A program made the translations under genes and the position numbers. DNA of 64,000 bases from Bacteroidia bacterium (lineage in GTDB: Bacteria > Bacteroidota > Bacteroidia > AKYH767-A > OLB10): positions 17,211 to 81,210 of the forward strand of contig JBBRAW010000003.1 in NCBI GenBank assembly GCA_038206385.1. The letters run 5' to 3'. How positions within the stretch are numbered: the stretch's first letter is position 1; the number at the start of each line of letters is the position of its first letter. Below, in pieces: positions 1-64,000 of this stretch. Under the pieces are notes generated by a model that was given only the letters and a program-made list of their open reading frames with translations, made no database searches and was not told the DNA's origin.

Positions 1-64
1 GAAAATTAATTCTGTAAGTGAATTAAAGTCACTTCGGCAACTTATTATTCGAACAGAATTAGAG

Positions 65-664
65 ATGATGAAAATTGACTCATTACAGCATCATGGTTGG
101 CAAATTATTCTAAAAAGTGAAATGTCAAATTATTACGACTCCACCTTTCCTTTACTTTTAATCCGAAAAGGGAAGTTACTTATCCATGCACATAATACAC
201 TAAATTTTTACGTAAACCCAGAAAATCAAAATTATAAAACCGGTTTTAGCAATATAAAAAAAAGTATTTTAAAGAAAATTACTTCTGGAGAATTTCAAAA
301 TAATTTTTACACTTTCAAAAATTTTATATCTGAGTTACTATTGATCCCTGCATTATACTATCAAGCTTTGAATAATGAACCCATATTTAAAAAAGATAGT
401 TTTGAATGGATAGAAAATAATTTAGAAAAGAAATACTATTCAATCTTTGTGGAATTGTCTGTGTTAAGAACAACGTGGGCCCAAAGTGAAGTTGATGAAT
501 CAAAAGAACGTTTAGCTAATAAATTGAAATTATTAAAAATAGTATCAACAAAATTTAGAACGAAGTTGCCAGCGAGATATAAAGAATGGCTTAATCCAAT
601 AAGAAAAGAAATGTTGCTTCAAACATTGGATGAAATGGCAAATAAAATAGATTTAAAAAATTAG
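65..664 (+). CDS. hypothetical protein, first gene of polysaccharide locus
   Basis: ORF in operon-like array; stop overlaps next start (ATGA at 664). No recognisable motif. Confidence 0.4.
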   Translation: MMKIDSLQHHGWQIILKSEMSNYYDSTFPLLLIRKGKLLIHAHNTLNFYVNPENQNYKTGFSNIKKSILKKITSGEFQNNFYTFKNFISELLLIPALYYQALNNEPIFKKDSFEWIENNLEKKYYSIFVELSVLRTTWAQSEVDESKERLANKLKLLKIVSTKFRTKLPARYKEWLNPIRKEMLLQTLDEMANKIDLKN

Positions 665-2172
665 TGAAAAACCTTAAAATAGGCATACTTGTTTCGTCGG
701 ACCTAGTTCCTGCCTATATAAATAGGTGCATTGATGTATTGCAAAATTTTGAGGAAATACAATTATCTGTCTTAAAAATTAACTTGCCTTACGAAAGGAA
801 AACAATTAGAGAAAAATTTGCAAATTGTCTTTTCAAAATACCATCATTGCTAAAACCAGAAAAAATTAAATTGAAATTTAATTCTATTGAGGACTTTGAA
901 ATATCAAAATTTGATGTAGTATTTTCTTTTAATAAGTTTTTTTCCTCAGAAGGTGAAAAAAGTACAAACCTATTCAACATTCCATATTTCTCCAACTTAA
1001 CAAATAAATTTTCAAATTTCATTGCTTCAAAAATACATAACAATGAATCAAACATTGTTATATCAATTTATAACTCACAAGGAAACGTGATGCTTTCTCA
1101 TCGCCTTAAAACTTACCTTCAAAGTTATACTAAGACATATCAATCAGCATTAAATGATTTGCCGAATTTAATTAGTGATTTTATAAAAAGATACGATACA
1201 ATTTTAAATGAATCGCATTTAGATGAGGTTTCAATTCAAAGTGATAGCCGAATTCCAATAATTAGTACATACTTAAAGCAATTTATAAATTTATTATTTC
1301 TTCGATATGAAAATCTCTGTGGATTAACAATATGGAATGTTGGTAAAATTAATATGCCAATTTCGGAATTTGTATTCAATAATACTTCCCAAGTTAACAT
1401 TGATTGGTTAGAACCTAGTAATGGACGAAATTTCAATGCCGATCCTTTTGGAGTTTTTGATGAGAATGAAGAGTTTATTCTTTATGAATATTATGACTCT
1501 AAAAAGAAAAAAGGAATTATCAAAATCAAATCATCCATCAATGATAAATCGGATCAAATAATTCTTGAAAAACCTTATCATTTAAGCTACCCATTTCTAT
1601 TTCAATTTGAAGATGAGTGGTATTGCATACCTGAACAATGCCAATCGAACCAATTAGATCTTTATAAACTTGATAAATCATCTAGAAAATTGACATTTTG
1701 TAAAACAATCATCAATGAAATTGCAGCAGTAGATCCAACAATTCTATTTTATCAAGATAGATGGTGGCTTTTTTGCACTGATTCAAACAACAAAGGCGCT
1801 GATTTAAGATTAAATATTTATTTTGCCGATAATCCACTCAACAATTGGTTTCCTCATTCACTAAATCCAGTAAAAACAGATATTAGCTCTGCACGACCTG
1901 CCGGAACTCCATTTCTTTATAATGAAAAATTAATTAGACCATCCCAAAACAGTAGCAAAAGTTATGGGGGTAGCATCATAATTAATGAAATCGTTAAACT
2001 AACCACGACTGAGTTTCTAGAAATTAAATTAAAACAATTAAATCCGAATATATTTGAAGGAAGTTATCCTGACGGAATTCATACAATTTCTTCATTTGGA
2101 AATTGTACATTAATTGATGGCAAACGTATTGAATACAAATTCAAACATTTTCTAAATAGATTATTAAGATAA
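664..2172 (+). CDS. hypothetical two-domain protein (Rossmann-like N-terminus, beta-rich C-terminal domain), polysaccharide locus
   Basis: 502 aa ORF translationally coupled to neighbours. N-terminus 'KIGILVSS' is formyltransferase/Rossmann-like. No confident family assignment. Confidence 0.4.
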   Translation: MKNLKIGILVSSDLVPAYINRCIDVLQNFEEIQLSVLKINLPYERKTIREKFANCLFKIPSLLKPEKIKLKFNSIEDFEISKFDVVFSFNKFFSSEGEKSTNLFNIPYFSNLTNKFSNFIASKIHNNESNIVISIYNSQGNVMLSHRLKTYLQSYTKTYQSALNDLPNLISDFIKRYDTILNESHLDEVSIQSDSRIPIISTYLKQFINLLFLRYENLCGLTIWNVGKINMPISEFVFNNTSQVNIDWLEPSNGRNFNADPFGVFDENEEFILYEYYDSKKKKGIIKIKSSINDKSDQIILEKPYHLSYPFLFQFEDEWYCIPEQCQSNQLDLYKLDKSSRKLTFCKTIINEIAAVDPTILFYQDRWWLFCTDSNNKGADLRLNIYFADNPLNNWFPHSLNPVKTDISSARPAGTPFLYNEKLIRPSQNSSKSYGGSIIINEIVKLTTTEFLEIKLKQLNPNIFEGSYPDGIHTISSFGNCTLIDGKRIEYKFKHFLNRLLR

Positions 2173-3158
2173 TGTCGTTACTGAAATTTATCAATCGACC
2201 AGAATTTAAATTGCGATCATCGTATGATGAAGCAATTAATATTATCTCAAGCGATCTTATTAAAATTGAAGGTGTCAAAGCAATTTATCAGTTTGGAAAT
2301 ATTACAACGCCAGGAATATCTGATTTAGATTTATTGGTTGTAGTAAAAAATAATATTAAAATCCAACAAAATGGTTTTGAAAATTATCCATCGAAATTAA
2401 AATATTTATTTACGCATGGTATAATGGCATTATGTGAAGATCATTTTGAAAAAAATAATTATTATAGCATTTGGAGTGATTATCATTTAATAAATGGAAT
2501 AAATTCAATATCAGAAAATGGTGTTAAAAGATCGAATGAAGAGGAAACGATATTGAAAAAGCAAATTGCACTTGAATTTATTTTAATGAATTATATTGAC
2601 ATAAAAATACAATTGGAATATGGCGTTATTAAATTACGATCGCTTTTACAACATATCAAAGGTATTAAATACGATTTGGCATTCTTAAATATCACGCACA
2701 TCTTGTTAAACCAATTGCTAGATGAATTAAATTATTGGATAAAAAATTGGTTTAACGAAACACCAAACGATAAAGCATTATCAGATTTTGTATTTAGATT
2801 TGATAAAGTTTATCAGTTATTTGTAGAAGATGTCTTTTCAAAGGAAATATTATATCTGCCAACAGCTGAATCAGTAAAAATCTCAAAAAAAATAATTATT
2901 GAAAATTCAAACAGCATTAGCTTTACAAGGAATGGATTTATTTTGCCGCCAATAATTCATCTTTTCTCAGGAAATAAATTTATTAAAATGCAAAACAAAT
3001 TGAATAGCTTCAATTTTCATGCACCATTTACAAATATTAGTAAAGATCAAATACTAGTAGACCGATTCATTTTTTTGAGTGAGATGAAAACATATAACGA
3101 TATTTATTTACCTAATTTTAGCACATTAACTTCAAGCATCACTGCAAAAATAATATAG
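2172..3158 (+). CDS. hypothetical protein, possible nucleotidyltransferase-fold N-terminus
   Basis: Motif 'GNITTPGISDLDLLVVV' resembles the GS..D.D nucleotidyltransferase signature. Start overlaps upstream stop. Confidence 0.35.
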   Translation: MSLLKFINRPEFKLRSSYDEAINIISSDLIKIEGVKAIYQFGNITTPGISDLDLLVVVKNNIKIQQNGFENYPSKLKYLFTHGIMALCEDHFEKNNYYSIWSDYHLINGINSISENGVKRSNEEETILKKQIALEFILMNYIDIKIQLEYGVIKLRSLLQHIKGIKYDLAFLNITHILLNQLLDELNYWIKNWFNETPNDKALSDFVFRFDKVYQLFVEDVFSKEILYLPTAESVKISKKIIIENSNSISFTRNGFILPPIIHLFSGNKFIKMQNKLNSFNFHAPFTNISKDQILVDRFIFLSEMKTYNDIYLPNFSTLTSSITAKII

Positions 3159-3159
3159 T

Positions 3160-3879
3160 ATGGAATTAAAAAACCCTGGTGCAGTAATTGAAAATAGCAT
3201 TAGAATGAAATTGATGAACGATTTCTTCACTAATTTCGGACATGCAGAAGTTTTACTCGACTTAGGTTGTGGTGCGAGACCTTATTACGAATGTTACGCC
3301 TCACATTTTGATCGTACGATAGGTGCTGATCTAGCTGATTCCCCTTTCCCTAAAAAACAAATAGATATATATTGCTTCGCAACCAATGTTCCTTTGCCTG
3401 ATGAAAGTGTGGATGTAATTTTATGCACAGAAGTACTACAGGACATAGCTGAACCCAATGATCTGATTAAAGAAGTTAAGCGACTATTAAAACCAAACGG
3501 AATATTAGTGTTAACAGTTCCATTTCTCGTTCCCATTGCAGATGGTATCTATGATCATAACAGATTTACTATTCACGGATTAAAATATCAGTTGACGAAA
3601 GGTGGTTTTGCCGTTCAAGAATTAATTCCAGTTTCAGATACATTTGGTGTGGCCATAACCTTATCGGTAAAACCAATACTCAAACTTTGGAATATCATTT
3701 CGAAAGCACTTCACATAAAGCTAATTTATAAATGGTTTAATCCATTATTATTCATAACCGTAATATTACCGCAAATAATTTATTTAGCAACAAAACAGTT
3801 ACCACTATTTAAACAATTATACAATCGTTTTAACTATGGTCCAATTGGCTATGTAAGCATCTCTAAGAAATTAAAATAA
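3160..3879 (+). CDS. class I SAM-dependent methyltransferase
   Basis: Motif I 'LLDLGCGARPY', acidic motif II 'DVILCTEVL', 'LKPNGILVLTVP'. Confidence 0.75.
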   Translation: MELKNPGAVIENSIRMKLMNDFFTNFGHAEVLLDLGCGARPYYECYASHFDRTIGADLADSPFPKKQIDIYCFATNVPLPDESVDVILCTEVLQDIAEPNDLIKEVKRLLKPNGILVLTVPFLVPIADGIYDHNRFTIHGLKYQLTKGGFAVQELIPVSDTFGVAITLSVKPILKLWNIISKALHIKLIYKWFNPLLFITVILPQIIYLATKQLPLFKQLYNRFNYGPIGYVSISKKLK

Positions 3880-4985
3880 TGTCAAGAATTAAAGTACTGC
3901 ATATTTTATGGTCAGCATCTATGGGCGGAATTGGCCGTGTAGTTATTAACTTATGCAATGCTCAACTTAGAAATGATCACCTTTCAATTGGTGTTCTTGT
4001 AGCGAAATCAGAAGGAGAATTGTTACCTCAATTAAAAACACTTGGAATAAAAATTCATGAACCTGGATTCATAAAAGGAAATGACAAAAGTAAAGAAGTG
4101 TTGTTAAATTGCAAAAAAACTTTTGAAGAATACGACATACTTCACTTTCATTCATTCAATCCTTCATTAGCTAAACTCGCAGTAAAAAGTAAAAAGAAAA
4201 TAATTTATACGGAACATGGCAATTTCGCTTTTGGAAGAAAGATGACCATAAAAGATTATATTGTTCGCTATTTTCAACAAATTTTTTTGAATAAGCAAGT
4301 AAATTTTATCACCTTCAATTCAGAGTTTTCAAAAAACACTTCCTTGAAAAGATTTGGATTGCAAAAAGTGAAAAACAAAGTTGTTTATAACGGTTGTGCT
4401 GATTTAAAAAAATCATTAAGCATAAATAATTTTCAACGTACCAAAGATGAAATCCTAATCACAACTATTGGTAGATTAGCAATTGTTAAAAGAATTGATC
4501 GATTACTTAATGCGTTTTCACTTTTTGATCACCACAACACCAGACTGCTTATCGTTGGTGAAGGTCCATTAAAGGAAGAACTAGAAAATATTTCAAGAGA
4601 AAAAGATATTACAAAAGATACTGTCTTTACTGGAATAAAAGATTCACAATCTATACTTCAAATTTCCGATATTTGTGTGTTTCCATCTCAAAATGAAGCT
4701 TTTGGTTTAGTCGCCATTGAAGCATATCAACAAGGAAAGCCAGTGATAGTATTTGCTGATGGTGGCGGACTTCCAGAATTGGTAAATCAAATAGAACCAG
4801 AATTGATTGTTAATTCGGAAAGTGAATTAGCAATATTACTTGAAAAAATGATAAAAGAAATTAACTTGTTTAATACTGACGAAAAAATTATACTAAGAAA
4901 AACTTTCGCCAGAAAATTTACTATTGAAAAAATGGAGTCTGAATTATACAGTATTTATAGCGAAGTGTTCAATGTGCGGAATTAA
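3879..4985 (+). CDS. glycosyltransferase family 4
   Basis: GT-B/GT4 C-terminal signature 'EAFGLVAIEAYQQGKPVIVFADGGGLPELV'. Confidence 0.85.
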   Translation: MSRIKVLHILWSASMGGIGRVVINLCNAQLRNDHLSIGVLVAKSEGELLPQLKTLGIKIHEPGFIKGNDKSKEVLLNCKKTFEEYDILHFHSFNPSLAKLAVKSKKKIIYTEHGNFAFGRKMTIKDYIVRYFQQIFLNKQVNFITFNSEFSKNTSLKRFGLQKVKNKVVYNGCADLKKSLSINNFQRTKDEILITTIGRLAIVKRIDRLLNAFSLFDHHNTRLLIVGEGPLKEELENISREKDITKDTVFTGIKDSQSILQISDICVFPSQNEAFGLVAIEAYQQGKPVIVFADGGGLPELVNQIEPELIVNSESELAILLEKMIKEINLFNTDEKIILRKTFARKFTIEKMESELYSIYSEVFNVRN

Positions 4986-6876
4986 CGGCTTATTTATTCT
5001 TAATGGAAGAATGCTTGCTGATGGAAATGAACTCATCAGTAAAATGAATTATTGCATTCGTCACCGCGGGCCAGATGATACTGGAATTTGGTCGGATGCA
5101 GAACGAGGAATTTTTCTTGGACATCAACGATTAAGTATCATCGATCTATCATCAACAGGTCATCAACCAATGCTCGATGGATTTGGTAATGCAATCGTTT
5201 TTAATGGTGAAATTTATAATTACAAATCTCTAAAGTCAGAAATAAAGGATTATCATTTTAAATCGGAAAGTGATACAGAAGTTTTGTTAAACTTATATGC
5301 AAAAAAAGGTCACAGTACATTAGAAGATTTAAATGGTATGTTTTCATTTTCATTTTGGAATAAGGAAAAAGAAGAATTACAATTAGCAATAGATCGCGCT
5401 GGGAAAAAACCACTTTATTACAGCACAATCAATGGTATATTTGCTTTTTCATCAGAAGTGAAATCTTTACTTTCATTGCCATGGATAAAAGCTAAATTAG
5501 ATGACGAGGCATTATATCATTTTTTAACTTTCAATCAACTAAGTGCACCGCAAACAATGTTTGAGGGGATCAATAAACTGGAGCCAGGATATTTACTCAC
5601 TGTAAATAAAAATGGAATTAAAGAACATCGAAAATATTGGGATGTAAATTATTCTGATTATCGAAAATTAAATGAAAAACAATTATGTGATAAAGTATTT
5701 GATGAGTTAACAAAAGCAGTAGATTACAGAATGGTATCTGATGTTCCAGTAGGTGCATTCCTTAGTGGTGGTGTCGATTCAAGTGCCGTAGTAGCACTGA
5801 TGCGAGCAAAAAGTACATCTACAATTAAAACATATTCTGTAGGGTTTGAAGGGCAACCAGATTACGATGAAAGAATTTATGCGCAACAAATTTCAAAACA
5901 ATTTAATACAGAACATTTTGAAAAAATTGTAAGTCCAAATGATATTGCAGAGTTTCTTCCAAGAATAGTAGACATTTTTGATGAGCCTATGGCAGATTCT
6001 ACATGCATTCCAATTTATTTTATCTCACAATTAGCAAAACAAAATGGAACTATTGTAGTTCAAACTGGTGATGGCGCAGATGAACTCTTTGCAGGTTATC
6101 GAGGTTGGATGAAATATGAACAACTGTATCCTTGGTATCATCGGTATCAATTACTACCATCAATAATAAAAAACAGTATTGCAACGTTAGCAAGTGCGGA
6201 ACAAAAAGAATCTGTTAATGCTGAAATATTACAAAGAGCTGCTCATGATCAAGAATTTTTTTGGGGTGGAGCAAAATCTTTCAAAGAACATACGAAGCGT
6301 AGTTTCTTAACTAATGAATGGTCATTGAAATTAAAAAATGTTGACTCCTATTCTATCATTAAAAAAGTAAGATCTCAATTTAGTGAATTGCAAAAATCAA
6401 ATCCACAACTAGGAGATTTAGATTGGATGTGTTATCTTGGTTTCAAACAACAAATTCCTTGGAAGTATTTATACAGGATGGATCGTATTGGAATGAGTCA
6501 TGGTATTGAAATTAGAAATCCTTTTTTAGATTTCAATATGGTTAACTTAGCACTTTCGATTCCATCAAAATTTAAGATCGAGAATGGTGAACCAAAGTAC
6601 ATTTTAAAGAAATCTCTAGAACGTATTCTTCCGCATGAAATATTATATAGAAAAAAAATGGGGTTCTGTGTACCATTACGTGAATGGTCAGGCGATATCA
6701 TGTTGGAATATGTAGAAAGTAATTTACATGAATTTTGTAGTAACACAGGAATATTTAATGAATCTGGATTGCGAAAAAATATTGAAGAGATTAGAAAAGG
6801 AAATACAAAGTACACGAATAACCTTTGGACAATTTATTTTTTAATTGCTTGGTTTAAGAAATGGATGTCGGCGTAA
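4972..6876 (+). CDS. asnB: asparagine synthase (glutamine-hydrolysing), polysaccharide-locus amidotransferase type
   Basis: 'MCGINGLF' N-terminal Cys nucleophile. PP-loop 'SGGVDSS'. AsnB C-terminal region. Start trimmed to Met-Cys at 4972; overlaps upstream stop. Confidence 0.9.
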   Translation: MCGINGLFILNGRMLADGNELISKMNYCIRHRGPDDTGIWSDAERGIFLGHQRLSIIDLSSTGHQPMLDGFGNAIVFNGEIYNYKSLKSEIKDYHFKSESDTEVLLNLYAKKGHSTLEDLNGMFSFSFWNKEKEELQLAIDRAGKKPLYYSTINGIFAFSSEVKSLLSLPWIKAKLDDEALYHFLTFNQLSAPQTMFEGINKLEPGYLLTVNKNGIKEHRKYWDVNYSDYRKLNEKQLCDKVFDELTKAVDYRMVSDVPVGAFLSGGVDSSAVVALMRAKSTSTIKTYSVGFEGQPDYDERIYAQQISKQFNTEHFEKIVSPNDIAEFLPRIVDIFDEPMADSTCIPIYFISQLAKQNGTIVVQTGDGADELFAGYRGWMKYEQLYPWYHRYQLLPSIIKNSIATLASAEQKESVNAEILQRAAHDQEFFWGGAKSFKEHTKRSFLTNEWSLKLKNVDSYSIIKKVRSQFSELQKSNPQLGDLDWMCYLGFKQQIPWKYLYRMDRIGMSHGIEIRNPFLDFNMVNLALSIPSKFKIENGEPKYILKKSLERILPHEILYRKKMGFCVPLREWSGDIMLEYVESNLHEFCSNTGIFNESGLRKNIEEIRKGNTKYTNNLWTIYFLIAWFKKWMSA

Positions 6877-6877
6877 A

Positions 6878-8014
6878 ATGAAAAAAATACTGCTGATAAC
6901 TAATATTCCCAACCCATATCGGGTTCCATTATTCAATGTTCTAAAGGAGCAAATGATGAAAGAGCAATTCCATCTAAAAGTTGTATTTGCTTCTGCTGGA
7001 TACAATAGGAGATATTTTAAATTATCTTCTAACGATTTTAACTTCGATCATGTAATTCTTAACGGAGCTACAATAAGCTCTTCAAAAGATTCAGAGAAAA
7101 CCTATTTTTTGTATAAAGGACTTTGGAAATTATTACGAAGTGAAAGGCCAAATAAGATAATCGTATCAGGGTTTTCATCTGCAACAATGATGGTATTTCT
7201 ATGGCGAATTCTTACAGGAACGAAATATATTATTTGGTCAGGATCAATAGAAAAAGAAAATAGAAATTCTACAATTTTTCGTACACTTCAACGAAAATTT
7301 CTTTGTTCATTGGCAAGTGCCTTTGTTGTTTATGGATCGAAAGCAAAAGAATATCTCCAAAAATATGGTGCAAAAGAAAACAAAATCGCAGTAGCCATTA
7401 ATACAGTTGATACCGATTTTTTCCATACAGAAACAGCGAGATTAAGAAATGAAAATAAAAAAATAGATAGTCCAATTACGTTTACTTATTTAGGTTATTT
7501 AGTGCCAAGAAAAAATGTGATACTTTTACTCGAAACGATAAAAATTGTTTCAAAAAGTAGAACAAATTTTCAACTTGATATTATTGGAGAAGGTTCTTCT
7601 AAAGTAGATTTAGAGAAGTATGTTCAAGAAAATGAACTCTCCTCCATCATAAAGTTTCATGGTTTTAAACAAAAAGAAGAAATACCTGCTTTCTTTGCAA
7701 AAAGTAACGCTCTTTTATTCCAAACAGATTTCGACATTTGGGGATTGGTTTTAAATGAAGCTATGGCAGCTGGAATAACTTGTTTATCCTCTATAAATGC
7801 AGGAGCAACATTCGATCTTATCCAAAATGGAGTTAATGGATATTCTGTTGATTTTAATGATAAAAATGCAATCGCCACCAAGATAATCAGTATCATTGAT
7901 AGTCCAGAATTAGCAATGAAAATGGGGGAACAAGCTGCTGCATTTATACGTACAAATGCTACTCTTACTACATCATCAAAAGGATTTATCAATGCACTAA
8001 GGTTGGCAGAATAA
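6878..8014 (+). CDS. glycosyltransferase family 4
   Basis: GT-B fold. 'GLVLNEAMAAGITCLSS' E-x7-E-like region. Likely start MKKILL at 6878. Confidence 0.75.
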   Translation: MKKILLITNIPNPYRVPLFNVLKEQMMKEQFHLKVVFASAGYNRRYFKLSSNDFNFDHVILNGATISSSKDSEKTYFLYKGLWKLLRSERPNKIIVSGFSSATMMVFLWRILTGTKYIIWSGSIEKENRNSTIFRTLQRKFLCSLASAFVVYGSKAKEYLQKYGAKENKIAVAINTVDTDFFHTETARLRNENKKIDSPITFTYLGYLVPRKNVILLLETIKIVSKSRTNFQLDIIGEGSSKVDLEKYVQENELSSIIKFHGFKQKEEIPAFFAKSNALLFQTDFDIWGLVLNEAMAAGITCLSSINAGATFDLIQNGVNGYSVDFNDKNAIATKIISIIDSPELAMKMGEQAAAFIRTNATLTTSSKGFINALRLAE

Positions 8015-8020
8015 TATATT

Positions 8021-9295
8021 ATGAAAATTAAGGATTGGATTAAATGGTACAAGAGTTTACACATATCACGAAAGTGGTTTGTAATTCTAGTATTATTACG
8101 ACCAATCATTGATAGTTTTTATGGTCTCAAAGAATCATCAGCTTTAGCAAGCCCGTTATACATCGTTGGAGCATTAACCCCGTTTTTAGTTGTTGGTAGT
8201 TTCATGTCTCATAAATTTCCAAGAAAAAATAAAACATTTCAAGATATTCCGATGTCAATCTGGGCAATCTTTGTGGCATTTAATTGTTTAATATTTTATT
8301 TCATTGATTTATCGGTTGTCGCATTTGGTGATTTAATTAAATATTGCACTCCCTTTATTCTTTACTTCTACTGTAGAAGATTCGTACAATCACGACAAGA
8401 TATGCTTGGACTATTAACCGCGTTTATGATTGGTTGTACGTATCCATTCTTCATGTTACTTTATGAATCAATAATCAATCCTATCGGAATTGATTATCTA
8501 AGTGCGGGACGAGGCGGAGGATCTCGGATTCGTGGCGAATATGCCGATATTATGAATTACGCAATTTATCTCGCAGCATTTTTAATTGCCATGGGATATC
8601 TGTATTTAAGATCCATTTATGAAAAAGGAATTACGATCAAGATAAAACCAATTTATCTTATCATAACATTAATATTTGTCCTTTATGGTTTAACAAGAAT
8701 CAAACATGTATCCACTTGGACTGTTGCATTATTTTGCTTTGTACTTTTTATGTTTCACAACTTAAAAAATGTTAAAGGTATTGCAATGGTATTTGCATTA
8801 ATGATTGTGATATTACCATTTTTTGCTGAAGATATTTATATAGCAGAAATTCAACCATTAATTAATAAAGAAATTCTAGTTGCAAAAGGGGAACGTGACT
8901 CTCAACAAGCATTAAATGGTAGAGTGAATAGATGGGAAAAATATATTGAAATATGGGAACAAATGCCAGCGATTAATCACTTTATTGGTGTAACAACTTC
9001 GAATTTTCCTGAAACTGATGCTATGATAAGCGCTGGAATGCACAGTGATTATATTCGTCTACTTTTTCTAAGCGGATTCATTGGATTAGGATTTTATCTG
9101 CTATCCATCTTTTTCATTGCATCTAATTATTTTGAATTACGAATACCAGAAAAATTTCTATTAGCTGCAAGTGTTAGCGCACTTGTTTTATGGTCGGTAA
9201 GTACAATACCTACTTTGTATGCTCCATTACTCTACTTTACTTATCCTATTTTTGCTTACGCATTACTTCCAAAAGAAAGACAATACATCAATTAA
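8021..9295 (+). CDS. O-antigen polymerase/ligase-like (Wzy family) polytopic membrane protein
   Basis: About 10-12 predicted TM helices with a large periplasmic loop; sits between GTs in a polysaccharide locus. Confidence 0.55.
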   Translation: MKIKDWIKWYKSLHISRKWFVILVLLRPIIDSFYGLKESSALASPLYIVGALTPFLVVGSFMSHKFPRKNKTFQDIPMSIWAIFVAFNCLIFYFIDLSVVAFGDLIKYCTPFILYFYCRRFVQSRQDMLGLLTAFMIGCTYPFFMLLYESIINPIGIDYLSAGRGGGSRIRGEYADIMNYAIYLAAFLIAMGYLYLRSIYEKGITIKIKPIYLIITLIFVLYGLTRIKHVSTWTVALFCFVLFMFHNLKNVKGIAMVFALMIVILPFFAEDIYIAEIQPLINKEILVAKGERDSQQALNGRVNRWEKYIEIWEQMPAINHFIGVTTSNFPETDAMISAGMHSDYIRLLFLSGFIGLGFYLLSIFFIASNYFELRIPEKFLLAASVSALVLWSVSTIPTLYAPLLYFTYPIFAYALLPKERQYIN

Positions 9296-10395
9296 TGAAG
9301 CGTAAAGTTGTTCTTATTTTGGGTAAAGTTCCACCACCGTATATGGGACCGTCAATCGCAACAGAAATTCTTTTGAAATCTGGATTGAATAATAATTTTA
9401 ATTTAATTCATGTTGATACAAAAGTAAATGCTGATTTAAAAGATATTGGTAAATGGAGTTTTGAAAAAATAAAAAATTATTATATCATTTGGAAAAGATT
9501 GATTGAAAAAATTAAAACGCATCAACCAGATTTAGTTTTAATTCCAATTAGTCAAAGCACAATTGGTTTTTTAAAAGATTCTATTTTTATTTTGATAGCA
9601 AAGTTTTATAAACGTAAGACATTATTACATCTTAGAGGTAGTGATTTTAGAAATTGGTTGATTAAAACCAATAAAATAAATCAGTGGTATGTGCGTACAT
9701 GTTTAAATACTACTAATGGAATAATTGTTTTAGGCAATAACCTCCGACCTGTTTTTAAAAATCTATTTGCTGATGATAAAATATTTGTAGCACCAAATGG
9801 AGGTAATTATTTAATTCCGTCAAGAACTAGAGAAAGCAATATTCTCCGAATTCTTTATCTTGGTAATCTTCAATCATCAAAAGGTATCGAAGATGTAATT
9901 GATGCCTCAGTAATTTTACAAAAATCGCACGCTAATAAATTCGAGTTAGAAGTAATTGGTGGCTGGCGAAAAGATGACATCAAGCAAAAGTGTTTAAGAA
10001 TTATTGATGATAATAATCTACCAGTTCACTTCACACCTCCTGAATTAAGTAAAAATAAATTGCAAGAATTAAGTAATGCTGATATCTTCGTATTTCCACC
10101 CCGAGAACCTGAAGGACATCCTTGGGTAATTATTGAAGCAATGGCTGCTAGTTTACCAATAATAAGTACCGATCAAGGGGCAATAATAGAATCCGTCCAA
10201 GAAGGAAAGAATGGATTTATTGTTCCATCTGCAAATCCAAAAAGTATCGCCGAGAAAATGGCTATTCTTATCGATAACGAAGAATTAAGGCAACGAATGG
10301 GCGTTGAAAGTCGTAAAAGTTACGAAGCTAAATTCACAGAAAAAGTTATGGTAGAAAACTTATCGAGAATATTTAATATTGTAATTTCACAATAA
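9295..10395 (+). CDS. glycosyltransferase family 4
   Basis: 'REPEGHPWVIIEAMAASLPIISTDQGAIIESV' GT4 signature. Start MKRKVV at 9295 overlaps upstream stop. Confidence 0.8.
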   Translation: MKRKVVLILGKVPPPYMGPSIATEILLKSGLNNNFNLIHVDTKVNADLKDIGKWSFEKIKNYYIIWKRLIEKIKTHQPDLVLIPISQSTIGFLKDSIFILIAKFYKRKTLLHLRGSDFRNWLIKTNKINQWYVRTCLNTTNGIIVLGNNLRPVFKNLFADDKIFVAPNGGNYLIPSRTRESNILRILYLGNLQSSKGIEDVIDASVILQKSHANKFELEVIGGWRKDDIKQKCLRIIDDNNLPVHFTPPELSKNKLQELSNADIFVFPPREPEGHPWVIIEAMAASLPIISTDQGAIIESVQEGKNGFIVPSANPKSIAEKMAILIDNEELRQRMGVESRKSYEAKFTEKVMVENLSRIFNIVISQ

Positions 10396-10400
10396 AATTT

Positions 10401-12530
10401 ATGGATCAACTAACGCAGAATTTAAAAGATGGAGCTATGCAATTGCTTGAGGTTCCATTTCCTGCTTTAATGCCAGGACAAATTCTTGTGCGTAACCATT
10501 TTTCATTGATCAGTGCAGGTACAGAAGGAAAAACTGTGAAAGATGCTCGCTTAGGTTATATCGCTAAAGCGAGAGCGCGTAGTGAGGAGGTAAAAAAAGT
10601 AATTCAATCTGCTAAAACAAATGGTTGGCTGGATACTTATAAAATGGTGATGAATAAATTAGATGCTCCATCATCATTAGGTTACAGTTGCGCTGGTGAA
10701 GTAATCGCTGTAGCAAATGATGTTCGTGGTTTTCAATGCGGAGATTTAGTTGCCTGCGGTGGTGGAACTGCTGTTCACGCAGAAGTGATTGTTGTACCCG
10801 TTAATCTATGCGTGAAATTAAAAGCGAATACTGATTTACGTCAAGCTGCATTTACAACTGTTGGTGCAATTGCACTTCAAGGTATTCGTCAAGCGGATGT
10901 ACGTTTAGGAGAAAGCTGTGTAGTTATTGGACTAGGATTAGTTGGTCAGCTAACAATTCTTTTACTAAAAGCATCAGGCATAAAAGTGATTGCAATTGAT
11001 ATTGATTCAGCACAAGTAATTAAAGCAAATGAAATTGGTGCTGATCTCGCTGTCGATCGTAAAAATGAAAATTTAGAAGATCAAGTTTCGCATCTTACAA
11101 ATGGATTTGGTGCTGATGCAATTATCATCACAGCAAGTACCAACTCAAATGATCCTATAGAACTTGCAGGGAAATTAGCTCGACAAAAAGGAAAAGTAAT
11201 TATAGTTGGTGCTGTTCCAACTGGATTCAGTCGTAAGAATTATTATATAAAAGAATTAGATCTTCGAATGTCATGTTCGTATGGTCCTGGTAGATATGAT
11301 AGTGATTACGAAGAGAAAGGTATCGATTATCCAATCGGCTATATTCGTTGGACAGAGAATCGCAACATGCAGGCTTTCGCGGATCTTGTTAGCAACGGTA
11401 CACTAGATTTAAATAAAATCATTTCGCACGAATTTACATTTCAAGATGCACCAAATGCATATCAAATGATTCTTGATAAAACAGAATCGTTTGCTGGTAT
11501 TCTTTTAAAATATGATTTATCAAAAGAATTAAAAAAACGTGTTCAACTTTCTATTCAATCTCTATCAGCATCAGAACCAGCATTAGCATTTATTGGTGCA
11601 GGATCATTCGCACAAAATATGTTGCTGCCGAATTTACAATCGAAAGCAAAGTTTATTGGAATAAGCACTGCTCGTCCTAATAATGCAAAATATATTGCGG
11701 ATAAATATCATTTTGACTATTGCACAAATAATACAGAAGAAATATTTAATGATGATAAAGTAAATACGGTATTTATAGTTACTCGTCATAATTCTCATTT
11801 TGAATATGCATTGAAGGCTTTACAAAACAAGAAAAATGTTTTTGTGGAAAAGCCTCTTTGCATGAATGAATCGGAGTTAGATGAAATAAAAAATGCATGG
11901 TCATCATCCGGAAAAATTTTGATGATCGGTTTCAATAGAAGATTTGCTCCACTAATTACCAAAATAAAAAGTACTTTAAATAGTGATTTTCCTATTGCAA
12001 TAAATTATCGAATCAATGCAGGAATAATTGCTCCCGATCATTGGACGCAAGATCCAAAAATAGGTGGTGGAAGAATCATCGGTGAAGTTTGTCATTTTAT
12101 TGATCTTTGCAGATACTTAACAGGGTCCGCAATCAGAAGTGTTTCTGCAACGGCGATGAAATCAGCCGCAAATACGGAAGACACAATTATTGTACAATTA
12201 CAATTTGAGAATGGAAGCATTGCAAATATCTCTTATTTTGCAAATGGCAATAAAGAACTTTCAAAAGAATATTTAGAAGTATTTAGCTCAGGAACAGTAT
12301 TTCAATTGGATGATTTCAAAACATTATCTGTATTTGGTAAATCAAAAAGTATTCACAAAGTATCATCGCAAGATAAAGGACATAAAGCGGAACTAGATGC
12401 GTTTTTAAATTCAATAAGCAAAGGAAGTCCTGCTCCTATTCCATTTGAAGAATTATATGAAAGTATGCTCGTTACTTTTAAAGCAATAGAATCTATTCGC
12501 AATAACGGATCGAACATTTTAATTTCCTAA
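10401..12530 (+). CDS. bi-domain oxidoreductase: Zn-dependent alcohol dehydrogenase (MDR) domain fused to Gfo/Idh/MocA oxidoreductase domain
   Basis: N-terminus has GroES-like + Rossmann 'VIGLGLVGQ'. C-terminus has a second Rossmann 'FIGAGSFAQNMLLPNL' and a Gfo/Idh/MocA C-terminal alpha/beta domain. Confidence 0.8.
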   Translation: MDQLTQNLKDGAMQLLEVPFPALMPGQILVRNHFSLISAGTEGKTVKDARLGYIAKARARSEEVKKVIQSAKTNGWLDTYKMVMNKLDAPSSLGYSCAGEVIAVANDVRGFQCGDLVACGGGTAVHAEVIVVPVNLCVKLKANTDLRQAAFTTVGAIALQGIRQADVRLGESCVVIGLGLVGQLTILLLKASGIKVIAIDIDSAQVIKANEIGADLAVDRKNENLEDQVSHLTNGFGADAIIITASTNSNDPIELAGKLARQKGKVIIVGAVPTGFSRKNYYIKELDLRMSCSYGPGRYDSDYEEKGIDYPIGYIRWTENRNMQAFADLVSNGTLDLNKIISHEFTFQDAPNAYQMILDKTESFAGILLKYDLSKELKKRVQLSIQSLSASEPALAFIGAGSFAQNMLLPNLQSKAKFIGISTARPNNAKYIADKYHFDYCTNNTEEIFNDDKVNTVFIVTRHNSHFEYALKALQNKKNVFVEKPLCMNESELDEIKNAWSSSGKILMIGFNRRFAPLITKIKSTLNSDFPIAINYRINAGIIAPDHWTQDPKIGGGRIIGEVCHFIDLCRYLTGSAIRSVSATAMKSAANTEDTIIVQLQFENGSIANISYFANGNKELSKEYLEVFSSGTVFQLDDFKTLSVFGKSKSIHKVSSQDKGHKAELDAFLNSISKGSPAPIPFEELYESMLVTFKAIESIRNNGSNILIS

Positions 12531-12531
12531 T

Positions 12532-13725
12532 ATGAGTGATCCGTTAAAACAAAAATACATTCATAAATCGCTAGAAGAATTACAACGCTATATTGAAGCT
12601 GAAGGATTTAAAGGTTATGATCCGTATGATACTTTAACGAGTACAGTTCCTTTTCATGTACTTGGAAAGTGGGGACCCATCATTGCAACACAAATTCAAA
12701 AACGTAATCCATTTAATATTCGAAAATTAATTGGAATTAAAAAAGATTACAATCCGAAAGGACTTGGATTACTGTTACATTCTTATGCAATTCTTCAACA
12801 AAAATTTCCTGAACGTTCTTATAAAAAACAATTAGAAGAACTTTATAAACTGATTCTAGAAAAAAGAACTTTAGGGTATAACGGAACATGCTGGGGTTAT
12901 AATTTTGGATGGGCTAGTCCAGTGAAATATTTAAAACCCTATGCGCCAACAATAGTTGTTACAGCATTTATTGCAAAAGGATTATATGCCTATTTCAAAG
13001 TCAGTAATAAAGAAGAAATAAAGGAATTATTGCTTTCAATTGCACCTTTCATTTTAAAAGATTTACCACATACTATTACCGATGATGGTGTATGTATTAG
13101 CTATAGCACATCAATGCCCGACTGTTGTTATAATGCATCCTTATTAGCTGCGGAAACATTAGCGATACTTTTTAATTTAGATCCAAATCCGAAATACAAA
13201 CAACTTGCATTGGAAGCAATTCGCTTTGTAATTAATCATCAACATTCGGATGGACATTGGGGTTATAGTTTAAATATTAAAACGGCAAAAGAACGTAAAC
13301 AAACAGATTTTCATCAAGGATTTGTTTTAGAATCTATTTGGAATATCACGCAATTGTTAAATCATTCTGATGCTGCAATTACAAAATCATTGCAATCAGG
13401 AATTGATTTTTATGTTCCTAAACAATTTAGTAAAGTAGGTCGTTCGTATTGGAGATTACCATCAAAGTATCCCACCGATATTCACCATCAAGCACAAGGA
13501 ATTATCACACTTGCAAGGATGTCGAAATTTGCTCCAGCGTATGCAATATTTGGAAAAACAATTGCAGCGTGGACGATAGAAAATATGCAAGATCCTTATG
13601 ATGGACATTTCTATTTTAAGAAAATGAGATTTTACACAAACAAGATTTCATTTATGCGTTGGGGACAAGCATGGATGTTTTTAGCACTCGCAGAAATAAT
13701 TCAACCTGAACAAAAATCATTATGA
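12532..13725 (+). CDS. hypothetical polysaccharide-modifying enzyme (alpha/alpha-toroid-like; heparinase II/III-like or glucuronyl C5-epimerase-like)
   Basis: Position after the bi-domain oxidoreductase, as in Bacteroidota capsule loci. Trp/His-rich motifs 'GHWGYSLN', 'HQGFVLESIW'. No definitive signature. Confidence 0.4.
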   Translation: MSDPLKQKYIHKSLEELQRYIEAEGFKGYDPYDTLTSTVPFHVLGKWGPIIATQIQKRNPFNIRKLIGIKKDYNPKGLGLLLHSYAILQQKFPERSYKKQLEELYKLILEKRTLGYNGTCWGYNFGWASPVKYLKPYAPTIVVTAFIAKGLYAYFKVSNKEEIKELLLSIAPFILKDLPHTITDDGVCISYSTSMPDCCYNASLLAAETLAILFNLDPNPKYKQLALEAIRFVINHQHSDGHWGYSLNIKTAKERKQTDFHQGFVLESIWNITQLLNHSDAAITKSLQSGIDFYVPKQFSKVGRSYWRLPSKYPTDIHHQAQGIITLARMSKFAPAYAIFGKTIAAWTIENMQDPYDGHFYFKKMRFYTNKISFMRWGQAWMFLALAEIIQPEQKSL

Positions 13726-14762
13726 AACGATTTCTGATTTACATGGGACATCCTGCTCATTTTCATCTTTTCAAGAATACGATTTCAATTCTTCGTGAGC
13801 AAAATCATGAAGTAGAAATATTGATTAAGAAAAAAGATATTCTGGAAGATTTACTTCGTAATAATGGATGGGCATACACAAATATTAATCCTAAAGGTCG
13901 TGGTGATAGTAAGTTTGCGATTGCTTGGTCACTCCTAAAACGTGATGTAGAATTTTTTAAAGTAGCGAAGCGTTTCAAGCCAGATTTAATGATTGGAACA
14001 TCGGCAGAGATAACACATATTGGAAAACTATTAAACATTCCGTCGATTGTAGTTAATGAAGATGATGCCGCCATTGTTCCACTATTTGCAAAACTTGCTT
14101 ATCCATTTGCTTCAGCGGTTCTTGCTCCTAACTGTTGCGATTGTGGCAAATGGGAATCGAAAAAAATTGGTTACGAAAGCTATCATGAATTAGCTTATTT
14201 ACATCCTGATCATTTCACTCCCGATTTATCAATAGTTAGAAAATATATTCAAGAAGAACATTATTTTATTCTTCGCTTTGCAAAACTTACTGCGCATCAT
14301 GATGCTGGTCGTTCAGGAATAAATTTAGAGATTGCAAAAAAAATTATTGAACTGCTTTCACCAAAAGGAAGAGTTTATATTACCTCCGAACGTGAGCTTG
14401 AAAAAGAATTAGAACCTTATCGTATTGCAATAAATCCTTTGCACATTCATCATGCAATGGCCTTTGCTGATTTATACATTGGCGACTCTCAAACGATGGC
14501 TGCAGAAGCCGCTGTGCTCGGAACTCCTTCGTTACGATTCAATGACTTTGTTGGCGAAATAGGATATCTCGAAGAACTAGAACATCGTTATGGATTAACA
14601 TTTGGCATCCGCACAAATAATGTGATAGGATTTTTTCACAAACTCAACGAATTAATTCTTGATTCCGATTTAAAATCAACATGGATACAAAGACAAAATA
14701 AAATGCTTGCTGAAAAAATAAATTTGGCAACCTATATGGCTGACCTTTTTATTAATTATTAG
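13722..14762 (+). CDS. DUF354 family protein (GT-B/epimerase-like) of polysaccharide loci
   Basis: N-terminus 'MKRFLIYMGHPAHFHLFKNTI' is typical of DUF354. Last gene of the co-directional array. Confidence 0.55.
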   Translation: MKRFLIYMGHPAHFHLFKNTISILREQNHEVEILIKKKDILEDLLRNNGWAYTNINPKGRGDSKFAIAWSLLKRDVEFFKVAKRFKPDLMIGTSAEITHIGKLLNIPSIVVNEDDAAIVPLFAKLAYPFASAVLAPNCCDCGKWESKKIGYESYHELAYLHPDHFTPDLSIVRKYIQEEHYFILRFAKLTAHHDAGRSGINLEIAKKIIELLSPKGRVYITSERELEKELEPYRIAINPLHIHHAMAFADLYIGDSQTMAAEAAVLGTPSLRFNDFVGEIGYLEELEHRYGLTFGIRTNNVIGFFHKLNELILDSDLKSTWIQRQNKMLAEKINLATYMADLFINY

Positions 14763-14878
14763 AGATAGTTTGGTGAATTAGCAAGTCGATATTTATTTGA
14801 AATAGCGCCTAACATTTTTCATAAGCGATTCTTAGATTATATTACAATTTGGATTTCGTTTTTAGCGTATGAAATCTT

Positions 14879-16381
14879 TTATTTGAACACTACCAATCTT
14901 TTAGTTGATATTGCATTCCCAGAAGTAACACTAATAAAATAAACGCCATCGTGTAATTGTGGTAAATTCAAATCCTGCATGGTACTCCATGTTGGTAAAT
15001 TCATTTGATAAATCTTTTCACCCATTAAATTTCGAATAGTTAGAATACCATTTTGATTTTGCGGCATCAGATAACTTACTCTAAAATTTCCATCATGAAC
15101 AGGATTGGGCTTAACAGAAAGATTTTTAATTGAAGACAGCTCATAAATTCCTACATGCGATAAAGTATCACACGCACTTCCAATAACAGGCCCTAAATAA
15201 TAATTAGGATGATAAACATTACCCCTTGCTGAATAACAAGGAATTCGTAAAGCGTGTTGACGCATATCGCAGGAGATGCCATCACTATCGGGTTTATTAA
15301 TGTAATTTAAATCAATATTACCACTTCCTGAAGTAACATATATTTTCCCTTTCGCAGCAAGGTATCCATACCAGAAATTTGTACAGGTAAAGCTAAATGG
15401 ATAACAATAATTATCCTCAATTGCAATTGTGTCCAAACTAGCAGCAATATCAGATGTATCTGTGTTTACTTGAAACAAAGTGTTAAAGCTTCCAAAATAA
15501 ATATATTTAGAATTAGGCGAAAATGCAATACAAAAACCACCTACTGGTGAAAGAATTTTTACTGTTTGCGGATTTGAAAACATTCCAGTACAACGATCAA
15601 AATCCAATATTCTTAAATTGTGGGTTCCTTGTCCACTGTTTAGATATTTAATGCTGTAAGTAAAATTATTTCCGTCAGGAGAAAACTGAACACTACCAGC
15701 AAAGAAATATGGCGCAGGTAAACCAGTATGCTGAGAAGTAATGGAACTAATTCCAGAAGGTGTTAATAATACTTTATAAATTAGATCACTGTTGTGTGAT
15801 GTAACTACAATCCACCAGTCCCTTCCATTAGCATGCTTGCAAACTCCAATACCGGAATTTAAAGAATCTTGCAATTCAATAACATTTTTTTGTGTTACTG
15901 CACCAAGTCCACCATTTAACGTTTTATCGACAATGGTATAAAAGAGTTGATCCCACAAAGTATTATCAATATCATCAGATGTCTAGTGAAATAAAATATA
16001 TTTTGTACTGTCTCCTGGATAGGGTAAAAAAACGGATGTATTTGTTACAGGCAAGCCAATACTACACCAGCTATCTGCAAAAGCACCTGGATTTAAACTA
16101 TCACCGTTTAACATTATATTATTTGATGCATCAGCAATGTAGCAACCATTAGTATACATCAACAAGTTTCCATTTTCATCTGAAATATTTACTTGTACAC
16201 CTCCGAAAGACATTGCAAAAGAAGCTGGGGAAACATTTAACGAAGTATCAGCGAACCCCAAAATGGCCCTTGTGCTGGTTACATTGGTATTAATGCCAGT
16301 ATAACCAATCAGCCAGTTATGATTTAGTCCTTGTGTAAGAAGATTATTATACTGATTTATTAGGATCAGTACAATAATCAA
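14879..16381 (-). pseudogene. T9SS C-terminal sorting domain cargo protein interrupted by a single in-frame TAG (15983-15985)
   Basis: ORFs 15983..16381 and 14879..15958 are in the same frame (423 nt apart), separated only by TAG. Downstream ORF has no ATG (TTG). C-terminus 'GVYFISVTSGNAISTKRLVVFK' is a T9SS type-A sorting domain. Confidence 0.6.
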
Positions 16382-16477
16382 TTTGGAAATATGCTATAGT
16401 TTCAATGGTTAATTAGGAATCTTGATTTTATGATTGTTAAGATAATAAGTTCAATTGTATTGAAAGGGAATTGTAGT

Positions 16478-16735
16478 GAACAATTCCGATAGCTATCGAA
16501 ATGAAGGATTACTATGATTTGCAGGATTAATTTATCTTGAACACGATTTGCAGGATTACTATGATTTGCAGGATTAATTTATCTTGAACAGTTCCGATAG
16601 CTATCGGAATTATAGGATTACTGTGATTTGCAGGATTAAAATAATTAAAAATATTCATCTACGTCCGTCCTTTGAAGGGCGAAGGGTAGGCCTTTATCTT
16701 GAACAGTTTCAATAGCTACCGGGAATGAAAGAATA
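16478..16735. repeat. degenerate ~50-60 bp tandem repeat block (3-4 units) with GATAGCTATC palindromes and 5x 'gatttgcaggatta' sub-repeats
   Basis: Direct reading: units begin 'ttatcttgaaca(a/g)ttccgatagctatcg...'. Perfect 18-bp palindrome 'ttccgatagctatcggaa' at 16602-16619. Confidence 0.8.
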
Positions 16736-16886
16736 AGTTTTAACCCTTACCCATAATTTTAATTTGTTAAGCAAAAATAAACATCTTAAATTTGTGAAAC
16801 TTCATTAATGCAAGTCATAAATTATATTTAAATTGTGCCTATGGAACTTAAATTACTACTTAATATAACTCATTAAAATAAAACAA

Positions 16887-17129
16887 ATGACATTTCAATT
16901 TATTCATGATGACAGAGGAAACACCACCGGCGTATTTATTCCAATTGAGGAATGGCAATCATTAAAGGCAAAATATACCGATTTACAAAAAGAAGAAGCT
17001 GAAAATGTAGTAGATCTTTCCACTTTTCAAAAACAAATTATTGATGAGCGCTTAAACGATTACTATAAAAATTCTGACAATGTTTTCAACTTTGATAAAA
17101 CAATTGATGACATCGAAAACAATCTATGA
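16887..17129 (+). CDS. putative antitoxin (addiction-module component) of a ParE/RelE-type pair
   Basis: 80-aa acidic protein. 4-bp overlap (ATGA) with the downstream ParE-like ORF. Confidence 0.5.
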   Translation: MTFQFIHDDRGNTTGVFIPIEEWQSLKAKYTDLQKEEAENVVDLSTFQKQIIDERLNDYYKNSDNVFNFDKTIDDIENNL

Positions 17130-17425
17130 GCTATACTTTTGTAAACAGACCGGATGTAGGCACTGATATAATTACAATAACCGATTATTATAAAAACATA
17201 AATCCAGAACTTGCCAAACAATTTTTGTTTCGTATTCGTGAAGCCAAAAAATATATTGCAAAATCTCCTTTGGGGTTTCAGGTAAAGTATAAAGAGGTGC
17301 GAACGCTTTTATTAAAATAATTTCCATATCACATTCATTACCTTATTGTAGAAAGCAAAAACCAAATCATCATTCTTGCCATCATTCACGCTTATAAAAA
17401 TCCTGCGGATTTATCAAATAGATAA
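17126..17425 (+). pseudogene. ParE/RelE-family toxin gene with in-frame TAA at 17318-17320
   Basis: N-terminal 64 aa match the ParE pattern (D..I..Y......P..A..F...I......P..G). After the TAA, 34 more in-frame codons give 'YHIHYLIVESKNQIIILAIIHAYKNPADL' (ParE C-terminal Y.I.Y.V....I.I..I.H..R.P). Full length 99 aa. Confidence 0.6.
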
Positions 17426-17465
17426 TTACATTACAGCCCCGTTTTGCAAGATCAATTTCTTTAGC

Positions 17466-17540
17466 TATTTTTTAAATGCTTGCCGAAAAAATTAATTTAG
17501 CAAAGTATATGGCTGATCTTTTTATAAAATATTAGAGATA
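17466..17540 (+). other. diverged duplicate of the last 19 codons + stop of the DUF354 gene (compare 14704-14775)
   Basis: Translates MLAEKINLAKYMADLFIKY* versus native MLAEKINLATYMADLFINY*. About 85% nt identity over ~70 bp, followed by similar 'attagagata'. Confidence 0.75.
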
Positions 17541-17604
17541 ATATTATCAACTTGTCCTAACGAACAAAGGCAACCTCTCGGTTGCCTTTGCTGTAGTGAT
17601 TCAG

Positions 17605-18738
17605 TTAAACATTCACGAGGAATAACTCTTTCAGTGTTTCAACGCAATAATCTAATTCTTCTTTTGTATTGTATCTGCTAAATGAAAAACGTATTGCAGG
17701 ACGATCAGGGCTTGATTGAATTCCAGTTAAAACATGCGACCCAACATTTGTTCCCGAAGTACATGCGCTACCTGCTGAACAAGCAATGCCTGCAATATCT
17801 AAATTGAACAATAACATTTCCGAAATATCAGTAGGAGGAAATGATACATTTAAAACAGTGTACAAACTATTATCAGTAACATCACCATTAAATTCAATTC
17901 CTGAAATTTCATTTACTAAACGATCATGCATATAAGTCTTCAATCCTTTGATGTATTGAAGATCATGATCAATATTTTCATAAGCTATTTCTAAAGCTTT
18001 CGCAAGACCAACAATACCGTAAACATTTTCAGTACCGCCACGCATGTTACGCTCTTGCGCACCACCAGTAATGAAAGGCTTTATTTTAATTCGGTTGTTG
18101 ATGTATAAAAATCCTACTCCTTTTGGTCCGTGAAATTTATGTGCAGCACAGGTAACAAAATCTATTGGAAGCGTTGAAAGATCATGCGTAAAGTGACCCA
18201 TTGTTTGTACTGTATCCGAATGAAAAACGGCATCGTACTTTCTACATATTTCACCAACTTGTTGTAATGGCAATAGTGTTCCTATCTCATTGTTCGCATG
18301 CATCAAGGAAACTAACGTGCGATCATTTTCTTTTAAAAGTTTTTCGAGATCAGCTAAGTCAACATGACCTTGATCATCTACTTTTACTAAACTTAATTTT
18401 ATTTCTCCACGATGTGCGAGATCTTCTAGTGTATGCAAAACTGCATGATGCTCGAGCGGAGATGTAATAGCATGCTTGATTCCTAAATCATGAATACAAC
18501 ATCGCAATGCCATATTGTTTGCTTCCGTTCCTCCAGAAGTGAAAAATAATTCGGAGGGAGTAGTCTTGAGTAATTGTGCTACTTTTTTACGTGCAGTTTC
18601 AAGAGCAGAACGAACCTCTCGTCCAAAAGCATGAATAGATGAAGGATTACCAAATTGATTACGCATCATTGGTATCATCGTTTCTACTACTTCAGGGTGT
18701 ATTGCAGTAGTAGCTGCATTATCGAGATAGATTTTCAT
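17605..18738 (-). CDS. cysteine desulfurase (class V aminotransferase, IscS/NifS-like)
   Basis: 'MKIYLDNAATTAIHPEV', PLP lysine region 'HKFHGPKGVGFLY', active-site Cys loop 'SAGSACTSG'. Confidence 0.9.
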   Translation of the reverse strand: MKIYLDNAATTAIHPEVVETMIPMMRNQFGNPSSIHAFGREVRSALETARKKVAQLLKTTPSELFFTSGGTEANNMALRCCIHDLGIKHAITSPLEHHAVLHTLEDLAHRGEIKLSLVKVDDQGHVDLADLEKLLKENDRTLVSLMHANNEIGTLLPLQQVGEICRKYDAVFHSDTVQTMGHFTHDLSTLPIDFVTCAAHKFHGPKGVGFLYINNRIKIKPFITGGAQERNMRGGTENVYGIVGLAKALEIAYENIDHDLQYIKGLKTYMHDRLVNEISGIEFNGDVTDNSLYTVLNVSFPPTDISEMLLFNLDIAGIACSAGSACTSGTNVGSHVLTGIQSSPDRPAIRFSFSRYNTKEELDYCVETLKELFLVNV

Positions 18739-18766
18739 CCCAGATTTATTTTTAGATAATTTAAAC

Positions 18767-20173
18767 TTATGCTTTCGCCATCATCTTAGAGAGGATGTCT
18801 TTAATATCAGAAATAATTTTTTCAGCAAGATTATTCGCTGTTGTCATCGATTGACTTTCAGAATAAATACGAATGATAGGTTCCGTATTTGATCTACGTA
18901 AGTGAACCCACTCATTGTCAAATTCTATTTTCACTCCATCAACAACATTAACAGGTTGCTTACTGTATTTATTTTTGATGCCTTCAAGAATTTCATCAAC
19001 ATCAATATCTGGAGTTAGTTCAATTTTATTTTTGGAGATAAAATAATCAGGATAGGAAGCACGAAGCATCGAACAACTTTTTCCATACTTAGCAAGATGC
19101 GTTAAGAACAATGCTATACCCACCAATGCATCGCGACCATAATGCAACTCAGGTAAAATAACACCACCATTTCCTTCTCCACCAATCACTGCATTAGTTG
19201 CTTTCATCATCTCCACAACATTCACTTCACCAACAGCAGAAGCGGAATATTTTCCTCCAGCTTTTTCAGTAACATCGCGCAAAGCTTTTGTAGAAGAAAG
19301 ATTCGAAACAGTATTACCTTTTTTATTTTTCAAAACATAATCAGCAACAGCAACCAACGTATATTCTTCACCAAACATTTCACCATCTTCACACACAATT
19401 GCTAAACGATCAACATCAGGATCAACAACAATTCCTAAGTGCGCTTTTTTATTAAGTACTACTTTAGAAATCTCCGTTAAATTTTCTGGCAATGGCTCAG
19501 GATTGTGCGGAAAATTACCATTGGGTTGACAATACAATTCAACAATATCTTTCACGCCAAGTGCATTTAACAAAGCAGGAACAGCGATGCCACCAGTAGA
19601 ATTCACACAATCAATTGCGATTTTAAAATTCTTTGCAGCGATTGCCTTTTTATCAACCATCGGCAAAGCAAGTATCGCTTCAATATGTCGAGCCATACTT
19701 TGATTGTCGAATGTAACTTGACCTAATTTATTTACATCAGTGTAAACGATTTCGCCACTCTCGGCTAAACGTAAAATTTCTTCGCCATCAGCAGCAGAAA
19801 TAAATTCGCCTTTTTCATTTAATAACTTTAACGCATTCCATTGTTTAGGATTATGACTTGCAGTAAGAATTATTCCACCTTGTGCATTCTCAAAAGTTAC
19901 TGCCATCTCAACAGTAGGTGTGGTCGATAAACCAGTATCCACAACATCAATTCCTAAACTACAAAGTGTTCCTGAAACTAAACTATTTACCATGCTTCCA
20001 GAAATACGTGCATCGCGGCCAATTACTACTTTGCATTTTTTATCAGGATTACGATTGGTGAGCCACATTGAATACGCAGAAGTGAATTTTACTACGTCAA
20101 CTGGCGTTAATGAATCACCTGGTTTTCCGCCGATTGTTCCACGGATTCCAGATATAGATTTTATAAGCGTCAT
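18767..20173 (-). CDS. glmM: phosphoglucosamine mutase (alpha-D-phosphohexomutase family)
   Basis: Active-site 'TASHNP', Mg loop 'DPDVDR', sugar-binding 'GGEGNGG'. Confidence 0.8.
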   Translation of the reverse strand: MTLIKSISGIRGTIGGKPGDSLTPVDVVKFTSAYSMWLTNRNPDKKCKVVIGRDARISGSMVNSLVSGTLCSLGIDVVDTGLSTTPTVEMAVTFENAQGGIILTASHNPKQWNALKLLNEKGEFISAADGEEILRLAESGEIVYTDVNKLGQVTFDNQSMARHIEAILALPMVDKKAIAAKNFKIAIDCVNSTGGIAVPALLNALGVKDIVELYCQPNGNFPHNPEPLPENLTEISKVVLNKKAHLGIVVDPDVDRLAIVCEDGEMFGEEYTLVAVADYVLKNKKGNTVSNLSSTKALRDVTEKAGGKYSASAVGEVNVVEMMKATNAVIGGEGNGGVILPELHYGRDALVGIALFLTHLAKYGKSCSMLRASYPDYFISKNKIELTPDIDVDEILEGIKNKYSKQPVNVVDGVKIEFDNEWVHLRRSNTEPIIRIYSESQSMTTANNLAEKIISDIKDILSKMMAKA

Positions 20174-20329
20174 TTTAAAATTTAGAAATTATTATTAATA
20201 GAGATTGACGAAAATTCAATCTCTTACGAGCCCGCAAATATACCAAGAAAAGACAGAAGCCTCAAGTATTATTTCGTATTGTTTATACTCTTAGTTGCTA
20301 ATAAAAAAAGCCAAAACATTTTAAGAATA

Positions 20330-21562
20330 TTAATCTTCAATTTTAATGGTATGTCCCATTTTATCACGCTTAGTACGCAAATAAAATTCATTGTGTTGAT
20401 TGGAATGAATCTCAATCGGAATGCGTTCTACAACCTCTAATCCATAACCAATTAGCCCAGCACGTTTTGTAGGATTATTGGTCATCAATCGCATTTTGCT
20501 AACGCCTAAGTCGCGAAGAATTTGTGCACCAACACCGTAGTCACGTTCATCCATATCAAAACCCAATTGAAGGTTCGCCTCTACAGTATCCAACCCTTGC
20601 TCTTGTAATTTATAAGCTTTCAACTTATTTAAAAGTCCAATACCACGACCTTCCTGATTCATATATACGATAACTCCTTTTCCTTCTTTCTCGATTGTTT
20701 CCATCGCTTTATGCAACTGTGGACCGCAATCACATCGGCATGAACCAAAAATATCACCTGTTAAACAAGATGAATGCACACGAACAAGTATCGGCTCATC
20801 TTTTTCCCACGTTCCTTTTACTAATGCAAGATGCTCCTGACCCGATGTAATTTGTTTGAAAGCAACTAACTCGAAATTTCCCCACTGTGTTGGCATCTTC
20901 ACCTCCACTTGGCGCTCTATTAATGATTCTTTATTGAGACGATATTTTATTAAATCTTCAATAGAAATAATTTTTAATCCGAAACGTTCTGCGATGATCA
21001 TCAATTGAGGTAGGCGCGCCATTGAACCATCTTCATTCATGATTTCAACAATAGCTCCTGATGGTTCTAGTCCTGCTAATCGTGAAAGATCAATACAAGC
21101 TTCTGTATGTCCTGCTCTACGAAGTACTCCACCTTTTTTTGCTCGTAATGGGAAAATATGTCCGGGGCGACCAAGTTCTTCCGGTCTTGTTTCGGAGTTT
21201 ATAAGTGCCTTAATTGTTTTTGATCTGTCAGAAGCAGAAATCCCTGTTGTACATCCGTGACCAAGCAAATCAACGGAGACAGTGAATGCTGTTTCGTGTG
21301 AAGAGGTATTGTTATTCACCATCATTTCGAGATTTAACTCCTTGCAGCGCTCTTCAGTTATTGCAACGCAAATTAATCCTCTTCCATGAGTTGCCATAAA
21401 GTTTACTGCTTCTGGCGTAGCATGCTGAGATGCCATTAAAAAGTCGCCTTCGTTTTCTCTGTCGGCATCATCAACAACAATAATTATTTTGCCTTGGCGG
21501 AGATCTTCAAGGGCTTCTTCGATTGTATTTAGAACCGAAATTTCTATTTGTGAATCTTTCAT
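20330..21562 (-). CDS. ribBA: bifunctional 3,4-dihydroxy-2-butanone-4-phosphate synthase / GTP cyclohydrolase II
   Basis: DHBP synthase '[11 protein letters not shown]'. GTP cyclohydrolase II Zn-Cys '[15 protein letters not shown]'. Confidence 0.92.
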
Positions 21563-21883
21563 GGTATATTAATTCTCCAAAGTTACGGATTACAATTATG
21601 CTGATGTTAAAACAGATGATTAGAAGCATAGTTTTAACACTTAATGATAAAAATCTTACATCAAAAAAGATGTGATTTTACATGAGAAATTTTAATCGAC
21701 GTAAATTTTTCAGAGGAGAAAAATATTCTATCAGCATTAATCACAAGGGTTTGATTTACAGATGTAATGTTTTTATAAAAAAGAGGAACCTTAAGTAGTG
21801 AAGGGCGTTTAAATTTAACATAAGCACAAAGGGAATATCGGAAGTGCTTTCGTTCTTTAAACAAACATCGAATTAAGATAGGG

Positions 21884-22200
21884 TGGTCCCGTGAAAACGG
21901 GAATGGTTTTAGGTTGATGTCAGTTGAGGGGTAACCCCGTAAGGTTACCCTGGCCCTGACCTCCTATTCCGCTCTTAAAAATAAAATTGCCCCGTAAGGC
22001 AAATCCTATTGCCCTGTAAGGCATATCACATGGTTTTGGTGTTTTTAGGTTGATTGTCAGTAAGGGGGTAGCCCCGTAAGGCTACCCCAGACTGACATCT
22101 TAATCTAAAATCCTGTGTAAAAAAAGGAAAAAAACTTTGGTTAGCTTTTCTGGTTGATAGTCAGACTTTGGCAACCCCGTAAGGTTGTAAGCTCTGACGT
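21884..22200 (+). repeat. array of at least 5 hairpins with conserved CCGTAA loop and covarying stems, three embedded in ~100-bp units 'ggttgatNtcag...ctgac'
   Basis: gggtaacc|ccgtaa|ggttaccc; ggggtagcc|ccgtaa|ggctacccc; ggcaacc|ccgtaa|ggttg; ttgcc|ccgtaa|ggcaa; plus cccgt-GAAA-acggg at 21888. 830-bp gene-free region. Confidence 0.7.
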
Positions 22201-22209
22201 TTTTTCAAT

Positions 22210-22322
22210 GCAGAATTATGAATTCAGAATTATGGTAGCTACTACAACGTATCCCGATAATAATCTAAAGGGGTAGTGATAATTCTGCATTCTGCATTCT
22301 ACATTCTACATTCTGAATTCTT
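22210..22322. repeat. ~110-bp imperfect inverted-repeat structure immediately 3' of the FAH-family gene
   Basis: 'gcagaattatgaattcagaattatgg' versus 'ataattctgcattctgcattctacattctacattctgaattc' around a ggtagctacc core. Possible large terminator. Confidence 0.5.
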
Positions 22323-22390
22323 AAATACTATCCTAGAAGCTTTTAATATTTCAACTCATTTTCAAATTTTCAAATTGATTAATTTTTAAA

Positions 22391-23434
22391 TTAGTCATGG
22401 TCTCCTTTCTTCAATTCCAATATTGAAAAATCTGAATCTACTTTACGGATAGAATTGCTTAAGCATCCTAATCCATCAACAGTCATTTCCACTACATCTC
22501 CCTCTTGTAACCATTGTACAGCATAATTGGGATCGTTCAATTTTCCAGTTCCATTTAATTCTAAAAAACATCCTGTTCCAACAGTTCCAGATCCAATTAC
22601 ATCGCCAGGGAAAATATCAACACCGTAAGCGCAGCGTTCGATAATCTCCGCAAAGGTCCAATCCATATCGCCCATGTTTCCAGAGCTAACCTCCTCTCCA
22701 TTCACACGACACGACATTTTCAAATTATAATTATTACCAGTATGGTTTTCTTTCGGAGCAATTTTATATTTCTCTAATTCATCTGGAGTAACGAGCCATG
22801 GACCAATAACCGTCGAGAAATCTTTTCCCTTAGCAGGTCCTAGATTTAATAGCATCTCTTCCATCTGTAATTGTCGAGCACTCATATCATTCATTATCAT
22901 AAAGCCTGCAATGTATTGATCGGCATCTTGTGCTTTAATATTGCGACCCTTTTTACCAATCACAATGGAAACTTCCAGCTCAAAATCTAATTGTTTGAAA
23001 TGATCTTTCATACACCATATTTCACCCGGACCTTGAATCGCATTGTGATTGGTGAAATAGAAAATGGGATAATCATCATACTGTGGAATCATCTCTACTT
23101 TTCGATTACGTCGCGCCGCTGCAACATGCTGACGAAACGCATATCCATCACGACAAGAAGTTGGATGTGTTACTGGAGCAAGAATTTTTACATCCTGCCA
23201 GAGCAAACCGTTTAAATCAGTAGATGACTTTAATTTATCCTCCACTTTTCGAGCTTGTTCCATGGTCATTTCTTCTCCATCAAGCAATTCTTTCATGGTT
23301 GATGCTGCACTTAATCCAAAATCTTTTGCCGAACTTTGGAGATTAAAAATGCGTTCATTCAAATATAAACCGAGGCATTCCTGCCCATCTTTTTGATAAC
23401 TGACGAATTTCATATGTAATTGATTTGGCTGCAA
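22391..23434 (-). CDS. fumarylacetoacetate hydrolase family protein (likely fumarylacetoacetase of tyrosine catabolism)
   Basis: FAH-fold C-terminal domain. Divergently paired with homogentisate dioxygenase. Confidence 0.7.
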   Translation of the reverse strand: MQPNQLHMKFVSYQKDGQECLGLYLNERIFNLQSSAKDFGLSAASTMKELLDGEEMTMEQARKVEDKLKSSTDLNGLLWQDVKILAPVTHPTSCRDGYAFRQHVAAARRNRKVEMIPQYDDYPIFYFTNHNAIQGPGEIWCMKDHFKQLDFELEVSIVIGKKGRNIKAQDADQYIAGFMIMNDMSARQLQMEEMLLNLGPAKGKDFSTVIGPWLVTPDELEKYKIAPKENHTGNNYNLKMSCRVNGEEVSSGNMGDMDWTFAEIIERCAYGVDIFPGDVIGSGTVGTGCFLELNGTGKLNDPNYAVQWLQEGDVVEMTVDGLGCLSNSIRKVDSDFSILELKKGDHD

Positions 23435-23515
23435 AGGTAACCATTGGTTAAATTTGCGGTGGTTCGCTTTGAAAAGTTGCCGTTATTTGTTGATAAGAAA
23501 AGAAAAAATAGTTCC

Positions 23516-24676
23516 ATGCCCCAATATCACTCCCAAGGACAATTCCCTCATAAACGTCATACACAGTTTCGAAAGCCTGATGGAACTCTTTATGCAGAAG
23601 AGTTAGTATCTACTCATGGTTTTTCAAATGTGTATTCGCTAGTTTACCATTGTCATCCTCCCACAATGGTTAAAACTGTTGGCGAACCTTTTTCACGAGA
23701 ACCCAAAATCACATTTCAACGTTTTCTCCGTCATCAAAGCTTTGAAGGATTCAATGTCCAACCAGAAGATGATTACATCGATAGCAAAAAAGCAATTCTT
23801 GTTAACAATGATTTGCAAATTTCATTAGCTGCTCCACGCAAATCAATAAGTGATTATTTTTTAAAAAATGCTGATGCTGATGAGATGATTTTCGTTCATA
23901 AAGGTAGCGGAGTTTTAAAATCTATTTACGGAAATATTGAATTTGGTTATGGCGATTATTTAGTGATTCCTCGAGGTACCATCTTTCAATTGCACTTTAA
24001 TGATGAAGACAATCGATTGCTGATTGTAGATTCATTTACAGCGTTAGAAGCACCTAAACGTTATCGTAATGCGTATGGTCAGCTGGAAGAACATTCGCCT
24101 TATTGTGAACGTGATATTCGCAAGCCACAAAATTTAGAGACCCACGACGAAGAAGGTGATTTCAGAGTGATGATTAAGAAGCAAGGAATTGTGTACCCTT
24201 ATATTTATGCTACACATCCTTTTGATGCTATTGGATGGGATGGAAATCTATATCCGTATGCATTAAGCATTCACGATTTTGAACCCATCACTGGCAGAGT
24301 GCATCAACCACCTCCAGTACATCAAACATTTGAAGCGAATAATTTTGTAATATGTTCATTTGTTCCACGGTTATTCGATTATCACCCGCTTGCTATCCCA
24401 GCTCCCTACAATCACAGCAATGTTGATTCCGATGAGTTATTGTATTATGTTGATGGCGACTTTATGAGTAGAAAGCATGTTACCAAAGGAATGCTCACCT
24501 TGCATCCAGCAGGAATTCCTCATGGTCCACATCCAGGTACTGTTGAAAAAAGTATCGGTAAAAAAGAAACGCAAGAACTTGCCGTGATGATTGATACTTT
24601 CCGCCCACTTTGGTTAACAGAAGAAGCAATGAAAATAATGTCGGATAATTATTATAAATCATGGCTCGAGCTTTAA
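23516..24676 (+). CDS. hmgA: homogentisate 1,2-dioxygenase
   Basis: Cupin-type HGO with C-terminal 'HPAGIPHGPHPG'. Start moved to MPQYHSQ at 23516. Confidence 0.8.
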   Translation: MPQYHSQGQFPHKRHTQFRKPDGTLYAEELVSTHGFSNVYSLVYHCHPPTMVKTVGEPFSREPKITFQRFLRHQSFEGFNVQPEDDYIDSKKAILVNNDLQISLAAPRKSISDYFLKNADADEMIFVHKGSGVLKSIYGNIEFGYGDYLVIPRGTIFQLHFNDEDNRLLIVDSFTALEAPKRYRNAYGQLEEHSPYCERDIRKPQNLETHDEEGDFRVMIKKQGIVYPYIYATHPFDAIGWDGNLYPYALSIHDFEPITGRVHQPPPVHQTFEANNFVICSFVPRLFDYHPLAIPAPYNHSNVDSDELLYYVDGDFMSRKHVTKGMLTLHPAGIPHGPHPGTVEKSIGKKETQELAVMIDTFRPLWLTEEAMKIMSDNYYKSWLEL

Positions 24677-24918
24677 CCCAGCGTTTATTAACAAACGAAA
24701 GAGTTATATATCTCCAACATTTTTTTATGCAACCTTATTCACAAAAACGGCGTCTATCACTTATTTGAGTGATAAATTACTATTGTTGAAAATTTACATA
24801 AAAATATAACATAGTTCTACCGAGATAAAAAGATAATTTCCTATTTTTGAAGATCATACTACTTACCTAACGATTACCTTATTTACAAATTTGCTATCGA
24901 CAACACAAACCAATACCT

Positions 24919-27900
24919 ATGAAAAAATTATTACTAGCGCTATTCCTGTTTGTCAGTTATTCCACAGTGAATGCCCAATTTGCTGAGAATTTTGACGGAG
25001 TTACGGTCAATATGGTTAATAGCGGGCCAGGAACATGGACGATTGATAACACACTATCAACCTCCGCTCCGAATAGCTACAGAGGACAGTACCCGGCGAA
25101 CTCCTACACGAGTTTAGAAACTCCACCCAATGCAATTGATGCAACGGGAAAAGCTTTCGTTGTTTTGAGTTTCCAACAAATCTGTAAAATAGAATTTGTT
25201 GATTCAGCAAAAATCGAAATCTCTATAGATGGAGGAATCACTTGGGCCAAACTTTATGACCATGGACCAGGTAATCAAAATTGTATTTATTTAGGAAATA
25301 GTCCATCATTCCAAGCGAATGAAACTTTTTCGGAAAGTTCTTATGGCTTAACTTGGGATCCAGGTAATGCATCTACACCAACAAATTCATGGTGGCGACC
25401 TGAAACATTTGACATTTCTCAAATAGCGGCAAATCAGCCAGACATAAGAATTAGATTTAAGTCTTTAGATGCTCAAAATCCATCAGGCCTTCGTTATGGT
25501 TGGAATATCGATGACATAAATGTTCAATTAGCTACATGCGAATTAAATGCTCCAACTTTCGGGGTAATCACACCAAATTTAAATGGAACTATTTATACCT
25601 TAAATCCTCAAGATATTCAAGCTCAAATATTTGATGCTTCAGGAGTTCCTCAAGGTAGTGCGCAATTATTCTGGACAATAAATGGTGGACCAGTACAAGA
25701 ATTTCAGCCTGGTTTTGGAATGTTTGATGCTTCTGGTTCAGGTGTAGGTCCATATTTTGGAACAATCGATAACAACGGATTTCCATTTAATGATGGAGAT
25801 ACGATTTGTTGGTGGATACAAGCTACTGATGGTTCTGGCTGTAATAATGTTTCTTTTTATCCTTCAGGGTCAGGTCAAGCAAATTGTCAACAATTCATTG
25901 CTAGTTCAGGTGTTCATATTCCATATTGTGACAACTTTGACGGTCCATTTCCTGTATGGAATGCAGACCCAGCAAGTGTTGGGGATTTATGGACTCTAGG
26001 AACACCATCAAATGGATCTCTTAATGCAGCTCACTCAGGTAGTAATGTTTGGGGAATTGGTTTAACAACATCTTATAATTCAAGTGATGAAAGTTATCTT
26101 TTATCTCCCGTTTTTGATTTCTCAGCAATAAATGTAGCAAACTTAACTTTTTGGTTAAATTATAATACCGAAGGAAATACGTTCTCACAAACCGATGGAG
26201 CACGTATTGATTACGCTTTAGATGCTGGTACTCCAGTTTGGCAGCCACTCGGATTTGTTGCTGATCCAAACGCAAAAAATTGGTATAACACTGCAAATCT
26301 TACTTCCTCAGGACAATCTGCTTGGAATGGAAACAGTAATGGTTGGCAAAAATCATCTTACAAATTAGGATCGGTTGCAGGCTTACCTAATGATCCAACA
26401 GGAGTTCAATTCCGTTTCGCGTTTAACTCAGATGCTTTTGGAACTGTTGAAGGTTTCCTTCTAGATGACATTTGCATTCTTGTTCCTCCAGCTAATGATA
26501 TTGGTGTTACTACTTATCTTCAACCAATTCCTAATGCAGGACAAGCAGCAGGTTCTTCAAGTCCACTTTCAGTAGTTATAGAAAATTTTGGAACAGACCC
26601 TCAAACTACTTTCAATATAGGTTATAGAATTGGAGTAAATTTACCTGGATCGGTTCCTTATACTGGAGCTGTTTTAGCAGTAAATTCAACAACTAACGTT
26701 ACACTTCCAAATTTTGTTGTTCCTTCAGGTGCATTTACAATTTGTACTTGGACAGATTTAACTGGTGATGGCGATCATTCAAATGATACTTTATGCAGTA
26801 CGTATGTTGGTGTTCCAACAATTACTCCTACATTTTGTGATGACTTTGAAAATGCTAACATTAACGGATGGACTCCAGTAAACAATGGAGCAGTTGGCTC
26901 TGATTGGCTTCTTGGAACTCCTGCACACGCAACTCTTAACTCTGCAAATTCAGGAGTAAATGCATGGGATATTAATTTATCATCCACTTACAGCCCCAAT
27001 GCAGATGCAGAATTATATTCACCTTATTTTGACTTTAGTACCATCGCAAATGGTAAACTTTCTTTCTCTTACAACTTCAATACAGAAGCGAATTGGGATG
27101 GAACTCGTTTAGATTATTCAACGGATGGTGGAGCTACTTGGAACCTACTTGGTACAGGTGGTTCAACTGGAGTACCTAACTTAGCAGGTACTGACCCATG
27201 TGGAACAAACTGGTATTCCAAAGCATCTATCTTTTCAAGTACTCAAAATGCTTGGGCAGGAAATACTGGTGGAATATGGAGAAACGCTTCCTATAAATTA
27301 TGTTGTACTAACGGGATTTTATTAAGTCCTACATTAGTTCAATTTCGTTTCGTCTTTACTTCTGATGCTTCTGTTCAAATTGAAGGATTCTCTATTGATG
27401 ATTTTTGTATCACTTCTTCAACTGGTGATGATGCAGGTGTTTCTGCAATTCTTTCTCCAGTAGTTGGAGGGTTTCCTGTAGGAGTTCAAGCACATGTAGT
27501 AGTTAAAATCGAGAATTATGGTTCAACAATTTTAACATCAATTCCTGTTTCTTATAAAGTAGCAAATGTTGTACACTCATTTACTTATACCGGATCTATT
27601 CTACCTTGTGGATCGGTTACGTTTGCTTTCCCTGATAGTATTGGAATTATTCAAGGTCCAAATGATATTTGCGCCTACACTGATTTGATAGTCGATGTGA
27701 ATAGATCTAATGATACAACTTGTATTTCTGTTATTGGCCAACCAGTAATTACTTCGATTTATAATAATAGTTATAATGATAATTTAGAGTCGGGAAATAT
27801 TGGTTACGCTCCTTCAATTGATCCTCTTGGTGATTTAGGTACAATTTGGGAATTTGGAACACCAGCATTCGCGCTTACTACTGGAGCTCATTCACCTGTA

Positions 27901-29574
27901 AATGCTTGGGATGTTAACTTAACTACTGCAACTACTAATAATGCATTTACATATTTAACAACGCCATATTTCAAGCTAAAAGGAAATGCTAATTCACAAC
28001 ATGCTACACTTCGTTTCTGGCAGAATCGTGATATGGCTCCATTTACTGATCAATTTTATGTAGAATACAAAAAAGGAGCTACCGGTGGCACATGGACTAA
28101 ATTAGGTTCCAATGGAGATATTAATGGAACAAATTGGTACAATGTATCTGATAATTGGAATGATGTTCAAGGATGGATAAGAAGTTCTTACAAAGACATT
28201 GATAAATTATTCACTGCTCCCCTTCCTGTTGGTGATTCAATTATTCAGTTCCGTTTTGTATATACAACTGGCGGATTCTCTTCTGGATCAAATGGTGTAT
28301 CTGTTGATGATATTGAATTGTATATTCCAATTCCTTTATCGCTTACTCCACTTAGTGTAGATTTAAGTATTCCAAACTCTTTAATATTACCTGGACAACC
28401 TATCACCTTTGCATCTCCTATTCATAATGATGGTTACAATCCAGTGTTTATTCACAATGCAACTTTGGTGATTGATAATGTTATCGTTGCAACCGACTTT
28501 GTTAATTACCTAGGAACTCCCCTGGAACCAGATAGTACTATTATTCATAATTTCACATCTACTACATGGATTGCAAGTCCTGGATTCCATAAGGCATGTG
28601 TGTATACTTCTGGTCCTAATGGTACTATTGATTATGCATTGTATAATGATACTATCTGTTCTACAATTCTTGTTTTTGATTCAGTAACTACAACCTCATT
28701 ACCTTATTGTAATGATTTCGAATCAGGGACACAGTGGGTTACTTTAGATGCCATCTCTTACTCAAAGGCAACAGATTTTGAATTAGGAACACCTAATCAA
28801 ACACATTTAAATAGTGCACATTCAGGTTCTAAATGTTGGACGCTTTATATAGACAGTAATTATGTAAATCGTGATTCATCAGGATTATTCTCTTCTATGA
28901 TGCGTGTTCAAACTGGTCATTGTTATAAATTAGGATTCTGGCAACAATTCCGTACTGAATTCGGTTCTGACGGTGGTACTGTAGAATATTCAGATGACTT
29001 AGGTGTATCATGGAAACGAATTGATTATACTGGAACACCAGGAGTTATTTCTTCAGGTGGACCAGGAACAAATTACTCGTATGTAATTTCACTTGATCCA
29101 AGCGATCCATCGAAAAAAGGATTTACAGGATTTGCAAACAACTGGTTTAAAGTTGAACAAACTATTCGCCCTAATCTAGATGGTTTAATTATCATCCGTT
29201 GGAGATTTGCATCTGATTATTCTGCTCGTGATGAAGGTTGGTCAATTGATGATGTTTGTTTCACCGATTTAGGTATTTGTACTCCACTTGGTGTTAATGA
29301 ATTTGCAATTGATGATTTTGGTTTAAGTCAGAATTATCCTAACCCAGCAAATGGAAATACAACAATAGAATACATGATTCCACATACAGGATCTGTTTCT
29401 ATTCAAGTAACAGATATGATCGGTCAAGTAGTTGATGTAATTGTTTCTGGAAATGAATCAGAAGGTAAGCACAGTGTCGATTACAATACTTCGAAACTTG
29501 CTCCTGGAATCTATACTTACACTATGAAGTTTGGTGACCAACAGGTTACAAAGCGAATGGTGATTACTGAATAA
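24919..29574 (+). CDS. 1551-aa secreted T9SS cargo protein with 4-5 tandem ~300-aa MAM/jelly-roll-like modules and C-terminal type-A sorting domain
   Basis: Signal peptide. Repeated 'DNF(D/E)..W......W.LGTP....NSAHSG...W...L......L.SP.FDFS' modules. C-terminus 'GIYTYTMKFGDQQVTKRMVITE'. Confidence 0.8.
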   Translation: MKKLLLALFLFVSYSTVNAQFAENFDGVTVNMVNSGPGTWTIDNTLSTSAPNSYRGQYPANSYTSLETPPNAIDATGKAFVVLSFQQICKIEFVDSAKIEISIDGGITWAKLYDHGPGNQNCIYLGNSPSFQANETFSESSYGLTWDPGNASTPTNSWWRPETFDISQIAANQPDIRIRFKSLDAQNPSGLRYGWNIDDINVQLATCELNAPTFGVITPNLNGTIYTLNPQDIQAQIFDASGVPQGSAQLFWTINGGPVQEFQPGFGMFDASGSGVGPYFGTIDNNGFPFNDGDTICWWIQATDGSGCNNVSFYPSGSGQANCQQFIASSGVHIPYCDNFDGPFPVWNADPASVGDLWTLGTPSNGSLNAAHSGSNVWGIGLTTSYNSSDESYLLSPVFDFSAINVANLTFWLNYNTEGNTFSQTDGARIDYALDAGTPVWQPLGFVADPNAKNWYNTANLTSSGQSAWNGNSNGWQKSSYKLGSVAGLPNDPTGVQFRFAFNSDAFGTVEGFLLDDICILVPPANDIGVTTYLQPIPNAGQAAGSSSPLSVVIENFGTDPQTTFNIGYRIGVNLPGSVPYTGAVLAVNSTTNVTLPNFVVPSGAFTICTWTDLTGDGDHSNDTLCSTYVGVPTITPTFCDDFENANINGWTPVNNGAVGSDWLLGTPAHATLNSANSGVNAWDINLSSTYSPNADAELYSPYFDFSTIANGKLSFSYNFNTEANWDGTRLDYSTDGGATWNLLGTGGSTGVPNLAGTDPCGTNWYSKASIFSSTQNAWAGNTGGIWRNASYKLCCTNGILLSPTLVQFRFVFTSDASVQIEGFSIDDFCITSSTGDDAGVSAILSPVVGGFPVGVQAHVVVKIENYGSTILTSIPVSYKVANVVHSFTYTGSILPCGSVTFAFPDSIGIIQGPNDICAYTDLIVDVNRSNDTTCISVIGQPVITSIYNNSYNDNLESGNIGYAPSIDPLGDLGTIWEFGTPAFALTTGAHSPVNAWDVNLTTATTNNAFTYLTTPYFKLKGNANSQHATLRFWQNRDMAPFTDQFYVEYKKGATGGTWTKLGSNGDINGTNWYNVSDNWNDVQGWIRSSYKDIDKLFTAPLPVGDSIIQFRFVYTTGGFSSGSNGVSVDDIELYIPIPLSLTPLSVDLSIPNSLILPGQPITFASPIHNDGYNPVFIHNATLVIDNVIVATDFVNYLGTPLEPDSTIIHNFTSTTWIASPGFHKACVYTSGPNGTIDYALYNDTICSTILVFDSVTTTSLPYCNDFESGTQWVTLDAISYSKATDFELGTPNQTHLNSAHSGSKCWTLYIDSNYVNRDSSGLFSSMMRVQTGHCYKLGFWQQFRTEFGSDGGTVEYSDDLGVSWKRIDYTGTPGVISSGGPGTNYSYVISLDPSDPSKKGFTGFANNWFKVEQTIRPNLDGLIIIRWRFASDYSARDEGWSIDDVCFTDLGICTPLGVNEFAIDDFGLSQNYPNPANGNTTIEYMIPHTGSVSIQVTDMIGQVVDVIVSGNESEGKHSVDYNTSKLAPGIYTYTMKFGDQQVTKRMVITE

Positions 29575-29583
29575 GATTTTAAA

Positions 29584-29614
29584 TACTTCATAAAAAAACC
29601 CCGCTTTCGCGGGG
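29584..29614 (+). terminator. rho-independent terminator
   Basis: 'aaaaaaaccccgctttcgcggggttttttt' GC stem + T-tract directly after the 1551-aa gene. Confidence 0.85.
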
Positions 29615-29718
29615 TTTTTTTATGACCGAAAATTTTCAAGATCTGTTTAGGGAAAAACTATAATTGAAAAAAAATGTTTTAGAAAATTATGAATCCAGTT
29701 GTGATCCGATGAAAAGAA

Positions 29719-29820
29719 TTACCCGAATGGGACACTATGTGGCGAATTACTTAGAACAAGGGAAATAGGTGAGCATAACCAAGTGTGGCTGTAGTCAAGC
29801 GTAAGAGGGAACTATCAATT
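29719..29820 (+). repeat. ~100-bp composite repeat [A unit 'cccgaaNgg.cactatgtggcgaattac' + B unit 'ataaccaagt..gtcaagc.taag..actatcaatt'], copy 1
   Basis: About 80% identical to 32434-32535, same orientation. The two copies flank a 2.6-kb cassette. Confidence 0.8.
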
Positions 29821-29824
29821 AGAA

Positions 29825-30583
29825 CTACAAAAATACACCACCAGTAGCTTCTAATCGTTGACCATTAATCCACCGAGCATCATCGGAACATAAGAATGCA
29901 ACAATTCCACCAATATCATCCGCATCACCAGTCCTGCCTAATGCTGTATTTGCAGCGATCATACTTTTTACTTGTGGGTTGTTACGTATTATAGCTCCAT
30001 TAAAGTCAGTTTTTATGGCTCCTGGAGCAAGAATATTAACTGCAATTCCTCGAGGCCCTAATTCTTTAGCTAGGTATCTTGTAAAGACTTCCATTGCTCC
30101 TTTCATGGAAGCATATATTGAATATCCAGGATTACAAAATCGAGTAGTGCCACTGGAAATATTTATAATTCTTCCATTGTTATGCATTACTGACAATAAC
30201 TTTTGGGTTAAGAAATAAACTCCCTTAAAATGTACGTTGAGTAACTTATCAAAATCTTCTTCAGTAGCATTCATAAACGGAATAGTTGCACCAGTTCCCG
30301 CATTATTAATAAGAAAATCAAATCCATCAGCATCCCAAGTACTCTTCAAAGTTGCGGAGAGTTCTTTAATGAAACTATCGAATGATTTCAAATCGGAAAC
30401 ATCCAAACGAAGTGCTATTGCTTTCTGCCCAATAGTAGTTATTTCTGCTACCACCTTTTCAGCTTCTTCCTTTTGCGAATGATAGGTAATGATAACATCA
30501 ATGCCATTTTGAGCCAATTTCAATGCAGCATTCTTTCCTAATCCCCTACTTCCGCCTGTAATAAGTGCAATCTTGCTTCTCAT
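29825..30583 (-). CDS. SDR family oxidoreductase
   Basis: 'ALITGGSRGLGK' cofactor motif. Catalytic Y-x3-K 'YSIYASMKGAMEVFTR'. Confidence 0.9.
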   Translation of the reverse strand: MRSKIALITGGSRGLGKNAALKLAQNGIDVIITYHSQKEEAEKVVAEITTIGQKAIALRLDVSDLKSFDSFIKELSATLKSTWDADGFDFLINNAGTGATIPFMNATEEDFDKLLNVHFKGVYFLTQKLLSVMHNNGRIINISSGTTRFCNPGYSIYASMKGAMEVFTRYLAKELGPRGIAVNILAPGAIKTDFNGAIIRNNPQVKSMIAANTALGRTGDADDIGGIVAFLCSDDARWINGQRLEATGGVFL

Positions 30584-30918
30584 AATCTTAATTTTATAAA
30601 TAGTTGAATTTCATTTTTGAATTTCTTTAGACGATCAATCGCATTAAATATTTTGTGGGAATAATAAACACTACTTAAACTTTAAAATAGCTATTCGAAA
30701 AATTATTTCAAAAAAATCAAACCCCTTCAATTATAAGTTGAACTAAATTTCCATCAATAAGTACCAACATAAAAGCGTTATTGAAATGCATTCTCATCCA
30801 TAGCAAATCAAAAAAAAATGACTCCATGAACTAGAGAATTTTCAATAACGCTATATTAAACAAATCTCAATTTAAGAAACTAATCACATTTCCAATTAAG
30901 ATTTTATTGATAAGAGAA

Positions 30919-31023
30919 TTATCCTTTCTTATCCTTTTTTTCTTTCTTCTCCAAACGCTTTTCTTTTATCGTTTTTACTGGAGCTTTTTTTACATCCTTT
31001 TTTGCATCTTTTCCTTTTGACAT
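30919..31023 (-). CDS. possible 34-aa lysine-rich small protein (MSKGKDAKKDVKKAPVKTIKEKRLEKKEKKDKKG)
   Basis: Uninterrupted ATG..TAA frame on the - strand, found by eye. Below the ORF-track length cutoff. Speculative. Confidence 0.2.
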   Translation of the reverse strand: MSKGKDAKKDVKKAPVKTIKEKRLEKKEKKDKKG

Positions 31024-31122
31024 GTTTGTTTTTATTTTAGGTGTATGAATTACTTGTTAAATGAGTCAATTAAAATTTCGGAATAAAATTAAATATAATT
31101 TTAGAACTGAACAATTTCAAAA

Positions 31123-31428
31123 TTAAAAAATCACAGAAAATGCTATCAAGAAGGTAATCATAAATACCAATAGTAAAGCGATGATGAATATGTTATCAGC
31201 AATAAACTCATACCTTATTAAGAATTTTGGATTGTTAGTTCGAATGGAGAGAAACGAAAACAGACTAGATATCATTAACAATATTGCAGCAACTCCTGTC
31301 AGCTCATCAATTATTGATACTTCACTATACTTGGAGATTTTTAATGACGTTAATACTACCAAACAAAACCCCAATAAGTTAGATGAAGTATTTAATATAT
31401 GAGAAGATTTATTAGATGACATTTGCAA
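31123..31428 (-). CDS. hypothetical small membrane protein
   Basis: 101 aa with 2-3 hydrophobic helices. Same strand as DUF1003 and SDR genes inside the repeat-bounded cassette. Confidence 0.35.
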   Translation of the reverse strand: MQMSSNKSSHILNTSSNLLGFCLVVLTSLKISKYSEVSIIDELTGVAAILLMISSLFSFLSIRTNNPKFLIRYEFIADNIFIIALLLVFMITFLIAFSVIF

Positions 31429-31488
31429 ATTAGGTATTTTTCAAATCGAGTTTATATTCTTCCGGTCATGTCGAATAGTAATTCAATA

Positions 31489-31908
31489 TTACATTCTATT
31501 TTTTTTCATTTCTTCCAACATTTGAATAATCTTATCCAGCTTTTTAAGTTCGATCGCGTCTAATGTGACTTGAAGTGCTTCAATTTCCCTTTTAGCATCC
31601 AAATTAGTTTGATAGTCGGCCTTTGCTTGTATACGATCTCTTTCATTCTGCCGATTTTGAGCCATCATAATGATAGGGGCTGCATAAGCGGCTTGTGTGG
31701 AAAACAATAAATTAAGAAGTATAAAAGGATACACGTCCCAATGATTCACGAAGCCTAAAACATTTAATCCCATCCAGAGGATAACAAGTAATGTTTGAAT
31801 GATGATGAAGCGCCAAGAGCCCATCCCATTGGCAACCTTATCCGCTAAGCGTTGTCCAAATCCTAATGATTCATCATGCTCTTCATGCCATGTTTGCTTT
31901 TTTGTCAT
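31489..31908 (-). CDS. DUF1003 family membrane protein
   Basis: 'GSWRFIIIQTLLVILWMGLNV...YPFILLNLLFSTQAAYAAPIIMMAQNRQNERDR' matches the DUF1003 core. Confidence 0.7.
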   Translation of the reverse strand: MTKKQTWHEEHDESLGFGQRLADKVANGMGSWRFIIIQTLLVILWMGLNVLGFVNHWDVYPFILLNLLFSTQAAYAAPIIMMAQNRQNERDRIQAKADYQTNLDAKREIEALQVTLDAIELKKLDKIIQMLEEMKKNRM

Positions 31909-32059
31909 CTTGATTACGAATTAGATTTTAATTAATTAGATAAAAATAATTGAGCTTTTACAAACTAAAATGAAATTTAAATTAATGATCACAAATACTA
32001 GTAATAAAAAAATATTTACGCTTAATTTTTTAGTGGGGACAGTCCAAATATCTAAATTT

Positions 32060-32720
32060 TTATCGAGGATTCCGTATTACGATTAAATTCAGAAATTCAG
32101 GCCTCTCCTTCGCCCTTCGAAGGAGGGATTTTAAATTTACGATATCTAATGGGATTTTATTTCCAAGTAAAAACTTAAACTTAACCACGTGCGGCTGTGG
32201 TCAAGCTGAAATAAATTAAAAATTAGAAATTAAAAATTATCCCGAAGGGACCACTATGTGGCGAATTACGACAAAGAGCTACTTTGTTGAAATTTATGTA
32301 ACAATTTTATCGTGATTGTATTTTGAAGTCCTGATAACTATTGGTTACGCTTGTGTGGTGTTCTTTGGTTACTTTCTTTTGCCCACCAAAATGAATTTAA
32401 AAACACCCCGAAGGGGCCACTATGTGGCGAATTATCCCGAAGGGACCACTATGTGGCGAATTACGTTGGACAAGAGATATTTGAGTATAACCAAGTAAGT
32501 GCGTTGTGGTCAAGCATAAGTGCGAACTATCAATTGATGTACCGATGACGTAAATAGAAAGTACTGCCATTTTGCTTTCACTTAATAGCCTTTTTAGTTT
32601 GCATATTGTTCAAGTGATAGTTGGTTACGCTTGTGTGCTTTTCTTTTGTCACTTTCTTTTGCCCACCAAAAGAAAGTGACAAAACAAAATAGGATAACAA
32701 ATATTTATTAAAGCACAAAT
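32060..32720. repeat. repeat mosaic: GC palindrome site, partial B unit, 3 more A units, full B unit, two C units (one with perfect 18-bp-stem hairpin 32644-32684)
   Basis: A units at 32240, 32406, 32436 (the last two tandem). B at 32186 (partial) and 32490-32535. C units 32334-32395 and 32623-32690. Confidence 0.8.
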
Positions 32721-32830
32721 CAAAATCGATAGGCGAAAAATAATTTAACTAACCTCCAACATAATCATTCCATCTAATTTCCAAATACACAAAACAAATA
32801 AAGAGGAAATCACTCCTCTTTATTATTCCG

Positions 32831-32904
32831 TGGAGAATACCGGGATCGAACCGGTCACCTCTTGCATGCCATGCAAACGCTCTAGCCAGATGAGCTAATT
32901 CCCC
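32831..32904 (-). tRNA. tRNA-Ala (anticodon GGC)
   Basis: Cloverleaf reconstructed by hand. 7-bp acceptor stem with G3:U70, T-arm GGTTCGATCC, anticodon loop AT-GGC-AT, discriminator A. Confidence 0.8.
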
Positions 32905-32988
32905 ATGAAATTTAATTCCAATACTTAAAATAAATTACCCTTTAGGGAATAAAATATAAAGAACTATTTTAATGCAATCATAGTAAAA

Positions 32989-34269
32989 TTATTCAGCAGT
33001 AACCCATTTCGAATTACCATAAATACCTTTTACTTTTCCTCTAAATTTCATATCAATAAATGGCGTATTCCTCGATAATGATTTAATGTGTTTTGTTGTG
33101 AATTCCCATTCTTCATTTCTGTTGAACAAAGTACATTCTGCCTTTTGATTTTCTTGAATCGATAATGATGGCAGTCCTAAAATTTTGCGAGGATTACTAC
33201 TGAGTAACGTTGCAATTAATTTGGGAGTACTTCTTTTTCCTAAAGCTTTTTGTAACACTCCAAAAGCTGATTCTAATCCGATCATACCAAAAGCAGCAAA
33301 ATCAAATTCAACAACTTTAGATTCTGGATCTTCAGGAGAATGATCACTTACTACTACATCAATTGTTCCATCAAGAAGCGCATCAACCAATGCTATACGA
33401 TCAGCTTCAGAACGCAATGGTGGCTTTACTTTATAGTTAGTATCAAAATCATTTAGTGCATCATCACTCAGCAATAAATGATATACATAAACCTCAGCAG
33501 AAATTTTAACACCTCTCGCTTTTGCATTACGAATTACTTCCACTGCTGTTTTACTGCTTACACCAGAAATATGTAAATGTTGACCAGTATATTCTGTTAA
33601 AGATACTAATCGTTGCACATCAATTTCTTCGGCTATGGATGGTGACCCTTTAAAACCAAGTAGCGTTGTAACAGCGCTTTCATTTGCGATGTTCTCTCTC
33701 GATAATCCTATATCATCTGCAAAAGCGATAATTCTTGTTTTTATATTTCCAGCATATTGCATGGCACGCATCATCACTCCACTATCCGCTACTGAATGTT
33801 TATCATCACAGAAAGCAATTGCACCGCCCAATTGCATATCGTATAATTCATTGAGTTCTTTGCCAGCATGATTTTTTGTCAATGCGCCTGCTTGAAAAAC
33901 TGTAACTGCATTGGCCTCACTTTTTCTCATTACAAATTCAACATCTGATCGAGTTTGAATTTCAGGTTTCGTAGATGGCATTAAAAGTACCGCCGTAAAT
34001 CCTCCTTGTGCAGCCGCTGCTTGTCCACTAACAATTGTTTCTTTTTGTTCCTCACCAGGCTGACGAAAATTGGAACGCATATCCAACCAACCGATACTAA
34101 GGCAACAGTTTTTTCCGTCAATTATTTCTGTATCAGCTGGAATTTTTTCTTTTGATATTGAACTTGCAATCGTATGATAACTTCCATTCACAATAAATAC
34201 GTCAACAATTTTTCCATTGAATGCTGATGTCGGATCAACGATTTCCACTTGACGAATCAATAGTTTCAT
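32989..34269 (-). CDS. pyrC: dihydroorotase (amidohydrolase superfamily)
   Basis: Metal-binding 'HLHISGVSS', 'DHSPE'. 426 aa, typical Bacteroidota PyrC length. Confidence 0.8.
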   Translation of the reverse strand: MKLLIRQVEIVDPTSAFNGKIVDVFIVNGSYHTIASSISKEKIPADTEIIDGKNCCLSIGWLDMRSNFRQPGEEQKETIVSGQAAAAQGGFTAVLLMPSTKPEIQTRSDVEFVMRKSEANAVTVFQAGALTKNHAGKELNELYDMQLGGAIAFCDDKHSVADSGVMMRAMQYAGNIKTRIIAFADDIGLSRENIANESAVTTLLGFKGSPSIAEEIDVQRLVSLTEYTGQHLHISGVSSKTAVEVIRNAKARGVKISAEVYVYHLLLSDDALNDFDTNYKVKPPLRSEADRIALVDALLDGTIDVVVSDHSPEDPESKVVEFDFAAFGMIGLESAFGVLQKALGKRSTPKLIATLLSSNPRKILGLPSLSIQENQKAECTLFNRNEEWEFTTKHIKSLSRNTPFIDMKFRGKVKGIYGNSKWVTAE

Positions 34270-36314
34270 GCAGCTTTCCAGAATCTTAGAATAATTGTTT
34301 CAGCTAATAAGAAAAACAATGCGAGCAATATGCAATATTTCCATAAAGCAATTCCTTCAGCCATTTGATTTAATGTTTTTGTAAGATCTGTTGCATTGGG
34401 TTTAAAAAACTGCATCTGACTTAAATGTGCGGCATCACCTTTGGCAGAAATTTCTTCGGCAGATAAATACGTTAACACGGATTCTTTACGATCATAATTG
34501 AATGCAATAACAGCAGCTATTCCTTGCGCAGAATTTAATTCATAAGAACCTGCTTGATTCACTTGTCCAGAAGTATTTATTTGAATTCCACCAGCAACAT
34601 TTCGATGCGCAGGAATTAAATCTACTTTTAAATTTTTATTTACAAGATGAAATGTCTCATCTGCTCCAATACTTACTCGATCTAATTCAATTGGCAACTC
34701 TCGTCCAAGTGTGTAGGAGAAAGCAGGCTGACGCATACTTAACAATGCCATCTTATAAAGTACAGGAACAATCATCGCATGACGCGCTAAATTGCTAAAG
34801 CCAGGATTCAATGGTACTGAAAAAAGATAAATAGTTCCTTTCCCTAAAGTATATTCTGTTAATAAAGGATCACCACCTTGCAATTGCATCAACACTAATC
34901 TACTTGCACTTCCTTTCGATAATGGAAAATGTTTTAATGTAACTGGATAATCAATAGCATCTGAAGATCGTTTGTTGTTGTCAAATACATCAACAAATAA
35001 TGGATGTTTAGTATCCACACGTTCTACCTTATCAATAGCAGTAACAGCTGGTGAGAATGCATCCCCTTTCAAAAAAGAATTATAACTTGCTAAATCGGAA
35101 AGGCTATCAGGAAAAATAACAATTGATCCACCACCAATTAAATATTTCTCTAACTCTTGACTTAGTCCAGAAGATAATGATGGTATCTCATTTAGAATCA
35201 CTAAATCTTGCTGTGGCAATTGCGAATAATCCACCTGACTAGAAGCCGATTTATTAAAGATAAAGAAATCATCTTTACCAAATAATGCATTTAAGTAAGG
35301 ACCTGTTTCATGCCCATCAATACTTAAAACTTTTAATTTCTCTTTAACTTCAAATGCTAAATAATATGTATCATCAAATGTTATTGGCTGATCCGTAATT
35401 TGCACTTCAGTACTTTGCCAACCAGGAGTATTAACAGTAAAATTTAATGAAGTAACTACTGATTGTCCAGCAGGAATCGGTGTACTTGCAACTGCACGTT
35501 GACTGCCATTAACGATTAACCGAATAGGTACATTTTCAGCAACTTTATCACCACTGTTACTTATTTTCACAAATAAATTTACTGGTCTGTTTAATTGCAC
35601 TACTGGACTTTCTAACCAACAAGAGTCTATAAAAATATTTGAAACAGCTTGTACAGGTAATGAAACAATATTTAAACCAAGTGATGAATCAGATTTAATA
35701 TTTTCAATATCTGAAGTACTACTTTGGAAATCACTTATTAGAAATGATTGTTTACTGTCATCTTTAGATTGATTTAATGCTTCTTCTTGTCGAGATACGA
35801 CTGATGATAACATTCGAGAAACTGGAGAAACTTTCACATGATCTAGCTCTTCTAAAAATTCATCACGACTAAACAATCGCTGATGTACTGCTTCAAAATC
35901 GTTTGTTAGCAATTGGAATTTTGTAGATGCTGAATATGCTGATGCAATCTCTCTTGCTTTACGACGAGCAACATCCAATAATGTTCCTTCACGAGTAATC
36001 CCTTCCATACTGAAAGAATTATCAACATAAATACTTACCGAACGATTGGCAGAACGATTAGCTGCTTTACCAACAGGAATAATTGGCTGGGCAAATGCAA
36101 GTACTAAAAATATTACAGCGAGAATTCTGCAAGCAAGCACAAGTAAATGTTTTAAACGACTTAAGCGAGTAGTTTCTTCCTTTAACTCTTGTAGAAAACG
36201 AACATTGGTAAAATATGCCTTCTTGAACTTCCGAAAATTAAAGAGATGGATAAGAATAGGAATTGCAACGAGTGAAAGGGCAAAGAGGAATGTTGGGATT
36301 AGAAAGCTGATCAC
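34266..36314 (-). CDS. BatA-domain-containing membrane protein (N-terminal double-transmembrane domain, C-terminal TM anchor)
   Basis: N-terminus 'FLFALSLVAIPILIHLFNFRK...LAVIFLVLAFAQP' matches the double-TM BatA N-domain. C-terminal hydrophobic helix. Confidence 0.5.
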   Translation of the reverse strand: MISFLIPTFLFALSLVAIPILIHLFNFRKFKKAYFTNVRFLQELKEETTRLSRLKHLLVLACRILAVIFLVLAFAQPIIPVGKAANRSANRSVSIYVDNSFSMEGITREGTLLDVARRKAREIASAYSASTKFQLLTNDFEAVHQRLFSRDEFLEELDHVKVSPVSRMLSSVVSRQEEALNQSKDDSKQSFLISDFQSSTSDIENIKSDSSLGLNIVSLPVQAVSNIFIDSCWLESPVVQLNRPVNLFVKISNSGDKVAENVPIRLIVNGSQRAVASTPIPAGQSVVTSLNFTVNTPGWQSTEVQITDQPITFDDTYYLAFEVKEKLKVLSIDGHETGPYLNALFGKDDFFIFNKSASSQVDYSQLPQQDLVILNEIPSLSSGLSQELEKYLIGGGSIVIFPDSLSDLASYNSFLKGDAFSPAVTAIDKVERVDTKHPLFVDVFDNNKRSSDAIDYPVTLKHFPLSKGSASRLVLMQLQGGDPLLTEYTLGKGTIYLFSVPLNPGFSNLARHAMIVPVLYKMALLSMRQPAFSYTLGRELPIELDRVSIGADETFHLVNKNLKVDLIPAHRNVAGGIQINTSGQVNQAGSYELNSAQGIAAVIAFNYDRKESVLTYLSAEEISAKGDAAHLSQMQFFKPNATDLTKTLNQMAEGIALWKYCILLALFFLLAETIILRFWKAA

Positions 36315-36737
36315 AGGTTTTAGCTATTACCCTGCGAAAATAGTAATTCCTAGTCAATTTGCCAATGATAATTTGAAATCACGATAGCTATCAGGTTAGT
36401 ATTTTAAAAGTTAGATACTATTCGAAAAATCTAAAGCATTCATTTGACTCAATAATTTTCAAAGTTTACATACTGACACATTTAATTATTATTGAAAATG
36501 TTAGATGACATTCCTTGTGAATTTAATTTTGTGTTGCAACGAAAAACTGGAAAGTGCGTTTGAAATAATAGTTATTAAACATTAGGAATAAATATTAAAA
36601 GTGATCACAATACTTGATAGAATTATGAATCAACCTTTTAACCAACGTTCTTATTAACACTTGTATGTAGAATTCTATTTTATACTTTCTAACAAAGATC
36701 CATTAACATTCCGTTATCTTAGAAAAAACAAGCGCAC

Positions 36738-38102
36738 ATGGCTCGAGCAATAACTACTACAAAAGAAAAAGACCGCAAAATTTTTGTTCTTGATACTTCT
36801 GCTATTTTATTTGATCATAATGCCTATTTTAATTTTAAGGAGCATGATGTTGCAATACCAATTACTGTTCTCGAAGAAATTGATCGTTTTAAAAAAGGAA
36901 ATGATGTTATAAATTTTGAGGCAAGGGAATTCATTCGAAGTATTGATAAACTTTCGGGAAACTTTTCACTGCAAGATTGGATTCCATTGAATGGACCTAC
37001 TAAAGGCAAATTTCGAGTATTGATGAATGAGAAATCGAGTAAGATCGATGCTGATATTGTTTTTGGTGAAAAGAAAGCAGATCATCGAATTCTCAATGCT
37101 GCATTATCAATTCAAAGTGAATATCCTCATCGTAAAGTTGTATTAATAAGCAAGGATATAAATCTGAGGTTAAAGGCTAAATCATTAAATCTAGCTGCTG
37201 AAGATTACCAAACAGGAAAAGTTAAAGATATCAGTGAGCTTTATACAGGTAAATCACTTGTTGAAAATTTAAGCAAGAAAGTTATCGATAAGATTTACCA
37301 AGATGGATGGTGTGCATGGAAAGATGTGGTGAAAGAAAGGCCACAAAACAATCATTACTTTATTTTAAGAGGTAAATCAGATAGTGGATCTGCTTCTGCG
37401 CTGGGATATTTTAATCCGCAAAATGAACGTATTGAACGCGTAAATAAAGAAGCCGCTGCTGGTATTCGTCCGCGAAATGCAGAACAAGCTTTTGCGATGC
37501 ACGCTGTGTTAAACCCAAACATTTTGCTTACAACAATTATGGGCGTTGCAGGTACTGGTAAAACATTACTTGCTTTAGCTTCTGCGATGGAACAAAAAAG
37601 TAAGTACCGACAAATATTTCTTGCGCGACCAATTGTTCCTCTAAGCAACAAAGACATTGGATTTCTTCCTGGTGATATTAAATCGAAAATCAATCCATAC
37701 ATGGAGCCATTGTGGGATAATTTAAAATTTATTCAAAGCCAATATCGTGAGACTGATAAAGAATTTCAGAAAATAAATGACATGGTGGAAAATGAAAAAT
37801 TACATATCACACCATTGGCATATATTAGAGGAAGAAGCTTGAGCAATATTTGTTTCATTATTGATGAAGCACAAAATTTAACGCCTCATGAAGTAAAAAC
37901 GATCATTACACGAGCAGGTGAAGGAACGAAAATTATTTTCACTGGAGATATTTTTCAGATTGATACTCCATATTTGGATTCACATAGTAATGGTCTAAGT
38001 ACTTTGATAGACAAAATGAAAAATCAAGCATTGTATGCCCATATTACGCTTGAGAAAGGAGAAAGAAGTGAGTTGGCAAATCTCGCAGGAACATTGTTGT
38101 AA
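36738..38102 (+). CDS. PhoH-like ATPase with N-terminal PIN domain (YlaK-like)
   Basis: PIN acidic residues near the N-terminus. Walker A 'GVAGTGKT'. PhoH C-terminal 'IIFTGDIFQID'. Confidence 0.9.
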   Translation: MARAITTTKEKDRKIFVLDTSAILFDHNAYFNFKEHDVAIPITVLEEIDRFKKGNDVINFEAREFIRSIDKLSGNFSLQDWIPLNGPTKGKFRVLMNEKSSKIDADIVFGEKKADHRILNAALSIQSEYPHRKVVLISKDINLRLKAKSLNLAAEDYQTGKVKDISELYTGKSLVENLSKKVIDKIYQDGWCAWKDVVKERPQNNHYFILRGKSDSGSASALGYFNPQNERIERVNKEAAAGIRPRNAEQAFAMHAVLNPNILLTTIMGVAGTGKTLLALASAMEQKSKYRQIFLARPIVPLSNKDIGFLPGDIKSKINPYMEPLWDNLKFIQSQYRETDKEFQKINDMVENEKLHITPLAYIRGRSLSNICFIIDEAQNLTPHEVKTIITRAGEGTKIIFTGDIFQIDTPYLDSHSNGLSTLIDKMKNQALYAHITLEKGERSELANLAGTLL

Positions 38103-38123
38103 TGATTATTACAATTTAATTAA

Positions 38124-38168
38124 AAAGCCCTGAAGTCTGACGAATGTCTGGACTTCAGGGCTTTTAAA
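38124..38168. terminator. bidirectional rho-independent terminator between convergent genes
   Basis: 'agccctgaagtc...gacttcagggctttt' 12-bp perfect stem, A-tract upstream and T-tract downstream. Confidence 0.8.
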
Positions 38169-38181
38169 ATTTATAAATGAA

Positions 38182-38487
38182 TTATTTGCCTTTGGCCTTG
38201 TCCATCATTTTATCACCTGATTTCTTTGCTTTATCCATTGCTTTATCTGCATGATTTTTTGCAGTATCAGCAACAGCGGTAACAGTGCTATCCACTTTGT
38301 TCATTGCAGTATCAACAGTTGCAGCAGCAGCAGTTGCAGCTTCTTCAGCAGCTTGCATCGCAGATTCAGCAGCAGCAGTTGAGTCAGCTATACGTTTTTC
38401 GTCAGCTGCTTTTTGTTCAGCACTTGGACCACAAGCCACAAGAGAAAACATTCCAGCAATCATTGCTAGTGTAAATATTTTTTTCAT
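38182..38487 (-). CDS. small Ala-rich lipoprotein (paralogue 1)
   Basis: Signal peptide + lipobox 'LVAC'. Low-complexity ADS/AA repeats. Paralogous to next ORF. Confidence 0.6.
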   Translation of the reverse strand: MKKIFTLAMIAGMFSLVACGPSAEQKAADEKRIADSTAAAESAMQAAEEAATAAAATVDTAMNKVDSTVTAVADTAKNHADKAMDKAKKSGDKMMDKAKGK

Positions 38488-38513
38488 TTTAATTTATCTG
38501 AATATTTTTAGTA

Positions 38514-38849
38514 TTAACCTTTACCTTGACCAGCTTTAACATCTTTAGGCTTAATAGTTGGCTTAACCGGTTTAATTGTTGGCTTTTTAACCTTGTTTTT
38601 TAAACCTGCAATTGAATCAGCACTCATTTTAGCAGCAACCGAATCAGCGGCCATTTTAGCAGCACTTGCCATGCTATCAGCTTGCATTTTCTGCACCTGC
38701 ATCATAGAATCTTGAACTCTAGCTGATGCAACAGCAGCAATAGAGTCAGCGGCTAACTTTTCTTTAGCAGCTTTTTCTTCAGCGCTAGGTCCGCATGCAA
38801 CAAAAGCCATCATTCCGGCTCCGATCATAAGTAGAGAAATTTTTTTCAT
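38514..38849 (-). CDS. small Ala-rich lipoprotein (paralogue 2)
   Basis: 'MKKISLLMIGAGMMAFVACGPSAEEKAAKEK' closely parallels paralogue 1. 'ADS(I/M/V)A' repeats. Confidence 0.6.
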   Translation of the reverse strand: MKKISLLMIGAGMMAFVACGPSAEEKAAKEKLAADSIAAVASARVQDSMMQVQKMQADSMASAAKMAADSVAAKMSADSIAGLKNKVKKPTIKPVKPTIKPKDVKAGQGKG

Positions 38850-38978
38850 TTATTTTGAATTTGGAGGCACAAAGGTATAAATCAAATTCTTATGAGCAAA
38901 TTGAATTTTAACAATCATTTACTTTAATTAAAATGTATTTTTATACCTTTACCCTTTCAAAAAAAATATCAAAATAAA

Positions 38979-39644
38979 ATGAAAAAAATTCTTCTATCTG
39001 CCCTCTTACTTGCAGCCACTGCAACTCTTTACACAGGATGTAAAAAAGATAGCGACACAACAGGTCCAGTAATTACTATTGATGGCAATAATCCAGATTA
39101 CAGTATTTTAAAATTGACTTATACTGACGCAGGTGCAACGGCAAATGATGATGTTGATGGAATGGTACTTACTACCTCAACTGATAACGTTAACAATCTT
39201 TTAGCAGGTTCTTATGTAGTAACCTATACAGCTAAGGATAAAGCGGGTAATTCTAGTACTGAAATCCGTGATGTGAATGTTGTAAATATGAGTGGATCTT
39301 ATGCAGCAAAAGATACTTGTTATATCATACCAGCAGATACAGCATCACATTATACTGAAACAGTAACTGTTGCAACAGCAAATATAAACTTCTCAAGATT
39401 CGGCAATTATGATAATGGAGCTGTTTATGGAACAATATTAGGTAACCATACTGATGGTTATACTATTGTTATTCCAAATCAAACTGTTCTTTGTGGTATG
39501 ATTCCAGTAAATCGTATTTTCTCTGGAACAGGAACGATTTCTTTTGCAACAAATGGAACTACAGTTGTTAGAACTATGATAGTTAATTTTACTGAAGTAA
39601 CAAATGGAACGACAGCGAACTGTACTGATACCTATATAAAGTAA
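38979..39644 (+). CDS. lipoprotein with Ig-like (DUF5011/HYR-like) domain
   Basis: Signal peptide + 'YTGC' lipobox. 'GPVITIDGNNPDYS...YTDAGATANDDVDG...GSYVVTYTAKDKAGN' Ig-like pattern. Confidence 0.55.
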   Translation: MKKILLSALLLAATATLYTGCKKDSDTTGPVITIDGNNPDYSILKLTYTDAGATANDDVDGMVLTTSTDNVNNLLAGSYVVTYTAKDKAGNSSTEIRDVNVVNMSGSYAAKDTCYIIPADTASHYTETVTVATANINFSRFGNYDNGAVYGTILGNHTDGYTIVIPNQTVLCGMIPVNRIFSGTGTISFATNGTTVVRTMIVNFTEVTNGTTANCTDTYIK

Positions 39645-39663
39645 TTATTAATTAATCAATAAA

Positions 39664-39701
39664 TAATAGCCCTGTAGTAGACACTACAGGGCTATTATTT
39701 T
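39664..39701 (+). terminator. rho-independent terminator (palindromic element 'aatagccctgtagt-agac-actacagggctatt' + T-tract)
   Basis: 14-bp stem. The same element occurs in reverse orientation at 57574-57610. Confidence 0.8.
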
Positions 39702-39999
39702 TCTGTAAACTATTAATTTTATGGTTAAAACCTAAATCCGGATAATATTAATAGTCCAGAAGCTAAAATTAAAAGTGACACAGAAAGGCGGGTGAAACTA
39801 GCATTGTGCAATTTCAATTCTGGAGTAGTATCTTTTTTCATCATTTTGTTATTTCCTCAACTAAGGCAAACACTGTACCTTTTATTATTTTCCTACGGAG
39901 TTTATTACCGTGTTCCAATAGCATAACTGTTGTTTCACCCATATTGATCTTTTTCCTCCATCGATATCGATTAATTCTTCTCTTTGATACCTTTGCGCC

Positions 40000-41883
40000 A
40001 TGCGATTAAAGCCATGGCAACCTTATCAATTATTAGTGAAGAGGCTTTCCATTGCACTTTTACTATATTCTATTTCTCGTGTCGTATTTGCACTTTGCAA
40101 CCCAGGAACTGCAATTGGTGGAGGTATCACGCCATTCATTTATGGGATCCGATATGATATTGCGGCTATTGTTATTCTAAATAGCCTATTTATCGTTCTA
40201 CACCTCTATCCTACCAAATTATTTTTTAATAAAATTTACCAAAATCTATTAGCTTTCCTTTTCCATTTCATCAACAACTTAGCGCTACTTTTTAACTATA
40301 TCGATTGTGCCTGGTTTCCCTACACACAAAAAAGAACTACAGCCGATTTCTTTACATTACTAAAAACTGGTAACGATGCAGGAAATAATATTGGTCAATA
40401 TATAGTAGATTATTGGTATATCTTATTAACGTGGTTGATTAGTATCTTTTTGGGGATTTTTCTGTACAAAAAAACGAGGTTTAATTACCACGATCAAAAA
40501 TTACCAACTCTCATAATACGAATAGTCGTTCTAATTGGTAGCGTTGCCATTTTTGTTGTAGCAGCTCGAGGCGGATTGCAATACAAACCACTTTCGGTTC
40601 AAGAAGCTGCAAGTATGACTAAACAGCAGTGTATTCCGTTAGTACTTAATACACCTTACACGCTCATCAAAAATTATAGCGCTGATCCTTTGCCCTCAGA
40701 ATTATATATGAGTACCATTCAAGCCGACCAGCTTTTCAATCCACATCAACAAATGAATCCGATAGATTCAATGGACAAAAAAAATGTGGTGATTATCATT
40801 CTTGAAAGCTTTTCGAAACAATATATTGGTGCTTTTAATAATGGAATTGGCTATACTCCATTTCTGGATTCATTGATGAAAGAAAGTTTGGTTTATACAA
40901 GAGCGTATGCAAATGGAAAAAGATCTATCGAAGGAATTCCTGCGGTTACTAGTTCAATGCCTTCGTTAATGGACGAACCATTTATTACTTCCGCATGGAA
41001 CACGAATTACATTAGTAGTATTGCCTCTACGTTGAAACCTTTAGGATATAGATCTGCTTTCTTTCACGGAGGAAATAATGGCACTATGGGATTTGTTAGT
41101 TTCTGTAATCTCATCGGATACGATGAGTATAACGGACGTAATGAATACGACGGAGCAAAAACTGATTACGATGGTAACTGGGGTATTTTTGATGAACCAT
41201 TTTATCAATTTATGATTCGTAAAATGAATAAGATGCAACAACCATTTTTGTCTACCGTATTCTCACTTTCCTCTCATCATCCGTACACTATTCCTGCTCC
41301 TTATAAAAACAAATTCCCAAAAGGAACTCAAGAGATTCATGAAAGTATCGGTTATGCTGATTTTGCATTAAAAACATTTTTCAAAGAGGCTGCGAAACAA
41401 CCTTGGTTTAAAAATACACTCTTCGTAATCACTGCGGATCATACTGGTCCGGCGAGTGGTGCATACTATACTACACGACAAGGAATATATGAAATTCCAA
41501 TTTTATTTTATGAATCTAATTCTGTTTTGAAAGGTAAATCAAACATTGTTGCTCAACAAATAGATATTTTTCCTACTGTTTTAGATTACCTTCATTACAA
41601 TGGAAAATTTAGTTCATTTGGTCAAAGTTTATTATCAAATATTCACATGCGTGGAGCAGTAAATTATATGAATAACTCATGGCAATTAATTACGTCAAAT
41701 TATTCACTGCTCTTTGATGGTACTAAGACAACAGGATTATATAATTTGAAAAATGATAGTTTATTACAAAACAATTTGAATGTTTCGCTTGCAGATACTG
41801 TTCGTTATTATGAGCCATTTCTTAAAGCTATATTACAACAATACAGACAAGGTTTAATTCATAATACCATCGTTAAGAAGTGA
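40000..41883 (+). CDS. LTA synthase family protein (polytopic N-terminal domain + sulfatase/alkaline-phosphatase-superfamily domain)
   Basis: 5 N-terminal TM helices, then sulfatase-fold motifs ('ILESF', 'ITADHTG'). Confidence 0.75.
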   Translation: MRLKPWQPYQLLVKRLSIALLLYSISRVVFALCNPGTAIGGGITPFIYGIRYDIAAIVILNSLFIVLHLYPTKLFFNKIYQNLLAFLFHFINNLALLFNYIDCAWFPYTQKRTTADFFTLLKTGNDAGNNIGQYIVDYWYILLTWLISIFLGIFLYKKTRFNYHDQKLPTLIIRIVVLIGSVAIFVVAARGGLQYKPLSVQEAASMTKQQCIPLVLNTPYTLIKNYSADPLPSELYMSTIQADQLFNPHQQMNPIDSMDKKNVVIIILESFSKQYIGAFNNGIGYTPFLDSLMKESLVYTRAYANGKRSIEGIPAVTSSMPSLMDEPFITSAWNTNYISSIASTLKPLGYRSAFFHGGNNGTMGFVSFCNLIGYDEYNGRNEYDGAKTDYDGNWGIFDEPFYQFMIRKMNKMQQPFLSTVFSLSSHHPYTIPAPYKNKFPKGTQEIHESIGYADFALKTFFKEAAKQPWFKNTLFVITADHTGPASGAYYTTRQGIYEIPILFYESNSVLKGKSNIVAQQIDIFPTVLDYLHYNGKFSSFGQSLLSNIHMRGAVNYMNNSWQLITSNYSLLFDGTKTTGLYNLKNDSLLQNNLNVSLADTVRYYEPFLKAILQQYRQGLIHNTIVKK

Positions 41884-42755
41884 AAAAAATACGCATACTC
41901 ATCAACCCTATTGCTGGTAATGGATTAGCGCCTCGCATTGCAAAGATGGTGGATGCCTCCGGGCTCAATAACAACTACGAAGTAGAAACACAAACAACAG
42001 AATATGCTGGTCATGCAGTAGCGTTAACACGAGAAGCAGTTCAACAAGAGTATGCTGCTGTGATTGCTGTTGGTGGTGATGGAACTGTTAACGAAGTTGC
42101 CTCTTCATTAGTTGGAACGAATACAAGTTTAGGGATCATACCAGCAGGATCTGGAAATGGATTAGCGCGTCATATTGGAATGAATTTGAATCCGCATAAA
42201 GGATTGATGCAATTGAATACTGCAAAAATTGAAGCTATTGATAGCTTAAAAATCAATGATCGATTTGCTGTTAATGTTTCAGGATTTGGATTTGATGGTT
42301 ATGTAGCATGGCTTTTTAATAAATCTAAAAAACGTGGATTAAGTACCTATGCAAAAATCGGCGTTCAAGAATATTTTCGTTATCCACCTGCTGATTTTAA
42401 AATAAATATTGATGGGAAAGATTACGAGCATTCAGCAACCATGTTGGTGATTGCAAATGCTTCACAGTTTGGCAACGCCGCAGTGATTGCTCCTCGTGCT
42501 GATTTGCATGATGGACTACTTGATTTAGTTGCTGTACGTCGGCCAGGAATTTTGCATTTGCCGCAAATGTTTTTTCGTTTGTTTAATGGGACATTGAAAG
42601 ATAATAATTATTTAAAAACATATCACTGCAAAAAATTTACTGCTATCGCATCAAGACCATTGCATTTACATATTGATGGTGAAGCAGTAGATCCAATCAG
42701 TAAAATTGATGTTGAATTATTTCCTGCATCTTTAAAAGTTTTAATGCCAAAATAA
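41880..42755 (+). CDS. diacylglycerol kinase family lipid kinase (YegS-like)
   Basis: 'IAVGGDGTVNEV' DAGK catalytic-domain motif. 'IPAGSGNGLAR'. Confidence 0.85.
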   Translation: MKKIRILINPIAGNGLAPRIAKMVDASGLNNNYEVETQTTEYAGHAVALTREAVQQEYAAVIAVGGDGTVNEVASSLVGTNTSLGIIPAGSGNGLARHIGMNLNPHKGLMQLNTAKIEAIDSLKINDRFAVNVSGFGFDGYVAWLFNKSKKRGLSTYAKIGVQEYFRYPPADFKINIDGKDYEHSATMLVIANASQFGNAAVIAPRADLHDGLLDLVAVRRPGILHLPQMFFRLFNGTLKDNNYLKTYHCKKFTAIASRPLHLHIDGEAVDPISKIDVELFPASLKVLMPK

Positions 42756-43360
42756 TGAATGATAAAAAATTAGACGAAGGATACTGGGATAATCGCTATC
42801 GTGATGATTCATCAGCATGGGATGTAGGATTTATTTCCACGCCATTAAAAGAGTACATCGACCAATTGCAAAATAAAGAACTAAAAATTCTTATTCCAGG
42901 ATGTGGGAATTCGTATGAAGCGGAATATTTATTTAATCATGGATTTAAAAATATTTTCATCATTGATTTAGCAGATACTCCATTAGAAAATTTTGCTAAT
43001 CGAAACCCTTCTTTCCCAAAAGCGCATTTATTAAAAGGAGATTTTTTTGATCATAAAGACACGTATGATTTGATCATTGAACAAACTTTTTTCTGTGCAA
43101 TCAATCCATCATTAAGAGGTGCTTATGTTGATAAAATGCATCAATTATTAAATCCAAATGGAAAATTAGTAGGATTGCTTTTTGATTTCGAATTCGATAA
43201 GGAAGGACCTCCATTTGGTGGTAGCAAATCCGATTATATTGTATTATTTACTCCTTACTTCGAATTAAAACATTTCAAACCTGCATATAACTCCATTGAA
43301 CCGCGTTCTGGTAAGGAACTCTTCATCCTCTGTTTACGAAAAAACCGAGGGATTGACTAA
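42755..43360 (+). CDS. SAM-dependent methyltransferase (thiopurine S-methyltransferase-like)
   Basis: 'WDNRY...W' TPMT-like N-terminus. 'ILIPGCGNSYEAEYL' motif I. Confidence 0.65.
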   Translation: MNDKKLDEGYWDNRYRDDSSAWDVGFISTPLKEYIDQLQNKELKILIPGCGNSYEAEYLFNHGFKNIFIIDLADTPLENFANRNPSFPKAHLLKGDFFDHKDTYDLIIEQTFFCAINPSLRGAYVDKMHQLLNPNGKLVGLLFDFEFDKEGPPFGGSKSDYIVLFTPYFELKHFKPAYNSIEPRSGKELFILCLRKNRGID

Positions 43361-43370
43361 ATTCGCAGCA

Positions 43371-43925
43371 ATGCTAAAACGATTTCTCCTTATTTGTTGT
43401 CTTCTCACCCCTTGGATTTTATCTATGGGTCAGACAACGATGCAGGATAGCGATTTCATGCAGGATTACCGTCGCAGTTACTTTTCGGAAGAATTAGGAA
43501 TTGATATACCTACTAAATTCAATGTTACATTATATGACACCATCGTAAGTTGGCTTGGTACACCGTATCGGTTTGCCGGCAACTGCGAAAAAGGAATTGA
43601 TTGCTCTGGATTTGTTACCGTATTATACGATCGGGCATTGGGTCTAAAGCTTGGAGCTCGAAACGCTGCGGAAATTTATAATTTGATGGAGAAAATCGAT
43701 CCATCAGAATTGAAAGAAGGGGATCTAGTTTTTTTCAGCATCCATAAAAGAAGAATTTCGCATATTGGTGTTTATTTAAGCAACAATAAATTTGTGCATT
43801 CGAGTACTTCAAGAGGAGTTATTATCAGTGATTTAAATGAGCCTTATTATAAGCGTTATTTCGCTGGAGCAGGGCATCAAAAACCTGTTTTAGTAAATAA
43901 TTTAACACAAGCAAAGGACGAATAA
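43371..43925 (+). CDS. C40 family peptidase (NlpC/P60)
   Basis: Signal peptide. Catalytic 'GIDCSGFV'. His in 'SHIGVYL'. Start moved to MLKRF at 43371. Confidence 0.85.
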   Translation: MLKRFLLICCLLTPWILSMGQTTMQDSDFMQDYRRSYFSEELGIDIPTKFNVTLYDTIVSWLGTPYRFAGNCEKGIDCSGFVTVLYDRALGLKLGARNAAEIYNLMEKIDPSELKEGDLVFFSIHKRRISHIGVYLSNNKFVHSSTSRGVIISDLNEPYYKRYFAGAGHQKPVLVNNLTQAKDE

Positions 43926-43928
43926 AAG

Positions 43929-44435
43929 ATGCAACGTGAACCTACTTTGCTGTTAAACAGCTTACAAATTAGTCAGAAAATAAATCGAATTGCTTATCAA
44001 ATTTACGAGGATAATTTTAATGAAAACGAAATAATTATTGCAGGAATTGCCAACAGTGGATTTGTATTTGCAGAATTATTAAAGGTTGCTTTAGAAAGAA
44101 TTTCTACTATCCCATTACAACTTATTGAAATTCGACTTAACAAAGAAAATCCAATTCATTTTCAACTTACACCTCCTTTAAAGATGCAAGACTTTGACAA
44201 TAAAGTAATAATTATTGTTGATGATGTATTAAATTCAGGAAAGACGTTGATGTACAGTTTGAGACCGTTTTTAGAAGCGGAGACAAAGAAAATTAGAACT
44301 GTACTATTAGTTGATAGAGATCATAAAAGATATCCTGTAGAAGCCGATTTTGTTGGAATAACTTTAAGTACAACACTTCAAGAACATATTCGAGTGGAAT
44401 TAAAAGCTGGAAAAGAAGCCGTTTACCTTGAATAA
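43929..44435 (+). CDS. phosphoribosyltransferase family protein (PyrR-like)
   Basis: PRPP-binding 'IIIVDDVLNSGKTL'. Confidence 0.75.
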   Translation: MQREPTLLLNSLQISQKINRIAYQIYEDNFNENEIIIAGIANSGFVFAELLKVALERISTIPLQLIEIRLNKENPIHFQLTPPLKMQDFDNKVIIIVDDVLNSGKTLMYSLRPFLEAETKKIRTVLLVDRDHKRYPVEADFVGITLSTTLQEHIRVELKAGKEAVYLE

Positions 44436-44531
44436 TAAAATATTTGAGTTAATTATCTGTTAAAGCACATCTACTATGTACTTCAATGCCTTTATTTTGC
44501 AGTTAATGTATCGAAAGAAAATTGTGATTTC

Positions 44532-46391
44532 ATGATCCAGTCAAAAAAAACATATTCAACAATACCATTTGTTGCATTACTAGTTAGCCTTATCCTACTC
44601 ACAGGAAAAACTTTTTCGCAAACACCATTCTTTTCAGCTACTGCCAGCAAATCAACAGTGGGGTTAAATGAGCAGTTTCAAGTGAGCTTTAGTATCAATG
44701 GTTCAGCACGTTCATTCCAACAGCCAAATCTTACTGAATTCAATGTACTTTCTGGTCCTAACCAAAGTAATAGTATGGAGTTTAGTAATGGCAGTTTATC
44801 ACAAACACTTACCTTATCGTATATTCTTCAACCTAAGTCGGAAGGTAATTTTAAAATCGGTCCTGCATCAATAGAAGTAAACGGAAAACGTATTGCATCG
44901 AATGTTGTAAATATAACTGTGGTTAAAGGAAATGCTCCTGCTGCGCAAAATAATAAAGGTCAACAAAACAATGATGATGATAATAGTGGCATTTCCGATC
45001 GAAATATTTTTGTAAGAGCAACGGCAAATAAAACGAGTGCATATATAGGTGAGTCAGTAGTTGTATCTTTTAAATTGTATACTAATGTTTCCATGAATAG
45101 TCCTGTTGTTACGAAGATGTCGGAGTTTAATGGATTTTGGAATAAAGATATTGACATGACATCTCAGATGACGAAAGAATTAGAAAATGTTAATGGAGTA
45201 AATTACAACACCTACGAGATTAGAAAAATAGTTTTGTTTCCGCAACAAACAGGAACGCTTACTATCGATCCAACAGAATATGAAACAATAGCCCGATCAA
45301 CAGTAAAAAATAATAATCGTAGTATTGATCCCTTTAGTTTTTTCCAAGGTGGTGATCCATTTGCTGCAATGCAAGGATATCGTGATGTGAAATTTGCTTT
45401 TAAAAGTAATTCCATAAAAATTAATGTTCGTGAATTACCGCCTAACAAACCTTCCTCATTTAATGGAAGTGTAGGTAAATTAAATTTTGAGGCTTCTATT
45501 GATAAAAATTCAGTACGCGCCAACGAGCCTGTTACCTTAAAAATAAAAATATCAGGCACTGGAAATCTTAAACTTGCTGAAGCTCCAGAAATTAAATTTC
45601 CGCAAGACATCGAAACATACGACCCAAAGATTGCTGAGAATTTAAAAACAAATTTATCAGGGCTTACCGGAACAAAATCATTTGAATATTTAATTATTCC
45701 TCGGCATGAAGGAAGTTATACGATTGAACCAATTACATTTTCTTATTTTGATTTAGAGAAAAAACAATATGTTACACAACGAAGCAATACATTCACTATT
45801 AATGTAACAAGAGGAACTGGCGAACAAACTGTTGCAACAGTAATTGGTAGTAAAAGTGAATTTCAAGTTATTGGAAAAGATATACGCTATATAAAAATCA
45901 AACAACCTGACTTCACTATTTCGAGTGATAATTTTTATGGATCAATATCATTTTATGGGTTAAGTGTATCTCCACTATTATTATTTGTAGGATTGTTAGT
46001 TTATCGTAAACGTCAGGATGAAATAAATGGCAATGCTGGTTTACTAAGAATACGAAATGCTACAGTTGTTGCTAAGAAGCGTTTATTAGTTGCTGATAAA
46101 TTATTAAAATCCCAGCAATCAACTCCAGTTTATGAAGAAATTTCAAGAGCTTTATGGGGTTATGTAAGCGACAAATTATCGATTCCACTATCAGAGTTAT
46201 CAAAGGAAACGGTGTTACAAGTATTACTGCAAAATAAGGTTAGTAATACCACCGCAGATGAGTTTATCAATACGCTTCACACTTGTGAGTTCGCACGCTA
46301 TGGAGGTACCGGTACTACGGGTGAGCCTCAACAAGTTTATGATCGAGCAATAAATTTGATTACTAAATTAGAAGGAGAATTGAAGGCATGA
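44532..46391 (+). CDS. batD: BatD family protein (aerotolerance-operon type), signal peptide + C-terminal TM
   Basis: Length, N-terminal beta-rich repeated domain architecture and C-terminal membrane helix are typical of BatD. Confidence 0.7.
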   Translation: MIQSKKTYSTIPFVALLVSLILLTGKTFSQTPFFSATASKSTVGLNEQFQVSFSINGSARSFQQPNLTEFNVLSGPNQSNSMEFSNGSLSQTLTLSYILQPKSEGNFKIGPASIEVNGKRIASNVVNITVVKGNAPAAQNNKGQQNNDDDNSGISDRNIFVRATANKTSAYIGESVVVSFKLYTNVSMNSPVVTKMSEFNGFWNKDIDMTSQMTKELENVNGVNYNTYEIRKIVLFPQQTGTLTIDPTEYETIARSTVKNNNRSIDPFSFFQGGDPFAAMQGYRDVKFAFKSNSIKINVRELPPNKPSSFNGSVGKLNFEASIDKNSVRANEPVTLKIKISGTGNLKLAEAPEIKFPQDIETYDPKIAENLKTNLSGLTGTKSFEYLIIPRHEGSYTIEPITFSYFDLEKKQYVTQRSNTFTINVTRGTGEQTVATVIGSKSEFQVIGKDIRYIKIKQPDFTISSDNFYGSISFYGLSVSPLLLFVGLLVYRKRQDEINGNAGLLRIRNATVVAKKRLLVADKLLKSQQSTPVYEEISRALWGYVSDKLSIPLSELSKETVLQVLLQNKVSNTTADEFINTLHTCEFARYGGTGTTGEPQQVYDRAINLITKLEGELKA

Positions 46392-47158
46392 AAAACCATT
46401 CGATGAAAATTATTTTACTTTTAGTAATACTAAGTTTAGTATTTAGCATTTCAAATGCATCAACTCCATTACAACAATTTGAGAATGCAAACAAAGCTTA
46501 TCGATCTGGGGATTATCCAAGAGCATCGCAATTATATGAAGCGCTAATTTCTTCTGGACAACATACTCCAGAAATATATTTCAATAATGGAAATTGCTAT
46601 TACAAAATGCAAAATTTTCCGAGTGCAATATTAAATTATGAAAGAGCGAAAAGAATAGATCCTCTTGACGAAGATTTAAATTACAATTTAAAGATTGCAT
46701 ACGCAAATACTGTTGATAAAATAGAACCTATTCCATTATTATTTTATGAACGATGGGGCAATGCTTTTTTATTTTCATTCAATACTGCAACATGGTCGTG
46801 GATAGCAATTATTTTAATGTGGATTTCTCTTGCTTTTGGAATATGGTATTTATTCGCACAAACGATATCCATAAAAAAAACAAGTTTCTTATCGTCAATT
46901 AGTACCTTTATTTTAGCACTAATGATTTTTGCACTTGCCTCGTGTTCTCACAAAAAAATTTACGGACAAAAATCTGCGATTGTGATGAATGCAAATACAT
47001 ACATCAAGAGTTCTCCAGATGCGAAAAGTACGAACTTATTTATGCTCCATGGAGGAACAAAAATAGAAGTACTTGATGAGTCAATCGGATGGAAACAGAT
47101 TCGTATTGCGAATGGCAACATTGGTTGGGTTGAAGGTAAATCGGTTGCCGTTATTTAG
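46388..47158 (+). CDS. BatE-like protein: TPR repeats, TM helices, C-terminal SH3b domain
   Basis: TPR 'AYRSGDYPRASQLYEAL...YFNNGNCYYKMQNF'. SH3b 'GTKIEVLDESIGWKQIRIANGNIGWV'. Overlaps the batD stop. Confidence 0.7.
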   Translation: MKNHSMKIILLLVILSLVFSISNASTPLQQFENANKAYRSGDYPRASQLYEALISSGQHTPEIYFNNGNCYYKMQNFPSAILNYERAKRIDPLDEDLNYNLKIAYANTVDKIEPIPLLFYERWGNAFLFSFNTATWSWIAIILMWISLAFGIWYLFAQTISIKKTSFLSSISTFILALMIFALASCSHKKIYGQKSAIVMNANTYIKSSPDAKSTNLFMLHGGTKIEVLDESIGWKQIRIANGNIGWVEGKSVAVI

Positions 47159-47441
47159 GAATTTATAGATTTATCATTACCACTATTGGATCATTCGTTT
47201 TAGTAAAATCCAATTTTTCTTCTTATCGAAAATTATTTATTTATCTGAAAACAAGTAAATTTTCAACAAAATCACCTTCTTAGAACGAGCATTTACATAA
47301 TAGAAATTTTTTTCGTAATAATATTGGTTGCCATGAACTCAATTTAGCTTTTTTTCAATAATTTTATAAATCCAATAACAACCTTATCTAAACAACTCCA
47401 AATTAACAATGTCACATTGTTTAATAAAATAAATTTCTTAC

Positions 47442-47873
47442 ATGAAAATTAAATATTCCCTATTCATCATTATTCTCACAACCACGTTGAAATCCTTCGG
47501 TCAGGTTTCAAAGAAAGAACAATCGAATTATGAAAAGAATCCTATTTGGATAGCGATGATGAGTGATACACTTGCTAATTATTTCGTTGCGAATAATGCA
47601 TTTGAAAGCTATTGGAAAGTTAGACCAATTCCGATCGAAGAAGAAGATATTATTGGTCATTCGGAAATGAAAAATGGAGCGCGAAGTAATTGGTTGCAAA
47701 AACTATTTATCACTAAAAAAGAACGTCACGAGCATGAATCAGAATTGTATTCCTTTCAGTATAAGAAATTTAAAAACTGGCAACGTGCAATGAAACCTTA
47801 TGTGCAAGATGATGGAAGCATACTCACTCCTTCTCAACGTATCGCTATTTGGAAACAACAACAATCAAAATAA
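47442..47873 (+). CDS. hypothetical secreted protein
   Basis: Signal peptide. No recognisable domain. Confidence 0.45.
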   Translation: MKIKYSLFIIILTTTLKSFGQVSKKEQSNYEKNPIWIAMMSDTLANYFVANNAFESYWKVRPIPIEEEDIIGHSEMKNGARSNWLQKLFITKKERHEHESELYSFQYKKFKNWQRAMKPYVQDDGSILTPSQRIAIWKQQQSK

Positions 47874-47894
47874 TAATTAGCATTTGCACTAGTA

Positions 47895-50800
47895 ATGAAA
47901 AAAATATTTCTCCTATTAATTGTTTTATTATCGTTCAATTTATTTGTAGTTGAGGCGCAAATTTCTGCCAACTGGCACGTAACTGGACCAATAGCATTTC
48001 CAACTAATATTTCAGGACAGATAAATGGAATTGGAAGAGTAACACAAATTAAATTTCATCCAACAGATTCCAATAAAATTTACGCTACAAGTGCTTCAGG
48101 TGGATTGTGGGGAAGCATCAATGCTGGATTAAATTGGAATCATCTTGGTACAGACAATATGCCTTGGACACAATGTGCCTCTGTATGCATCGACCATACC
48201 AATGACTCCATCATTTATTTAGGAACAGGTGATCCGAATTATTATGGACAAGGATTAGGTATTTGGAAAAGTGTTGATGGTGGAATAACATTTAATCAAT
48301 CCAACGCGAACATTGGTAACAGAATGGCATTAGAACTTTTAATGGATCCATCCAACGATTCAATTTTAATTGCTGCTACCGATGATGGGATATGGAAATC
48401 GTATGACGCTGGTAATACGTGGCAAAATAAATTTACCGGAAGTTCTTTTACAGATATGAAATACAAAGGAACATCAACTGGAGATACAATTTATGCAGTT
48501 ACTTATTCCGAATATTACCAATCGGTTGATCGTGGTGAAACATGGACACAAATTACAAATGGTGTAGTTATTCCAAATGGAAATGGTGAAGGAATGCGTC
48601 TTGGAATTGGTATTGATAATCCTGATGTGATTTATTTAGGAATGGTATCTGATAGAGGCACAATTTTAAAATCAACAGATGGAGGAATGTCTTTTACAAC
48701 GGTATATCATAATCTTCAAAATAGTCTTGTTGGTTATGATACAGCCTCAACTGGGCAAGGAAATTATAATTTCGGAATTACAGTTGATCCATTAAATTCT
48801 GATCGCATATTACTTGTTTCACATTGCGTTTGGAGATCAGATGACGGAGGAATTAATTGGATTAAACTTACGGATTGGCCTTATGATTGTCATACAGATA
48901 TGCATCAGATAATTTACAATCCTTATAACCACAACAATTTATTTAATGCAAATGATGGAGGGATATTTTTGAGTCATGATGATGGTGATACGTGGGATCC
49001 ATATTGTGATGGCATTGAAGCAACTGAATGTTATCATGCAGCACAAAGCCAACTGAAAACAAATATTGTGAGTATTGGAACGCAAGATAACGGCGAACTA
49101 TTTTATGATAATAACTGGAAAACAAATCGTGGTGGAGATTGGAGTGAAAAAATGATTTATGATTTTCTAACTAATAATCGTGTTTATTATTTCAATGGCA
49201 ATAGAAGAATTATAACAGGTGGTGATCAGTCATGGGCAAATCCTGAAAGCAATCTAACAACAATGCTCTTTACTCCATTGCAACCTAATGCTGCAATCGT
49301 TGGTGGGAATGATATTTATCGAACATTTAATTTAAGTACCAATCCACCTACATGGAATAAAATTGCAACGATAAATCAAACTGTAATGGCTATGGAATTA
49401 TCTTCAACGGATAGTAATGTTTTATATGTTGTTGTTGCAGGGAATCAAATCAAACATAGTATCAATGCATTTTCACAATCACCAACTTTTACAACTACTT
49501 TTACACCAGGAAATACGAATGTAGCAACTAGTATTGCATTGGTAAAAAACAATCCAAATATTGTTTACCTAACTTGTGGAAGTAAAGTTTATCGTTCAGT
49601 AAATCAAGGAACATCATGGACAAATATTACATATAATTTGCCAAGCATAAATATTCTTAAAATATTTCATGATAATTATTCAACAAATGAATCAGTATAT
49701 GTAGGAACAGCACGTGGCGTTTATTATAAAAATGATACCATGAATACTTGGGCCAATTACTCACAAAATTTACCAACTATTTCCGACATTCAAGATTTTA
49801 TGATGATCAATGATGGAAGTCCGAATACACGATTGCGTGTTGCTTATTATGGACGTGGTGTTTGGGAGAGCGATATGTTACAACCGAATCAAATTCCAGC
49901 ATCCGACTTCGATGGTTTTCCAAGAGTAATCTGTCCAGGAAATAGCGTTAATTTTTCTGATTCATCAACACTAAATACTGCAACAAGGATTTGGAGTTTT
50001 CCTGGAGGGACGCCATCCACGGCTACAACAAAAAACGTGACTGTAGTGTATAATACTGTAGGCATTTATCCAGTTACATTAGTGTGTACTAATTTAAATG
50101 GTAGTGATACAGAAACAAAAAATAATTATATCATTGTACAACCTGCAAATGCATTACCAATAACGGAAGGGTTCGAAGGAAATTTTCTACCCTCCTATTT
50201 TAGTTTTAAAGATGATGGTGATGATGGTGTAAATTGGATGCAATCAACAACTGTTGGTGGTTATAGTTTGACTTCCAAATGTGCTTTATTTGATAATTAT
50301 AATGTTGATGCAGCAGGGAAATATGATGAACTCAGAACGGCCCAATATGATATCAGCAATGCAAATAATTTACAATTAAATTTTGATGTTGCTTATGCAG
50401 CTTATGGTAGTCCTTATAATGATTCTTTAGCAGTACTTTATTCTACAGATTGTGATAGTACTTACACATTAATTTATTTAAAAGATCCTACTGCTCTAGC
50501 TACTGCTCCTAATAATACTACGTCTACATTTGTTCCTGCTGCTAATGAATGGAGAACAGAAACTATTAATCTCACCAACTTAATTGGACAAAATAAAATC
50601 ACTTTTGCATTTCAAAATAGAGGAAACTTCGGACAAGCATTGTATATCGACAACATCAATATTAGTTCGTCAGTTGGATTAAGTGAAAGCGAAATAAAAA
50701 ATCAAAATATTTCTGTTTATCCAAATCCAACGAGTGGAATATTTTCCTTATCGATAAATAATAGCACAAAAAATTTATCTTCTTATCAAGTAATAAATAA

Positions 50801-50957
50801 TCTTGGTCAGGTTGTTTTGAAGAATAAAATTGATACTAAACAAAATCCATTAACCCAAAGCATCGACCTCTCAAAATATGGTAAAGGGGTATATCTTTTA
50901 TCAGTGATGGATAATAATGGTAATGTTTTTAAGAATGTTAAGGTTGTGGTGGATTGA
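47895..50957 (+). CDS. secreted BNR/Asp-box repeat beta-propeller protein with PKD domain and T9SS C-terminal sorting domain (GH74/sialidase-like fold)
   Basis: Seven S-x-D-x-G-x-(T/S)-(W/F) Asp-boxes (DGGITF, DAGNTW, DRGETW, DGGMSF, DGGINW, DDGDTW, NQGTSW). PKD-like segment. C-terminus 'GVYLLSVMDNNGNVFKNVKVVVD'. Confidence 0.8.
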   Translation: MKKIFLLLIVLLSFNLFVVEAQISANWHVTGPIAFPTNISGQINGIGRVTQIKFHPTDSNKIYATSASGGLWGSINAGLNWNHLGTDNMPWTQCASVCIDHTNDSIIYLGTGDPNYYGQGLGIWKSVDGGITFNQSNANIGNRMALELLMDPSNDSILIAATDDGIWKSYDAGNTWQNKFTGSSFTDMKYKGTSTGDTIYAVTYSEYYQSVDRGETWTQITNGVVIPNGNGEGMRLGIGIDNPDVIYLGMVSDRGTILKSTDGGMSFTTVYHNLQNSLVGYDTASTGQGNYNFGITVDPLNSDRILLVSHCVWRSDDGGINWIKLTDWPYDCHTDMHQIIYNPYNHNNLFNANDGGIFLSHDDGDTWDPYCDGIEATECYHAAQSQLKTNIVSIGTQDNGELFYDNNWKTNRGGDWSEKMIYDFLTNNRVYYFNGNRRIITGGDQSWANPESNLTTMLFTPLQPNAAIVGGNDIYRTFNLSTNPPTWNKIATINQTVMAMELSSTDSNVLYVVVAGNQIKHSINAFSQSPTFTTTFTPGNTNVATSIALVKNNPNIVYLTCGSKVYRSVNQGTSWTNITYNLPSINILKIFHDNYSTNESVYVGTARGVYYKNDTMNTWANYSQNLPTISDIQDFMMINDGSPNTRLRVAYYGRGVWESDMLQPNQIPASDFDGFPRVICPGNSVNFSDSSTLNTATRIWSFPGGTPSTATTKNVTVVYNTVGIYPVTLVCTNLNGSDTETKNNYIIVQPANALPITEGFEGNFLPSYFSFKDDGDDGVNWMQSTTVGGYSLTSKCALFDNYNVDAAGKYDELRTAQYDISNANNLQLNFDVAYAAYGSPYNDSLAVLYSTDCDSTYTLIYLKDPTALATAPNNTTSTFVPAANEWRTETINLTNLIGQNKITFAFQNRGNFGQALYIDNINISSSVGLSESEIKNQNISVYPNPTSGIFSLSINNSTKNLSSYQVINNLGQVVLKNKIDTKQNPLTQSIDLSKYGKGVYLLSVMDNNGNVFKNVKVVVD

Positions 50958-51003
50958 AATAGAAGTTTGATAATTACAAACCAGATATTACCCTTTCTTA
51001 AGG

Positions 51004-51217
51004 ACTTCGATTTTCTAGGCTTTGCCGCTATAACGAGGGGCTTTACCACCTCGTTAAAACATTTCACCCTTTCAGGGCTTTGACTTGCAGCTCAGAAGGG
51101 ATGTCATTCATTAAGGATTGCCTTGAAGCCCCGAAGGGGTGTCATTCTTATCCGATGGGCTGTTCCCATCGGATAAGAATAAAAACAACATAAGCCCTGA
51201 AAGGGTGAAATAAAACT
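51004..51217 (+). repeat. structured ~220-bp REP-like element, copy 1 (upstream of the transposase gene)
   Basis: Perfect 20-bp terminal IRs (51061-51080 / 51192-51211). Internal palindromes 'aacgaggg..cctcgtt', 'gccccgaaggggtg', 'ttcttatccgatggg-ctgtt-cccatcggataagaa'. Confidence 0.85.
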
Positions 51218-51670
51218 ATGGGACAATCACTCGTAAAAAATTATATACATATAGTATTTAGCACCAAGCACCGACAGCCATTAATATATCCTCCAGTAGA
51301 GGAAGAATTGCATAGTTACTTAGGAGGCATTTGCAATAAGTTGGAATGCCATGTACTAAAAGTTGGAGGCTTTACCGACCATATTCATATCTTATGCATG
51401 CTATCGAAAAAGATAGCACTAATGAAACTAATGGAAGAACTTAAATCACATTCATCAAAATGGATAAAAACAAAAGGAGTTGATTATGCAAACTTTTATT
51501 GGCAAGATGGATATGGAGCTTTCTCTGTTAAACCGTCAGAGGTAGAAATAGTGATAAATTACCTTGCTAAACAAAAGGAACATCACAACAAAAATAAATT
51601 TCAAGATGAATACCGTGCATTTTTAAAAAAGTATAAAGTTGAATATGATGAAAAGTATGTTTGGGATTAG
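51218..51670 (+). CDS. IS200/IS605-family HuH Y1 transposase, REP-associated tyrosine transposase (RAYT)-like
   Basis: HuH motif 'HIHIL'. C-terminal catalytic Tyr context 'YWQDGYGAFSV'. N-terminus 'IHIVFSTKHRQPLI'. 150 aa. Flanked by REP-like structured repeats. Confidence 0.8.
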   Translation: MGQSLVKNYIHIVFSTKHRQPLIYPPVEEELHSYLGGICNKLECHVLKVGGFTDHIHILCMLSKKIALMKLMEELKSHSSKWIKTKGVDYANFYWQDGYGAFSVKPSEVEIVINYLAKQKEHHNKNKFQDEYRAFLKKYKVEYDEKYVWD

Positions 51671-51732
51671 AGATGCCGCACTTTAAAGCGAATCATGAGG
51701 CCCCATTTAATGCTGATTATCGCCTTTGAAAG

Positions 51733-51952
51733 GCTTAGATTTTTTAAGGTTTTATTGACTTTAACGAGGGGCGTTACCACCTCGTTAAAACATTTCACCC
51801 TTTCAGGGCTTTGACTTGCAGCTCAGAAGGGTTATCATTCATTAACGATTGACTTGAAGCCCCGAAGGGGTGTCATTCATTAACGATGGGCTGTGCCCAT
51901 CGTTAATGAATGAAAACAACATAAGCCCTGAAAGGGTGAAATAAAACTATGG
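51733..51952 (+). repeat. structured REP-like element, copy 2 (downstream of the transposase gene)
   Basis: About 90% identical to copy 1 including the 20-bp IRs. Internal palindrome replaced by a different perfect palindrome 'ttcattaacgatggg-ctgtg-cccatcgttaatgaa'. Ends with an orphan ATG (M-E-H-stop). Confidence 0.85.
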
Positions 51953-52186
51953 AACATTAATATGCAAAAATACCATCAGGAATAGAAACAGAAATGAAAT
52001 AGCTAGGATAATAAACAAAATATATACTACTGAGGATAATTAAAAATATTTGAAATACGAAATCAAAAAAATCTTTTCACCACCCTAGAAACCCCATTTT
52101 CAAAAATAAATTAAAAATAATTTTGCGCAACCGAATAATTGCATATATTTGCAACCGATCAGTTTCGTAATTAAATAAATTGAATA

Positions 52187-52513
52187 ATGAGAAGAGATGT
52201 TTTTCAGGCAATAGCAGACCCAACAAGGCGAGCCATAATATTACTTATTGCATTTCAAGCAATGACACCAAACGCCATAGCCGAACACTTCGACTCAACA
52301 CGACAAGCGGTTTCTAAGCACCTACGTATTTTAACAGAATGTGAATTAGTGAAACAAGAGCAATCAGGAAGAGAAATTTATTATCAAATTAATGAATCAA
52401 AATTGAAAGAAATTGATATGTGGCTTGAACAATTCAGAATGATATGGGAGAGCCGATTTAACCAACTTGATAAAGTATTACTTACAATAAAAAATAAAAA
52501 AATTGGAAAATAA
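52187..52513 (+). CDS. ArsR/SmtB family transcriptional regulator
   Basis: Winged HTH 'RRAIILLIA...[20 protein letters not shown]'. Confidence 0.85.
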
Positions 52514-53000
52514 AACGCAAGTTATAAAAGATTTTAAAGAAAGATCTATTCTCGTTTCGAGAGAATTTAATGCACCACTAAAAAATGTTTGGCGTGCTTA
52601 TACGGAGGGTAAACTTTTAGATCAATGGTGGGGACCTGCACCTTGGCATGCAGAAACAAAATTGTTGGATTTTACTGCCGGAGGTTTTTGGCTTTATGCA
52701 ATGGTAAGTCCGGAAGGAGAAAAGCATTGGGGACGAATGAATTATTTATCAATAAATCCACATAAAAGTTATGACATTGAAGATGTGTTTTGCGATGAAA
52801 ATGGAAATGTAATTTCAGAACTTCCAACATCTAAAGGGCAAATAGTTTTTTCGGAAACAGAAAATGGAACAAGGGTAGATTTCAAAATGATTTACCAAAC
52901 AGAAAGCGACTTACAAAAAATTGTTGAGATGGGCTTTGAACAAGGAATCTCAATTTGTCTTGATCAATTAGAAAGCATGATTAACGAAAACAAAATCTAA
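52503..53000 (+). CDS. SRPBCC family protein (Aha1/START-like)
   Basis: Typical ArsR partner. '[11 protein letters not shown]' motif of the AHSA1-like SRPBCC family. Confidence 0.75.
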
Positions 53001-53099
53001 TTTTTTTTACAACTAATTTAACATATTCATATTGGCGGATTTTATTTGTTAATCCGCTAATATGAAATGTAGTAAAGCAATATTTAGTTTCTTTATACT

Positions 53100-53588
53100 A
53101 CTTTCACATTATCACAAACATCTTCACATCCGAATACTTTTTACTTTTTAATTTTGCATAATACAATCCTGGAGGTAAATTTAACTGTTGATCATAATGA
53201 TCATTTCCAGCTAAAGAAGTTGTATAAACCTTTGCCTCTTTTACATCCAAAATATCATTGTGAAGGAATCTGTTTTTTGTTTTGTATCCAACATTAGAAT
53301 TGTAAAATTTCCATAATTAATTGTTGGATTTAATTCAATGTTGATATCGCTTATGATATGCTGCTCATTTTTTCCTGTTAATGCACTTAAATCAGCCGAC
53401 CAAATCCCACTTCCGAAAGTAGCAAGATACACTTTATCTAATGCTAAATTAAATTCAATATCTTGAACAATAATGTTTGGCAACCCTACACTCTGACTGA
53501 CCCATGTTGTTGAATTACTATCCAAAACATAAATACCAATATCTGTTGCTGTCACAAGCTTATTACTTACAGAAAAAAATTTTATCAA
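53100..53588 (-). pseudogene. frameshifted 3' remnant of a T9SS cargo gene (propeller-like segment + sorting-domain tail)
   Basis: ORF 53241..53588 has no plausible N-terminus. After its stop a second frame encodes '...LDVKEAKVYTTSLAGNDHYDQQLNLPPGLYYAKLKSKKYSDVKMFVI*', a T9SS type-A sorting-domain C-terminus. Confidence 0.4.
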
Positions 53589-53742
53589 TGATGTTCTTTC
53601 TAAAAGTAATTCTTTAAATTAGCCAATTACTTTAATAAAAAACAAAGAAGGCAATAGGAAAAAATAATTCGTCCGTCTTCAAATGTTAAGTAAAAATCTT
53701 ATGCGATGCAAATCATATTTATGTTAAAAGAAAATTAATTTT

Positions 53743-54396
53743 ATGGATCAGGAACTTCAAGAACTTTTTAATGATACGAAAATTGCTTTCGAAAAATCGC
53801 CAATAAAGAAATTTGCTGATGACAAAAGTGCTAAGTGGGCTTATACAATTTCTTCAACGGAATTACAGCAAGGAAAAAATCTTCTCGTAGAATTTAATTG
53901 GGAAGTTGAATCAAAGCAAAAATATACTGCGCAAGAATTTATTCCAACTATCAACTTTAAAGGATTACATCTCAATAAGGAATTAGGATCATTACAAAAA
54001 ATTTATCGACCATTGTTAGAATATTTTCCTGCTGAAGAAATTGATGATGCTGTTCGTTCCAATTTTTGTTTTTTTAGATCTAAACAAGAAGACCAACTTA
54101 CACAAACAGATCTAGATTTATCAACTCCTCTCTTCTTAAAATTTATTGACATCATAAAACCCAAAAGCATAATAGGATTTTCTAATAATCTCAAAAATTA
54201 TTTTATCTATCATAAACTTTGCAGTGATTTGCAGAAATTAGAAATCCCATCCAACAAAAGAATGTTACTCGTTGCAAAAGGAATTTTTAAACGCCACGAT
54301 CAAAACATTCCAATCTATTTCCTTCCACATCCCGATGCTAAACTTACTTCATCTGCAAGAAAAGAAGCTTGGAACTTTTGCTTTAAAGAGAATTAA
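53743..54396 (+). CDS. hypothetical protein
   Basis: 217-aa ORF. No confident motif. Confidence 0.4.
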   Translation: MDQELQELFNDTKIAFEKSPIKKFADDKSAKWAYTISSTELQQGKNLLVEFNWEVESKQKYTAQEFIPTINFKGLHLNKELGSLQKIYRPLLEYFPAEEIDDAVRSNFCFFRSKQEDQLTQTDLDLSTPLFLKFIDIIKPKSIIGFSNNLKNYFIYHKLCSDLQKLEIPSNKRMLLVAKGIFKRHDQNIPIYFLPHPDAKLTSSARKEAWNFCFKEN

Positions 54397-54401
54397 TTAA
54401 A

Positions 54402-54917
54402 TTGAAAATACTTCTTTTGTCCGATACGCATTCTTATATGGATGATGCAATATTAAATCATGTAAAAGATGCTGATGAAGTTTGGCATGCTGGTGATATT
54501 GGTAAGATTGATGTCGCTGATAAAATTAAAACGTTGAAACCATTGCGAGCGGTGTTTGGAAACATCGATGATCATATTGTTCGAGTAAGTTTTCCTGAAG
54601 ATTTAATTTTTGATTGCGAAGGGCTAAAGGTGATGATCACACACATCGGCGGAAGCCCAGGAAAATATATTCCTCGTGTTCGAATACTCATTGACGAACA
54701 TCATCCTGGCATATTTATTTGTGGACATAGTCATCTTTTGAAAGTGATGCGCGATCCGAAAAAGAAAATGCTTTATATGAATCCAGGTGCTGCAGGTATT
54801 CATGGATTTCATAAAGTTAGGACCATGCTTCGCTTCAAAATTGAACAAGGAAAAATTCTTGAATTAGATGTGATTGAACTTGGTCTCCGAGGAGCATTAC
54901 CTCAGTCGGTCGGCTGA
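54402..54917 (+). CDS. metallophosphoesterase (YfcE/MJ0936 family)
   Basis: 'ILLLSDTHS', 'GDIG', 'GNID', 'GHSH' metal-ligand motifs in canonical order. Confidence 0.85.
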   Translation: MKILLLSDTHSYMDDAILNHVKDADEVWHAGDIGKIDVADKIKTLKPLRAVFGNIDDHIVRVSFPEDLIFDCEGLKVMITHIGGSPGKYIPRVRILIDEHHPGIFICGHSHLLKVMRDPKKKMLYMNPGAAGIHGFHKVRTMLRFKIEQGKILELDVIELGLRGALPQSVG

Positions 54918-55451
54918 ACGAACCAAATCATCATCCTTTTTAATCGCTCTTCCAGCTAATCGAATAAAGAGTAGTGGCAAAACAACAAACATCGCTGCTA
55001 ATGAGAAATTCAAAATATGTCCTGGACCAATAGTTATGCGTAATTGCTCGGTATCAAAAGCAAGTAAAACGATCAATAAAACTTGAATTAAGGTTAGAAA
55101 TCCACAATATTTTAATTGCATTTTGCGATTTTTAAAATTAAATATCGTCGCTAATGAAATAATTACAACGAGTGAATTGATAATAATGAGCGGCCAAAAG
55201 CGCATCTGAAAAGTAGCAACATTATTCAAAACTGAATCCACGCTTAATAGCGAAAACCTATAACTAGCTGCATCAACAGCAGTTACACCAGGAATAAGAG
55301 TAAATATTGGGGTGAAAAATAAAATAATTCCACATAAAGCAGCTAACAATAAATAGATGGATTGGATACGTTGTAGCATAAATGAGATCGATAAGAATGC
55401 AAAGATGTTAAATACCATGTTCATAAAAAACAGATGAGAAAAAGGAAACAA
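54897..55451 (-). CDS. DUF4293-like membrane protein (conserved neighbour of rho in Bacteroidota)
   Basis: Four hydrophobic helices. Divergent from rho, as in many Bacteroidota genomes. Confidence 0.45.
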   Translation of the reverse strand: MFPFSHLFFMNMVFNIFAFLSISFMLQRIQSIYLLLAALCGIILFFTPIFTLIPGVTAVDAASYRFSLLSVDSVLNNVATFQMRFWPLIIINSLVVIISLATIFNFKNRKMQLKYCGFLTLIQVLLIVLLAFDTEQLRITIGPGHILNFSLAAMFVVLPLLFIRLAGRAIKKDDDLVRSADRLR

Positions 55452-55639
55452 AATTTGTATTGCAATCGTAATTATTGTATTATTGCGGTGTAATTAAGCG
55501 GCTGCGATTTTTATCTCCCTGACAATTACAGATTATATGTTCTATTTGTTCTGAACGATATCTCCCCTACTGTTCCCCAATTAAATTCCCTGCATCAGCT
55601 ATTGCAGAATCATTATTAAACATTTTAATCCCCTTTTAC

Positions 55640-57514
55640 ATGTTTGACATCATTCAATTGAATGAGAAGTTGCTACCTGAATTAAAAGATTTAGCTCGCA
55701 AACTTAAAATTGAGCAATTCGAAAGCCTCAAAAAACAAGACCTGGTTTACAAAATTCTAGACCATCAGGCACTCAATCCCGAAATCAATTTCAAAGAGCT
55801 AGGAATAGAAGTTCCTGCTAAACATGAGCCTGTAAAACGAGCTCGTGCAAAGAAGGAAGATGCGACGGAAGAAAAAAAAATTGCTCCTTCTAACGGTGAA
55901 GATAATTCATCGAAAAAAGAAACTACTGAGGCTCCAGCTCCTAGAGTAAGAGCAAAGGCGACAGCTGAAATTGCAACGCCAACATTCGCCCCTTCAAATT
56001 CTGATAATATGGATGCTGCTGATGGTAATAAACCAAAACGTCAGCGAATAATTCCAGTTAAAGAAGAAGGTGATGAACCTGCTGTTCAAGTAACATATAT
56101 GCCACATTCTTTTGGTACGGAGAAGCCACCAAAAAGTAAGTCGACGTTAGATGAAGAGGAAGAAAATAGTAAACCTACACCAACACCTTCATACAATTCA
56201 TCAAAGCCTGCTGAAGTAATTCCGCAACGTTTTGAGCCACCAGCACGCAATCGCATGGAGTATCCTCAAACGGAGCAACGTCCTACCATGGATCGTCAAC
56301 CTATTCGTGAGAACCGTGAGCCTGCAGCTCCATCACGTGAATTTGCTCCGCGTGAACAACGTAAACCTGTTGCCGCACCAGTAGAAAACTTTTTTGATTT
56401 CGGTGGTAATGTAATGGCAGAAGGTGTTCTTGATATGATGCCCGATGGATTCGGATATTTACGCTCGTCGGATTACAATTATCTTCCTTCACCTGATGAT
56501 GTTTTTATTCCGCAACAACAAATAAAATTATACGGATTAAAAACTGGTGATACGATTAGAGGTTCTGTTCGTCCACCACGTGAAGGTGAAAAATATTTTC
56601 CTTTAGTGAAGGTAGATACTATCAATGGTCAGTCGCCAGATATTGTACGCGATCGCGTTCCTTTCGATTTCTTAACACCGCTTTTTGCACATGAGAAATT
56701 TAATCTCATCAACGGACAAAATAATTATTCAACACGTATCATGGATCTTTTTACGCCGATCGGAAAAGGTCAGCGTGGATTGATTGTAGCTCAACCGAAG
56801 ACTGGTAAAACAGTTTTATTAAAAGAAGTTGCTAATGCAATTGCTGCAAATCATCCTGAAGTTTATCTCATCATTTTATTGATTGATGAACGTCCTGAAG
56901 AAGTAACTGATATGGCAAGAAGTGTACGTGCAGAAGTGATCTCTTCAACATTTGATGAGCCTGCTGATCGTCATGTGAAAATTGCAAATATCGTTTTAGA
57001 AAAAGCAAAACGTTTAGTAGAATGCGGACATGATGTTTGTATTTTATTAGATTCTATCACTCGTTTAGCACGCGCATACAACACCGTTGCACCAGCATCA
57101 GGAAAAGTTCTTTCAGGTGGTGTTGAAGCGAATGCATTACAGAAACCAAAACGTTTCTTTGGTGCTGCGCGTAACATTGAAAACGGTGGATCATTAACAA
57201 TATTAGCTACAGCTTTAACGGATACTGGATCTAAAATGGATGAAGTAATCTTTGAAGAATTCAAAGGTACTGGAAACATGGAATTGCAGTTGGATCGTAA
57301 GCTTGCCAACAAACGTGTATTCCCTTCTGTTGATCTTGTTGCTTCTAGTACTCGTCGTGAAGATTTATTATTAGATCGTGAAATGCTACAAAAAATGTGG
57401 ATCCTTCGTAATCACCTTGCCGATATGAATCCGATGGAAGCGATGGAATTTATTCTTGAACGACTACGCGGAACAAAATCGAATGAGGAATTTTTAGTTT
57501 CGATGAACTCGTAA
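55640..57514 (+). CDS. rho: transcription termination factor Rho with ~230-aa disordered N-terminal insertion
   Basis: Rho N-terminal domain '[19 protein letters not shown]'. Cold-shock-like RNA-binding domain. Walker A 'AQPKTGKT'. Q/R loops. C-terminal '[12 protein letters not shown]'. Confidence 0.95.
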
Positions 57515-57573
57515 AAATTTGAAAATTTGATGATTTGAAAATTTGAAGATGTAAAAATTAAATAAATAGAAAT

Positions 57574-57610
57574 AATAGCCCTGTGGTGTCTACTACAGGG
57601 CTATTTTTTT
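57574..57610. terminator. bidirectional terminator hairpin (same palindromic element as 39664-39701, opposite orientation); overlaps the TAG of the Mur ligase gene
   Basis: 'aatagccctgtggtgtctactacagggctatttttttg'. Confidence 0.75.
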
Positions 57611-58951
57611 GCCGAATTCATTTAGATTTAGTCCATCGAAATTTCCGGAGCTCATTAGTAAAAGTACTTCTCCGTTCCAGGGATAATTTTCGAGATACGA
57701 TTTTAGATCTGAGCTTACATTGTACACTTTAATATCTTGTCGTGCAAAAGCATTTCGCACTTGATCAATAGAAAGTGACGCTAATTTTTTATGTTCTAAC
57801 GTTTGCGGATTGAAATAAACTATAGCTTCATCAGCAGCATTCATAGAACCTTTGTATTGTTCTAAAAACTCACTGTTTAACGAGGAGAAAGTATGCAATT
57901 CCATGCAAGCAATTACTTTTCTTTTTCCAAATTGTTCCTTCACTGCAGATGTAGTTGCTTTTAATTTAGAAGGTGAATGGGCGAAATCTTTATATACAAT
58001 TGCCTTTGCAGATCGCGCTATTAATTCCAATCTTCGTGCAGCTCCTTTGAAAGATTTTATTGCATCATAAAATTGTTCTGCTTTTACTCCAACTTGTTCG
58101 CAAAGTAAACGTGCTCCTTCAAGATTCAATAAATTATGTTCACCGAAAATCTGCAATTCTATTTCTCCAAATTTTGTTTTCAGAAAAGTAATTCCTTCAC
58201 GAATTTCATGCGCCGGAACAGAGTAAGGAAACTTATGCAATTTATTTTTTGCTGCTTCACAAACTTTACGAACTTCTATATCTTCATTGCAATAAATCAG
58301 CGTACTATTATCCGGAATTTGATTTACGAAAATGCTGAATTGCTCAACATAATTTTCGAATGTTGGAAACACATTGATATGATCCCAAGCAATTCCACTT
58401 AACAATGCAATGTCTGCATGATACAAATGAAATTTCGGACGACGATCAATGGGAGAAGATAAATATTCATCGCCTTCAAGAACAATAATTGGTGCGGCAT
58501 CTGTAATACGAACCATTGTTTCAAAACCTTCCAATTGCGATCCAACCATGTAATCAAAATCTAACTTCGCTACATGCAAAACATGCAATACCATCGCGGT
58601 GATCGTAGTCTTTCCATGACTTCCTCCTATTACAATGCGTTTTTTATTCTTCGATTGTTCGTAGAGATATTCAGGATAAGAATAAACAGGTATGCGTAAT
58701 TTCTGTGCTTCCAACAATTCAGGATTATCAACACGCGCATGCATTCCCAAGATCACAGCATCCAATCGCTCATGAATTTTACCCGGAAACCATCCCATCT
58801 TTTCAGGCAATATTCCAGCATTCAATAATCGTGTTCGAGAAGGCTCATTGATCTCATCATCAGATCCAGTTACTTCGTATCCCTTCTCAAGAAGCGCCAA
58901 TGCAAGGTTATGCATAGCTGCTCCGCCAATCGCAATAAAATGTACGTTCAT
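57593..58951 (-). CDS. Mur ligase family protein, Mpl-like (UDP-N-acetylmuramate:L-alanyl-gamma-D-glutamyl-meso-DAP ligase)
   Basis: N-terminus 'VHFIAIGGAAMHNLALALLEKGYEVTGSD' matches the Mpl/MurC pattern. ATP-binding 'GSHGKTT'. Confidence 0.75.
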   Translation of the reverse strand: MNVHFIAIGGAAMHNLALALLEKGYEVTGSDDEINEPSRTRLLNAGILPEKMGWFPGKIHERLDAVILGMHARVDNPELLEAQKLRIPVYSYPEYLYEQSKNKKRIVIGGSHGKTTITAMVLHVLHVAKLDFDYMVGSQLEGFETMVRITDAAPIIVLEGDEYLSSPIDRRPKFHLYHADIALLSGIAWDHINVFPTFENYVEQFSIFVNQIPDNSTLIYCNEDIEVRKVCEAAKNKLHKFPYSVPAHEIREGITFLKTKFGEIELQIFGEHNLLNLEGARLLCEQVGVKAEQFYDAIKSFKGAARRLELIARSAKAIVYKDFAHSPSKLKATTSAVKEQFGKRKVIACMELHTFSSLNSEFLEQYKGSMNAADEAIVYFNPQTLEHKKLASLSIDQVRNAFARQDIKVYNVSSDLKSYLENYPWNGEVLLLMSSGNFDGLNLNEFGKKIAL

Positions 58952-59114
58952 ATTTGTTATTACTGTCTCAAAGTTAGCATTTGATACAGCATTATTAAAG
59001 GAACTATTTACGAGTTAATAACAATTAATGGTGAACAGCATGGAGCTAAAAAACTACTATGCTATACGCTTTTTAATTATTATGTATTTCAATACCTTTG
59101 AAAAAAATACATAG

Positions 59115-59954
59115 GTGAAATTACATACAATTGATACAGGATTTTTTAAACTAGATGGTGGTGCTATGTTTGGTGTTGTGCCCAAATCGCTGTGGCAAAA
59201 GCTTAATCCTCCCGATGAAAATAATATGTGTAATTGGGCAATGCGTTGCTTGTTAGTTGAACTCAACAATAAACTTATTTTGATCGACAATGGCATGGGC
59301 GATAAACAAGATGCAAAGTTTTTTGGTCATTACTTTTTGAATGGAGATGCAACGCTTGATAATTCATTGAAGGCAAAAGGGTTTTCGAAAGATGATATTA
59401 CAGATGTATTTCTTACGCATTTACATTTTGATCATTGTGGTGGTAGCATTCAATTTAACAAAGATAAAACTGGCTTTGAACCAGCATTTAAAAACGCAAC
59501 TTATTGGAGTAACGAATCACATTGGAAGTGGGCAACGCAACCAAATGCGCGAGAGAAAGCAAGTTTTTTGAAAGAAAATATTATTCCTATTCAGGAATCT
59601 GGTCAACTGAAATTTACAACAGATGGTGCGGAATTATTTCCAGGATTCAAAATAAAATATATGAACGGACATACCGACGGAATGATGTTACCTCATATTC
59701 ATTACAAAGAAAAAACAATTATATATGTTGCAGATTTACTTCCTTCTGTCGGACATCTTCCAGTTCCTTTTGTAATGGCGTATGATACTCGTCCGCTGAT
59801 AACACTTAATGAAAAATCGGAATTTTTAAACAACGCTTGCGAAAAAAATCACATTTTATTTTTCGAACATGATCCACTAAATGAATGTTGCACTTTGCAG
59901 ATGACAGATAAAGGTGTTCGGTTGAAAGAGACTTTTAAGTTGGAAGAAGTTTGA
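59115..59954 (+). CDS. MBL-fold metallo-hydrolase
   Basis: 'THLHFDHCGG' HxHxDH motif. Confidence 0.85.
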   Translation: MKLHTIDTGFFKLDGGAMFGVVPKSLWQKLNPPDENNMCNWAMRCLLVELNNKLILIDNGMGDKQDAKFFGHYFLNGDATLDNSLKAKGFSKDDITDVFLTHLHFDHCGGSIQFNKDKTGFEPAFKNATYWSNESHWKWATQPNAREKASFLKENIIPIQESGQLKFTTDGAELFPGFKIKYMNGHTDGMMLPHIHYKEKTIIYVADLLPSVGHLPVPFVMAYDTRPLITLNEKSEFLNNACEKNHILFFEHDPLNECCTLQMTDKGVRLKETFKLEEV

Positions 59955-60301
59955 AATAAATTAAAAATTACGAATTAAATTCAGAACAATGAATAACGTA
60001 TTCAATCAATTTGATGCTGTGACAGATACGCATTATCCTAAAAGCAGCAATACTGCCTCGCAATTTACTATTAAAGATACAAGAGATTTTAAAAACGAAA
60101 AGGATCATTAGTGAACTACATAACAAAAAAGCAACATCTAGGCAAATAATATTTCGACGGAAAGAAATCAAATTCTTTTGTAGTTTTCAATAAAAACGAA
60201 TGAAATGATATGTTCTACAAAAACCCCAACCATCATTTAACTCAGTTTGGTGTGTAGATTATTTTTTCAGGTTTAAGTTTCTTTACATCTACTTTTACTT
60301 T

Positions 60302-62152
60302 TCATTTCAAACGCAATTTTATTACGCCTTCTACTCCTCTTTCAAACCAAAAATTTTGCAGACAACGTTTTTTTAATGCTTCATCCTTTAAGAATGCAGA
60401 ATCCGCAATTAATACTTGTTCGCGACCTTTTATGTAACCAAATGCTTGATGTTTAGGAATAGCATAAGCAATTATCAACTCTTGATTTCTTTGAGAATAT
60501 AATTCTATCAATTGTGAACAAGAAATTAAAATTGCAATAACAAGAAACATCGACAATGGCATAAATTGTTTTTTAATTAAATACGAAACGCCAAATAGGA
60601 TCAATAAATAAAGTAAAATACACTCAACAACAGTAATTGAAATTCCGCTTGTAACCGAATAAGGAATTCTTTCCATCCACAATACTGATCGGTTTACGAA
60701 TGCAATAATTTCTGCATCAGCGAAAGCAACCCAAGCACCAAGATATGGAACGAATGATACAACAACCGATAACACACTAAGGTAAATAGCAAGCGTAGTG
60801 AGTGGAATCACCAATAAATTAGAAAGAATAAACAAGTTTGGAAACTGATGAAAATAATACAAACTAATAGGTGCGGTAACAATCTGCGCGCAAATTGAAA
60901 CAGAGGTCAGCTCCCATGTTTTATGCAAAAAATTATTAGGCATTGTAACTTTTGGTAATAACATCGGATGCAAATATGCAATTCCAAAAACTGCTAAATA
61001 GGATAATTGAAATCCTGCTTCCGTAAGCATAAATGGATTCCAACAAAGTAAAACTAATAGTGAAACTGCAAGTGTATTTAAAATTGGACTTTTAGCATGA
61101 ATCCATTTTCCAGTAATCACAAGACTTAACATCATTGCAGAGCGTAATACGGATGAAGAAAATCCGGAAAGCATTGCATAAGCCCAAATCAAAATCATGA
61201 TTAACGGAAAATAAAGATGTTTCAACCACTTATTTTTTTCCATAAAACTTAATGCAGCGGCAAGAATTAAATAAATTACACCGACATGCATTCCGGAAAC
61301 AGACAATACATGTAACGTTCCAGAACTAGAATATGCTTGCATCAACTCAGGATCAATTGCATCATCATCACCAACAATTAAAGCTACCGCAACAGCACAC
61401 GATTGCTCATCCTTAATTTCTTTATACAGCATCGCAGTAATAATTGCTCTCCATTCCAATGCTTTTGCAATAAATGGATTTCCATCATTACCTAATAGTA
61501 ATTTCCATTGATCTCTTTTTACGTAAGCTTGATTATAAATCTGCTTGTAAGACAAAAATTTCTTGTAATCAAATTCTTCAGGATTTCCTGGACCGGCAAT
61601 TTCATTTGTCCTCACATGAAGGAGTAAGTGATCACCATATTTGATTCGTCGGATTTCTTTACTTTTTTCAAAATACATTAAGATTTTCCCCTCTGTTTGC
61701 AGCCATTTCGTTCCATCAAAAATTTGCAAAACTTTTGCCGTAGTCTTAATTAATTTCGTATGTTCTACTAATGCATCATCAATGGAAATATAAAAATACT
61801 GCGCTTTAAAATGCGTAAAATGTCGTGGGCGATTTCTCTCCGAATGAATTCCAACAACAATAATTCCAAGCCATAAAAATAGCCAAGTGATGAAAACTCC
61901 AGGCAAAAATTTCAACTTCCATTTTGTCATTCCTTTTAACAATCCCGAAAGAAAAAAAAGCACTAATGAAACAGCAATAATTATCGTCGTAACATTTAAT
62001 GGGAAAACATAAAACAAAGACATTGTAATTCCACATAGAAAAGGAATAAGAATCCTTAACACTGGAATCTGTCGCGTAATGGGCGGTTGTTCGAATCGAA
62101 TTTTCATACAGCCAGCAAAAGTAAATAGCAGTTCTCGCCTACTCGGTCGCAA
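60302..62152 (-). CDS. ComEC/Rec2 family competence membrane protein (no MBL domain)
   Basis: DUF4131-like N-terminal TM region followed by competence-domain TM bundle. True start may be the internal MKIRF (about 62107). Confidence 0.75.
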   Translation of the reverse strand: MRPSRRELLFTFAGCMKIRFEQPPITRQIPVLRILIPFLCGITMSLFYVFPLNVTTIIIAVSLVLFFLSGLLKGMTKWKLKFLPGVFITWLFLWLGIIVVGIHSERNRPRHFTHFKAQYFYISIDDALVEHTKLIKTTAKVLQIFDGTKWLQTEGKILMYFEKSKEIRRIKYGDHLLLHVRTNEIAGPGNPEEFDYKKFLSYKQIYNQAYVKRDQWKLLLGNDGNPFIAKALEWRAIITAMLYKEIKDEQSCAVAVALIVGDDDAIDPELMQAYSSSGTLHVLSVSGMHVGVIYLILAAALSFMEKNKWLKHLYFPLIMILIWAYAMLSGFSSSVLRSAMMLSLVITGKWIHAKSPILNTLAVSLLVLLCWNPFMLTEAGFQLSYLAVFGIAYLHPMLLPKVTMPNNFLHKTWELTSVSICAQIVTAPISLYYFHQFPNLFILSNLLVIPLTTLAIYLSVLSVVVSFVPYLGAWVAFADAEIIAFVNRSVLWMERIPYSVTSGISITVVECILLYLLILFGVSYLIKKQFMPLSMFLVIAILISCSQLIELYSQRNQELIIAYAIPKHQAFGYIKGREQVLIADSAFLKDEALKKRCLQNFWFERGVEGVIKLRLK

Positions 62153-62221
62153 CCGAATATAAGTACTTGAAAGTTATTTAACCGAAATCTAGTATTCGTA
62201 AATAAGCAGTATTTTTGCCGA

Positions 62222-62836
62222 ATGACCATTATCCTTCTTGCAATCACCATCATCATTTCACTAATTGGATTCTCCAATGAGATGATTCAACAAAAGTTAA
62301 TTTTTAATGCTTACCAAATTCATCATCGCAAAGAATGGTGGCGAATGCTTAGCTCGGGATTTATTCATGGCGACTTTATGCATTTACTATTTAACATGTT
62401 TGTACTTTATGGCTTCGGACAAGCTGTAGAAGGCTATTACGATGCAGCTTTTGATACCAGTGGTTCATTCAATTTTATCGTGCTTTATTTAGCTGCAATT
62501 ATGGTTGCTAATTTACCATCACTCATCAAGTACAAGGATGCAAGTTATTACAATTCCCTAGGCGCTTCAGGTGGCGTTGCCGCGATATTATTTGCAGCCA
62601 TCTTATTTGATCCGTGGTCGAAGATTTATTTGTTTGGTGTGATAGGCGTTCCTGGAATTGTGCTCGGCCCACTTTATTTATTTTACGAATACCGGTCTGG
62701 ACAAAAAGCAAATGATCATATTAATCACGATGCACATTTTTGGGGTGCTTTATTTGGATTAGCATTTACAATTATCATGAACCCGAAAATTGTAATTCAT
62801 TTTACAAATCAACTCATCAATAATTTCCCATTATAA
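62222..62836 (+). CDS. rhomboid family intramembrane serine protease
   Basis: 'GASGGVAAILFA' GxSG catalytic serine. His in TM6 'HFWGALFG'. Confidence 0.85.
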   Translation: MTIILLAITIIISLIGFSNEMIQQKLIFNAYQIHHRKEWWRMLSSGFIHGDFMHLLFNMFVLYGFGQAVEGYYDAAFDTSGSFNFIVLYLAAIMVANLPSLIKYKDASYYNSLGASGGVAAILFAAILFDPWSKIYLFGVIGVPGIVLGPLYLFYEYRSGQKANDHINHDAHFWGALFGLAFTIIMNPKIVIHFTNQLINNFPL

Positions 62837-62838
62837 GA

Positions 62839-63675
62839 ATGACATCTTCAATTTTAAATGGTGAATTAGTAAACAGCGACGCACCAACATCATTACAAAT
62901 AAACCGTAGCTTTTTATATGGTGATGGTTTCTTTGAAACAATGCGTTTTGTGAATCAAAAAATTGTTTTTGAAGAAGATCATTGGAGAAGAATTCGTAAA
63001 AGCATAGAATTACTTAAGCTCAACACCGAAACAATTCCTGATCGAGAGAAATTGATTGATGAAATAAAATTACTAGTTGAAGCAAATAAAATCACTTCTT
63101 CTGCACGAGTTCGCTTAACACTATTTCGAAATGCAGATGGCTTTTATATTCCGCAAAATAATCAATCTGGATATTTTTTATCGTGCTTTCCATTGGTGGA
63201 TAAACGTGATAATTATTTAGAAGGAATTCGTGTAGGGATTTATCAAGACCAAAAAAAGATTGCAGGAAAATTATCGCATCTAAAATCAACGAGTGCACAA
63301 CTGTATGTGATGGCAGGAATTTATGCTCGTGAAAATAATTTTGATGATGTATTAATTCTCAATCAAAATGGAAATTGCATTGAAAGCGTTAGTTGTAATT
63401 TATTTTTGGTGAAAGATAAAACATTGCTCACACCACCAATCTCGGAAGGATGCGTAGATGGTGTTTTCAGAAAAAATATTTTACGAGCAGCAAACGAACT
63501 GGGAATTCAAGCGCATGAATCTATCATTACACAAATGGATTTAGCAGATGCAGAAGAAATATTTCTTAGCAATGTAATTCGTGGAATTCAAACTATCAAA
63601 AAAATGGATGAAGGAACGTATGCGAATTCTATCACCAAAAAAATTAGCGATTACTTTACGAAATTATATCGCTAA
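62839..63675 (+). CDS. aminotransferase class IV (branched-chain amino acid aminotransferase / ADC lyase-like)
   Basis: Fold-type IV PLP enzyme pattern 'FLYGDGFFETMRF', 'E.S..N.F'. Confidence 0.8.
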   Translation: MTSSILNGELVNSDAPTSLQINRSFLYGDGFFETMRFVNQKIVFEEDHWRRIRKSIELLKLNTETIPDREKLIDEIKLLVEANKITSSARVRLTLFRNADGFYIPQNNQSGYFLSCFPLVDKRDNYLEGIRVGIYQDQKKIAGKLSHLKSTSAQLYVMAGIYARENNFDDVLILNQNGNCIESVSCNLFLVKDKTLLTPPISEGCVDGVFRKNILRAANELGIQAHESIITQMDLADAEEIFLSNVIRGIQTIKKMDEGTYANSITKKISDYFTKLYR

Positions 63676-63677
63676 TT

Positions 63678-64000
63678 TTACGATCCGATCTCTTGCAACT
63701 CTAACCATCGTATTGATTTTTCATCAATAGTTGCTTCGGCTGCTTTGTAATCAGCAGCAATCTTTTGCATCTTCTCGTGTGGTATCGATCCATCGTTCAT
63801 CATGTCCATCAACACTTTTTTCTTCTTCTCTAACAGTTCAATTTCTTTTTCGATTTCTTTCAGTTCATGCTGCTCTTTAAAACTAAGCTTATTCTTTTTC
63901 TTAGCAGGCTCAGGCTTTTTCTCCTCGATAACTTCAACTTTAGCAACTGTTTTTTTCTTGTTCGGTAGATCTTCTAACTTCTCACGATACTCGGTATAAT
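63678..64000 (-). CDS. ABC-F family ATPase, C-terminal coiled-coil tail (partial, continues beyond window)
   Basis: The - strand encodes '...KLEDLPNKKKTVAKVEVIEEKKPEPAKKKNKLSFKEQHELKEIEKEIELLEKKKK...' as in Uup-type ABC-F tails. The listed + ORF 63802..63999 is its shadow. Confidence 0.55.
   Translation of the reverse strand, partial: YTEYREKLEDLPNKKKTVAKVEVIEEKKPEPAKKKNKLSFKEQHELKEIEKEIELLEKKKKVLMDMMNDGSIPHEKMQKIAADYKAAEATIDEKSIRWLELQEIGS

What the first reader, a model, noticed from the sequence alone, without database searches (positions are those of the whole stretch)
14763..17540. ~2.7-kb insertion at the 3' end of the polysaccharide locus, bounded by a duplicated gene end and carrying two nonsense-interrupted genes
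The last 19 codons + stop of the DUF354 gene (14704-14765) are repeated in diverged form (~85% nt) at 17466-17540 (MLAEKINLAKYMADLFIKY*). A diverged second copy of a gene's 3' end is how integrative elements that target gene 3' ends leave the host gene intact. The segment between contains a T9SS cargo gene with an in-frame TAG, a tandem-repeat block and an antitoxin/ParE pair whose toxin has an in-frame TAA. This would be an old, decaying integrated element with its addiction module and cargo undergoing pseudogenisation. No integrase remains.
Basis: partly seen in the sequence, partly recalled or inferred. Interest (0 to 1): 0.55.

Follow-up and report, generated by a model that had tools for sequence, protein, structure and literature searches.

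The report
Strain-variable insert with displaced gene end
A 2.7-kb strain-specific insert sits between the last gene of a polysaccharide locus and a housekeeping gene, with the old end of the polysaccharide gene left behind next to it. It is really two pieces, a small toxin-antitoxin cassette and a separate secreted-protein gene, both now broken: an ordinary small genomic islet, not a new kind of element.

Summary
The last 19 codons, the stop and 5 further bases of the DUF354 gene (14701-14767) recur at 17474-17540 with 59/67 identity. The local alignment score is 51, against 14±1.7 in shuffles. Five of the seven changed codons are synonymous, so the two copies are distinct alleles of a coding end, not one copy decaying in place.

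Relatives show this is an insertion. In eight loci representing four distinct relatives, DUF354 directly faces the cysteine desulfurase gene; one of these relatives (L089-L092) is 87% identical in DNA.

The insert is composite:
- A sister strain (L093, 94% nt) carries only the repeat block and the antitoxin/ParE pair, with ParE intact. It has the same right junction and its own displaced gene end, and no T9SS gene.
- Two other close strains (L081, L094) carry a different T9SS paralog (29% aa) right after DUF354.

Each stop codon in the window is consistent with a single C→T change: CAA→TAA in ParE, and probably CAG→TAG in the T9SS gene.

No integrase is present in the insert, whether in the window or in L093. 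There is no compositional signal, and no other copy was found.

The most likely mechanism is a single crossover within the gene's last ~60 nt, bringing in a DNA that carried its own copy of the gene end. Recombinational displacement of the gene end is a serious rival.

Verdict: partly supported, a new member of a known kind, of modest interest.

The parts
13722..14762 (+). DUF354-family gene, the last gene of the polysaccharide locus. It is intact at 346 aa, and its last residues (…LFINY*) belong to copy A.
   Evidence: PF04007 match, E=1.4e-10. It has 96% aa identity to P0001. Within the same 90% protein cluster the C-terminal 3-9 residues vary between strains: INY, VKY, ENY, VKF, NDFPNRN, NDFPNRS.
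14701..14767 (+). Copy A of the repeat: the last 19 codons, the stop and 5 nt of the functional gene.
   Evidence: Family D3.
14774..16530 (.). Segment present in the window but absent from sister strain L093. It holds the T9SS gene with its flanks and the first repeat units. The right edge is approximate because it lies inside the repeats.
   Evidence: Homology between L093 and the window stops at 14773 and resumes inside the repeat block.
14879..16381 (-). T9SS cargo pseudogene of 500 codons with an in-frame TAG at 15983-15985. It starts with TTG, and its N-terminus has no positively charged residues.
   Evidence: Por_Secre_tail match at residues 425-498. The in-frame stop is shown. Homologs are about 505-520 aa and have Q at the stop position in 4 of 6.
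16470..16735 (.). Block of modular direct repeats. It contains 43-47-nt units and an 18-nt palindrome, TTCCGATAGCTATCGGAA. A version with a different number of units is present in L093.
   Evidence: There is no Rfam match. Among the fetched loci it occurs only at this place in L093.
16887..17129 (+). Antitoxin gene, 80 aa and intact. It overlaps the toxin start by 4 nt.
   Evidence: Weak RelB-like match, 19.5 bits against a cut-off of 27. It has 2 aa differences from the L093 copy.
17126..17425 (+). ParE-family toxin pseudogene of 99 codons with an in-frame TAA at 17318-17320.
   Evidence: PF05016 match, 25.3 bits against a cut-off of 23. L093 has an intact 99-aa gene with CAA at that codon.
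17426..17473 (.). Spacer between the ParE stop and copy B. It is homologous to the L093 spacer but only 69% identical, and it has no similarity to DUF354.
17474..17540 (+). Copy B: the displaced, non-functional gene end (MLAEKINLAKYMADLFIKY*). A TAA stop lies immediately before its ATG.
17565..17590 (.). Hairpin CAAAGGCAACC-TCTC-GGTTGCCTTTG between the convergent genes. In strains with an empty site it lies directly after the DUF354 stop.
   Evidence: Sequence. The same hairpin is in L089 and L093. The consensus terminator scan did not call it, because no T run follows.
17605..18738 (-). Class-V aminotransferase (cysteine desulfurase-like) gene. This is the conserved right-hand neighbour.
   Evidence: PF00266 match, E=2.6e-78. 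Synteny is shown.

Best explanation
The interval 14768-17473 is strain-specific DNA that entered the 3' end of the DUF354 gene. That gene ancestrally faced the cysteine desulfurase gene across a shared hairpin.

The insert has two parts:
1. A unit of about 1 kb, made of a repeat block and a RelB-like/ParE toxin-antitoxin pair. This unit is what the duplicated gene end brackets.
2. A T9SS cargo gene, which is a separate gain or loss between the gene end and the repeat block.

Proposed mechanism (inferred): a DNA carrying its own copy of the last ~19 codons of DUF354 recombined once, reciprocally, with the chromosomal gene end. This would be Campbell-type integration, by a site-specific recombinase that acted in trans or has since been lost. 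The gene therefore kept a complete reading frame with a slightly different tail (copy A), and the resident tail was pushed 2.8 kb downstream (copy B).

The module has no recombinase of its own and is now decaying in this strain. ParE and the T9SS gene each carry one C→T nonsense change, while the antitoxin is intact.

Shown: the insertion, its composite nature, the allelic nature of the two tails and the recent inactivation. Inferred: the crossover mechanism and the mobility.
For: - Empty sites exist. DUF354 and the desulfurase gene are 12-48 nt apart, with the same genes on both sides, in L001, L082, L083, L084-86 and in L089-L092, which are 87% nt identical to the window.
- The repeat exactly brackets the insert. 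Its score is 51 against a shuffle maximum of 20.
- Five of seven differing codons are synonymous (P about 0.003-0.008). The differing sites are polymorphisms shared with other strains, so A and B are two alleles, not a duplicate drifting in place.
- L093 has the same module without the T9SS gene. It has an intact ParE and the same right junction (homologous spacer, then AAATGC). Its displaced tail, however, is of the long type (…NDFVKRN*), like the tail of the empty-site strains, whereas the window's is of the short type (…IKY*). The same junction on two different resident tail alleles is what repeated integration at one site predicts.
- The junction zones are far more diverged between the window and L093 (62-80%) than the module (97%) or the flanks (94%).
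- Any purely recombinational origin needs a donor in which DUF354 is natively followed by the TA pair. Every relative examined instead has the desulfurase gene on that side of the interval.
Against: - There is no integrase or other recombinase in the insert in the window or in L093, and the contigs of the other two strains with an insert end too early to tell.
- No identical core is shared by the repeats in both strains. The longest exact match is 11-12 nt in the window, at the stop codon, and that sequence is absent from L093.
- No second copy of the module, the repeat block or the tail sequence was found elsewhere in the window, in 95 fetched loci or in viral contigs. The only plasmid matches to ParE are at 28% identity.
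- Copy B resembles the functional tail of the nearest strain L081 over its whole length (90%, against about 85% for copy A). That fits 'B entirely resident, A entirely imported' better than reciprocal hybrids do.
- The module's 97% identity to L093 is not an outlier. 17% of flank windows of the same length are as similar, so there is no independent evidence of recent spread.
- The GC content of the insert (0.321) is like that of the polysaccharide locus (0.314).
Confidence: 0.5

Rival explanations
1. Recombinational displacement of the gene end without any site-specific recombinase. In this reading, linear DNA from a related strain carried the 3' part of DUF354 plus downstream accessory genes. 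It recombined homologously inside DUF354 or the polysaccharide locus on the left and joined illegitimately at codon -19 of the resident gene on the right (homology-facilitated illegitimate recombination). This is the topology known from displaced C-terminal tips of Rhs/CdiA toxins and from displaced T6SS effector modules. Later homologous exchange among strains shuffled the contents.
For: - There is no recombinase in the insert in the window or in L093.
- The polysaccharide locus is a recombination mosaic: 84-100% identity to L081 in 200-nt windows. Divergence rises steadily toward the DUF354 3' end, from 96% to 82%, as if the imported tract extends upstream of copy A.
- Copy B is closest, over its whole length, to the functional tail of the nearest strain L081.
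- The left edge of copy B is sharp, with only AAA/TAAA microhomology at the junction.
- The mechanism and its signature of displaced remnants are documented for Vibrio T6SS modules (PMC5361080) and for conjugation in E. coli (PMC3240628). Both papers are known here only from the title and abstract listing.
Against: - It needs a donor where the TA module natively follows DUF354 without the desulfurase gene next to it. All relatives from species to family level that could be read across the interval have the desulfurase gene on that side. With such a donor, the right crossover would be homologous and would leave no remnant.
- The window and L093 share the same right junction to the nucleotide but have different tail types in the remnant, short against long. 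That requires either two illegitimate events at the same base or an extra crossover within 50 nt or less of homology.
Confidence: 0.3
2. Local duplication of the gene end created at the moment of insertion, for example a long target duplication or template switching, followed by divergence in place.
For: The two copies are direct repeats that exactly flank the insert.
Against: - A non-coding copy drifting in place should accumulate mostly non-synonymous-type changes, since only 19% of possible substitutions are synonymous. Five of seven changed codons are synonymous.
- The variable sites are polymorphisms shared with other strains' functional tails.
- In L093 the two copies end in different tail types, ENY* and NDFVKRN*.
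Confidence: 0.03
3. Assembly or binning artefact: a chimeric metagenome contig joined at a short repeat, with sequencing errors producing the two stop codons.
For: The source is apparently a metagenome-assembled contig. The truncated 359-aa ORF is on record from one 85,466-nt NCBI contig only. The stops cannot be checked against reads.
Against: - An independent assembly (L093, GCA_043758125.1) has the same architecture of DUF354 tail, repeat block, TA pair, displaced tail, hairpin and desulfurase gene.
- Both flanks are collinear with L089 and L093 for many kilobases.
- The two stops could still be errors, but each is a clean C→T change at a codon that is otherwise conserved.
Confidence: 0.03

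Closest known systems
Integrase-less remnants of integrative elements bounded by att repeats at a gene's 3' end (cis-mobilizable elements, CIMEs, described alongside ICEs and IMEs; PMC5704250 and PMC6323972, listed)
   Same: The insert sits at the 3' end of a protein-coding gene. It is bracketed by direct repeats made of that gene's end, and the gene stays intact because the incoming DNA supplies a replacement end. It has no recombination or transfer genes of its own and carries an addiction-type cargo.
   Different: No related element with an integrase is known for this site. The repeats are 88% identical with no shared exact core, rather than identical att cores. The size is only about 1 kb (2.7 kb with the T9SS gene). 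Mobility is not shown.
C-terminal displacement, or sequential displacement of modules by homology-facilitated illegitimate recombination (Rhs/CdiA orphan tips, from my own knowledge; Vibrio cholerae T6SS effector-immunity arrays, PMC5361080)
   Same: A new gene end plus downstream genes replaces the resident end, which is left as a short orphan fragment immediately downstream. The extreme C-terminus of the protein differs between strains.
   Different: The gene is a polysaccharide-locus enzyme, not a polymorphic toxin. The displaced piece is only 19 codons and carries no function of its own. Only one displaced copy is present, not an array.
Chromosomal type II toxin-antitoxin cassettes (RelE/ParE superfamily) as small horizontally moving islets
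   Same: It is a two-gene operon with the antitoxin first and a 4-nt overlap. It has a ParE_toxin domain. It is present or absent among close strains at one intergenic spot, and the toxin is the gene inactivated first.
   Different: Here the cassette comes with a recognisable junction signature, a duplicated gene end. I believe chromosomal TA insertions usually lack one; that is from my own knowledge and was not checked in the literature here.

Membership tests
Site-specifically integrated element (ICE/IME/CIME-type islet) at a gene 3' end | Present or absent among relatives at one site, with an intact 'empty' site elsewhere | tested here: met
   Empty sites in L001, L082, L083, L084-86 and L089-92.
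Site-specifically integrated element (ICE/IME/CIME-type islet) at a gene 3' end | Direct repeats (attL/attR) containing the target gene's end bracket the insert, and the target gene stays intact | tested here: met
   14701-14767 and 17474-17540 match at 88%, with score 51 against a shuffle maximum of 20. The DUF354 ORF is complete.
Site-specifically integrated element (ICE/IME/CIME-type islet) at a gene 3' end | Integrase or recombinase gene inside the element (required for ICE/IME, absent by definition in a CIME) | tested here: not met
   No such ORF lies in 14768-17473 or in the L093 insert. The only domains found are Por_Secre_tail, RelB-like and ParE.
Site-specifically integrated element (ICE/IME/CIME-type islet) at a gene 3' end | An identical core (crossover) sequence shared by the two repeats and conserved between independent insertions | tested here: inconclusive
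   The longest exact match is 11-12 nt in the window (TATTAGAGATA) and 20 nt at another position in L093. No core is common to both.
Site-specifically integrated element (ICE/IME/CIME-type islet) at a gene 3' end | Evidence of movement: the same element on different target alleles or sites, or an excised circle | tested here: inconclusive
   The same right junction occurs on two different resident tail types, in the window and in L093. No copy was found at any other site or in viral contigs. Circular forms cannot be tested with these tools.
Type II toxin-antitoxin system, ParE/RelE toxin with RelB-like antitoxin | Toxin matches the ParE_toxin family above the curated cut-off | tested here: met
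   PF05016, 25.3 bits against a cut-off of 23, over residues 13-89. There is no NCBIfam match.
Type II toxin-antitoxin system, ParE/RelE toxin with RelB-like antitoxin | Small antitoxin gene immediately upstream, overlapping or abutting the toxin gene, with an antitoxin-family domain | tested here: inconclusive
   An 80-aa ORF overlaps the toxin start by 4 nt. Its RelB-like match is only 19.5 bits, below the cut-off of 27.
Type II toxin-antitoxin system, ParE/RelE toxin with RelB-like antitoxin | Both genes intact | tested here: not met
   The window's toxin has a TAA at codon 65. The L093 copy is intact at 99 aa.
T9SS type A cargo protein | C-terminal sorting domain (Por_Secre_tail) at the extreme C-terminus | tested here: met
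   PF18962, 37.4 bits against a cut-off of 27, over residues 425-498 of 500.
T9SS type A cargo protein | Intact reading frame with an N-terminal signal peptide | tested here: not met
   There is an in-frame TAG at codon 133. The only start is a TTG, and the N-terminus lacks the charged residues seen in homologs.
C-terminal displacement by homology-facilitated illegitimate recombination | Old gene end left as an orphan directly downstream of the incoming DNA, beginning with a stretch of conserved sequence | tested here: met
   Copy B has a sharp left edge and a conserved first 50 nt.
C-terminal displacement by homology-facilitated illegitimate recombination | Existence of a donor arrangement in which the gene is natively followed by the incoming genes | tested here: not met
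   Every relative that could be read across the interval has the desulfurase gene on the far side of it. The contigs of L081 and L094 end too early to tell.

The most novel reading that the evidence does not exclude
The last ~60 nt of this DUF354 gene may be a dedicated landing site for a family of very small cassettes without an integrase. The cassettes would carry a TA pair in one strain and different T9SS cargo genes in others. Each would bring its own replacement gene end and so rewrite the enzyme's last 3-9 residues. They would be moved by a recombinase encoded elsewhere, perhaps one that reads the modular repeats and palindromes at the cassette's left end as arm sites.
Probability: 0.12. 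Interest if true: 0.5.

Novelty: new member of a known kind. Interest (0 to 1): 0.27.

Why it matters
This is a clean, small example of how accessory genes accumulate at the border of a polysaccharide locus, with the junction scar still readable. That scar is rarely visible for chromosomal toxin-antitoxin cassettes.

It shows that what looks like one decaying element is really a hotspot with at least two independent contents. It also shows that the C-terminus of the last biosynthetic enzyme is rewritten each time.

It does not point to a new mechanism or protein family. Its value is mainly as a worked case, and as a caution against reading everything between two repeats as one element.

Tried and rejected
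- **Composition.** GC content is 0.321 in the insert, 0.314 in the polysaccharide locus and 0.37 in the right flank, so there is no signal.
- **Recent spread of the module.** The TA module is 97.3% identical to L093, against 94% for the flanks (Fisher P=0.001). However, 17% of flank windows of the same length are as similar, so I do not count this as evidence of recent spread.
- **A longer remnant.** I looked for a more degenerate extension upstream of copy B. The alignment scores are at shuffle level in both the window and L093.
- **T9SS genes as element markers.** The nearest intact homolog of the window's gene (P0122, 62%) lies among housekeeping genes. The nearest homolog of the L081 paralog (P0248, 70%) lies at another chromosomal site in the same MAG as L093. 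The T9SS gene is therefore not a marker of an element.
- **The far side of the L081/L094-type insert.** The contigs end inside the T9SS gene, and no close full-length homolog is on record.
- **Exact look-ups of the window's own proteins.** These found nothing.
- **The metagenome scan with DUF354.** It gave only two loci, both empty sites.
- **Viral contigs and plasmids.** There are no relatives of the tail sequence or of ParE beyond 28% identity.
- **Rfam on 14000-18000.** There was no match.
- **Folding of the repeat block.** The z-scores of -2.4 and -3.2 reflect its palindromes and are not informative.
- **Terminal inverted repeats around the L093 module.** Only AT-rich chance matches were found.
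- **Consensus terminator and promoter scan.** Counts were at shuffle level.
Full report
**1. What is in the sequence**

The DUF354-family gene (13722-14762, + strand; PF04007) ends a long run of same-strand polysaccharide genes. Its last 19 codons, the stop and 5 further bases (14701-14767) recur at 17474-17540 with 59 of 67 bases identical and no gaps. The local alignment score is 51. In 300 dinucleotide-preserving shuffles of the downstream 2.8 kb the mean is 14.0, the sd 1.7 and the maximum 20.

The second copy reads MLAEKINLAKYMADLFIKY*, with a TAA immediately before its ATG. The 48 nt upstream of it have no detectable similarity to the gene, so its left edge is sharp.

Between the copies lie four features:
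- A minus-strand T9SS cargo gene (14879-16381) with a Por_Secre_tail match of 37.4 bits and an in-frame TAG at 15983-15985.
- A block of modular repeats (16470-16735).
- An 80-aa antitoxin gene (16887-17129) with a weak RelB-like match.
- A ParE gene (17126-17425) with a match of 25.3 bits against a cut-off of 23 and an in-frame TAA at 17318-17320.

To the right are a hairpin (17565-17590) and a convergent class-V aminotransferase (cysteine desulfurase-like) gene (17605-18738).

**2. It is an insertion**

The closest species-level genome in the GTDB set is L001, whose desulfurase is 78% identical. It has the same genes on both sides, with the DUF354 and desulfurase stop codons about 12 nt apart. 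The same direct adjacency is seen in L082, L083 and L084-86.

Most tellingly, L089-L092 are 87% identical to the window in DNA on both sides. There the DUF354 tail (…LFNDFPNRN*) is followed at once by the same hairpin and the desulfurase gene. In L089 a single 57-nt stretch aligns both to copy A, continuing leftward into the gene, and to copy B, continuing rightward into the hairpin and desulfurase gene.

**3. It is not one element**

The protein cluster of the window's DUF354 (at least 90% identity) has members with different extreme C-termini: INY, VKY, ENY, VKF, NDFPNRN and NDFPNRS. Their contexts differ.

- **L093** (94% nt identity to the window on both sides) has DUF354 ending …ENY*, then a repeat block with a different number of units, then the same antitoxin and an intact 99-aa ParE. 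Next come a 48-nt spacer homologous to the window's, a displaced tail reading MHAEKINLATYMAKLFNDFVKRN*, the hairpin and the desulfurase gene. It has no T9SS gene.
- Relative to L093, the window has an extra segment from 14774 to about 16530. This is the T9SS gene with its flanks and some repeat units.
- **L081** (95% nt over 11 kb) and **L094** lose all similarity to the window a few bases after the DUF354 stop. They carry instead a different T9SS paralog, only 29% identical in protein, that ends 6-7 nt after the stop. Their contigs end inside it.
- The T9SS family itself is large: more than 3,500 homologs, typically 505-520 aa. It is dispersed among housekeeping genes.

What the duplicated gene end brackets in both strains is therefore the repeat block plus the TA pair. 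The T9SS gene is a separate gain or loss.

**4. The two tails are alleles, not a duplicate decaying in place**

Of the seven codons that differ between copies A and B, five differ synonymously. Only 19% of all possible single substitutions in these codons are synonymous (P about 0.003-0.008). The variable sites are polymorphisms shared with the functional tails of other strains. In L093 the functional tail is of the short type and the displaced one of the long type, matching the tail of the empty-site strains. Incoming DNA thus supplied a replacement end, and the resident end was displaced.

**5. Decay is recent**

The window's ParE TAA corresponds to CAA in L093, a single C→T change. The T9SS TAG lies at a position that is Q in four of six homologs, so the change was most likely CAG→TAG. 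The T9SS gene also has only a TTG start and an N-terminus without the charged residues of its homologs. The antitoxin is intact. I could not check the stops against reads. The database holds the truncated 359-aa ORF from one 85-kb NCBI contig.

**6. Mechanism**

Two readings remain.

(a) A single reciprocal crossover within the gene's last ~60 nt, with a DNA that carried its own copy of that end. This is Campbell-type integration, normally the work of a site-specific recombinase.

(b) Recombinational displacement, with a homologous crossover inside DUF354 on the left and an illegitimate join at codon -19 on the right. This is the topology known for displaced toxin tips and T6SS modules (PMC5361080 and PMC3240628, seen).

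For (a):
- The window and L093 have the same right junction but different resident tail types in the remnant.
- The junction zones are much more diverged (62-80%) than the module or the flanks.
- Reading (b) needs a donor in which the TA pair natively follows DUF354 without the desulfurase gene. No relative that could be read across the interval shows this.

For (b):
- No recombinase is present in the insert in the window or in L093.
- No exact core is shared between the strains.
- The locus is a recombination mosaic, and divergence from L081 rises from 4% to 18% toward the gene's end.
- Copy B resembles L081's functional tail along its whole length.

I put (a) at about 0.5 and (b) at about 0.3. 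In-place duplication and assembly artefact are each about 0.03. L093 is an independent assembly with the same architecture, which argues against an artefact.

**7. Tests that did not discriminate**

GC content is 0.321 in the insert and 0.314 in the polysaccharide locus. The module's 97.3% identity to L093 exceeds the 94% of the flanks, but 17% of flank windows of the same length are as similar. No other copy of the tail, the repeat units or the TA genes was found in the window, in the 95 fetched loci, in viral contigs, or in plasmids beyond 28% identity. Rfam gave nothing.

**8. Comparison with what is known, and verdict**

The closest known kind is a small integrated islet bounded by att-like repeats at a gene's 3' end and lacking its own integrase. 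This is the cis-mobilizable-element situation described alongside ICEs and IMEs (PMC5704250 and PMC6323972). The cargo is an ordinary ParE-family TA pair.

Testing it as an ICE or IME fails on the integrase. As a CIME-like remnant it meets the presence/absence and flanking-repeat criteria, but the identical-core and mobility criteria are inconclusive. It works like C-terminal displacement in topology, whichever enzyme did it.

The insertion and its scar are real. The 'one old element with T9SS cargo' reading is not supported.

Novelty: a new member of a known kind. Interest: modest, at 0.27.

Noticed in passing
window 16470-16735; L093 7133-7363: A block of modular repeats lies between the T9SS gene and the TA operon. 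It contains units TTATCTTGAACA, the 18-nt perfect palindrome TTCCGATAGCTATCGGAA (two good copies and one degenerate) and GGATTACTATGATTTGCAGGATTAA. The number and order of units differ between the window and L093. In L093 the block starts about 10 nt after the DUF354 stop (at 7133). There is no Rfam match and no copy elsewhere in the window or in the 95 loci. It could be the TA operator or promoter region, or recombinase arm sites.
   Followed up: partly
window 14701-14762 and the same codons in L081, L089, L093, L094, P0245, P0247: The last 3-9 residues of DUF354 are hypervariable within one 90% protein cluster: INY, IKY, VKY, VKF, ENY, NDFPNRN, NDFPNRS. The preceding 13 residues (MLAEKINLATYMA) are nearly invariant. 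All four strains that have something inserted downstream (the window, L081, L093, L094) have a short tail on the functional gene. The long tail was found with the empty site (L089-L092), but the context of P0247, which also has a long tail, was not examined.
   Followed up: partly
window 3722-14771 versus L081 and L093: The polysaccharide locus is a fine-scale recombination mosaic. 200-nt windows range from 84% to 100% identity to L081, with several abrupt switches, for example 99.5% at 13122-13721 next to 84.5% at 12922-13121.
   Followed up: partly
window 12532-13725: A 397-aa ORF with no Pfam family lies immediately upstream of DUF354 and overlaps it by 4 nt. It keeps that position in every relative examined (56-96% aa identity). 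Its only family match is a faint one to squalene cyclases in NCBIfam. It is an uncharacterised, conserved partner of DUF354 in this locus type.
   Followed up: no
window 14879-16381; P0122-P0240, P0248-P0367: The T9SS cargo gene belongs to a very large family: more than 3,500 homologs at E≤1e-10, about 505-520 aa. It has an invariant CKHANGRDWW motif and many conserved cysteines. Its first ~420 residues have no Pfam domain apart from a sub-threshold PD40 match. Several paralogs occur per genome, at unrelated chromosomal sites.
   Followed up: partly
window 17565-17590; L089 11064-11091; L001 11125-11143: In this species group the convergent DUF354 and desulfurase genes share a GC-rich hairpin (CAAAGGCAACC…GGTTGCCTTTG). 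In more distant relatives (L001, L082-86) the two stop codons are 12-14 nt apart and there is no hairpin. After the insertion the functional DUF354 gene in the window has no recognisable terminator before the antisense T9SS gene.
   Followed up: no
window 17534-17564: Copy B's stop is followed by about 30 nt (AGATAATATTATCAACTTGTCCTAACGA) that replace the last 19 nt of the long-type tail seen in L089 and L093. Similarity resumes at CTAA, before the hairpin. This may be the native short-tail allele, or the scar of an earlier insertion that was later deleted. It is unresolved.
   Followed up: partly

Follow-up and report, generated by a model that had tools for sequence, protein, structure and literature searches.

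A predicted IS200-class transposase gene bracketed by arrays of a two-hairpin module that recurs in several phyla

The tnpA locus

In the 64-kb window, the whole stretch of Bacteroidia DNA analyzed here, an intact tnpA gene stands between the two copies of a direct repeat (51028-51239 and 51759-51970) that are 212 nt long, 89% identical, and separated by a period of exactly 731 nt, in line with the preliminary description of ~90%-identical repeats on either side of the gene. Similarity runs ~38 nt further to the left at 65% (50990-51027 versus 51721-51758). Each repeat contains a perfect 20-nt inverted repeat formed by the 20-mer ATTTCACCCTTTCAGGGCTT, which lies on the plus strand at 51061 and 51792 and on the minus strand at 51192 and 51923; these four matches compare with 0.01 expected in the window, and there are none elsewhere in it, even with three mismatches allowed. 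Folding of the repeats as single strands gives −53 and −57 kcal/mol (z = −10.7 and −11.7 versus shuffles).

The repeats can be divided into smaller units. The basic unit is a module of ~45 nt with two hairpins, H1, which is GCCC(T/C)-GAA-(A/G)GGG(C/T), and H2, a covarying stem of 7 to 8 bp with a loop of 3 to 5 nt, joined by a linker of ~13 nt in which an AT is almost invariant. Modules were called with a covariance model, R1, and a scan of the window placed them at the tnpA locus only. Judged from sequence, each 212-nt repeat consists of a minus-strand module, a plus-strand module, and a lone H1. The 20-bp inverted repeats reported earlier are real, one pair per repeat, but they are not the termini of a single ~220-bp element. 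The hairpins CCCGAAGGG elsewhere in the window (sites 32241, 32407, and 32436), which had been taken for the same kind of structure, belong to an unrelated 36-nt repeat; as candidates for further module copies, these sites near 32.2 kb were rejected at R1 scores of ≤9.8 bits. The features of the locus, with R1 scores in bits, are as follows.

50990-51027: outer extension of the left repeat; hairpin CCTT-TCTT-AAGG and then a T-rich run; no R1 score
51031-51081, minus strand: module A-left, full two-hairpin module (51.0 bits, E = 2.4e-11); H1 51066-51078; H2 stem 51031-51038/51051-51058
51082-51124, plus strand: spacer; TCATTCATTAAGGAT resembles the linker plus H2 5′ arm of module B; repeat families D7, I9, and I14
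51125-51180, plus strand: module B-left (43.0 bits; repeat family I12); H1 GCCCCGAAGGGGT 51128-51140; H2 extended to a perfect 16 bp, arms 51144-51159/51165-51180, the largest hairpin of the left copy
51191-51217, plus strand: lone H1 GCCCTGAAAGGGT (51194-51206), then GAAAT (27.2 bits)
51218-51670, plus strand: tnpA, intact, ATG start, 150 aa; Y1/HUH transposase, predicted subclass 1.2
51676-51690, minus strand: degenerate lone-H1 remnant past the stop codon; ccgcactttaaagcg here versus ccgccctttcagggc in canonical family members
51721-51758: outer extension of the right repeat; variant hairpin GCCTT-TGA-AAGGC (51722-51734) and then a T-run
51762-51812, minus strand: module A-right (48.9 bits; repeat family I25); H1 51797-51809; H2 stem 51760-51769/51780-51789
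51856-51913, plus strand: module B-right (56.3 bits; repeat family I8); H1 51859-51871; H2 extended to a perfect 19 bp, arms 51873-51891/51895-51913, the largest hairpin of the right copy
51922-51975, plus strand: lone H1 with the 20-mer at 51923-51942 (27.8 bits), then a decayed tnpA start, ATGGAACATTAATATGCAAAAATAC, from 51949

The left outer extension comes right after the stop codon of an upstream T9SS-type gene, and an AHSA1 gene is among the neighbors of the locus. In the right outer extension, the hairpin and T-run look like a terminator for tnpA. The H1 flank of module A-left is the left arm of the 20-nt inverted repeat. Because R1 finds no match in the spacer at 51082-51124, we only infer that it is a decayed plus-strand module.

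Homology to more than 35 related loci sets in sharply at 51125-51127, and homology to other loci stops at 51669-51692. The lone H1 GCCCTGAAAGGGT lies 11 nt ahead of the ATG and the 20-mer at 51192-51211 ends 6 nt ahead of it; a lone H1 upstream of the ATG is common to most of the 80 loci that we selected by the protein alone. The remnant past the stop codon was recognized by comparing the downstream 75 nt across related loci. As reported earlier, the right repeat reproduces ATAAAACTATGGaAC, the start of tnpA with its ATG, and this remnant is 54% similar to the gene over 43 nt. Remnants that combine a lone H1 with ATGG(G/A)AC are also present in three gene-less loci (L052, L021, and L036). The ATGGG start-codon region resembles the commonest H2 5′ arm, cgATGGG.

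The TnpA protein

Profile searches bear out the identification of the 150-aa product as a Y1/HUH transposase: it scores 89.3 bits with Pfam Y1_Tnp (PF01797; cut-off, 23) and 67.4 bits with the NCBIfam IS200/IS605 model NF033573 (cut-off, 55). The RAYT identity that had been considered alongside was not upheld when RAYT and IS200 models were compared, since the NCBIfam RAYT model REP_Tyr_transpos (NF047646) fails at 21.3 bits (cut-off, 80) and the protein carries Y---Q, not Y---NP. The HIHIL signature was correctly recognized, as H55-I-H57 aligns with the HUH motif of IS608 TnpA. The tyrosine singled out in WQDGYGAFSV is Y99, a conserved residue but not the catalytic one; by the same alignment, Y115 (in NYLAKQ) and Q119 match the YIENQ segment of IS608 TnpA, in which Y127 is the catalytic tyrosine and Q131 the glutamine on the same helix (PMC3597680, PMC6006769), and Y115 is the predicted catalytic residue here. 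The key residues H55, H57, W95-Q96, Y115, Q119, and H122-H123 are invariant in 81 homologs, and F128, E131, Y132, Y143, E145, V148, and W149 of the tail are invariant in a 31-sequence alignment.

TnpA was modeled with AF2 at moderate confidence only (pLDDT, 68.9), and a fold search with this model returned IS608, ISDra2, and Sulfolobus TnpA structures as the top 29 PDB matches, with the Escherichia coli RAYT 4er8 ranked 30th. Subclass 1.2 of TnpA-Y1 is defined by DH[IV]H, WQ, and Y---Q--HH motifs, a length of ~148 aa, and a conserved C-terminal tail (Quentin et al. 2018, PMC6006769); TnpA has DHIH, WQ, YLAKQKEHH, 150 aa, and such a tail, and we accordingly classify it, on motifs and alignment, as a putative IS200-class Y1/HUH transposase of subclass 1.2. 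Identity among TnpA proteins is ~80% across families of Bacteroidota. Pfam identified no HTH domain in TnpA, PADLOC gave no defense-system match for it, and a search of public assemblies for identical TnpA and ArsR sequences yielded no useful empty site, while the neighboring AHSA1 turned up only on a contig of 992 nt.

Modules in related loci

Run over the 80 protein-selected loci (300 kb), R1 called 554 modules, and nearly all of the loci are flanked by them. In these loci, the 250 nt ahead of the ATG hold plus-strand H1 at a density of 6.6/kb, and the 250 nt that follow the stop codon hold minus-strand H1 at 5.6/kb; at distances over 1 kb the density is ~0, and the ORF itself contains no H1. 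The recurrent H1-to-H1 spacing is '+ 71 (+) 494 (-) 70 -', and the canonical layout reads [module][lone H1], ~11 nt, ATG tnpA stop, ~8 nt, [lone H1, inverted][module, inverted]. When full elements of different genomes are compared, homology covers ~670 nt and ends at the outer modules. Subclass 1.2, which is present in Bacteroidetes, has been reported without REPs or IS ends (Quentin et al. 2018, PMC6006769), whereas the gene is almost always bracketed by hairpin modules in this sample; the modules contradict the published description of the subclass, not the membership of the protein in it.

Variation on this layout is considerable. The direct-flank pattern seen in the window, [- +n] tnpA [- +n], is also found in L084, L086, L055, L074, and L017, the last two being two copies in one MAG. 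Tandem module arrays with periods of 66 nt and ~91 nt are common, L119 carries two identical full tnpA genes in tandem, and the copies in L023 and L057 are pseudogenized. In about a third of the related loci, the gene order is hsdS-tnpA-hsdR, and this synteny persists even where HsdR identity has dropped to 46%; identity in HsdR correlates with identity in TnpA (r = 0.67). The synteny suggests long-term vertical persistence rather than frequent jumping. The tnpA copy in the window is not adjacent to hsd genes, and 117 neighboring ORFs fall into 69 clusters.

The modules also occur apart from the gene. The exact 20-mer was found in 77 genome loci from several phyla, and the idea that the 20-nt inverted repeat is genome specific was rejected. 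Approximately 60 of the 77 loci have neither tnpA nor a tnpA remnant within 8 kb, and 72 of 81 20-mer sites lie outside long open frames, though such frames cover 83% of these loci. Many of the loci are '+ (+) (-) -' pairs minus the gene, and gene-less MITE-like versions and lone ends are found in intergenic DNA of Bacteroidota, Acidobacteriota, Planctomycetota, and Desulfobacterota. Next to an acidobacterial homolog (L057) that is only 49% identical to TnpA, the 20-mer is unchanged. With such intergenic, clustered units that lack tnpA, the system is closer in behavior to an arrangement of the REP/RAYT type than to a textbook IS200, as had been suggested; the gene-less clusters could be decayed former full copies, not mobilized mini-elements.

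For structural constraint, our primary evidence is a set of 301 windows anchored on the H1 sequence alone, which replaces covariation in the R1 set because R1 was built from sequences chosen for hairpin formation, which inflated the earlier statistics. At least 7 of 8 H2 pairs can form in 147 of these 301 windows (shuffles: mean, 8.9; maximum, 16), and several pair types occur at each H2 position. Non-Watson-Crick cells in H2 are of the G.T type in 38 cases and the A.C type in 44, with no wobble bias that would point to the strand that folds. At the outer H1 position, G-T is counted 189 times and A-C 7 times, and this position may be a recognized base rather than a pair. Column frequencies place A-A or n-A before H1 and G-n-A-A-T after it; no GTAG foot was found in them, and the TIR motif GGGGWSAS was not found in the module consensus.

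The largest hairpin of the repeats had been described as different in sequence yet perfect in both copies, and with arms of 16 and 19 bp it is: four positions per arm differ between the copies, and all four pairs are restored. Selection on hairpin structure, which had been read from this difference, is supported by the family-wide covariation, but the difference itself need not reflect stepwise selection. One arm in each copy is family typical and the other is matched to it, as could result from templated conversion of one arm by the other or from an exchange between variants of the module.

The module matches Rfam family RF01687, Acido-Lenti-1, on the opposite strand. Acido-Lenti-1 was described as a probable noncoding RNA of Acidobacteria and Lentisphaerae with unknown function (Weinberg et al. 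2010). It shares the two-hairpin architecture and the conserved linker with the module, whereas the module is tied to a transposase gene, stands in both orientations, and is also present in Bacteroidota, Planctomycetota, and Desulfobacterota. At the gathering threshold, Rfam reports nothing at the window locus, where the best match has 22.6 bits (opposite strand at module B-right; gathering score, 37). The link to the family comes from this sub-threshold match and from related loci: modules that R1 groups with the window copies do pass in L007, L052, L067, L039, L001, and L086, with 37.6 to 53.4 bits, and the copies in the window are therefore diverged relatives.

Nature of the element and its alternatives

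Three known systems invite comparison. In characterized IS200/IS605 elements, a single strand bears both the LE and the RE hairpins, and terminal inverted repeats are absent (PMC6006769). The locus resembles IS200, IS608, and ISDra2 in its predicted enzyme fold and catalytic residues, in a size of ~670 to 700 nt, in hairpin-containing ends, and in MITE-like internal-deletion derivatives with both ends; in contrast, its ends are inverted and built from repeated modules, plus upstream and minus downstream. With REPtrons (RAYT plus REP/REPIN, e.g., in E. coli), it shares a single Y1/HUH gene between short inverted hairpin repeats and, in related loci, the scattering of single, inverted-doublet, and clustered repeats over intergenic DNA. 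The REPtron enzyme, however, is of class 2 (Y---NP) and TnpA of class 1 (Y---Q), with the NCBIfam RAYT model failed; the repeat here has two hairpins and no 5′ GT(A/G)G foot, and it is common to several phyla, whereas REPs are lineage specific. In TIRtrons, as described by Di Nocera et al. (2013, PMC3733652), a tyrosine-transposase gene lies between long terminal inverted repeats, some of them double palindromic, and TIRs are also single, dimeric, or grouped in the genome. The canonical '+ (+) gene (-) -' layout, a Y1 gene bracketed by long inverted ends, is similar. TIRYT proteins belong to class 2 and for the most part to subclass 2.1, which has an HTH-like domain at the C terminus (Quentin et al., PMC6006769), and their common TIR motif is GGGGWSAS; the class 1, HTH-less TnpA and its GGGGWSAS-less modules differ from this. 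The direct flanks that had seemed unusual for a RAYT/REP pair are indeed direct repeats, but repeats of doublets of inverted modules, and the modules nearest the gene are inverted as in REPtrons and TIRtrons.

We consider it probable, at roughly 0.7, that a widespread, IS-sized element (~670 nt) is present here in one copy and that it combines an IS200-class single-stranded DNA transposase with inverted module-array ends. This reading builds on the anatomy, the protein-module link, the intergenic dispersal, and the covariation observed here. In place of LE/RE hairpins on one strand, such an element ends in inverted arrays of the two-hairpin module. Of these, the window has an intact left end, made up of module B (51125-51180) plus the lone H1 (51191-51217), whereas the lone H1 beside the stop codon has decayed and an extra inverted module A lies outside each side; owing to the extra module A on both sides, tnpA appears between direct [minus module, plus module, lone H1] doublets. 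For the right doublet, which retains a short piece of the tnpA start, the likeliest origin is another copy of the unit that became truncated. TnpA would bind the modules as single-stranded DNA hairpins, probably on the lagging-strand template, and would cleave and rejoin the DNA beside them by means of Y115 and an H55/H57 metal site. Module-bounded DNA could in this way be moved or amplified and give rise to tandem arrays, gene-less MITE/REPIN-like pairs, and lone ends. As the stop-side lone H1 is degenerate, the copy in the window may no longer be mobile. The anatomy of this family of elements appears to be undescribed in the searchable literature, and the H1 motif is not in the supplement tables of Quentin et al. 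(PMC6006769).

The direct-repeat layout could also have arisen when the 731-nt unit (doublet and tnpA together) was duplicated locally in tandem and the second gene was later lost by deletion, leaving a layout without function of its own, and we rate the chance of this as somewhat below even. The exact period, the ATG and decayed tnpA 5′ end kept in the right copy, the tandem genes of L119, and the 66-nt and ~91-nt arrays of related loci all favor it, whereas the remnant resembles the tnpA start at only 54% over 43 nt, and several independent loci share the [- +n] gene [- +n] layout, which may thus be what propagation of the element regularly produces. Duplication would in any case account for the origin of the repeats, not for the nature of the modules, and it is compatible with the transposase-element reading. 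A domesticated, immobile REPtron-like gene, with TnpA as a vertically inherited host enzyme that keeps the modules or serves a neighboring type I restriction system, seems unlikely to us, even with the conserved hsdS-tnpA-hsdR synteny and its correlation of 0.67, the ~80% identity of TnpA across Bacteroidota families, and the low copy number of subclass 1.2 (Quentin et al., PMC6006769) in its favor. The neighbors are diverse, the window copy is away from hsd genes, and the sharp ~670-nt homology boundaries in varied contexts, together with the pseudogenes in L023 and L057, look mobile.

We hold it to be quite improbable that the modules act as RNA, either as an Acido-Lenti-1 small RNA or as a 5′ leader controlling tnpA translation, with the transposase incidental. 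Such a role would suit the related-locus modules that pass the RF01687 gathering score, the covarying stems, and the position of the lone H1 and the 20-nt long-range pairing, which end 6 to 11 nt before the ATG; there is also a precedent in IS200, where a leader hairpin limits translation (PMC4513863). Against it are both module orientations at every locus with inverted polarity around the gene, the strand of RF01687, which runs antisense to the upstream modules, the even G.T-type and A.C-type counts in H2, and the tight association with an enzyme of the HUH type, whose substrates are DNA hairpins; a sigma-70 promoter scan, which does not cover Bacteroidota promoters, gave 6 sites versus 6.7 expected. 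Least probable of all, in our estimate, is an ordinary IS200 copy whose repeats are its normal LE and RE. Its NCBIfam name (67 bits against a cut-off of 55), its IS200-sized core unit of ~670 nt, the two copies in one MAG, and the identical pair on L119 agree with that account, but the ends consist of inverted arrays of a shared module, which is itself conserved from phylum to phylum and found mostly where the gene is absent, and the signature Y---Q--HH belongs to subclass 1.2, which is set apart from true IS200 transposases (Quentin et al., PMC6006769).

A broader proposal, which we regard as possible but doubtful, is that TnpA-Y1 subclass 1.2 belongs with the Acido-Lenti-1 module in a single, previously unrecognized cross-phylum system that is preferentially kept between hsdS and hsdR for a function there. 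If so, it could have a role at type I restriction-modification operons, for example in the control of hsdR expression or in mobility of the cassette, and the hsdS/hsdR position is a lead for the organization of type I restriction loci. The locus itself is an ordinary member of a widespread family. Its modules revise the published view of subclass 1.2 as a repeat-less enzyme. Since the module is short and extremely conserved, with the 20-mer retained beside 49%-identical proteins, it is a good substrate for the biochemistry of HUH hairpin recognition. If our reading is correct, Acido-Lenti-1, an orphan Rfam "RNA" that as late as 2026 was described as having no known function, would be hairpin DNA cognate to a transposase, transposon-end or REP-like, and not a free-standing RNA. 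A class 1 enzyme acting on inverted, REP-like, two-hairpin ends would then bridge true IS200 elements and domesticated REP/RAYT systems, an intermediate form useful for understanding how REP systems arose.

Hairpin modules at the tnpA locus

The Y1 (HUH) transposase gene of the window, tnpA, lies between two direct repeats, each framed by the 20-mer ATTTCACCCTTTCAGGGCTT and its complement. Four matches to this 20-mer occur in the 64-kb window against 0.01 expected, none of them outside the repeats, even at three mismatches. Folding of each repeat copy gave a z of about -11 relative to shuffled sequence. In both, the largest hairpin pairs without a mismatch (16 bp left, 19 bp right), with four positions per arm differing between the copies and all pairs restored. 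The preliminary description of a gene between hairpin-bearing repeats was accurate in its ORF, repeats, inverted 20-mers, and perfect but differing hairpins, all of which were recovered.

In genomic contexts of the 20-mer, a unit of ~45 nt recurs, here called the module: a first hairpin, H1 (GCCC(T/C)-GAA-(A/G)GGG(C/T)); a linker of ~13 nt; and a second hairpin, H2 (7- to 8-bp stem of variable sequence, loop of 3 to 5 nt). A covariance model, R1, built from 62 module instances splits each 212-nt copy into a minus-strand module, a plus-strand module, and a lone H1 without H2, and has no further match in the window beyond the two copies. In the 20-nt inverted repeat, one arm is H1 plus GAAAT from the minus module and the other is the equivalent stretch at the lone H1.

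Features of the tnpA locus (window positions)
51218-51670, +: tnpA ORF, 150 aa
51028-51239 and 51759-51970: direct repeat pair, 212 nt each, 89% identity, 731 nt apart
51031-51081 and 51762-51812, -: minus-strand module (R1)
51125-51174 and 51856-51905, +: plus-strand module (R1)
51191-51219 and 51922-51954, +: lone H1 just before the ATG position (R1)

The direct repeats extend leftward for another ~38 nt at weaker similarity (65%). In nucleotide comparison, homology of the window to >35 loci has a sharp left boundary at 51125-51127 and extends to 51669-51692. Downstream of the stop codon, the window's lone H1 is decayed (ccgcactttaaagcg at 51676-51690 versus canonical ccgccctttcagggc), and the right repeat copy, said earlier to reproduce the tnpA 5' region, does terminate in a decayed tnpA start. 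The plus module and lone H1 are spaced 66 nt apart, the same as one tandem-array period in related loci. Across all loci, the commonest H2 5' arm is cgATGGG (in the window, 51155-51159). Its distance from H1 is about that between the tnpA start, ATGGGAC (51218-51222), and the lone H1 before it, and the gene start resembles a module in which the ORF has taken the place of the second hairpin.

Upstream, a 1,020-aa protein is encoded at 47895-50957, with a C-terminal tail that resembles a type IX secretion sorting domain; this tail and the AT-rich sequence point to a Bacteroidota source, most likely Flavobacteriales-like. GC-rich hairpins elsewhere in the window, previously considered of the same flavour, belong to a different repeat family near 32 kb, which adjoins a tRNA gene (32831-32904, minus strand). 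Its 36-nt unit (AATTATCCCGAAGGGACCACTATGTGGCGAATTACG; two small adjacent hairpins) is present in three copies at 32231-32470 and a 63-nt unit in two (32341-32403 and 32621-32683); both were rejected as module relatives at R1 scores of ≤9.8 bits.

Module range and association with the transposase

An exact 20-mer scan of one genome per species, the source genome not being among these representatives, recovered 77 loci, mostly with a single match each, dispersed across many families of Bacteroidota and also in Acidobacteriota, Planctomycetota, Brocadiaceae, and Desulfobacterales. The opposite strand of the module is the Rfam Acido-Lenti-1 motif (RF01687), listed by Weinberg et al. 2010 as a probable noncoding RNA of Acidobacteria and Lentisphaerae and still described as little known in a 2026 preprint. 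Eight matches in five loci (L007, L052, L067, L039, and L001) and two more in L086 passed the gathering score; the best match of the window's own copy reached only 22.6 bits.

To avoid circularity, 80 metagenome loci were taken by protein alone, and in these R1 found 554 modules in 300 kb. For the plain H1 pattern, plus-strand density in the 250 nt upstream of the ATG was 6.6/kb and minus-strand density in the 250 nt downstream of the stop was 5.6/kb; density fell to ~0 beyond 1 kb, and the pattern was never found within the ORF. The recurrent layout is a module, ~70 nt, a lone H1, ~11 nt, the ATG, and, after the stop, ~8 nt, an inverted lone H1, ~70 nt, and an inverted module; between genomes, nucleotide homology of full elements spans ~670 nt and ends at the outer modules. 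An acidobacterial homolog only 49% identical (L057) adjoins the same 20-mer without a change, and H1 conservation therefore reflects constraint, not only recent transfer.

In three loci (L086 172-765 and 1433-2036, L089 2710-2957, and L084), plus-strand modules form long tandem arrays upstream and downstream of tnpA, repeating regularly every 66 nt or every ~91 nt, which shows local module amplification. In the protein-selected loci, the gene directly after tnpA encodes the R subunit of a type I restriction system (HSDR_N, ResIII, EcoEI_R_C) in 26 of 80, and the gene before it HsdS (Methylase_S) in 13 of 80, all co-oriented (e.g., L083 1-6450, L124, and L114); L055 1722-5279 is a further case. 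This arrangement is retained at HsdR identities as low as 46%, and these identities correlate with those of TnpA (r = 0.67). The window copy is not in an hsd context.

Transposase class and hairpin constraint

TnpA had been noted to carry IS200/RAYT signatures. Of the NCBIfam profile models, IS200/IS605 passed its cut-off of 55 with 67 bits and RAYT was rejected at 21 bits against a required 80; Pfam Y1_Tnp gave 89 bits. A fold search with a moderate-confidence structure model (pLDDT, 69) returned IS608, ISDra2, and Sulfolobus TnpA in places 1 to 29, and E. coli RAYT only in the 30th. In alignment to IS608 TnpA, H55-I-H57 is the HUH motif, and Y115 and Q119 lie opposite catalytic Y127 and Q131. 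By this homology, the tyrosine of WQDGYGAFSV (Y99), earlier taken as catalytic, is conserved without being the nucleophile, a role predicted for Y115. TnpA matches subclass 1.2 of Quentin et al. 2018 (PMC6006769) in motifs (DHIH, WQ, and Y-LAKQKEHH), length (150 aa), and conserved tail; for this subclass, that paper reported neither REPs nor IS ends. Its key residues are invariant among 81 homologs; the family numbers 6,959 proteins at E < 1e-10, and the best of these, ~80 to 85% identical, come from several orders of Bacteroidota.

Covariation of H2 was assessed in 301 distinct windows anchored on H1 sequence only, with no hairpin preselection. At least 7 of 8 pairs formed at the predicted register in 147, whereas shuffles averaged 8.9 such windows and never exceeded 16, and several pair types occurred at the variable positions. 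Non-Watson-Crick cells were 38 of G.T type versus 44 of A.C type, and this absence of wobble bias speaks, mildly, against selection at the RNA level. Two linker bases, an A at the fourth and a T at the fifth nt past H1, show 98% and 96% invariance (e.g., 51144-51145 and 51210-51211 in the window), above that of most stem positions; with conserved H1, they are candidate recognition or cleavage determinants.

The compensatory differences between the two window hairpins had been read as selection on structure. Stem constraint stands, resting on the family-wide data, but the two-copy difference may have another explanation. Compared with related loci, the left copy has a family-typical 3' flank (GGATAAGAAT) and a 5' linker altered to match, whereas the right copy has a typical 5' linker (TCATTCATTAA) and a 3' flank matching that linker, similar to CGTTAATGAAT of downstream modules in L078-type loci. 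Arm-to-arm templated conversion inside one hairpin, or exchange of module variants, fits no worse than stepwise compensatory substitution.

Gene-less copies, proposed mechanism, and standing of the family

Neither tnpA nor a remnant of it lies within 8 kb of context in ~60 of the 77 20-mer loci. The sites fall in intergenic DNA, with 72 of 81 outside open frames of ≥120 codons even though such frames cover 83% of the loci. Copies without tnpA, whose existence the preliminary description had suggested checking, commonly take three forms, pairs, lone ends, and doublets (+ and -, module strand; parentheses, lone H1). Pairs, '+ (+) (-) -', have only 28 to 126 nt between lone H1s (L039, L067, L025, L052, L035, L002, L007, and L048) and, like MITEs or REPINs, retain both ends but no gene. 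Lone ends are '+ (+)' (L009, L013, L038, L056, and L072), and back-to-back '(-) - + (+)' doublets (L021, twice; L016; L011) are what the window carries twice. Several gene-less loci (L052, L021, L048, and L050) still contain short pieces of the beginning or end of tnpA. Six loci of this kind lie in one Lewinellaceae MAG. Decayed genes between intact modules, two with in-frame stops (L023 5507-5956 and L057 5347-5796), one a 35-aa N-terminal remnant (L048 1518-1622), and one a 19-aa C-terminal remnant (L050 5138-5194), point to loss of the gene with retention of the ends.

The flanks had been called direct rather than inverted. The 212-nt repeats are indeed direct, but the polarity of the modules nearest tnpA is inverted, as it is in REPtrons and TIRtrons; what makes the flanks appear direct is an extra minus module beyond the left end and a further plus array beyond the right. 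The same [- +n] gene [- +n] layout is found in L084, L086, L055, L074, and L017. On one short metagenome contig (L119), two 100% identical tnpA copies (67-516 and 1150-1599) lie in tandem 633 nt apart, with modules and the last part of an unrelated ORF between them; they are an assembly artefact or else stem from a very recent duplication. For the window's right repeat, the simplest origin is a second unit that was partly deleted.

The sequence comparisons show the anatomy, the association of protein and module, the dispersal, and the covariation. By extension of what is established for IS608, ISDra2, and E. coli TnpA-REP chemistry (PMC6006769), TnpA would bind modules as hairpins in single-stranded DNA and cut and rejoin beside them via Y115 and an H55/H57/Q119 metal site, so that module-bounded DNA may be moved or amplified.

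DNA mini-hairpins with a G-N-A triloop and a closing C-G pair are unusually stable, a property that would suit a single-strand DNA substrate. The working arrangement resembles that of REPtrons and TIRtrons, but the enzyme is IS200 class, not RAYT or TIRYT, and the module has neither the GT(A/G)G foot of RAYT-type REPs nor the TIRtron GGGGWSAS motif. Unlike those of characterised IS200/IS605 elements, the ends are inverted and modular. In the text of an incomplete body of literature, we found no link of subclass 1.2 with Acido-Lenti-1, or of either with hsd loci. The anatomy of the family, in which an IS200-class gene has inverted ends built of two-hairpin modules corresponding to Acido-Lenti-1, appears to be previously undescribed. 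The family is a variant of the REPtron/TIRtron kind, and the window locus is an ordinary, probably ageing, member of this very widespread family.
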